From Candidatus Saccharimonadota bacterium (GTDB lineage: Bacteria > Patescibacteriota > Gracilibacteria > Absconditabacterales > Absconditicoccaceae): 32,000 nucleotides of DNA. Shown here one piece after another: positions 1-32,000 of this stretch (positions within the stretch are counted from its first letter, which is position 1; every line of letters starts with the position of its first letter). The notes under the pieces are model-generated. The model was not told where the DNA came from. It was given only the letters and a program-made list of their open reading frames with translations, and did no database searches. The position numbers and the translations under genes were made by a program. The stretch covers positions 330,001 through 362,000 of the forward strand of contig OZ246420.1 of assembly GCA_965231145.1 (NCBI GenBank), read 5' to 3'.

Positions 1-10
1 TTATACTACC

Positions 11-469
11 ATGGCATACCTTGATATGAATAAAGAAGAACAAGCATATTATAGAAAAAGACTGATGTGGAATATCATCCAGCTCCTTGTTGGTACCGTG
101 CTTTTGCTTGCGGCATATGTGCATCTGCAGAAAAATAACGCAGAGAAAATGAGTATCTCGTCAGGAGTAGAAGTGCTTTCGCAAAAGGTAGTTTTGTGGT
201 TTCACAATATTTTCAATCACAATGGTAGTCAGTATGAAGACCAATTGGCAATGCAGAAAAACTATGCTGAAGTGATCAATGTCGTGCAAAATTCGTCGTG
301 TAAAGATAAGGTAGATGCAAATCTTCTTACTGATAAATACAATGATCTTCAGGATGATTCGGTTGAAGACTATGTGAAGAAAAGCGCAGATTACAATAAG
401 TTTCTCATAGATTTCTATAGAAAGATTTCTGAGGTGTGTCAGAAGGAAGTACATACGCAAACGAACTAA
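11..469 (+). CDS. hypothetical membrane-anchored protein, 152 aa
   Basis: ATG at 11 to TAA at 467-469 with no internal TGA. One hydrophobic helix (IIQLLVGTVLLLAAYV) near the N-terminus. No family recognised. Confidence 0.55.
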   Translation: MAYLDMNKEEQAYYRKRLMWNIIQLLVGTVLLLAAYVHLQKNNAEKMSISSGVEVLSQKVVLWFHNIFNHNGSQYEDQLAMQKNYAEVINVVQNSSCKDKVDANLLTDKYNDLQDDSVEDYVKKSADYNKFLIDFYRKISEVCQKEVHTQTN

Positions 470-486
470 CTAAACTAATAAACATG

Positions 487-580
487 GTGTAATATCGTGT
501 AACAATTGTGTAAGGTTGTGTAACATCGTTACTATCAATATTACACTATGTTACACGCTAAGCTTTACACCATTTTACAC
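487..580. repeat. phased hexamer array: 4x GTGTAA followed by 4x TTACAC (its reverse complement)
   Basis: GTGTAA at 487, 497, 508, 518 (10-11 bp spacing). TTACAC at 541, 551, 565, 575. Sequence between motifs is neither conserved nor complementary. Lies in the gap upstream of the cysS start (595). Confidence 0.85.
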
Positions 581-594
581 TGTGACATATTGAG

Positions 595-2259
595 ATGGAG
601 TTTAAGATTTTCAATACGCTGACTCGTCAAAAAGAAATTTTCACGCCAATCGACGAGAACAAAATCCGTGTATACTCATGCGGTCCAACGGTTTATTCTG
701 ATCCTCACGTAGGTAACTTGCGTTACTTTTTTTTCTGTGGTTTGCTTGGTGATACACTTCGCCTAATCTACGGAAAAGAGCATGTGAAGCATGTGATGAA
801 TATCACTGACGTAGGTCATCTCACTGATGATGGTGATGCAGGTGAAGATAAGATGGAAAAGGGTGCTCGCAGAGAGTGACTGACAGCGTGGGATATCGCG
901 AAGAAATACGAGAATAATTTCAAAAAGTATATAGAGCAGTTACATATTGAGTTCGATGAACTGCCAAGAGCAACTGATAATATCCAGGAGCAAATAGATA
1001 TCATTAAAATGCTCGAAGAGAAAGCTTATACGTATGAGATCCCAGGAGATGGTATCTATATGGATACGAGCAAAATTGCTGACTATGGTAAGCTTATGTG
1101 ACCAAATTATCATAAACATCTTGAAGGTCTGCAGGCAGGAGCAAGAGTAGATATCGAAGGAAAAAGAAATGCCACAGACTTTGCTTTATGGAAGTTTTCG
1201 CCTGTAGATCAGCAAAGACAGATGGAATGGGATAGCCCATGGGGCAAGGGTTTTCCGGGCTGGCATATCGAGTGTAACGCAATGTCTCGTAGATATCTTG
1301 GAGATCATTTTGATATCCATACGGGTGGAGTAGATCATATTACGGTACATCACTCGGATGAAATTGCTCAGGCCGAGTGCAGTTATGCAGCCGAGAAACC
1401 ATGGGTAAACTACTGGATGCATGTGCAGTTTCTCAATATCAATGGAGCAAAAGTCTCTAAGTCAGCAGGAGATGATTTCAGTTTGCCTGCTTTAAAAAAA
1501 GAAGGAATATCTCCCGAAGATTTAAGGTTCTTTTTTCTTAGAGCTAATTATTGAACACAACAAAATTTCACATTAGAAGAGTTAAAAAGAGCTTCTATTG
1601 AGAGAAATCAATTGTGGACATCAATGAATTATTTATTGAATTCTACTTTTAACCTAGTAAAAGAAGTTTGATCTTTAGAGGATCTCGAGAATAATCTAAT
1701 AACTGATATGGGTAAACAAATGCTTGAAAAATTAATGACAGCACTACTTGATAATCTTAATGTAGTTAATCTCATTTCTACTATTTATGCTTATCGCAAC
1801 AGTTTTGTGCATGATCAAACCCCGACTCAACGAACATCTTCAATAAATTTTAATACTCAACATGATTTTCTAATTGATTTTGTTACTCTTGTTAAATTCT
1901 TTGATGACCAATTGTTAAAATTAGACTTATTTCAAGAAGTCTGGAAAAAAGAAATAACTACAACGCCTGAAATACATAAGATGGCAGAAGAAGCTTGGAA
2001 TGCCAAGATGGCTAAAGATGAAAAAACATATTTTCAGATTATTTTAAAAATGCAAATTAAGAGTGTTACATTAGATAATGATAAACCGAATATAATTGTA
2101 ATACCTCATGCTATAATGAATATTGCTGCTGATCGTTGGAAAGCAAAGCAGGCAAAAGATTATGCGAAAGCTGATCAACTGAGAGCTGATCTTGAAGCTG
2201 CCGGCTGGGAGATGAGAGAAAGCAAAGATGATTATATTGTAAGTCCTTTGAAACATTAA
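595..2259 (+). CDS. cysS: cysteine--tRNA ligase (554 aa after TGA=Gly read-through)
   Basis: Same-frame ORF pieces 595-879, 1222-1554 and 1708-2259 joined across TGA at 877, 1099, 1552, 1669. HIGH-region [19 protein letters not shown] motif, KVSKS (KMSKS variant), C-terminal [27 protein letters not shown] typical of CysRS. Ends TAA 2257-2259. Confidence 0.93.
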
Positions 2260-2278
2260 ACTTTATATCTCTATACCT

Positions 2279-2476
2279 ATGATCATGACCAATATTGGTA
2301 GCTATGAAGTAAGTGCATCAGGGAGTCTCGGTCTTCGTGTTATGACCGCAGATGAATGGAATGCTACTCAGGCATATCTTCAATCGCATGGGCATGCAAA
2401 AAAGATATTTGCTCTGCTTTCTGAGGAGGAAAGCGATGATTCTCAAGAATCAGGAGTTGCTTCATATGAGTGTTAA
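2279..2476 (+). CDS. small hypothetical protein, 65 aa, acidic C-terminus
   Basis: ATG-to-TAA ORF 20 nt after cysS, followed immediately by a hairpin plus T-run. No family recognised. Confidence 0.4.
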   Translation: MIMTNIGSYEVSASGSLGLRVMTADEWNATQAYLQSHGHAKKIFALLSEEESDDSQESGVASYEC

Positions 2477-2480
2477 AAGA

Positions 2481-2509
2481 AATCCCGTCCTGGTGGCGGG
2501 ATTTTTTTG
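2481..2509 (+). terminator. intrinsic terminator (hairpin + T7)
   Basis: AATCCCG...CGGGATT stem followed by TTTTTTT, directly after the 2279-2476 ORF. Confidence 0.7.
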
Positions 2510-2540
2510 TTATATAAAACGAAGTGAATTACATATTAAT

Positions 2541-2567
2541 AAAAGGACGGGGCAGTGCCGTCGTCCC
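2541..2567 (-). terminator. probable intrinsic terminator of the beta-CASP gene
   Basis: The minus strand reads GGACGACGGCACTGCCCCGTCC followed by TTTT, 13 nt after the TAA at 2582-2580. The stem has an internal mismatch. Confidence 0.5.
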
Positions 2568-2579
2568 TAGAATATTGTA

Positions 2580-4454
2580 TTATCGATTCAATTCATACAC
2601 AATGCCGTTTCTTTCTGGTACATCAACGGTTAAATTCTTCTGAGGAAACTGTTTCGCAAATGTTTTAGCTATATCGTCAGCCAAGACTTGTCTTTGGTCT
2701 CATCCATGCACCATGCAGAGCGTAATGGAGTCGCTGAGGTTCAGCGACAAGAAGTGAGATTTGAGTTCTTCGTGGTCGCCGTGGCCAGAGAAGACGTACG
2801 TTGAGATCTGTGCGTTGTTTGAAGAAATAGTTTTATTATTGAGATAGACCGGCTCTTTGAAATCTCCATGAAGGATTTTATATCCATTTGTTCCCGGAAC
2901 CTGGAAACCGGTAAGGATGAGCTTTGCATGTTTGTCCTGATTGACCTCATCGATATATTGGGTAATCGTTCACTTTTCCAGCATTCCTCATGAACAGATA
3001 ACGATGCGTCTGCCTTCTGATTCCAGTAACTCTTTGACTTCTTCAGGGTCGGTGAGCCACTTGATAAGATCGGTATCATTGAGGTTTGCGTAAATCCCAT
3101 TTGGATCGTCAGACATGTACTCCTTCGTCAATCACATCGCAAGAGGAGACTGACAGTAGATCTTTTCGCCTTTGTGGAGCTTGAGTTTTTTGTGATGTGC
3201 AGCTTCTACAAGCATACAGATAATCTCCTGAAATCTTTGCAGCGCGAAACATGGGAGAAGTGTCATAGATTTACAGTGATTGATATCATCGATAAGTTTG
3301 TCGCGCTCCGCCATACGATCGTTATGCACTCTACCAGCGTACGTTCCTTCCATCATAACATATGAAAGCTCTTCCTGTGGAATAGCAGGTCTGCCGCTGA
3401 GTCCTGGTTGTTTGCTTCTTCCAAGGTCTCCGGTAAACATGATATGCACGTTGTCTTTTTTCTCTCCATGAATCGTAAGTACAGTCTGCACCGATCATTC
3501 TACATGGCCCGCACTATAGAAAGTAGCACTGAGAAGCCCTGGAAAAATCTCACATGACTTTTCCATAGGCAGCGCTTTAATCTGTCCAAATGCCTGCATG
3601 ACATCATTGTCATTGAATTCCATGATGGCGAGACGTCTGTCGAGATCTTTAATCTGCTCTTTGTCTGTGATATGATGACGTTCAAGTTTTGCTTTTGCAT
3701 TGTCATACTGAAGATCTGTGAAATTCTCCTGACTATCAATAATTTCTTTTTTTAGATCAATGAATGAACGAACTATTTCTTCTTCATCAAATGTATTGTC
3801 CCAGTTAATCTGACGCAAAATGTTAGCTGTTGTTACCTCGTCGTGCTTACGATTGTACATCGTTTCTTCAATGATTTTCTCCTGTTTCTTCCTGCCAACT
3901 TTATACTTCCAGATGAGGTCGTCCAACTTCTTATCGAAGAGACGTTTTATGCTGAAATATTTTTCTCCTATCTTTTCGTGTGGATTTTTGATATGACGAG
4001 TTTCGGGTGCCTGGTTACGTACGCGTACGACAAACCATGCTTCATACAGCTCATCTTGCAGATTCCTGACTTTTCTGTTGTGCTCAGCAACATCTTCTTT
4101 CTCATGCTTGAGCATATCGTCAAAGATTACACGCGAAAGTTTTTTTGACTTTTCACTCATGTAGATCGGCCCACGATAACCAGCTTTCACAAGGCGTATC
4201 ACGCTTCCGACATGATCCTGATGTACATGCGAAATGAACAACGCATCGAGCGTTGGAATATCAATATCTATCAATGGATTTTCAATTGTCTTATCGAACG
4301 TATTCGACGGTCTGGCTCCCATATCGAGCATAATATTCTTACTCACTTTCCCGTTGCTTACCACGATAGGGTGGTGCGAAGCACCAATATTGCTACTTCC
4401 TGGCTCTTCAATCCCTCATGCTACCATGTGTTTGATAGTGATTCACTTAGACAT
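2580..4454 (-). CDS. beta-CASP family metallo-beta-lactamase-fold ribonuclease (CPSF73/TTHA0252-like), 624 aa, with a large internal insertion
   Basis: Minus-strand frame is continuous from ATG (4454-4452) to TAA (2582-2580) across 7 TGA (4445, 4418, 3497, 3134, 2990, 2972, 2702; highest coordinate of each codon). Motifs: ISHVHQDHVGS (HxHxDH), GYRGPIYMSE, AGHVE-TGA-S, ICS-TGA-GMLEK-TGA-T, FSGHGDHEEL, VHG-TGA-D. The last ~550 nt are missing from the ORF track because TGA fragments the frame. The listed ORF 2741-3100 is in the wrong frame. Confidence 0.88.
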
Positions 4455-4504
4455 AACTGTGCGAATAATGGCTAAAGAATTCTTTACTCTTATAGTACTG
4501 AAAA

Positions 4505-4520
4505 TAGCATATTTATGCTA
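4505..4520. promoter_or_regulatory. 16-bp palindrome TAGCATA-TT-TATGCTA in the divergent promoter region
   Basis: Perfect 7-bp inverted repeat with a 2-nt centre, between the beta-CASP start (4454, minus) and the helicase start (4596, plus). A TATAAT box lies at 4563-4568. Confidence 0.4.
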
Positions 4521-4595
4521 CTTTTACAAGGGCTAATAAGTTGCTTTATTCCGAAAAAAACGTATAATAATTATAGTTATTTTTCTTCATGTTTT

Positions 4596-7013
4596 ATGAC
4601 TCTCTTAGCCTCATCCGAGAAAGATTCTATTCAAGAAAGACCATATCAAGTTCGTGCTTGGAAAAATATGGGAGATTTTACGAAACAGCGATTGAGACAG
4701 ACATTAGGAAATCCCAAAAATATAGATCTCTGGACTACGATGACTATCAATATGACTACTGGTTCTTGAAAAACATTTACAGCAGGAGAATTTCTGAGAA
4801 GACTCTATCTCATAAGAAATAAACTTGAGAGGATTACTAAATCCGAGATTCCTATACGTATACTTGTAATCAATGATCGTATAAATCTTGTAGATCAATT
4901 AAAGACCGATCTCATTGATGGAAGAGATGGTAAACCACCATTGTTAGGGAAAAATATTAAAGAGCATGCAATTATTAAACTTTTTCATTCTGCTGCAGAT
5001 TCGACAGGAGCTATAAAGGTAAAAGATGAGATTGCTGTTTCATGAACAGGTAAAGACGCAGTTTATTTTTCCACATTTTGAAGTACAGATAAATTTGCTG
5101 ATGAAGATATTGCGTGGGATATTATTGTGGTTGATGAAGGACATCATCTTAAAGCTGGGACCTATAAAGCTTCGCTTAAAAATGAAATACAAAGAAGTGA
5201 AAAGAAAAATGGACGTACTCCGCTTGTCATCCCGATGACAGGAACTCTTGACCCTATTAGTGATATCGTTAATGATCCTGTCGTTAACTATCCACTTGCA
5301 GAGTATATTGCCAGTCCATATTCGCCTGATATAGAATATAATCTTGTGACTTCGGCAGACTTTACATCTGAGATGTTAAAGGGTGTATATAATCAAATTC
5401 AGAAGATAGGAGAGCTCAAAGATTTTCGTGAAAAGAAAAAACAGATAGAAGAAATGAGAATATACATTGAGGAGCATCTTGCAAAATTTGGTGGACTCAC
5501 AGAACTGGTTAGTGATATCATTACAAGGTTGAACTCTTTGGATCATACGATTATTTTCGCAAGCTCTATCGAAGAAGTAGATGAGATTACTAAGGAAATT
5601 AATAAACAAGCAGGAGCTGATACAGCTATTGCTTTGCATAGTAAAATAGATGAGGCAGATCAGGATGTGTTAGATGCGTATAGAGATGGGAAGAGAAAAA
5701 TTATTGTCGCAGTTGATAAGCTTAACGAAGGTATAGATCTCCCTGCTACGAAAAATGTTGTCTTTTGGAGAGATGTGAAATCGCCAACAGTTTTTCAGCA
5801 GCAGTTTGGAAGAGGAATGAGAGGAGATAAGGTGAGATTTTTTGACTATACAGGAGTGCTCAGAAACATGGCTTGGGTGCAAGGTGTTAATCAAGAAATT
5901 CTTGATCTGCCAGAAGAGCTTATTGATAAGGATCCATCAATAGAAACAGAAGAGGCTGGAGAAAGACCAAGAAGAGGAATTACTATGTTGTTTTGAAATG
6001 TGAGAAAAAAACCTATATCGAGTGAAGTCTCTTTGGAGGAGATCATTTTACAGATGCAAAAACTTGAAGAGGAAAGTATGCTTTCAAGAGAAGAAATTAA
6101 ACAATCCTTTGATGATCTTGGAGGATATGATGCTTTAATGAAATATAAACAAGAGGAGCTACAGCAACTGAATTTTAGAGGACATAAGATGAGATCTTTA
6201 GCAACACAGTATGGATTTAAGAGTAAGCACGGTTTAGTACCAAACATACAAATATGATTTCGCGAATTTATTAGTCGAATGTATGATAAGGAGTTTGTAT
6301 ATGATCCAGAAGGATTAACGCCTGAGAAAATTAAACAATACTTAGATGGTCTTGGCGGGTACAATGTACTGATAAATTATAAGAAGCACGAGGTAAGAGC
6401 TATGAAAATCAATGAGAATAAATTGTCAGCCATCGTTGCAGGATACGGATTTGCAAGTAAGTACTGATTAGATATTCTTAATTCACGAGGATTTAAGGAG
6501 TTTATTAGTTATGTGTATGGAAAAGAATTTACTTATGAAAAATTGGTAAAAGAAGATATAAAACCTGTCTTAGATAAGCTTGGAGGGTATGAAGTGCTTA
6601 TGCAATATAAACAACTTGATCTACAGTCGATAGATATTAAGAAGAATAAAATAGGACGCATAGCTACTGTATACTGATTTAAGAGTATTCATGGTACCGA
6701 AGCTCCAGATGAGTTATGGTTTCAGGAATTTATATCTTTTGTGTATGGTAGAGAGTTTACGTACGTGCCAAGGTTTGATAACAAGCTAAAGAAGGAAGAC
6801 ATCAAGAAACAGTTCGACTTATGGGGCTGATATGATGCTCTTATGAATTATTCAGTTGAAGAGATTAAAGCAATGGATATAGGGTGAAATAAGATATTGG
6901 CAATAAGTACTATTTGTGGATTTACCGGCAATGGTAAAACTAGTATGCAGACTGCTACTTGATTTCAGCAATTCCTTTCCTTTCTTTATCAAAATGACTT
7001 TAAACATGATTAG
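4596..7013 (+). CDS. SF2 helicase (ResIII / DEAD-DEAH-like core) with a C-terminal tandem-repeat domain, 805 aa
   Basis: One frame from ATG 4596 to TAG 7011-7013 across 10 TGA (4767, 5043, 5079, 5994, 6255, 6465, 6675, 6828, 6885, 6960). Motifs: ERPYQ, Walker A MTTGS-TGA-KT, DEGHH (motif II), PMTGT (III), VDKLNEGIDLP (V), QQFGRGMR (VI). The start is uncertain (ATG 4515 is also in frame). Confidence 0.85.
6024..7010 (+). repeat. protein-level tandem repeat, about 76-81 aa per unit, about 4.2 copies, inside the helicase CDS
   Basis: Units start at about 6024, 6258, 6492, 6720 and 6963 (truncated). Shared pattern: F-x-EFIS-x-VYGKEF-x-Y ... KEDIK..LD.LGGY.xLM.YK ... NK...IA..YGF.S.HG. The DNA copies are strongly diverged. 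Four TGA fall on conserved Gly of the repeat (YGF, WGGY, GGN). Confidence 0.8.
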
Positions 7014-7040
7014 AAGTAGTGAGTTCTAATATATATTTTC

Positions 7041-7068
7041 TTGTATCCACAGCCAAAATCCCTATATT
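7041..7068 (+). promoter_or_regulatory. candidate sigma70-type promoter of lepA (TTGTAT-16-TATATT)
   Basis: The -10 box ends 6 nt before the lepA ATG (7075), with no Shine-Dalgarno motif between. This implies a leaderless or near-leaderless mRNA. Confidence 0.35.
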
Positions 7069-7074
7069 GAACCC

Positions 7075-9093
7075 ATGATAGAAAAGATTCGTAATTTTTG
7101 CATTATTGCGCATATTGATCACGGGAAGTCGACGCTGGCAGACAGAATGCTAGAGATTACTAGTACGGTGAAAAAAGTCGAGCATAGTCAGATGCTCGAT
7201 CGTTTAGATATTGAGCAGGAGCGTGGTATTACTATTAAACTCACGCCAGCGCGTATGAGCTGGAAGGGACATGAGTTCAATCTTATCGATACGCCAGGTC
7301 ACGTAGACTTTGCGTATGAAGTATCGCGCTCACTGGCAGCAGTAGAAGGAGCTATCCTTCTCGTCGATGCGAGCCAGGGTGTACAGGCTCAGACACTTTC
7401 AGTATTGTATCAGGCTATGGAAAATGGCTTAGAGATCATTCCTGTGTTGAATAAAATCGACCTTCCTGCTGCAAATCCAGAGAGAGTAGCACAGGAGCTG
7501 GAACACTTATTGTGAATAGATAAAGAGTCGATCATCAAAGTGTCGGGTAAGACAGGACAAAATGTTGATCTGGTTCTTGATGCGATCATTGAGCGTATTC
7601 CAAATCCTGCAGAGTTCCGTAAGACGCATCAGTCAAAGTTTTTTGCTGATAGTACGATTACGACATTTGACGGAAGCAGAGCACTTATTTTCGACAGTGT
7701 GTACGATAAGTATCGTGGCGTAGTATGTTACGTCAAAGTGCTTGATGGTGAGTTTAAGTGAGATGATAAGCTGCATCTTATCTACTCAGAGAAACAGATT
7801 CAGCCACCGGAGGTTGGTTATTTTACGCCAAACTATGTAAAAGATAAAAAGCTTTCTGAGGGGCAGATTGGGTATATAGTGACTGGAGGAAAGTCGGTAA
7901 GAGATTCGAAGATTGGAGATACGATTATCAAATTTGATGGTCCTCAGCAGACGATAAAAGACTATACGTCGCTCCATAAATTTACTATCCCTGGTTTCAA
8001 AAAGGTAAAGCCATATGTTTACGCTGGAGTCTATCCGGTCGACAGCAATGAATTTGAAAAGCTTCGTGACGGTTTTGAGCGCTTGTCGCTCAATGATAGC
8101 GCGGTAGAGTTCGAGTACGAAAATAGTCAGGCTCTCGGATATGGTATGAGAGCGGGGTTTCTCGGTATGCTTCACATGGATATTATCAGAGAAAGACTCT
8201 CACGTGAGTATAATATCGAGACGATCTTCACTGTGCCAAACGTGGTCTACCTCATGAAAATGAAAAATAATAATCATGAGAAAATAAAGACAGGAACTAA
8301 TGTCTTAGAGCTTGTAGGATCTGGATACTTTGTGCATATCATTAGTAATTTCACTGGGAAACTCAGCCCTGAAGATCAGGAGAATATTGAGTATAAAAAT
8401 GATCATGAATTGTCAGAAATATATAAAGAGAAGTTACGCAGCTGGCTTCTCGTAAGGTCTGGAACAGATATGCCTGAGCAGGGTATGATAGAGACGATCT
8501 ATGAGCCGTATGCTGAGGTAGAGATCGTAGGACCGAAAGATTTTTCAGGAAATATTATGGAGCTTTCACAGGACCATAGATGAGAGATGAAAAGCATGGA
8601 ATATATCGATGAGACAAGAGTTCTCTGGAGATATATGATACCGCTTGGAGAGATTATTATCGATTTTTATGACCAGCTGAAGTCTCGTACGAAGGGTTAT
8701 GCGACTATGAACTATGAGTTTGCTCGCTATAGGGACAGCAATCTCGTGAAGGTAGATATCTATATCAATGGTGAGCAGATCGAAGCGTTTAGCATGATCT
8801 GTCATAAAGATAAGGCGTATAACCAATGATCTGATATTGTGGTGAAACTTAAGGAACTTATTCCGAAGCATCTCTTTGCTATTCCGCTCCAAGCGGGTAT
8901 TGGGAGTAAGATGATCGCTCGTGAGACGATCTCAGCGATGAGCAAGGACGTTCTTGCAAAGTGTTATGGAGGAGATATCTCGCGTAAGAGAAAGCTTCTC
9001 GAGAAGCAGAAAGAGGGTAAGAAACGTATGAAGTCGATGGGAAATGTAAATGTGCCGCCGGATATCTTTATTAATCTCATGTCGAACAGATAG
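7075..9093 (+). CDS. lepA: translation elongation factor 4 (LepA), 672 aa
   Basis: Five same-frame ORF pieces joined across TGA at 7513, 7759, 8581, 8827. G motifs [19 protein letters not shown]-terminal [22 protein letters not shown]. Ends TAG 9091-9093. Confidence 0.95.
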
Positions 9094-9123
9094 CAATTAG
9101 ATGGTAGATGTTAGATTTTAGCA
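9091..9123 (+). repeat. 33-nt TAGCAA heptad element, copy 1 (TAG every 7 nt)
   Basis: TAGCAATTAGATGGTAGATGTTAGATTTTAGCA with TAG at 9091, 9098, 9105, 9112, 9119. The first TAG is the lepA stop codon. Followed by cttattc-TGCTA (short inverted arm). Confidence 0.85.
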
Positions 9124-9141
9124 CTTATTCTGCTACATCAT

Positions 9142-9720
9142 ATGATTTACATCGATTCTAAAGAATTCCATTTCTCAGAGGCACAATTACCATTGCTTAT
9201 ACAGTGAGCGCATAAGATGTGATCTTCGCAGTTTACTGTGAGTACTGCAGTTGAGTTTTTCAATCAATGAAAAAAGATTCTTATGCTCACTGCGTATCAT
9301 ATGGCGAGAGACAAGTTCCTTAGCATGGTTGATGGCAATGTGAAAGAGGTGGGACTTGTAGATGATATAGACCAATATGAAAATCATTATAGTGAAAGAC
9401 AGGCTATTATCCTTAAGCCAGGTGATGAAAAATTGCTTCAGGAGGTTTGGCCACTCTTACGCGATAGAGATGAGAGGATAATTATTTTAAAGAATATAGA
9501 AGGCTTTTCTGCTGAAACATTTCAGCTGGTAAAAGATCATCCGAAGCTCATCCTTTCTGGTGATGTAGATAAGAGCCCAGCGCTTGAACTGATTAAAAAC
9601 ATACCGTTTTCATCGAAGATATTCTTTTCGCCGTCTGTACTTGTTGATGACCTGCCAACGCTTGAAAAATACCATGGACGATATACATCCAAAGATCAGA
9701 CGGGGATAATAACTTTGTAA
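9142..9720 (+). CDS. hypothetical protein (192 aa if started at 9142; 145 aa if started at ATG 9283)
   Basis: Frame is free of TAA/TAG from 9115 to TAA at 9718-9720, with three TGA upstream of 9283 (9205, 9220, 9268). No family recognised. The start is uncertain because 9124-9160 overlaps the heptad spacer. Confidence 0.5.
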
Positions 9721-9822
9721 TTACGAATATCATTATTCTCCATTCTTCGTGAGAAATTCTGAATAGATATAGAAAATACTAAAGAGAAAGCCATGATTGG
9801 TTTTCTTTTTTAGTATTCAAAT

Positions 9823-10866
9823 ATGCGTATGTCTACAAAAACAAAAATTATTATCATGGCGATTATTGTTCTCACATTCGCCATTCTCTTTTTCCAACGC
9901 GGTCTGAGGCTGCAGATAGGAAGCAATCAGTACCATGCAGAGCAGCAGCAGATATTCTCGGGACATCTGATTAATGTAACATGACAGTTGCTCATGTCAT
10001 GGAGTGATGACACATTAGATATATGGCAAAAGACTGTGGAGGCGAGTCGTAGTGTTGATTTTTGGCTGTATGATTTTACGTATCAACCGCTGCTTGATAG
10101 CTTTAAGAAGCTTGCGCGTACTGGCGTGAAAATACGTGGCATCATCGAAAATCAGCTCTATGGAAATAACTCCAAGAACTTCAATAAACTCCATAAGATC
10201 TTTACATGAGTATATCATATAGACATCCATTCAGACGAAGCGCTGCGCGATAATTTTATGCATGCAAAGACCTTTCTCTTAGATGATGCGTTTATCATAC
10301 AAACTGCTAATCTTGGCTATGCAGCTTTCTTTAACAACAGGGAGTTTTTCTTCATAAGCCATGATCCTATTATAAAAGAGAACTTAGAAAAACTCTTTGC
10401 GAAGGATCGGGCAGGGCAAAAGTTGGAACCTGAGGACATACATCCTAATGTGCTTTTCTGCCCGATCGACTGTAGGCATAAGACTGAGACTATTCTCTCG
10501 GGAGCGAAGCGTTCTATTCGGATGTACCAACAATATATTGTTGATCCGGCTATTCTCTCATTACTTACCGGCAAACAAGAGGGGAATATAGACATTAAAC
10601 TTATAGTTGGAGATAATAATCAGAAGGAAACTATTTTAAAAACATCCCGACTTGTCGGGATGACACACGTCTGGAAAAAACCATACGTGCATGCGAAGAT
10701 GATCTTAGTTGATGAGACTTATCTGATAGTAAGTAGTATCAATATGTCTGCCAATTCCATCGATCAAAATAGGGAGATTGGAATTGTCATTATTGATTCG
10801 GCTCTGATTAAAGCTTTTAAGCAGCAGTTTGAGAGGGATTGGGCCAAATCACAACCGAAAGAGTAG
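9823..10866 (+). CDS. phospholipase D superfamily protein with two HKD motifs and an N-terminal membrane anchor, 347 aa
   Basis: Three same-frame pieces joined across TGA 9982 and 10207. N-terminal helix IIIMAIIVLTFAILFF. HKD motif 1 is HAKTFLLDD. HKD motif 2 is HAKMILVDETYLIVSSINMSANSIDQNRE. Ends TAG 10864-10866. Confidence 0.85.
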
Positions 10867-10908
10867 ACATTTTTATGTTGCAATTGCTACAAAAAACCGC
10901 TATTGTAG

Positions 10909-12486
<1,578 letters not shown>

Positions 12487-12489
<3 letters not shown>

Positions 12490-12573
12490 TTCTCAATTCT
12501 CAGTTCGAAATTTTCAATAAAATATTGAGTAATTATTGAGCATTGAGCCTTTAGAATTTGGAATTATAGGAAA
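12487..12573. repeat. intergenic spacer made entirely of 7-nt periodic repeats with mirrored arms
   Basis: From the metG TAA to the dtd ATG: TAATTCT CAATTCT CAGTTCG AAATTTT CAATAAA ATATTGA GTAATTA TTGAGCA TTGAGCC TTTAGAA TTTGGAA TTATAGG AAA. The left-arm unit CAATTCT is roughly the reverse complement of the right-arm AGAATTT. Confidence 0.75.
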
Positions 12574-13020
12574 ATGCGTTTCATGATCTCCGTTGTAGAC
12601 AATGCAACAGTCAAAATAGCTGAGCATAGCTATGAAGCAGCCATTGAAAAATGACTGCTGATCTATGTCGGTATCAGCAAAGAAGACATAGAGAGCTATG
12701 AAGAAAAGATTGCTAAGTTCGTTGAAAAGATCAGCGTGCTCAAATGCTTTCATGTCGATGGTAAGATCAACTCATCGATAGACGAAGTGCATGGGTCAAT
12801 ATTGCTCATTAGCAATTTCACGCTCTATGGTAGATCAGAAAAGTGACAGAAATTAGATTTTTCGCAGAGTGCAGACTATGAAAATGCGGAGAAGATTTAC
12901 AATGCATTGATCGAAGCTTTGCGCGCAAAAGGACTCAGAGTGAAAACAGGGATTTTTGGTGCATATATGGAAGTAAGCTCAGTTAATGCTGGTCCGATCA
13001 ATTTCTTGCTCGATTATTAA
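12574..13020 (+). CDS. dtd: D-aminoacyl-tRNA deacylase, 148 aa
   Basis: Not in the ORF track because two in-frame TGA split it. Translation reads ...LLISNFTLYGRSEK-G-QKLDFSQSA...KTGIFGAYMEVSSVNAGPINFLLDY, matching the Dtd signature (SQFTLYG ... GxFGAxMxVxLxNDGPVT). The listed minus ORF 12514-12753 is antisense to it. Confidence 0.88.
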
Positions 13021-13096
13021 TCTCTTGCAAAACAATTTTCTCGGGGTATAATTTATTTTCGTCAAACAAAAACTCAACGATAAATACGATAATAAT

Positions 13097-13633
13097 ATGG
13101 ATAAAAAAGAACTTAGTAAGCGATTGAAATTTGGTGAATTTATTGCTGCATATGAACAATGTGGCGATGAAGATGCTGCCTTTTCTGTGGGGCGTATAAG
13201 GTCTATAACTATCAATGCTCATCAGGCATGTACTATAGTTATTGGATCGCCTGAGGGGAGGCATGCCTCGTCTTTGCAAATTACCGTATATAGTCAGGAT
13301 TTTCTCATTGGTTATGAGAATAAAGATGGATATGTAGGTCAGTATGTGCTTTTCTCGTATATGAAACGATATGAGCAAATATGGCTTCATGCCTTTACGC
13401 CTGATGTTAACTGTTTATTGCAGGATGTTATTCCAGAAAAATATACTACAGCATTTGAATCTTCTATTGGCGAAGATCAGATTGAAATCCTGCACCATAA
13501 AAAAAGAGCCCGTTATAAAAGGCCTTTGTTTACTCTCTTCGCTATGTTTCTTCTATGGAAGAAGAGGAAAAAACTTGAAAAGAAGAAAGAACAAACTGTA
13601 GAAAGTAATGTTGTTATCACAATAGCAGAGTAG
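13097..13633 (+). CDS. hypothetical protein with C-terminal membrane anchor, 178 aa
   Basis: ATG-to-TAG ORF without TGA. C-terminal helix PLFTLFAMFLLW followed by a KR-rich tail. A terminator follows immediately. Confidence 0.6.
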   Translation: MDKKELSKRLKFGEFIAAYEQCGDEDAAFSVGRIRSITINAHQACTIVIGSPEGRHASSLQITVYSQDFLIGYENKDGYVGQYVLFSYMKRYEQIWLHAFTPDVNCLLQDVIPEKYTTAFESSIGEDQIEILHHKKRARYKRPLFTLFAMFLLWKKRKKLEKKKEQTVESNVVITIAE

Positions 13634-13656
13634 GTTATTATAACCTACTTTTTTTG
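13631..13656 (+). terminator. intrinsic terminator
   Basis: TAGGTTAT/ATAACCTA hairpin followed by T7, overlapping the TAG stop of the 13097-13633 gene. Confidence 0.75.
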
Positions 13657-14544
13657 TTACCCAAAAAGCCCGCCCTGTGTTGGTAGAGTATACGTTTTTT
13701 TTAGTGCGTCGATTCCTTTTTCTAGTGACATAAACTGATACTTGTTGATCAAGATCTCTTTCCAGTGTGAGAAATCTATGTTATTTTCGATGACCTTAGG
13801 ATCAATATCTGTCCATCCTGGTACTTCCATCCATGTGACGAGTTTCTTGCTCTTTAGCGCCATCTCTTTGTCTGCGATAAGCTTTTCTTTGATCCCGCCA
13901 TTGATTTCATCGATATGCTCATAGATGTTTTCTATCGTCTTGTATTGCTTAATAAGATCGGCAGCTCCTTTCGGTCATATTCATTTCACACCCGGGATAT
14001 TGTCGCTGCTGTCTCCGATAATCGCTAAGTAATCAGCAAAATATTTTGGTTCAAATCATCGCTCATTTATAAAAGAGTCTTTGGTTGTTACTATTTCCTT
14101 CATCGGATCGCTACATACAACGCAATCGTCCAGAAGGATCTTCAGATCCTTGTCGCTCGTCATGATCGACACTTGAGAAAATTTCTTGCACTGATGTGCG
14201 AGGGTAGCAATAATATCATCCGCTTCATAACCCGGAAGCTCAGCATTGTTAATATTCAATTCCTTGATTATATCTTTTGTTGCTCTGATCTGCCATTTGA
14301 AGTCGTCTGGCAGCTCTGGTCTTTTGCCTTTGTACTCAGTAAAAGACTCGTGTCTAAGTGTCTTATGAGGCGCATCCCATGCTATCAGAAAATAGTCAGG
14401 CTTGCTCGACAGCGCCTTAAAGATCATTCTCAAGAATCCATAGATTGCATGCACAGCATGTCCGTCTTTGTCTGTAAGGGGAGGAAGTCCATAGTAAGCT
14501 CTAAACAAAAATCCTGATCCATCGACTATATATAGCGTTTTCAT
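13657..14544 (-). CDS. 5'-3' exonuclease (Pol I N-terminal / FEN-like), 295 aa
   Basis: ORF pieces 14056-14616 and 13657-13863 share a frame and are joined across TGA at 14058, 13983, 13977. MKTLYIVDGSGFLFRAYYG, GYEADDIIATLA, LIIGDSSDNIPGVK-G-I-G-PKGA (H3TH). The start is taken at MKT (14544), not the upstream ATG at 14616. Confidence 0.9.
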
Positions 14545-14559
14545 TTTTCTCTCATCTAT

Positions 14560-14636
14560 AATGTTAAATGCAAAATGTTGAATGTTGAATACAATATCGT
14601 ATTTCTCATTTAACATTTAAAATTCATCATTTTTTA
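14560..14636. repeat. 7-nt periodic spacer in a divergent promoter region
   Basis: AATGTTA AATGCAA AATGTTG AATGTTG AATACAA TATCGTA TTTCTCA TTTAACA TTTAAAA TTCATCA TTTTTTA. The arms are mutually inverted (AATGTTAAATG / CATTTAACATT). Lies between the exonuclease start (14544, minus) and the tsaE start (14669, plus). Confidence 0.7.
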
Positions 14637-14668
14637 GTATATTAGCGGTGATTTAATTTGTAAGGAAT

Positions 14669-15070
14669 ATGATGATTATTGCAACACCAGAGGAGATGGT
14701 AGCATATGGAAAACAAATAGGAGAGAAGTACAATTTTGTCTTGCTCGATGGTGAGCTTGGTGCTGGCAAGACGCATTTCGTGAAAGGCTTTGCTGCTGCG
14801 AAGGGTGTCGATTCGAACGAGATCAACAGTCCTACCTACACATATCTGCACGAACATGGAAACACATTGCTTCATATGGATATGTACAGGATCGAAGATC
14901 CGGAATTTCTGATGCATAAAGGCTTACTTGAAAAGATCCATAGCTATCCATCCGTTATCATTGAGTGGCCGAGGTTTACTGAGCAATATGCAGATCATAC
15001 GCGAGCACATATTCACATCACGAAAACTTCACCAACTCAAAGAGAGGTCATCTTAAATCTTAAAGCTTAA
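14669..15070 (+). CDS. tsaE: tRNA threonylcarbamoyladenosine biosynthesis ATPase TsaE, 133 aa
   Basis: LDGELGAGKTHFVKGF P-loop, INSPTYTY motif, HMDMYR. Ends TAA. Confidence 0.88.
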   Translation: MMIIATPEEMVAYGKQIGEKYNFVLLDGELGAGKTHFVKGFAAAKGVDSNEINSPTYTYLHEHGNTLLHMDMYRIEDPEFLMHKGLLEKIHSYPSVIIEWPRFTEQYADHTRAHIHITKTSPTQREVILNLKA

Positions 15071-15117
15071 AACTAAAAAAGATTTTGGATTTCAGTTTTT
15101 AGTTTTTAGTTGTTTGT
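15071..15117. repeat. 7-nt periodic spacer / hairpin between tsaE and nth
   Basis: AACTAAAAA ... TTTTTAGTT 9-bp inverted repeat. Right side reads TTTGGAT TTCAGTT TTTAGTT TTTAGTT GTTTGT then ATG, with T(G/A)G or CAG at 15086, 15093, 15100, 15107. Confidence 0.7.
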
Positions 15118-15786
15118 ATGAATAAAAGAGAAAAGATTGACATAATTTTTGAAGAATTAGGAAGACGCTTTGGTGGTTCGACGACGGAACTACAATATGA
15201 GACGCCGTTCCAACTCCTTATCTGTGTTATGCTTTCTGCGCAGACAACCGATAAACGTGTAAATATGATCACACCGGCATTGTTTACAAAATATCCTGAT
15301 GCTGCAGCCATGAGTAAAGCTACTGCAGAAGAGATACTACCGTTTATCCGTACGGTAAACTATGCAAATGGTAAGTCGAGATATCTCTCAGACACGGCAA
15401 AGAAAATAGCCGCTCGGCAAAAAGAACATAAGACAGATATGATACCTTCGACTATACAAGAGCTGACAGCATTGCAATGAGTCGGTGAAAAGACCGCAAA
15501 AGTGTTGCTCAATACATTGTTCGGAGAGAAAGTGATTGCGGTCGATACGCATGTGCATAGAGTCTCGAACAGACTATGATTAGTGAAAACGAATTCACCG
15601 CTGCAAACGTCAAAGTATCTTGAAAAGATCGTACCAGAAAAATATAAGTCACGAGCGCATCATGGATTGATATTCTTTGGACGTTATACATGTACGGCAG
15701 TCAAACCGAAATGTAGTGAGTGTCCATTTCAGCAGATATGTCCGTACTTTGCTCGCATATTAAGTAAAAATTGAAAACATCGTTAG
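15118..15786 (+). CDS. nth: endonuclease III, 222 aa
   Basis: Pieces 15118-15480 and 15583-15774 joined across TGA 15478 and 15577. The apparent stop TGA at 15772 is read through to TAG 15784-15786. HhH LQ-G-VGEKTAKV, VDTHVHRV, 4Fe-4S ligands CTAVKPKCSECPFQQIC. Confidence 0.93.
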
Positions 15787-15860
15787 TAGCAAATAGATTA
15801 TAGATGTTAGATTATAGCATCTTGCCAATATTTAAAATCCAATATCTAATTGCTTTATTT
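15784..15860 (+). repeat. 33-nt TAGCAA heptad element, copy 2, plus a degenerate inverted arm
   Basis: TAG(stop) then TAGCAAATAGATTATAGATGTTAGATTATAGCA (15787-15819), with TAG at 15787, 15794, 15801, 15808, 15815. The downstream arm CTTGCCAATATTTAAAATCCAATATCTAATTGC is its degenerate reverse complement. Confidence 0.85.
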
Positions 15861-15880
15861 TATTAAGTAAGTTAATAAGT

Positions 15881-16513
15881 ATGCTAGAACCAATCTGGTG
15901 AGTAGAGCTGTTACAAAAACTCAATGAGTTTGTCAGTCAGTCGGAGAATATATTTAATGTGACGGCATGAATTGCTGATTATCCAATATTTCTTATTCCT
16001 TTGTTTCTCCTTATCCTTTATTTTGGATATGGTGTAGCAAAGAAAAATAAAGATGCAAAATATGGGGCTTTGCTTATTGTCGGAGCAGCTATTACGGCTA
16101 CTATTCTTAATATAGTAATTCAATATTTTATGGATAAAGCAAGGCCAGAGACAGCGCTCATGAGTGCGGGACGTCTGGTTATGAAGCATCTTCCAACCCA
16201 ATCATTTCCATCTGATCACGCTGCGGTTTCCATGGCTATTGCACTGGCTACGCTTTGGCGATCGTATAGAATATCTCAGAAAAAAACTGTCATCATTCGA
16301 TGACGGATATTGCTGATATGATCTCTCCTTATGTCGGTTGCTCGTGTAGCGGTGGGAGTACACTGGCCGACGGATATTATTGCAGGATGGATTGTGTGAT
16401 TGGTAGCAACTTGTATTATCTTTATGCCACCAGTAAAGAGATTGCTTGAGAAATATGTTATTGGCTATGTTGTGCAGTTTCAGGAATGGCTCTTTGGTCG
16501 TTTCTCTCGCTAA
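15881..16513 (+). CDS. PAP2-family phosphatase (undecaprenyl-diphosphatase / lipid phosphatase type), 210 aa
   Basis: One frame across 5 TGA. PAP2 motifs DKARPE (KxxxxxxRP), PSDH (PSGH), ARVAVGVHWPTD (SRxxxxxHxxxD). Multiple hydrophobic helices. Ends TAA 16511-16513. Confidence 0.85.
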
Positions 16514-16526
16514 TTATGATAAAAGA

Positions 16527-16559
16527 AAAAAGATAGTAGAGTTCTCTGCTATCTTTTTC
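16527..16559. terminator. bidirectional intrinsic terminator
   Basis: AGATAGTAGAG / CTCTGCTATCT hairpin flanked by an A-run on the left and a T-run on the right. Sits between the convergent stops at 16513 (plus) and 16566 (minus). Confidence 0.65.
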
Positions 16560-16565
16560 GTATGG

Positions 16566-17987
16566 CTATTGTTGTTTCTTTGGTTCTTGTTCCGTAGGTT
16601 TTGTTTCAGTAGTTGGTTTGTTGCCTGTAGTAGCTACCGGCTTTGTGGTAAACTTGTCCATAAGATCATGTCATGTAAAGCTACTTTCATTTGCGAGAGT
16701 AGTCATGTATGCTGGTTTCATCTGGTCTGTCAGAGAGAGGAATTCATTTGGTAGAGTATAGTTCTTATCAGTGATGCCAAGAACTCTTGAGACATATTGT
16801 ACGCAGTTATACTTGTCAGCTTCTACCGATGCACCGTTATTGAGCAGCGAATTGACGCTTGAAAGAGGGTTGTATTTCGCAACTTTCTGATCATTTTCTC
16901 CTGTTTTTTCGTTGATATATTTTTTCACATTTGCTTTCATCTGATCAGAGGTGTTCATCACAATAACATCTGATGGGAATTTTTTCATATAGTCCTGAAG
17001 ATTAACATTGTATTCAACTCCTGTTCCACCAGATAGTTTTTCACCTGCGTGAGAAAACTGCAGAGGACTCTCATTGGTAATCACAATACTATGTGTTGCA
17101 TCCACATCGTTGTCGGAGAGGTTATTGATGAGATTCCCTCCGATGCCAGCATTTTCTTTATTGAGCAGGAGAACATCTCCGATATGGAGTTTACCTGCAA
17201 GCATCTCATACGTAGTAAGACTAGGCTTATCTTGTAAACTTACATAGTCATCCATACGGCTTTTACCGTATACATATCCAAGTTTTTTCTTTATGTTTGT
17301 TGCGTTGTCGATCAGCGACTGCATATCGGCTATGGTTTTCATCAGGTCTGTTTTCTTTGGATTTTGACTTAAGACATTTTGTACTTCTTGTTGTACCTTT
17401 GCGAAATCTCAAAATCCAAGCGTATTTTTCCCATTGAGCATGTCGGTTCCGAAGAACACATTTCTGACATACTCCCATGCCTTTTTCAAAGCCATGGCTA
17501 TCTGAACAGGATCTTGGCTTTTCATAGCTTCTTGAAGATCCTTGAAAACTTGTCCAGTCTCAGGATTGGTCGCGAGGGCAGGATCTGATTCGATATTTTT
17601 CTGCATATCCTGCGCTGTCTTGTCGTTTACGATGAGAGGTTTCTTTTCTTCTTCTTTTGCTTCCGCTTTCTTCTCTTCTTCTGTCTTTGCAGCTGGCGTT
17701 GTCTTATTTGCCTCAGGATTTACCAGTCCTAAGTCAGCCATCAGTTTTTCTGTAGCTTTCTTTGTTTCTGGATCGGTATTTGGATCATTCAGAATATTCT
17801 GGAGCGACGGAGCAAGACAATATTTCAATATTTCTCCGTTTTTTGGATCTTTACAATAATCAATAAATTCCTTCCTGTGTTCAGGATGGTCAAGGATATC
17901 TTTGCTTTCTTTGATATCTTTTGCGGTGATACCATTGTTGACAGCAGTTTCTATTTTCTGAAGTCCTTCCGGATTTTTAGGTGCCAT
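16566..17987 (-). CDS. hypothetical 473-aa protein; C-terminal half possibly a permuted NlpC/P60 (YiiX/C92-like) hydrolase
   Basis: ORF pieces 17409-17987 and 16671-17342 are one frame, joined by TGA 17411-17409. TGA 16673-16671 is read through for 34 more codons (Thr/Pro/Lys-rich tail) to TAG 16568-16566 beside the terminator. Ordered motifs GDVLLL ... DATHSIVI ... FSHAG ... KYNCVQYVSRVL fit a His-before-Cys permuted papain fold, but this is a weak manual match. No signal peptide or TM helix. Confidence 0.7.
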
Positions 17988-18002
17988 AGTGACAATGAAA
18001 TA

Positions 18003-18293
18003 TTATAAATGTTTCAACATTACTTCTAATTGACCGCACTCTTGCTCGCTCTGGAGTAAGTCTGCTTTTTCCAGTTCCTTAATCTTTGCCAGCAGCTCTG
18101 CGCTTTTTCTGAGTTTTTCCTTCATGATAGTGCCTTTGACGCTTCCCATTGCTTGTCTGAAAAAGTCGATCAAGCCGTCAAGAGCTTGGTCGTCAAGCTT
18201 GCCTAACAATGCAAATCTCTTGAGATCTTTTGCCATCGGCCAGTCTTTCTCTAAAGAGGAGAGGATCATGATGATGTAATCTTTTTTTGTCAT
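18003..18293 (-). CDS. small hypothetical helical protein, 96 aa
   Basis: ATG-to-TAA ORF without TGA, ending 15 nt upstream of the 16566-17987 gene on the same strand. No family recognised. Confidence 0.6.
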   Translation of the reverse strand: MTKKDYIIMILSSLEKDWPMAKDLKRFALLGKLDDQALDGLIDFFRQAMGSVKGTIMKEKLRKSAELLAKIKELEKADLLQSEQECGQLEVMLKHL

Positions 18294-18306
18294 TATTTAC
18301 ACCTTA

Positions 18307-18420
18307 CAACTAAAATCTTCAAACTGAAAACAAAAGGTAATAATGTCTTTATTATAATGATTCTTTTTATATCTCGATGATTTAGGTTTTGAGTTTTCAG
18401 TTTTTTGCTATTTCTGGTAG
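18307..18420. repeat. 7-nt periodic arms in the divergent region upstream of tRNA-Arg
   Basis: Left arm: CAACTAA AATCTTC AAACTGA AAACAAA. Right arm: GATTTAG GTTTTGA GTTTTCA GTTTTTT GCTATTT CTGGTAG (18379-18420). The arms are roughly inverted (AAACTGAAAAC / GTTTTCAGTTT). Confidence 0.65.
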
Positions 18421-18461
18421 ACAATTAAGTAAATATGTGATATGATATGTGTCATTTTGCG

Positions 18462-18489
18462 TTGCATTTACCCGGCAAATGAGTATACA
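18462..18489 (+). promoter_or_regulatory. candidate promoter for tRNA-Arg (TTGCAT-16-TATACA)
   Basis: Hexamers at 18462-18467 and 18484-18489, 16 nt upstream of the tRNA 5' end. Confidence 0.3.
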
Positions 18490-18505
18490 TTTCCTGCTAT
18501 GCCAA

Positions 18506-18577
18506 GCCCTTGTAGTTCAACGGATAGAATAGGCCCGTCCTAAGGGTTAGATGGTGGTTCGATTCCTCCCAGGGGTA
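18506..18577 (+). tRNA. tRNA-Arg (anticodon CCT at 18539-18541)
   Basis: Hand-folded cloverleaf. Acceptor GCCCTTG/CAGGGGT (G1-U72 and U5-G68 wobbles). D arm GTTC-AACGGATA-GAAT. Anticodon arm GGCCC-GTCCTAA-GGGTT. T arm GGTGG-TTCGATT-CCTCC with one U-U mismatch. Discriminator A. CCA not encoded. Confidence 0.65.
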
Positions 18578-18668
18578 AACTTATCGCCGCATATGCAAAT
18601 AAGCGACCTTTATAGGGCTAAAACCTCTGAGGTATGCTCATATCTTTTATCTTATTATTTTACTTACG

Positions 18669-18935
18669 ATGACTATGAAAGACGACCTTCTCAAAGTGGC
18701 AGAGCCATTTAAGAGACATGAAAATGACAACGGTTCTCCGGAAGTACAAATCGCAATCCTTACTTATGAAATCAGCATGCTTCAGGATCACTTGAAACAG
18801 CATGATAAAGACGTAGATGCGAAAAGATCACTTTTGAAGAAAGTAGCAAGAAGAAGAAAATTTACGAAGTATCTTAAAGACACAGATCTTGAGAGATATA
18901 ACTTAGTAGCGAAGAAACTCGGACTTAAAGCATAA
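18669..18935 (+). CDS. rpsO: 30S ribosomal protein S15
   Basis: GSPEVQIAILTYEISMLQDHLKQHDKDVDAKRSLLKKVARRRKFTKYL...RYNLVAKKLGLK matches the S15 signature. Ends TAA. Confidence 0.93.
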   Translation: MTMKDDLLKVAEPFKRHENDNGSPEVQIAILTYEISMLQDHLKQHDKDVDAKRSLLKKVARRRKFTKYLKDTDLERYNLVAKKLGLKA

Positions 18936-18945
18936 ATATTATTTA

Positions 18946-19027
18946 TAGCAACTAGCATGTAGCGATTAGATTCTAGCATTTTCTTGTGCTAATTGCTAAC
19001 TGCCAACATCTAACTGCTGTTTTTTTA
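18946..19027 (+). repeat. 33-nt TAGCAA heptad element, copy 3, with inverted TGCTAA arm and T-run (terminator-like)
   Basis: TAGCAACTAGCATGTAGCGATTAGATTCTAGCA (TAG at 18946, 18953, 18960, 18967, 18974), loop TTTTCTTG, then TGCTAAT TGCTAAC TGCCAAC ATCTAAC TGCTG, then T7 (19020-19026). Confidence 0.85.
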
Positions 19028-19049
19028 TCCCTTAACGTTTTAATAATTA

Positions 19050-20252
19050 ATGGCAAAAGCAAAAGCTAAAGTACAGCCAGTAAACCTCGCTGCTGACATG
19101 GAAATTCCTGTTATCAAGAGTGGTGCTAAAATTGGTGGTACTGTACTTAAAGAAATTGAACAGGGAGTTCTCGTAAGTTGTGCCGGTGGTGCATTTACAG
19201 GTATTATCCTTTCTAAAGAAGTAAAAGATCTTAGAAGAAATAACTATGACCTTTCTGTTGGAAAAGATCTCGAAGCAGAGATCATGAATACGGATATCAG
19301 AAGTGATGAAGGATACTTTGTTATCTCTATCTCTAAACTTATCCAGTACGATGTTTGGAAAAACATCACTGCGAAGTTCAAGGAAGATGATATCATCACT
19401 GTTGTTCCTACTGAAGCAAATCTCGGAGGTCTTCTCATCGATATGCACGGTATCAAAGGATTTATCCCACTTTCACAACTCGCTCCAGTTAACTACCCAA
19501 GAGTAGAGGACGGTGATCAGGAAAAGATCTTTGAAAAACTCCTCAATCTCGTTGGTAAAGAGTTCAAGGTACGTATCATCAATATTGATGAAGAAAACAA
19601 GCGTATCGTTCTTTCTGAAAGAGAAGCTCTTAAAGAAGAAAGAGAAAAGATCCTTGAAACTATCAAGGTTGGAAATGAGTACGATGGTACTGTTTCAGGA
19701 CTTTCTTCATACGGTCTTTTCGTGACTATTGGAGGAGGTATCGAAGGTCTTGTACATATTTCTGAAATCACATACGGTCACGTTTCAAATGTAGACAGAC
19801 TTGCAAAGGTTGGTGATGCTATGAAAGTGAAGGTGATCGGATACGAAGATGGAAAGATCTCTCTTTCTGCTAAGCAGCTTAAGAGAGACCCATGGAAAGT
19901 GATTCCTGAAAAGTTCAAGATTGGTGACGTTATCGAAGGTGAAGCGGTGAGATTTGTGCCATACGGAGTGTTCATTCGTATCTACGATGACATCAATGGT
20001 CTTATCCACTTGAGCGAAATCTCAAACGCAAACATCAGCAGTCCTACTGAAGCGGTTAAACTCGGTCAGGTAGTGAAGGCGAAGATTATCGCGCTTGAGC
20101 CACACAACAGAAAAATCGGTCTTTCTATTAAGGCTATGCAAGCTCCAACGGAGTCTGCAGCAGCGCCGGCGAAAGCATCAGAAGGTGAGGCTGAAGAAGC
20201 TAAGCCAGCAAAGAAGGCTCCTGCTAAGAAAAAAGAGGCAGCAGCTGAATAA
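19050..20252 (+). CDS. rpsA: 30S ribosomal protein S1 (four S1 domains, Lys/Ala-rich tail), 400 aa
   Basis: Uninterrupted ORF with repeated S1-domain pattern (GTVSGLSSYGLFVTIGGGIEGLVHISEI; GEAVRFVPYGVFIRIYDDINGLIHLSEI). Ends TAA. Confidence 0.93.
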   Translation: MAKAKAKVQPVNLAADMEIPVIKSGAKIGGTVLKEIEQGVLVSCAGGAFTGIILSKEVKDLRRNNYDLSVGKDLEAEIMNTDIRSDEGYFVISISKLIQYDVWKNITAKFKEDDIITVVPTEANLGGLLIDMHGIKGFIPLSQLAPVNYPRVEDGDQEKIFEKLLNLVGKEFKVRIINIDEENKRIVLSEREALKEEREKILETIKVGNEYDGTVSGLSSYGLFVTIGGGIEGLVHISEITYGHVSNVDRLAKVGDAMKVKVIGYEDGKISLSAKQLKRDPWKVIPEKFKIGDVIEGEAVRFVPYGVFIRIYDDINGLIHLSEISNANISSPTEAVKLGQVVKAKIIALEPHNRKIGLSIKAMQAPTESAAAPAKASEGEAEEAKPAKKAPAKKKEAAAE

Positions 20253-20282
20253 TAAACTAACAACATTACTTATAATAAGAAA

Positions 20283-20312
20283 ATCCTTCTGAGAGATCAG
20301 AGGGATTTTTTT
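20283..20312 (+). terminator. intrinsic terminator of rpsA
   Basis: 10-bp stem ATCCTTCTGA / TCAGAGGGAT with GAGA loop, followed by T7. Confidence 0.8.
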
Positions 20313-20315
20313 ATA

Positions 20316-20339
20316 CAAAAAAACCGATCATAGATCGGT
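20316..20339 (-). terminator. intrinsic terminator of the 20360-20659 gene
   Basis: ACCGATC-ATA-GATCGGT hairpin. The A8 run on the plus strand becomes a T-run on the minus strand. Confidence 0.7.
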
Positions 20340-20359
20340 GGTAGAAAGAGATAAGAGTT

Positions 20360-20659
20360 TTAACTGCGGAAGTCAGTTTTTTTACTGGTCCATACATTAC
20401 TTTTAACATCGTGGCTGAACGCCCATATTAACTCTGAGATCAGTTTAATGTTTTTCAGCGGAACGAAACAATCTCTCATCCTATACAGATTGTCTTCCTT
20501 CTCATTCATCTCGATGGTCAAGAGCATTGCTCGCGCACCAATATACGCCGCGATACAGGCGATAGCAGGTAATACATATACTACGATGCTCGCAATAATG
20601 ATTAAAGTCCAGTTCATATATTTGTGATTTAGGATCTGAGTATAGCGCTGTATCCCCAT
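20360..20659 (-). CDS. hypothetical small membrane protein, 99 aa
   Basis: ATG-to-TAA ORF with one strong hydrophobic helix (WTLIIIASIVVYVLPAIACIAAYIGA). The start is uncertain. Confidence 0.55.
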   Translation of the reverse strand: MGIQRYTQILNHKYMNWTLIIIASIVVYVLPAIACIAAYIGARAMLLTIEMNEKEDNLYRMRDCFVPLKNIKLISELIWAFSHDVKSNVWTSKKTDFRS

Positions 20660-20717
20660 AAGTCAATATAACTTCCTGCATATTTCCTCTACAATTTTCA
20701 TTACATATTTCTATTAT

Positions 20718-20754
20718 CGTTGTTGTAATACAACAACGGACGCAGATTGCGTCC
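20718..20754. other. two abutting perfect hairpins in a divergent intergenic region
   Basis: CGTTGTTGT-AAT-ACAACAACG (20718-20738) and GGACGCA-GAT-TGCGTCC (20738-20754). The octamer GGACGCAG recurs at 20832-20839, overlapping the bdbC-like start codon. Confidence 0.6.
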
Positions 20755-20829
20755 TTATAAATAAACGTGAATTGCATACGGTACAATACGGAATATTTAT
20801 TATTTTTATCTATTATATATTATTTGAAA

Positions 20830-21339
20830 ATGGACGCAGTTCTGCATAAGCCGAAAAACCATACGCTTAATTATGTCATTTTTTTCCAAGCACTTATCGC
20901 TATGCTGGGATCGCTTTACTATAGCAATTTTGGCGATCCAGTACAAAATATCCAAGCCGGCAATTTCTTTCCTACAGAGGCAGGATATGAGCCATGTGGT
21001 ATGTGCTGGTGGTCTCGTATACTTATGTATCCTATTGTCTGGTTTTCTCTTTGGGCGCTCTTTCGTCAAGATCGTAAAGTAGTAAACGTTATCCAATGGG
21101 TCTCAGTTGCTGGTATATTGTTGTCGACATATCATTATCTTCTGCAGAAGACCACATTTATTAAGACATCTGCTTTCTGTACTCTTCAAAATCCATGTGC
21201 TGCATTACAGGTTGATTACTTTGGTATCATAACTATTCCATTTTTAGCACTTATTGCATATATTGTTATTTTCATCTCATGCTGGATTGTAAAATCGAGC
21301 ACGCCAAAAACTATCGAAATGGAGCATCATAATTTCTAA
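20830..21339 (+). CDS. bdbC: disulfide bond formation protein, BdbC/DsbB family, 169 aa
   Basis: ALIAMLGSLYYS ... EPCGMCWWSRILMYPIV ... STYHYLLQK ... FCTLQNPC ... FGIITIPFLALIAYIV closely follows the Bacillus BdbC pattern (CxxC plus a second Cys pair, four TM helices). The start is taken at ATG 20830 within ORF 20767-21339. Confidence 0.85.
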   Translation: MDAVLHKPKNHTLNYVIFFQALIAMLGSLYYSNFGDPVQNIQAGNFFPTEAGYEPCGMCWWSRILMYPIVWFSLWALFRQDRKVVNVIQWVSVAGILLSTYHYLLQKTTFIKTSAFCTLQNPCAALQVDYFGIITIPFLALIAYIVIFISCWIVKSSTPKTIEMEHHNF

Positions 21340-21345
21340 TGAACG

Positions 21346-21444
21346 TAAATCTTAAAACTGAAAACTAAAAGCTCTTCTCAGACGGATTTATCAATAATCT
21401 TACCTATAAAAGTTTTTAGGTTTTAGTCTTTAGTCTTTAGTTTT
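21346..21444. repeat. 7-nt periodic arms flanking the bdbC / glycosyltransferase spacer
   Basis: Left arm: TAAATCT TAAAAC TGAAAAC TAAAAGC. Right arm: TTTTTAG GTTTTAG TCTTTAG TCTTTAG with TAG at 21417, 21424, 21431, 21438. The arms are approximately inverted. Confidence 0.75.
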
Positions 21445-21453
21445 CGACTCTCT

Positions 21454-22278
21454 ATGGATAAGATTATCGCAAAGCTCTCTGCAGCAGATGAGGCAGAGAT
21501 TATTCAGCAAATTGTTGCACACTATCAACGCCACAAATATACATGCGTCAATTTTCTCTATTTTGCAAATGCGATGACATATCGCCTCTTTGAGGCGAAT
21601 TCAAAATCAAAAATCCAAAATCTAAAATCAGAGGAGTATAAAAAAACATTGCTCGCAAGTGATTTCTTGTTGCCGGATGGCATAGCGTTGCAGCTTTGGA
21701 GTAAGTGGACAGAAAAAAAGAAGCTTCATAATCTCAACGGTACTGATTTGACTCCTGATATGCTGGCGTATTTGAATAAGCATTCGGCAGCTTCGTTGTA
21801 TATCTATTCTTTGTATGATCCAAAGATTGGTAAAGGCGAGGAGTGGCTGCATAAAGCTATTAGTAATATCCAAGCAGACTATCCGAATATCCATATAGCG
21901 CATAGTTATCAGTCGCTCTATAGTAACAGATGAAAGGATTTCCCATTTGATGAGGTAAAAAAAATCAGCGAAGCTGACGATGTGGAAGTGAAACTATTCT
22001 TGAATTGTACTGGAACGCCATTTCAGGAGATGCGGACAGAGGAGTATAAAGATTTTTTCCAGGCATGTGGATTTCTTGTTATGAATGTAGGTGGATTCAT
22101 TGATTTCGTTGCATGATTTGAGAAGCGTGCACCGCGTTGGGTAGTAAAGGCAAGAGTGCTTGAGACCTTTTGGCGCGTGCTGAGCAATCCCCGCAAAAAC
22201 CTCAAGAAATTCCTTGCAATGTTTGGCATATTCCGCATAATTTCCGGTAGATTGCGCTTGAAAAAAAAGCACAGTTAA
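21454..22278 (+). CDS. WecG/TagA/CpsF-family glycosyltransferase, 274 aa
   Basis: ORF 21454-21933 continues in frame across TGA 21931 and 22114 to TAA 22276-22278. FLLPDGIALQLWS, TGTPFQEMR, NVGGFIDFVA-G-FEKRAPRWVVKARVLETFWRVLSNPRKNLKKF match the family pattern (DGxG, GxPxQE, GVGGxFDxxxGxxxRAPxW, LEWxxRLxxEPxR). Confidence 0.85.
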
Positions 22279-22321
22279 GTATTTGTATATCTACATTTGT
22301 CTCTTAATATTTGTATTTTTC

Positions 22322-24385
22322 ATGGAACTTCTGCATAACGCTTTGACATATGGTCCGGACCAATCACATGTGTCTATCCATAAGGACGTCGGAAATAATA
22401 TTACTGTGCATGCAGATATTGTACTTCTTTCAGAGAAATTTCTTGAATACCAAAGAACGATCTTGGATGAATTTTTTGCGCAGCTTTTTGATCTTACGTA
22501 TAGTGAAAACATCCTTTTTGATGAGATCATTGATGGCTTTGAGATGCTTCTTCAGTCTCTCAATACGAAGCTTGAGACATTCGCGAGCAAGATAAGCGAT
22601 ACCCCGTTTTTTGATATACGCGGAAGCATCCAGCTCTTTCATCATCAGGATTATATTGCATCGCTGATTGGTGATGTAACATTGCTCGTGGTCAGAGGTG
22701 AAAAGGTTCAGTACACGCTGCATAACGATGTTATGGGAGGTCGTCCTATCGCGCTTTTCTCAGATTTTATCCAGGGTGATGTGTTTTCTGGAGATCATAT
22801 TTTCATCATAGGAGGAGACACTACTCAGTATTTTGATCATTATGAACTTCAGGAGTTCGTAGACGGACTTGCGGGTAAAGAGGATGAAGCAGTTCTTTAT
22901 ATGCGTGATGCGCTCAAGCAAAGGTGTGCAGTAGAGGATCTTGGTATTATCTCTTCATACAGTATTGCATTGCCGAAGAGCGTGCGTGGATCTGCGAAAA
23001 ACATTGTGAAGCTTCTTGATAATTCGCCGCTTTCAAAGGTTTTTGCTGGTTTCAAGATGTCTGATAGATGGGTATTGTTCACAAGAAATATTCGTGATCT
23101 CATGTCTCAGTACAGATATGCTATTGTTATTGGACTCTTTGGTATTTTCCTTCTCTATCTTTTGTTTGGTCTTGTGTCAAATTTTGTGAAAAACAATACA
23201 ACCAATACTATCAACAAAGATGGAACTATCACTGCAACCCTTACGATCGAGGATATTAAAAAAGAAATAGTACAATTTCAAAAGCTTGATCCATCAACCC
23301 CAGAAAAAATTACAAAATATAACGCGCTTAAAACCCAGCTTGATGCGCTTGCAGCGCAGGGCAAATGGACCAATGATGTTGCCCAACTGAAGACCATCCT
23401 CAATACTGAGTATTATAGAGGCTTCAATATTATCCTCGTCGATGGTTTGACAGACCAGAATGTCTATACGTTCTCAAGTCTGGAAAAAAACACAATGGGA
23501 ATACCTCTCAGTATCTTCTATAACAAATCATTTACTATAGCAGGAGATAAAGGTATGATTCTCGGTGGTATCAGTGATGATGTCAGAGGAAATAACATTA
23601 CTTATTCTCTTGGTCTCAATGCGAAAGCATGTGTCCTCAATCTCTTAAAGGATGGCGTCTATTGTGCTTCGACTAATAATACGATCTTCAATACGACGAA
23701 AGCAGGAAGCGAAGATGTCAAAGTAAATGGTGGAAATTTTCCTGAAGGCATTATCGGACTTGGTACATTTGGAAGCGCAAATTTCTACGTATTGCTGAAG
23801 AATGCTAGTCTTGCGAAGGACGGAGTCTTCATGATGAAGTATAGCAATATGCTTGGTTCTCAGGTAACCTTTAACCAATGAGTGCTTCTCGGTCTTGGTG
23901 ACCCAGCACAAACAGCTGACATGCAAAATGGCTTCTCTGCTTTTACTATTGATGGAACATTTCTTCTGTGGTCACAGGATAACAAACAGCTCTATCAGAT
24001 GTCCAGAAATAGTGCAGGACAAAGCCTTATGATGCGTCCTGTTCCACTCAATGGCGGAACAAACATAGGAGATGGTTATAGTGAAACAGTAAAACCTCTA
24101 GCTCCGATTGGTAGCAAATACGTCTATCTCTTCGATAAGAGAAATCAGACGCTTACGGTCTATCTCAGCAATCCTGTGAAGACAAATGACGCGTACACAA
24201 ACAGCTATGGGTTGACTTATATTATGAGGATAAACTTTGCTATCGCAAATAACTCGATCATAGATGTAACGGTTGACGAGAGCAATGGAAAACAAATATT
24301 ATATGTCCTTCACAATGAAGGAGTCGCTAAATTTGTTCTTTCTGACTATATGCAAAACTTTGCGCAAACAGCTCCAACTAACTAA
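22322..24385 (+). CDS. large hypothetical membrane protein, 687 aa (cytoplasmic N-domain, one TM helix, large extracytoplasmic C-domain)
   Basis: ORFs 22283-23881 and 23882-24385 are one frame joined by TGA 23879. ATG 22322 is chosen as the start. TM helix YAIVIGLFGIFLLYLLFGLV. The N-domain has a faint PP2C/SpoIIE-like pattern (GDVTLLVVRGEKV ... SGDHIFIIGGD), which is a low-confidence match. Confidence 0.8.
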
Positions 24386-24407
24386 AAAAACTCTCATTAT
24401 TGTGCAT

Positions 24408-24438
24408 AAAAAACTCTTCCTTCCGGGGGGAGTTTTTT
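24408..24438 (+). terminator. intrinsic terminator
   Basis: AAAAACTCTTCC-TTCCG-GGGGGAGTTTTT hairpin running into a T6 run, 22 nt after the TAA at 24383-24385. Confidence 0.7.
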
Positions 24439-24592
24439 GTATAATTCCTTATGCATTGATAGTATAATATGTCAATAAATTAGATGTCTATTATTGATAA
24501 TATTGCTATGACTACCATTGTAATTGTATACTGAAAAGTATATATATGAGCTTGGTAAAACTTTTACTTATATTACGAGTTCCTCACATATC

Positions 24593-26110
24593 ATGACTAT
24601 AACCCCTCTCGCGTTATACGCCAGTGCAGGAGCATTGGTTCTTGGAGGCATTATGGGGTATTTCCTCTATAGCCTTATCTGGAAAAGAAAAAGCAATGAA
24701 CTACAGGAAAAAATTGATAAAGCAGATTTTACTGCACTAGAAATTGTGAAGCGTGCAGAAGAAAGATATAGAAAGGCAGAAAACATTAGTAAAGAACTGA
24801 TAGAAAACGGTCAGCGTGAATTTGATAAGCGCATGCAAAAGGCAGACCAGATCGAAGAAAGGCTTCGCCAAAAGGAAGAAAAGATGGAGCAAAAGATGGA
24901 AGTTCTGGACAACGAAAAACAGAAATTCATTCAGAAACAGCAGGATCTTGATGTGCAGATCTCTCAAGAAAAAGAGGTCCTTTCTCAGATTGCCAGACTG
25001 ACTCCCGATGAGGCAAAGGAAAAGCTTTTCTCATTGGTAGAACAGCAGTATAGTCAGGACATTTCTGCGTTTATTGAGAAGTATAAACTGCTCAAGCAGG
25101 AAGAAGCAGAGAAAGAAGCGACACATATTCTTACAAAGATACTTCCACGCGTGGCGGTCAGCGCAGTGACCGAATTCACTGTTTCTCTCGTCGAACTACC
25201 GAGCGAAGATACTAAGGGTAAACTTATCGGACGTGAAGGAAGAAATGTATCATACTTTGAAAAAATTACAGGAGTGGAGGTTCTTATCGATGATACTCCG
25301 CTTATCGTAAGGCTTTCGTCATATGATAATGAGAAGCGTTTTCTCGCAACAGAGACCCTCAAGCGTCTTGTGAAAGATGGACGTATTAACCCTGTGTACA
25401 TTGAAAAGATATATAATGAAGTAGTCGCATGATTTGATACTCTTTTGACAGAGAAAGGAAAAGAAGCATTGCTCATGCTCAATATTCCTATGATGAAGCC
25501 AGATGTCGTGAAGATGATCGGGCAGTTCCACTTCAGATATTCATACGGACAAAATCTATGGATACATTCGATCGAGGTTGCTAAGATCTCTGAAGCTATT
25601 GCACTTGAAATGGGTCTTGATGCAATGACTGCGAAGAAAGCAGGTCTTCTCCATGACATTGGAAAGATTGCAGCTATTAACGGTCAGTCTCATACACAGG
25701 TCGGTGCAGATATTCTCAGAAAGTATGGATTCGATGATACGATCGTCAATACGGCACAAGCTCATCACTTTGATGTGCCTCTCACCACAGCTATTGGTTG
25801 GGTGGTGACAGCAGCAGACGCGATTTCTGCAGGTCGTCCGGGTGTGAGATTTAATGCGAAAGAGGTCTTTGTCGAGAAGATGTCTGAGCTTGAGAAGCTT
25901 ATCTCAAGTGTGTCAGGAGTCGATAAAGTACATATTATGCAGGCAGGACGTGAGATCATGATTTTCGTCAACCCAACGCTTATTGATGATCTTGGTGTAC
26001 AAAAACTTATCAAGGAAATTGGTATCAAGGTTGAAGACCAGCTTGATTATCCTGGTATCATCCGCGTCGTCGCCATTAGGGAAACCAAAGTTGTCGACTA
26101 CTTACGCTAA
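24593..26110 (+). CDS. rny: ribonuclease Y, 505 aa
   Basis: N-terminal TM helix, long Glu/Lys coiled coil, KH domain (KGKLIGREGRNVSYFEKITG), HD domain (HSIEVA...LLHDIGK...AHHF...ADAISAGRPG). Pieces joined across TGA 25430. Ends with in-frame TAA TAA TAG. Confidence 0.93.
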
Positions 26111-26113
26111 TAA

Positions 26114-26183
26114 TAGCAAGTAGCAGATGGCAACTAGCAGATAGCATGCTAATTGCTACCCGCTATAATCTATCTGCCTTTTT
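26114..26183 (+). repeat. 33-nt TAGCAA heptad element, copy 4, with inverted arm and T-run (terminator-like)
   Basis: TAGCAAG TAGCAGA TGGCAAC TAGCAGA TAGCA, then TGCTAAT TGCTACC CGCTATA ATCTATC TGCC, then TTTTT. GCAGATAG (26137-26144) pairs with CTATCTGC (26170-26177). Confidence 0.85.
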
Positions 26184-26202
26184 AGTTTGTTAATTAGTTA
26201 AT

Positions 26203-26997
26203 ATGTATCCTTTTCTTACCCTCTGGGGTGTGAAAATTTATATGACAGGGTTGGGTATAGTGGTAGGGCTTTTTACTTTTTTGATTGCAGCGTGGGTGCT
26301 GTGCAGAAAGTATAAGCTTAACTTCCGGAAGCTTTTCTATTGGTTTCCTACCTTGCTTATTACCACATATCTCCTTGGCTCATATACGTATTTGCTGATA
26401 GAAAAAGGTATCTGGTTTCCACTGAGTAGCCTTGCAAACCTTAAGGCATTGCTTTCTCCTTATGGATATAAATTCCATTTTGTTGGTATCCTTCTTGGTA
26501 TCGTCTGGTCTATGCGTAGATTCTTTAAGAAGCTTGTTGTATGATCAGAGAAACTCCAGTGGATGGATCTCTTCTTTTTTTCGACAAGCATTGCCCTTAT
26601 CCCAATGGGTGTTTTCTTTGTGCTTGGTGATACTATTATTGGTAAGCCTGCGCCGTTTTCTAGCTTAGGTGTGAGTGATCTGACGTCTGGTGGTTTCAGC
26701 GAGCTCAGCAAATATGGAAAGGTATTTCCTGTCGGTATATTCCTTTCTATTGTGAGTATGTTTTCATGGGGTATTACTTTCGCTGGAAAGTCGATCATGA
26801 AGAAAAATGGTTGGGGATATATAGGATTTGCGCTGTTACTCTTGCTGCTTAATATCATTTTCTCATACCAACAATATACAAGACATGGTGTTTTTTCTCT
26901 AGGGGGAGCTGTTTTTGATATTAAGAACTTTCTTGCTACATTCGTAGGTATCATCTGCTTTGTTGTCGGTATACGTATCATTAAGAGACACAGATAA
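26203..26997 (+). CDS. polytopic membrane protein, weakly Lgt-like (prolipoprotein diacylglyceryl transferase?), 264 aa
   Basis: ORFs 26203-26544 and 26563-26997 share a frame, joined by TGA 26542. About 6-7 hydrophobic helices. YGYKFHFVGILLGIV resembles the Lgt HGGLIG region, but the GRxGNxxN motif is not conserved (VLGDTIIGKP). Ends TAA 26995-26997. Confidence 0.7.
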
Positions 26998-28538
26998 TGA
27001 AAATTTTTTTTACGAGGGGTGATAGTTTTTATAAAATATGTAAGACACTCGAAAAGCTTCCAAAAAGCAAGAAGGTCTCTTTTTTTATGGATCCACAAAA
27101 TAGTTTTTTTCAAAATCCTCGATGGTGAAAACAGGTAAAAAACATCCTTGCAGAAAGAACTATTCCGTATGTGTTTGTCTGTAAAACAGAGAGAACAAGA
27201 CGTTATTGTGAGGAAACAGGTCTTGTCTATACATATGATCAGCCAAACCATTTTCTCAAGTCATTGAAGCTTATCTATATGTTTTTCTTTCAGGCGCAAA
27301 AGTTTCATCTTTCGCTCTTTAATAAGAAAAGCACCCTTTCCTATGTATTCTTTATTGGGGAGGTGCTGATTATCTGACTGATAGCATATTTCCTTTACCA
27401 GTTTGTTCTGCCAAGCGCGACCGTCTATCTCAAACCTTCTTATACCGTAGAAGATGTCGTCTACAATTTTCGCTACTATCCTTCTTGGAGTGGAGAGTAT
27501 CTTGAAGAAACTTCATTCATTAGTGTTCCGTATTATACCGGCGAGATGAAATACACATATACACTGAAAACAAGTACGGAAAATATTAGCTTTATGCAAA
27601 AGCAAGCGGTGGGTTCTATCAAACTTATTAATACTACCTATCAATCATTTTCTCTTAAACCAAACACAAGACTTGTTACCAGCGATGGTATCTATTTTAC
27701 TATGCCGAATTCTGTAGAGATTGCGCCCGCAACGAGGAATGGTCCAAGTGAGATGGTGGTAGCAGTCATCGCGATGGATAAAGATGATCAAAATAACATT
27801 ATTGGTGAGAGAGGAAACATCGCCGTATGAACTCAGCTTCTCATCAAAAACTTACCCATAAGCTTCAATAGCAAGCTTGTCTATGCTGTGAGTATCGATA
27901 ATTTTTCAGGAGGAGAAACGAGGAAAAGCGGCTCTCTTTCTACCGGAGATCTACAAAATATAAGACAGCGTTTAGGAGACTATGTGCGTGCAAACAAGAA
28001 ACAAATTGTCCAGGACCAATATGCAAAAGAACAAGATAAATATGCGTTGCCGTTTAAAAATCTGATTGACGTTCGTGTAGATGATGTCAGATTTAATGCA
28101 AAGCCGGGAGATAATATCACTGATGTAGAAGGTAAGATAGACGTAACTTATATCGTCAGATATTTTACATGGAATGATATGCGCTTTGCTTTGACGAAAT
28201 ATCTCTGACAGCGCCCTTCGCAAACGCTTGATATCATCAGTATGCAGAAGAGTAGTTTGACCTTCTTTCCCGATCAAAATAAGCCCATTACCGGAGATTC
28301 GCTCTTAGTAATGCCGACGAAGATGAGCGTGATATGGGGATATGATTTTGATAAAGATTACAATAGTCTGAAGGAAGATATGAAAAATGAGATTATCGGT
28401 AAGAAAAAGGATGAAGCCCAAAAAGAGCTTCTTGACTATGCAGAAGTGGGGAGTGTTCTTATAAGAGTTTCACCACCATGGTCAGATAGCATTCCATCTA
28501 TCAGATCGAGGGTGAGTTTCAAGGTGAGTGAGGAATAA
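26997..28538 (+). CDS. hypothetical membrane-anchored protein, 513 aa; central segment possibly baseplate-J-like
   Basis: ATG overlaps the upstream stop (TAATG at 26995-26999). ORF pieces 27171-27377, 27546-27830, 27888-28208 and 28242-28538 are all in one frame, joined by TGA at 27126, 27375, 27828, 28206. TM helix LSYVFFIGEVLIIGLIAYFLYQFVL. The pattern KPNTRLVTSDGIYFTMPNSVEI ... VVAVIAMDKDDQNNIIGERGNI recalls baseplate J (gp47) family proteins, which is a low-confidence match. Confidence 0.78.
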
Positions 28539-28591
28539 CACAGATAAAAACAGATGAGTTCTAGATTAACGCAGATTATACATACAGTTTA

Positions 28592-28621
28592 TTGACAATG
28601 AGTGTTGCTGTTGACTATACT
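28592..28621 (+). promoter_or_regulatory. near-consensus promoter TTGACA-18-TATACT
   Basis: TTGACA at 28592-28597 and TATACT at 28616-28621, in non-coding DNA 54 nt after the stop at 28538. Confidence 0.45.
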
Positions 28622-28627
28622 AAGAGA

Positions 28628-28722
28628 AAAATTATGATTGCTATGTTGTAGAGGCAAATCCGCCAGATAGGTTTCTACGATGCTCATAATCAATAGCCCT
28701 GCGATTCGCGGGGCCTTTTTTT
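28628..28722 (+). ncRNA. candidate small RNA (~95 nt) between the promoter-like element and a strong terminator
   Basis: No ORF longer than 5 codons. Nested pairings ATTATGA/TCATAAT (28631-28637 / 28684-28690) and GTAGA/TCTAC. Ends in the terminator hairpin. No known RNA family recognised. Confidence 0.35.
28696..28722 (+). terminator. strong intrinsic terminator
   Basis: GCCCTGC-GATTC-GCGGGGC, a 7-bp GC-rich stem, followed by T7 (28716-28722). Confidence 0.8.
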
Positions 28723-28752
28723 AATAATTTTTTAGAACGGATTTTTGTATAC

Positions 28753-28780
28753 AAAAAACGGGAGATGTCGTCCCGTTTTT
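28753..28780. terminator. bidirectional terminator hairpin, likely serving tRNA-His
   Basis: A6-ACGGGA-GAGATGTCG-TCCCGT-T5. Sits 70 nt downstream of the tRNA-His 3' end on the minus strand. Preceded by the 16-nt palindrome TTTTTGTATACAAAAA (28743-28758). Confidence 0.65.
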
Positions 28781-28848
28781 GAGTAACTTTTCTTGTTTCT
28801 TTCTATGATTTTGATAAGCTGATTTCTAATGATATTTTATATGTTTCA

Positions 28849-28924
28849 TGGGGCGGCCGACGGGAATTGAACCCGCGGCCAGAGGATCCACAAACCTCTG
28901 CTCTACCACTGAGCTACGGCCGCC
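28849..28924 (-). tRNA. tRNA-His (anticodon GTG), with encoded G-1 and encoded CCA
   Basis: The minus strand reads G-GCGGCCG-TA-GCTC-AGTGGTA-GAGC-A-GAGGT-TTGTGGA-TCCTC-TGGCC-GCGGG-TTCAATT-CCCGT-CGGCCGC-C-CCA. The acceptor stem is perfect. The extra 5' G opposite discriminator C73 is the bacterial tRNA-His hallmark. Confidence 0.9.
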
Positions 28925-28998
28925 ACGAGTGCAAGTGACTATATAGATTAGGACGGCTATTGCAATACAAATTCTTTACTATTATCTTCAGGCTTCTT

Positions 28999-29778
28999 AT
29001 GAAAAGATCGATTTTCGCTCTTTGTGCTGCGGTATTTGTCTTGTCTCTGTGATATTCTGTGTCGGCTATCGGAGCTATTAGAGTGCTTCCATGAAGGACA
29101 ACTCATTATACTACTGCAAAGGGTTCAGAGGTATGGCATTATCAAATTCCTAAGATAACCGTTATTAAGCCCTCCGCTTTTGACATACTCTTTGAAGGAC
29201 AAGGAGACACCGTAACCGATGTGGTCCATCAACATGAGTATAGTGCCGCTATCAATGCTTCGTACTTCGGGTGGAATAGCGATGGTAGTTATTTCCCTGC
29301 ATGAGTCTGGTATGACAATGGTTTTCTGATAACACCTCAAAGCCTCAATCAAAAAGATCTCAATCTGCAAGTATTAGCATATTACCATAAGTGACAGCTA
29401 GAGCTCTATGATAATAACGCTGTAGATATCAGTACGCTTTCATATACGACACCAGGTCTCTATTTCAATGCTGGTCCATGGTTGGTGAAGCAAGGAAAGA
29501 TCAATCCTGACATAGTGAAATCTCGCTCGCACTGGCAGTCAAAAACATATAGAACAGCAATCCTTCGTAAAGTAGATGGAACTGTCTACTTCCTGGTAGC
29601 CACTGCAAAGATAGATCTTCCACAGTTTATCGTGTTTGCCTTCAAAAGTAATCTCATCCAAAAGGATGAGAAGTTTGATCTAGTGAACCTTGATGGTTGA
29701 TCGTCAACATCACTCTGGTCGCCGGCTGTGAAGTTCAATGCGAAGAAGAAGTTACCATTGTTTATAGGAATTAAATAG
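28999..29778 (+). CDS. secreted phosphodiester glycosidase family protein (DUF2233/NAGPA-like), 259 aa
   Basis: Only the 29482-29700 piece is in the ORF track. The frame is continuous from ATG 28999 across 5 TGA to TAG 29776-29778. Signal-peptide-like MKRSIFALCAAVFVLSL, AAINASYFGW, NAGPWLVKQGK, VNLDG-G-SSTSLW (LDGGGS motif). Confidence 0.82.
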
Positions 29779-29824
29779 CAATTGGATTATAGACGTTAGA
29801 TATTAGATTTTAGATTTTAGTAAA
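29776..29824 (+). repeat. TAGCAA heptad element, copy 5: seven heptads, no inverted arm
   Basis: TAGCAAT TGGATTA TAGACGT TAGATAT TAGATTT TAGATTT TAGTAAA, with TAG/TGG at 29776, 29783, 29790, 29797, 29804, 29811, 29818. The first TAG is the glycosidase stop. The array ends 5 nt before the gmk ATG (29830). Confidence 0.88.
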
Positions 29825-29829
29825 TTACT

Positions 29830-30444
29830 ATGTATCCGTGAAGGTTAATTTGTGTGTTGTGAGTGTCATGATCGTGAAAGAACACGATGATTCAGGAATT
29901 GTTGAAGTCTGATCTTGGTCTCAAGAAATTGATTTCGTGTAAAACGAGGGAGCTGAGAGAGGGAGAAAAAGACGGAGTTGATTACTATCACTATACTATG
30001 GAGCAGTTTCAACATGCAGTAGAGGCTGGTGAGTTCCTTGAATATCAGCAAAATTATGGATTAGGTTGGTATGCGACAAGAAAATCTGATGTAATAGATG
30101 CTATCTCCCAGGGACAATATGTTATTAAAGATCTTGATATAAAAGGATTGCTCAGCATTTCCACTCATCATCCTGATGTCTGGGAGGTTACGAGAAGCGT
30201 ATTTATAGACATAGACGATGAGACTATGAGGGCGCGTATTCTTTCGAGATCAACATTGCCGGAGGAAGAGATAAGTAAAAGAATTGCTACTGCGGCTATG
30301 GAAAGAGAGTTAGCAAAACAAATATGTACTGACGTGATTGATGGTAGCTGAACAATAGAAGAGGAGTTTGCAAGTATATACGCCGTTGTTTCCCGCTACT
30401 GTGAACCTTCAGCTACAGCGTTTATTTCTCCATCAGCTATCTAA
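29830..30444 (+). CDS. gmk: guanylate kinase, 204 aa
   Basis: The N-terminus is missed by the ORF track. MYP-G-RLICVL-G-VS-G-S-G-KNT gives the P-loop GVSGSGK with all three Gly as TGA (29860, 29869, 29875). TRELREGEKDGVDYYHYT, FLEYQQNYG. TGA 30349 is read through to TAA 30442-30444. Confidence 0.92.
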
Positions 30445-30686
30445 TGCGTATCCATATCCACGTAGTTCCATGATCAAAGAAACAATCAGTGGAAAAACAG
30501 GGGGAAGATATATATGGTCATCCTGTCTATAAGATTAAGATTGCTGAGAAGCCTATTGATGGCCAAGCAAACAAGGGTTTGCTGGATGCTATTGCTGAAT
30601 ACTTTCATGTGCCTATAAGACAGATTACTATCGTCTGAGGACATACATCCAGAGAGAAACTTATTGAAATAACAGATAACAAATAA
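30444..30686 (+). CDS. DUF167 (YggU-like) protein, 80 aa
   Basis: ATG overlaps the gmk stop (TAATG). MRIHIHVVP-G-SKKQ...KIKIAEKPIDGQANKGLLDAIAEYFHVPIRQITIV-G-GHTSREKLIEI matches the DUF167 pattern (A.P..G.AN..L...LA....i.G..sR.K.). Absent from the ORF track (two TGA). Confidence 0.8.
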
Positions 30687-30720
30687 TAGATAGGAAAATT
30701 TATTTGCTCTATGTATATAC

Positions 30721-31068
30721 ATGAAGAAGTTTATAGGATTTATTGTACTCATGGTTCTTATTGGGCTTGGAGCTCTCTGGATTTATCTCAAAAATTTCGC
30801 AACGAAGGCAGATGTATGGTCATGGGAGTATAATTATAAAATGACTTTGCCGCTATGGATGAAAGCGTTGCCTCAAACAACTTGAGATCTGACAGATTTT
30901 ATCGACAAGAAAAGAGATGAAGCACTTCAGGAGCTTGGTGTCGTAAAAGAAGATAAAAAAGCTCAGTTTAATGCCTGGCTTACAGGTCTCCAAAAAGACA
31001 TCGAAGATAAGGCAAAGGAAAAAGCTCATGAGTGGGTTGATGAACAGTTTAATTCAGGATCAAATTAA
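30721..31068 (+). CDS. hypothetical membrane-anchored protein, 115 aa
   Basis: ATG 30721 to TAA 31066-31068 across one TGA. N-terminal helix FIGFIVLMVLIGLGALWIYL. Charged helical C-terminus. Confidence 0.6.
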
Positions 31069-31069
31069 T

Positions 31070-32000
31070 ATGAACTCATTACTGATGGTAGCACTAGGAG
31101 TGCTCATAGTGGCAATTATAGCGCTTCTGCTCGTGGTGTTTTTTTCGAGGAAGGGTATTTCTCCTGTAGAATGAACAAAGACTCGATCGGGTAATCAATC
31201 CATCTTTTTCGATGGTCTTTCTACTATCCATGTCGCTCATCCGGACATGAAGCATATTCTTTCCCAGCTCCAGCAACATATCATTGGCATGGATTACTTT
31301 TTACATGGATTGCTCATAGCGTTTCTTGCTGGCTGACATGTGCTTGTAGAAGGAGCTCCTGGGCTGGCTAAGACAAAGACTATTCGTCTGCTTTCGTCCC
31401 TCCTTGCGCTCGATACAAAGCGCATTCAGTTTACGCCAGACATGCTACCAGCTGATCTTATTGGAGTAGATATGTTCAATCCTTCGACGCGCGCATTTGA
31501 AACGTTCTTTGGACCATTATTTACCAATATATTACTTGCAGACGAAATCAATCGTGCGACACCGAAAGTGCAGTCTGCACTACTCGAAGCGATGCAAGAG
31601 AAACAGGTGAGTATAGGCGGTGTTTCTTATCCACTTACTGCTCCATTCTTTGTGCTTGCAACTCAAAATCCTATAGAACAAGATGGGACATATCCATTGC
31701 CTGAAGCACAGCTCGATAGATTTATCATGAAACTTACTGTGAGCTATCCATCGCTTGAAGCCGAAAAACAAATACTCCAAGCAGGACAACGTGATGAGAA
31801 ACGATCTATCGAATCAATTCTTTCTGCAGAGAAGGTGCTTGCATTACAGTCTGACGTAGAAGCAATACATATCAGTGAAGATATCCGTTCATATATTGCT
31901 CAGGTTTCTGTTGCTACGAGAAAGTCACATCCAGCGCTTGCATATGGGGTCTCGCCAAGAGGATCGCTGGCGATCCTTTCACTCGCAAAAGCTATCGCTT
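31070..32000 (+). CDS. MoxR-family AAA+ ATPase (3' end beyond window); possible N-terminal TM extension
   Basis: GHVLVEGAPGLAKT (Walker A; the Gly before H is TGA), LLADEINRATPKVQSALLEAMQE (Walker B region), VLATQNPIEQDGTYPLPEAQLDRF, SPRGS. The frame is open from ATG 31070 (a TM helix, 1 nt after the upstream stop) through TGA 31172. The conventional MoxR start would be ATG 31247. Confidence 0.85.

What the first reader, a model, noticed from the sequence alone, without database searches (positions are those of the whole stretch)
12487..12573. Most intergenic spacers in the window are built from locus-specific 7-nt periodic repeats, often as mirrored arms
Other spacers also parse into heptads beyond the TAGCAA family, each with its own unit.
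- 12487-12573: 12 heptads fill the metG-dtd gap exactly (CAATTCT-type arm, then TTGAGCA / TTTAGAA-type arm).
- 14560-14636: AATGTTG-type then TTTAACA-type.
- 15071-15117: TTTTAGT-type.
- 18307-18420: AAACTGA-type then GTTTTGA-type.
- 21346-21444: CTGAAAA-type then TCTTTAG-type.
- 9725-9764: GAAT/ATTC with 7- and 14-nt spacing.
They occur in tail-to-head, convergent and divergent (promoter) contexts, so a terminator role alone does not explain them. A period of 7 is neither the codon period (3) nor the helical period (10-11). It could reflect a replication-slippage bias, a heptad-reading nucleic-acid-binding protein, or selection for frame-independent stop (TAG/TAA) content. Spacers at 7014-7074 and 13021-13096 do not show it, so the pattern is not universal.
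Basis: seen in the sequence. Interest (0 to 1): 0.65.

Follow-up and report, generated by a model that had tools for sequence, protein, structure and literature searches.

The report
Heptad-repeat palindromes filling intergenic spacers
About half of the gaps between genes in this small Absconditabacteria (SR1) genome are filled by short hairpin-forming palindromes built from 7-base tandem repeats; close relatives lack them at the same junctions, which makes this a clear new example of the poorly understood "heptanucleotide repeat" class of bacterial DNA.

Summary
Pooled over 24 spacers, self-similarity peaks only at lags 7, 14 and 21 (z=7.4, 5.6, 2.9). Coding DNA shows only period 3. TRF finds 18 period-7 arrays against 1.0±1.1 in shuffles.

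The units are not locus-specific. They form dispersed families: TAGCA/TAGAT, CTNAAAA/TTTTNAG and TTCTCAA/TTGAG, plus rarer 6-, 9- and 10-11-nt families. Most consist of two complementary arms, giving 50-110-nt imperfect palindromes.

They are lineage-specific. In five relatives (71-80% MetG identity) the same gene pairs abut or overlap, and 13 other UGA-recoded loci show no comparable signal. The trait is therefore not a code-25 property.

Exact 7+7 duplications number 8 against 0.5 expected, and none occur for units of 8-12 nt. This points to DNA-level slippage in 7-nt steps, combined with copying between loci.

All four two-armed TAG-family copies precede a sense-strand T-rich stretch (two clean T-runs) and probably act as terminators.

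The closest known class is the heptanucleotide LSSR/STRR/TAACTGA repeats, with REP-like traits. A heptad-reading protein remains possible but is unsupported.

The parts
12487..12573 (+). metG stop to dtd start: an 84-nt spacer. One arm is TTCTCAA-type (about 4 units) and the other TTGAG/TTTAG-type (about 6 units), forming an imperfect palindrome.
   Evidence: Lag-7 z=5.6. TRF period 7. Folds to -18.4 kcal/mol with the stem running from the stop codon to 8 nt before the ATG. The spacer is 0 nt or an overlap in L001, L087, L090 and L092, and 28 nt in L088. Each arm carries an exact 7+7 duplication.
9091..9141 (+). TAG-family copy A: TAGCAAT TAGATGG TAGATGT TAGATTT TAGCACT, followed by a small hairpin. 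The first TAG is the lepA stop codon, and the element ends at the next ATG.
   Evidence: Lag-7 z=2.9. 88% identical over 33 nt to copy B. The genes overlap (TAATG) in L001.
14560..14636 (.). AATGTTG-type arm and CATTTAA-type arm in the divergent 5'-3' exonuclease / tsaE spacer.
   Evidence: TRF 14574-14590 and 14607-14632, period 7. Exact 7+7 duplications in both arms. Fold.
15048..15114 (+). ATCTTAA-type arm overlapping the last codons and stop of tsaE, then a TTTTTAG-type arm ending 8 nt before the nth ATG.
   Evidence: TRF 15050-15071 and 15090-15111, 93% matches. Lag-7 z=4.5. The L001 spacer is 4 nt and its TsaE C-terminus differs.
15784..15862 (+). TAG-family copy B: a 5-unit TAG arm, a 5-unit complementary arm, then the T-rich stretch CTTTATTTTATT.
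   Evidence: Lag-7 z=3.4. Fold z=-2.3. A 22-nt exact match to copy F in the left flank. The element sits between the stop codon and the ancestral 'CTTTATT...' spacer seen in L001 and L087.
18305..18412 (.). CTNAAAA-type arm, a roughly 50-nt centre, then a TTTTNAG-type arm, in the divergent spacer upstream of tRNA-Arg/rpsO.
   Evidence: TRF 18386-18404. 19 nt at 95% identity to the 21346 element. The element is absent from the homologous spacers of L001 and L087.
18945..19030 (+). TAG-family copy C between rpsO and the S1 gene: 5+5 heptads forming a long hairpin, followed by T7.
   Evidence: Lag-7 z=4.5. Fold -22.7 kcal/mol, z=-3.05, 0/200 shuffles as stable. L001 has only a small hairpin (GTAGCAT aaacca ATGCTCA) before the same conserved TTTTTTTATCCC sequence.
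21346..21446 (+). CTNAAAA-type arm, a centre, then a TTTTNAG-type arm (about 5 units) between the dsbB-like and wecG-like genes.
   Evidence: Lag-7 z=5.5. TRF 21411-21444, 4.9 copies. The centre shares TTATCAATAA with the 25-nt L087 spacer.
26111..26186 (+). TAG-family copy D after the RNase Y gene: 5+5 heptads followed by T5.
   Evidence: Lag-7 z=5.1. TRF period 14, score 54. Fold -24.4 kcal/mol.
29776..29826 (+). TAG-family copy E, single-armed with 7 units. The first TAG is the stop codon of the upstream gene. The array ends a few nt before the gmk ATG.
   Evidence: Lag-7 z=3.6. TRF 5.1 copies. 88% identical over 26 nt to copy B. No stable fold.
9721..9790 (+). Weakly periodic GAAT/ATTC region upstream of a conserved terminator.
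   Evidence: Lag-7 z=2.1. Orthologous and roughly 60% identical in L088, whose copy carries TTTCAATTCTCAAT units like the metG-dtd arm.
480..585 (+). The same two-armed architecture with a different period: 4 GTGTAA units at 10-11-nt spacing, then 4-5 TTACAC units, upstream of cysS.
   Evidence: Best lag 10, z=3.6. Fold -33.3 kcal/mol. The L088 spacer at this junction is 24 nt.

Best explanation
These are lineage-specific small palindromic repeats whose arms are degenerate tandem arrays of a 7-nt unit. They belong to the same class as the heptanucleotide long simple-sequence repeats (LSSR/STRR-type) known in other bacteria.

Proposed mechanism:
1. SHOWN: they are additions relative to relatives, inserted or expanded at gene junctions that are ancestrally 0-30 nt long.
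2. SHOWN as a pattern, with mechanism INFERRED: arrays grow locally by duplication of exactly one 7-nt unit. I attribute this to slipped-strand mispairing and the known heptanucleotide bias.
3. INFERRED: growth starts on or around small hairpins or spacers, and the two arms stay matched either by intrastrand template switching or by selection for the hairpin.
4. SHOWN as sequence similarity, with the copying mechanism UNKNOWN: whole arms or elements are copied to other spacers, giving dispersed families with unit-by-unit positional homology.
5. INFERRED: the products are long imperfect hairpins. Where a T-run follows on the sense strand (copies B, C, D, F) they most likely serve as the intrinsic terminator. 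Inside operons they are tolerated intercistronic hairpins that span from the stop codon to the next start.
For: - Periodicity: z=7.4 in the window and z=4.3 in unseen flanks. TRF finds 18 period-7 arrays against 1.0 in shuffles.
- Insertion status: metG-dtd, lepA-next gene and tsaE-nth abut or overlap in L001, L087, L090 and L092, against 84, 48 and 47 nt here.
- Growth around older sequence: at rpsO-S1 the ancestral small terminator hairpin and T-run are retained at the core of copy C. At dsbB-wecG the arms flank an ancestral centre.
- 7-nt step: 8 exact 7+7 duplications against 0.5 expected (maximum 4 in 200 shuffles), and 0 for k=8-12. Matched duplications occur in both arms of two elements.
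- Dispersal: 33 nt at 88%, 22 nt at 100%, 29 nt at 93% and 19 nt at 95% between different spacers. Five of the six TAG-family copies read TAGCAAN-(TAGNNNN)3-TAGCA; copy E has seven units and lacks the closing TAGCA. The CTGAAAA family occurs at a non-orthologous site in L088.
- DNA-level origin: there is no sense/antisense asymmetry in stability or G.U use.
- Lineage specificity: L001 gives z=-1.6. Of 13 other code-25 loci only one exceeds z=3, and that is caused by a single perfect array.
- Literature: heptanucleotides are the commonest LSSR class, and polymerase slippage has been proposed as the cause (PMC4679880). Heptamer arrays near starts and promoters occur in Nostoc.
- Terminator role: the T-rich stretch lies on the sense strand after all four two-armed TAG-family copies, as clean T-runs at C (T7) and D (T5) and interrupted at B (CTTTATTTTATT) and F (CGCTTTTAAT).
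Against: - Conservation within units is very uneven. TAG is nearly invariant while positions 6-7 look random (mismatches per position 1, 3, 0, 16, 16, 19, 15; chi-square p=3e-7). Unit 1 is TAGCAA plus any base in all six copies. Neutral slippage debris should not look like this, so some constraint acts, whether pairing, a recognition motif or a binding protein.
- No copy-number variation could be seen. Three samples are 100% identical.
- No agent for dispersal was found, neither a transposase nor target-site duplications.
- Hairpin stabilities are only modestly better than shuffles for some elements (z from -1.2 to -3.05).
- The simple terminator scan does not call the elements.
- A 29-nt, 97% match of a period-9 array to a Saccharibacteria locus hints at horizontal mobility that slippage alone does not explain.
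Confidence: 0.55

Rival explanations
1. REP/REPIN- or MITE-like non-autonomous mobile elements. Each family would be mobilised by a transposase (for example a RAYT / IS200-605-type enzyme) encoded elsewhere in the genome. On this view the heptad substructure is incidental.
For: - Dispersed families show high similarity and positional homology.
- The elements are extragenic, palindromic and lineage-specific.
- Insertions are clean relative to relatives.
- The same family sits at a non-orthologous site in L088.
- A near-identical array occurs in a different phylum.
Against: - No transposase lies in 48 kb, and there are no target-site duplications.
- At least six families with different units and periods share one architecture within 48 kb, which fits a process better than a single element.
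- Arms flank ancestral spacer or hairpin sequence at two loci, which a one-step insertion would not do.
- The excess of exact 7+7 duplications shows local growth.
- The TAG-family pattern is absent from viral contigs.
Confidence: 0.2
2. Binding arrays for a heptad-reading protein. On RNA this would resemble HutP, which reads XAG triplets spaced 7 nt apart in a terminator. On DNA it would resemble the ribbon-helix-helix omega/ParB of pSM19035, where one dimer binds each 7-bp repeat in direct and inverted arrays. Such a protein would regulate termination, translation or DNA architecture genome-wide.
For: - TAG is nearly invariant at 7-nt spacing while the 4-nt spacers vary.
- TAG is over-represented on the sense strand (z=4.0).
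- Single-armed arrays A and E keep TAG without a pairing partner.
- Both precedents are real. HutP-dependent cleavages in hut RNA fall at U498, U505 and U512, and its XAG sites flank the terminator stem (PMC2425495). Omega requires at least 4 contiguous heptads in direct or inverted orientation (PMC9499535).
Against: - Several families lack XAG (AATGTTG, ATTACGA, and the period-6, -9 and -10 units).
- A random heptad contains AG or CT on one strand more than half the time (my estimate).
- The closest relatives lack the arrays, so any reader would not be essential.
- No HutP, TRAP or RHH candidate is among the window proteins.
- The pairing constraint in stems can explain most of the uneven conservation.
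Confidence: 0.12
3. Selection for stop codons in all three frames after genes, as a compensation for UGA no longer being a stop. Period 7 cycles a TAG through every frame.
For: - TAG is enriched on the sense strand (z=4.0).
- All three frames close slightly sooner than in shuffles (58 vs 67 nt; 19/500).
- Arrays A and E begin with the stop codon itself.
Against: - TAA is not enriched (z=-1.5).
- Relatives using the same code lack the arrays.
- A code-11 Saccharibacteria spacer has the same architecture, and TAGAT heptad arrays are common in code-11 metagenome contigs.
- Several arrays contain no TAA or TAG.
- The arrays also occur in divergent promoter spacers.
Confidence: 0.03
4. Cherry-picked low-complexity AT-rich sequence with no real periodicity.
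Against: - Dinucleotide-preserving shuffles never reach the observed lag-7 value (0/500).
- The result replicates in unseen flanks.
- TRF finds 18 arrays against 1.0 in shuffles.
- About 45 code-11 loci and most code-25 loci analysed the same way show nothing comparable.
Confidence: 0.01

Closest known systems
Heptanucleotide long simple-sequence repeats: cyanobacterial STRR/heptamer arrays, TAACTGA repeats of Beggiatoaceae, and the LSSRs of Mrazek et al. 2007
   Same: Tandem 7-nt units, 2-8 copies per array, almost all intergenic and often ending at or near a start codon or overlapping a gene end. Phylogenetic distribution is patchy. Function is unknown, and polymerase slippage has been proposed as the cause (PMC4679880; Nostoc TTTTGAA and GACYAAT arrays).
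   Different: Here the units are degenerate (70-93% matches) rather than near-perfect. Several unit families coexist. Most arrays come as two complementary arms forming a palindrome, whereas BOGUAY has 169 direct sets but only one indirect repeat. The host is a roughly 1-Mb UGA-recoded CPR genome, where such repeats have not been described in the papers I could search.
REP / BIME / REPIN elements of Enterobacteria and Pseudomonads
   Same: Short imperfect palindromes that are strictly extragenic. They lie between genes of operons or at operon ends, occur as dispersed species-specific families, and can act as terminators or mRNA hairpins (PMC3116915; functional roles from my own knowledge).
   Different: REPs have no internal tandem periodicity, usually form one to three families per genome, and are tied to a RAYT gene. 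No RAYT was seen here, and local 7-nt-step growth is evident.
HutP binding sites in the Bacillus subtilis hut terminator
   Same: XAG triplets are separated by 4 variable nucleotides (7-nt register) and lie in and around a terminator hairpin. The protein reads three triplets per face (PMC2425495). The TAG-family 5' arms are (UAG-N4)x5 within hairpin-plus-T-run structures.
   Different: hut has one locus with two 3-triplet sites separated by a 12-17-nt linker around a G+C-rich stem. Here many loci carry 5-unit arms that themselves form the stem. No HutP gene was found, and many arrays lack XAG.
Omega (ParB) heptad iterons of plasmid pSM19035
   Same: Contiguous 7-bp repeats in mixed direct and inverted orientation, with at least 4 units needed. 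They overlap promoters, and one RHH dimer binds each heptad (PMC9499535).
   Different: The omega unit is WATCACW, and the arrays are contiguous without loops, plasmid-borne and few in number. Here arms are separated by loops or centres, the units differ, the loci are chromosomal and numerous, and no RHH gene lies nearby.
DNA uptake sequences (Neisseria DUS, Pasteurellaceae USS) as inverted pairs in terminators; mycobacterial MIRUs
   Same: From my own knowledge: lineage-specific short motifs at about 1 per kb, frequently as inverted pairs downstream of genes acting as terminators. MIRUs sit between operon genes and overlap the stop and start codons.
   Different: DUS and USS are single 9-12-mers, not tandem heptads. 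MIRUs have 40-100-nt units. Neither shows a 7-nt periodicity.

Membership tests
Heptanucleotide LSSR / STRR-type tandem repeats | Head-to-tail repeats with a 7-nt unit, longer or more frequent than chance | tested here: met
   Lag 7/14/21 z=7.4/5.6/2.9. TRF finds 18 period-7 arrays against 1.0 +/- 1.1 in shuffles. Exact 7+7 duplications number 8 against 0.5 expected.
Heptanucleotide LSSR / STRR-type tandem repeats | Predominantly intergenic, at many loci of one genome | tested here: met
   9-13 of 24 window spacers, plus the flanking spacers. Coding DNA shows only period 3. Exact 7+7 duplications occur at 1.6 per kb in spacers and 0.1 per kb in coding sequence.
Heptanucleotide LSSR / STRR-type tandem repeats | Copy-number instability (7-nt indels) between strains | tested here: inconclusive
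   The only other copies available (Logan contigs from ERR4405439, ERR4405440 and ERR4405441) are 100% identical. No independent strains were available.
REP / REPIN | Dispersed family of short extragenic imperfect palindromes | tested here: met
   Six TAG-family copies in 48.6 kb share unit order. All are extragenic.
REP / REPIN | Associated RAYT (IS200/IS605-type Y1 transposase) in the genome | not testable with these tools
   Only 48.6 kb of the genome could be retrieved. No transposase-like protein is present there.
MITE | Terminal inverted repeats plus a target-site duplication at reproducible boundaries | tested here: not met
   Inverted arms are present, but no direct duplication flanks elements A, B or metG-dtd when compared with empty sites in L001. 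The centres of the two CTNAAAA elements differ, and one contains ancestral spacer sequence.
Rho-independent (intrinsic) terminator | Stable hairpin immediately followed by a T-run on the sense strand | tested here: inconclusive
   Copies C (T7), D (T5), B (CTTTATTTTATT) and F (CGCTTTT) fit. The consensus scanner does not call them because the stems have periodic internal loops. A, E, metG-dtd and the divergent-spacer elements lack T-runs. No transcript data are available.
HutP-type antitermination site | XAG triplets at 7-nt register | tested here: met
   TAG family: T 31/32, A 29/32, G 32/32, with variable spacers. TTTTNAG and TTGAG arms also fit. The criterion is weak, because AG or CT occurs in most random heptads (my estimate).
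HutP-type antitermination site | A HutP (PF09021) homologue encoded in the genome; two 3-triplet sites flanking a G+C-rich stem with a 12-17-nt linker | tested here: inconclusive
   Nine proteins of unknown function in the window gave no HutP hit in Pfam. The rest of the genome was unavailable. The architecture differs, since here the arms are the stem.
Omega/ParB (RHH) heptad iterons | At least 4 contiguous 7-bp repeats matching WATCACW, next to an RHH gene | tested here: not met
   Contiguous heptads are present, but the units are TAGCANN, TTTTNAG and so on, not WATCACW. No RHH gene is nearby.

The most novel reading that the evidence does not exclude
The TAG-N4 and related arrays could be a genome-wide 'punctuation' code read by an oligomeric heptad-reading protein. 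On RNA that protein would be HutP/TRAP-like, and on DNA it would be omega-like (RHH). It would control termination or coupling at gene junctions in an Absconditabacterium. The near-identical array found in a Saccharibacteria genome would then mean that array and reader spread horizontally among CPR bacteria.
Probability: 0.1. Interest if true: 0.8.

Novelty: new variant of a known kind. Interest (0 to 1): 0.42.

Why it matters
Why 7-nt units dominate long simple-sequence repeats in prokaryotes, and whether such arrays do anything, has been open since at least 2007 (as summarised in PMC4679880).

This lineage offers an unusually clean natural experiment for three reasons:
- The genome is streamlined to about 1 Mb, with ancestral gene junctions of 0-30 nt.
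- Close relatives preserve the empty sites.
- The arrays are caught at several stages: exact 7+7 duplications, matched growth of both arms, extension of an ancestral terminator stem, and copying between loci.

The case also shows that translationally coupled gene pairs can tolerate 50-90-nt palindromic insertions. It warns that gene callers and terminator predictors will misread such spacers in UGA-recoded CPR genomes. If a reader protein exists, it would be a new global regulatory layer in CPR bacteria.

Tried and rejected
1. Code-25 causation. I computed lag-7 z for about 60 loci around metG. The closest relative gives -1.6, and 13 other UGA-recoded loci are mostly below 2.6. Rejected.
2. 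Frame-independent stop selection. TAA is not enriched and the frame-closing effect is weak. Rejected.
3. Known RNA families. Rfam gathering-threshold scan finds only two tRNAs.
4. Simple terminator or promoter consensus. The elements are not called, and the promoter count is no higher than in shuffles.
5. RNA-strand-specific selection. Sense and antisense folds are equally stable, and the G.U counts are equal at 32 and 32. There is no evidence for selection on RNA structure.
6. Phage origin of the TAG family. There are 0 hits in viral contigs. A loose T-rich heptad pattern hits many viral contigs and is uninformative.
7. A reader protein or transposase near the arrays. Pfam finds nothing relevant on 9 unknown proteins.
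8. Target-site duplications. None appear at three clean insertion sites.
9. Strain variation. All retrievable copies are identical.
10. XAG phase-locking as evidence for a HutP-like reader. I judged it statistically weak, because most random heptads contain AG or CT.
11. My early impression of a '6/6 orientation bias' in the TAG family was withdrawn. A two-armed palindrome reads the same on both strands, so only the two single-armed copies and the T-runs carry orientation information.
12. The Elhai 2008 paper on small dispersed repeats could not be retrieved.
Full report
**What the window is.** TGA is a sense codon here. Long ORFs cover 19.5 kb under code 11 and 46 kb stop-to-stop when only TAA and TAG are stops. 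The genes are housekeeping ones: cysS, lepA, metG, dtd, tsaE, nth, rpsO, an S1 gene, RNase Y, lgt, gmk, and tRNA-Arg and tRNA-His. MetG's best relatives are Absconditabacteria/SR1: 78% identity for the best hit and 59% to Absconditicoccus praedator. The window is 100% identical to Logan contigs assembled from runs ERR4405439, ERR4405440 and ERR4405441. Those contigs let me extend the sequence by 8.3 kb on each side, to 48.6 kb.

**Check of the observation.** My code-25 gene list gives 24 spacers of at least 30 nt, 2637 nt in total.
- Pooled self-match by lag, against 500 dinucleotide-preserving shuffles, stands out only at lag 7 (z=7.4, 0/500), lag 14 (z=5.6) and lag 21 (z=2.9).
- Coding sequence shows only period 3.
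- Nine spacers have lag-7 z of at least 2.9, and 13 have z of at least 2.
- On the 48.6-kb region TRF finds 18 period-7 arrays against 1.0±1.1 in shuffles, 7 period-9 arrays against 1.3, and 3 period-6 arrays against 0.3.

The periodicity is real. 'Most spacers' is a mild overstatement, and period 7 is dominant rather than exclusive. The same architecture occurs with period 6 (GATACN/TATCAG), period 9 (AAGTTNNTA and its complement, two loci) and period 10-11 (GTGTAA/TTACAC, window 470-594).

**Anatomy.** Most elements have two arms. An array of 3-5 units is followed by a loop or short centre and then by an array of the complementary unit, so the spacer is an imperfect palindrome of 50-110 nt.
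- Predicted hairpins alternate about 5 paired bases with 2x2 internal loops. Copy C folds to -22.7 kcal/mol (z=-3.05). The others reach z of -1.2 to -2.3.
- The units are not locus-specific. Different spacers share 33 nt at 88%, 22 nt at 100%, 29 nt at 93% and 19 nt at 95%.
- Five of the six TAG-family copies (window 9091, 15784, 18945, 26111 and one in the left flank) share one plan: TAGCAAN, three TAGNNNN units, then TAGCA at the apex. Copy E (29776) starts with TAGCAAT but has seven units and no closing TAGCA.
- Over the 32 units of this family, TAG is nearly invariant. Positions 4-5 are dimorphic (CA or AT). Positions 6-7 are essentially random. Mismatches per position are 1, 3, 0, 16, 16, 19, 15 (chi-square p=3e-7).
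- The two-armed copies B, C, D and F are each followed by a T-rich stretch on the sense strand. C (T7) and D (T5) have clean T-runs; B (CTTTATTTTATT) and F (CGCTTTTAAT) have interrupted ones.
- Copies A and E have one arm, start with the upstream stop codon itself, and run up to the next ATG.

**Comparison with relatives.** A profile search around metG returned 80 loci, and four further close relatives were fetched by protein identity. L001 (80% MetG identity) and L087, L088, L090 and L092 (71-78%) are syntenic with the window.

| Junction | Relatives | Window |
|---|---|---|
| metG-dtd | abut or overlap in four; 28 nt in L088 | 84 nt |
| lepA-next gene | TAATG overlap (L001) | 48 nt |
| tsaE-nth | 4 nt (L001) | 47 nt, with a changed TsaE C-terminus |
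| nth-PAP2 | 29-30 nt | 94 nt; element B lies between the stop and the ancestral CTTTATT… spacer |

Two junctions show growth around older sequence:
- At rpsO-S1, L001 has a small hairpin (GTAGCAT-aaacca-ATGCTCA) before a conserved TTTTTTTATCCC. The window keeps that apex and T-run but has four more heptads on each side.
- At dsbB-wecG, the centre between the arms shares TTATCAATAA with the 25-nt spacer of L087.

The arrays are therefore additions in this lineage, sometimes built around pre-existing sequence. The trait is quantitative rather than all-or-none:
- L088 carries one clear CTGAAAA/TTTTNAG element at a non-orthologous site, and an orthologous weakly periodic region upstream of a conserved terminator.
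- Close relatives as a group have 7 period-7 TRF arrays in 65 kb, against 0 in one shuffle.

**Not a code-25 property.** The same lag analysis gives z=-1.6 for L001. Among 13 other UGA-recoded loci only L006 exceeds 3, and that comes from one perfect (TAGAATT)x14 array. None of about 45 code-11 loci reaches 3.2. Conversely:
- A code-11 Saccharibacteria locus (L037) has a 195-nt spacer made wholly of mosaic arrays with complementary arms.
- TAA is not enriched in the spacers (z=-1.5), and frames close only marginally sooner than in shuffles.

The frame-independent-stop idea is not supported.

**How the arrays arise.** Exact adjacent duplications of a 7-mer occur 8 times in 5.1 kb of spacer, against 0.5 expected (maximum 4 in 200 shuffles). 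Units of 8-12 nt give none, and units of 4-6 nt are at chance. This is the footprint of recent duplication in steps of exactly 7 nt.
- It fits the reported dominance of heptanucleotides among prokaryotic long simple-sequence repeats and the polymerase-slippage proposal (Mrazek et al. 2007, as summarised in PMC4679880).
- In two elements both arms carry such a duplication, each arm with its own variant. Arm lengths are therefore kept matched, either by selection for the hairpin or by template switching.
- Sense and antisense strands fold equally well, with equal G·U use. The palindromes look like DNA-level products rather than structures honed on one RNA strand.
- Positional homology between copies shows that whole arms are also copied between loci.
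- I found no agent for that copying: no transposase or relevant domain in the region, no target-site duplications, and no TAG-family match in viral contigs.

**What they do.** This part is inference. The four two-armed TAG-family copies, each followed by a sense-strand T-rich stretch, most likely act as intrinsic terminators. In copy C the ancestral terminator has simply acquired a longer stem. Elements between formerly coupled genes span from stop codon to start codon, so they are at least tolerated as intercistronic hairpins. The uneven conservation within units indicates some constraint. Stem pairing explains most of it. A recognition motif or a binding protein cannot be excluded.

**Heptad-reading precedents.** Two real cases exist.
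- HutP reads XAG triplets in a 7-nt register within the hut terminator (PMC2425495).
- The ribbon-helix-helix omega/ParB protein of pSM19035 binds one dimer per 7-bp repeat in direct and inverted arrays (PMC9499535).

The TAG arms formally resemble HutP sites. However, several families lack XAG, relatives lack the arrays, and no candidate reader was found. I give this reading about 0.1.

**Comparison with what is known.** The nearest class is the intergenic heptamer repeats: cyanobacterial heptamers, TAACTGA in Beggiatoaceae, and LSSRs generally. This case differs in four ways:
- The units are degenerate.
- Several families coexist.
- Paired complementary arms predominate.
- The host is a reduced CPR genome.

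The elements also behave like REP/REPIN elements (PMC3116915), but they have internal periodicity and no visible RAYT. Literature searches found no description of such repeats in Absconditabacteria, Gracilibacteria or CPR genomes generally.

**Verdict.** I class the finding as a new variant of a known kind, of moderate interest.

**Unexplained.**
- The period-9 array left of the window matches L037 (a different phylum) at 28 of 29 nt, and a viral contig carries the same 24-mer.
- The near-absolute conservation of TAG also remains unexplained.

Noticed in passing
window 470-594: A strong palindrome (-33 kcal/mol) upstream of cysS, built from 4 GTGTAA units at 10-11-nt spacing followed by 4-5 TTACAC units. 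The relative L088 has only a 24-nt spacer at this junction. It shares the two-armed architecture of the heptad elements but has a helical-repeat period, so a DNA-binding operator array is conceivable.
   Followed up: partly
left flank of window (L086:7430-7540, i.e. window -858..-750) and L037:12836-12864: A period-9 array (TTATAAAGTTCTTAAAGTTTATAAAGTTA) matches a Saccharibacteria MAG locus at 28 of 29 nt. That locus was fetched only through MetG similarity. The same 24-mer also occurs in viral contig L334:1345-1368. Possible explanations are horizontal transfer of a tiny element, a shared binding site, or convergence.
   Followed up: partly
L037:12778-12972: A 195-nt spacer in a code-11 Saccharibacteria genome consists entirely of mosaic short-period arrays: (TAGGATA)3, ACTTTANAA nonamers, CTAANNN heptads and (TACCCTA)n, the complement of TAGGGTA. 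It includes TTTAGGG-like units.
   Followed up: partly
L006:8616-8720: A perfect (TAGAATT)x14 array upstream of a gene in another UGA-recoded MAG (54% MetG identity). A second TAGAT-like patch lies at L006:4072-4185.
   Followed up: no
window 10897-10927: The leader upstream of metG (CCGCTATTGTAGGCTGACTTTACGATTATTA, preceded by TTGCAAT) is 97% identical in L088/L089 and 89% identical over 47 nt in L001. That is more conserved than the flanking coding DNA. There is no Rfam hit, so it is probably a promoter or 5'-UTR regulatory element.
   Followed up: no
window 7033-7066: The spacer before lepA (ATATTTTCTTGTATCCACAGCCAAAATCCCTATA) is 94% identical in L001. It contains GTATCCACA, which matches the DnaA-box consensus TTATCCACA at 8 of 9 positions. 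It could equally be a -35/-10 promoter pair.
   Followed up: no
window 20761-20781 and left flank (about window -5707..-5687): A non-heptad 21-nt dispersed repeat, ATAAACGTGAATT[A/G]CATACGG, sits next to G+C-rich hairpins in two unrelated spacers. Separately, GGATTTTT[T/G]TATACAAAAAA is shared by the spacers at 20253-20359 and 28539-28764.
   Followed up: no
window 28690-29778 / 28849-28923: tRNA-His on the minus strand lies inside the long code-25 ORF. The real gene (NAGPA / phosphodiester glycosidase domain, Pfam E=6e-14) probably starts at the internal Met (MKRSIFALC...).
   Followed up: partly
window 21598-21630 and 12239-12262: Period-7 arrays also occur inside coding sequence: AAAATCA x4 in the wecG-like gene and AAGGGAC x3.4 in metG. 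They are much rarer per kb than in spacers.
   Followed up: no
L114, L120, L143, L186, L188, L189, L191 (metagenome contigs): Many unrelated metagenome contigs share (GATTTTA)4 followed by the conserved GATT[G/T]ACTCCACAG... context. This suggests a widespread dispersed element that carries a heptad array. A cyanobacterial origin is a guess only.
   Followed up: no
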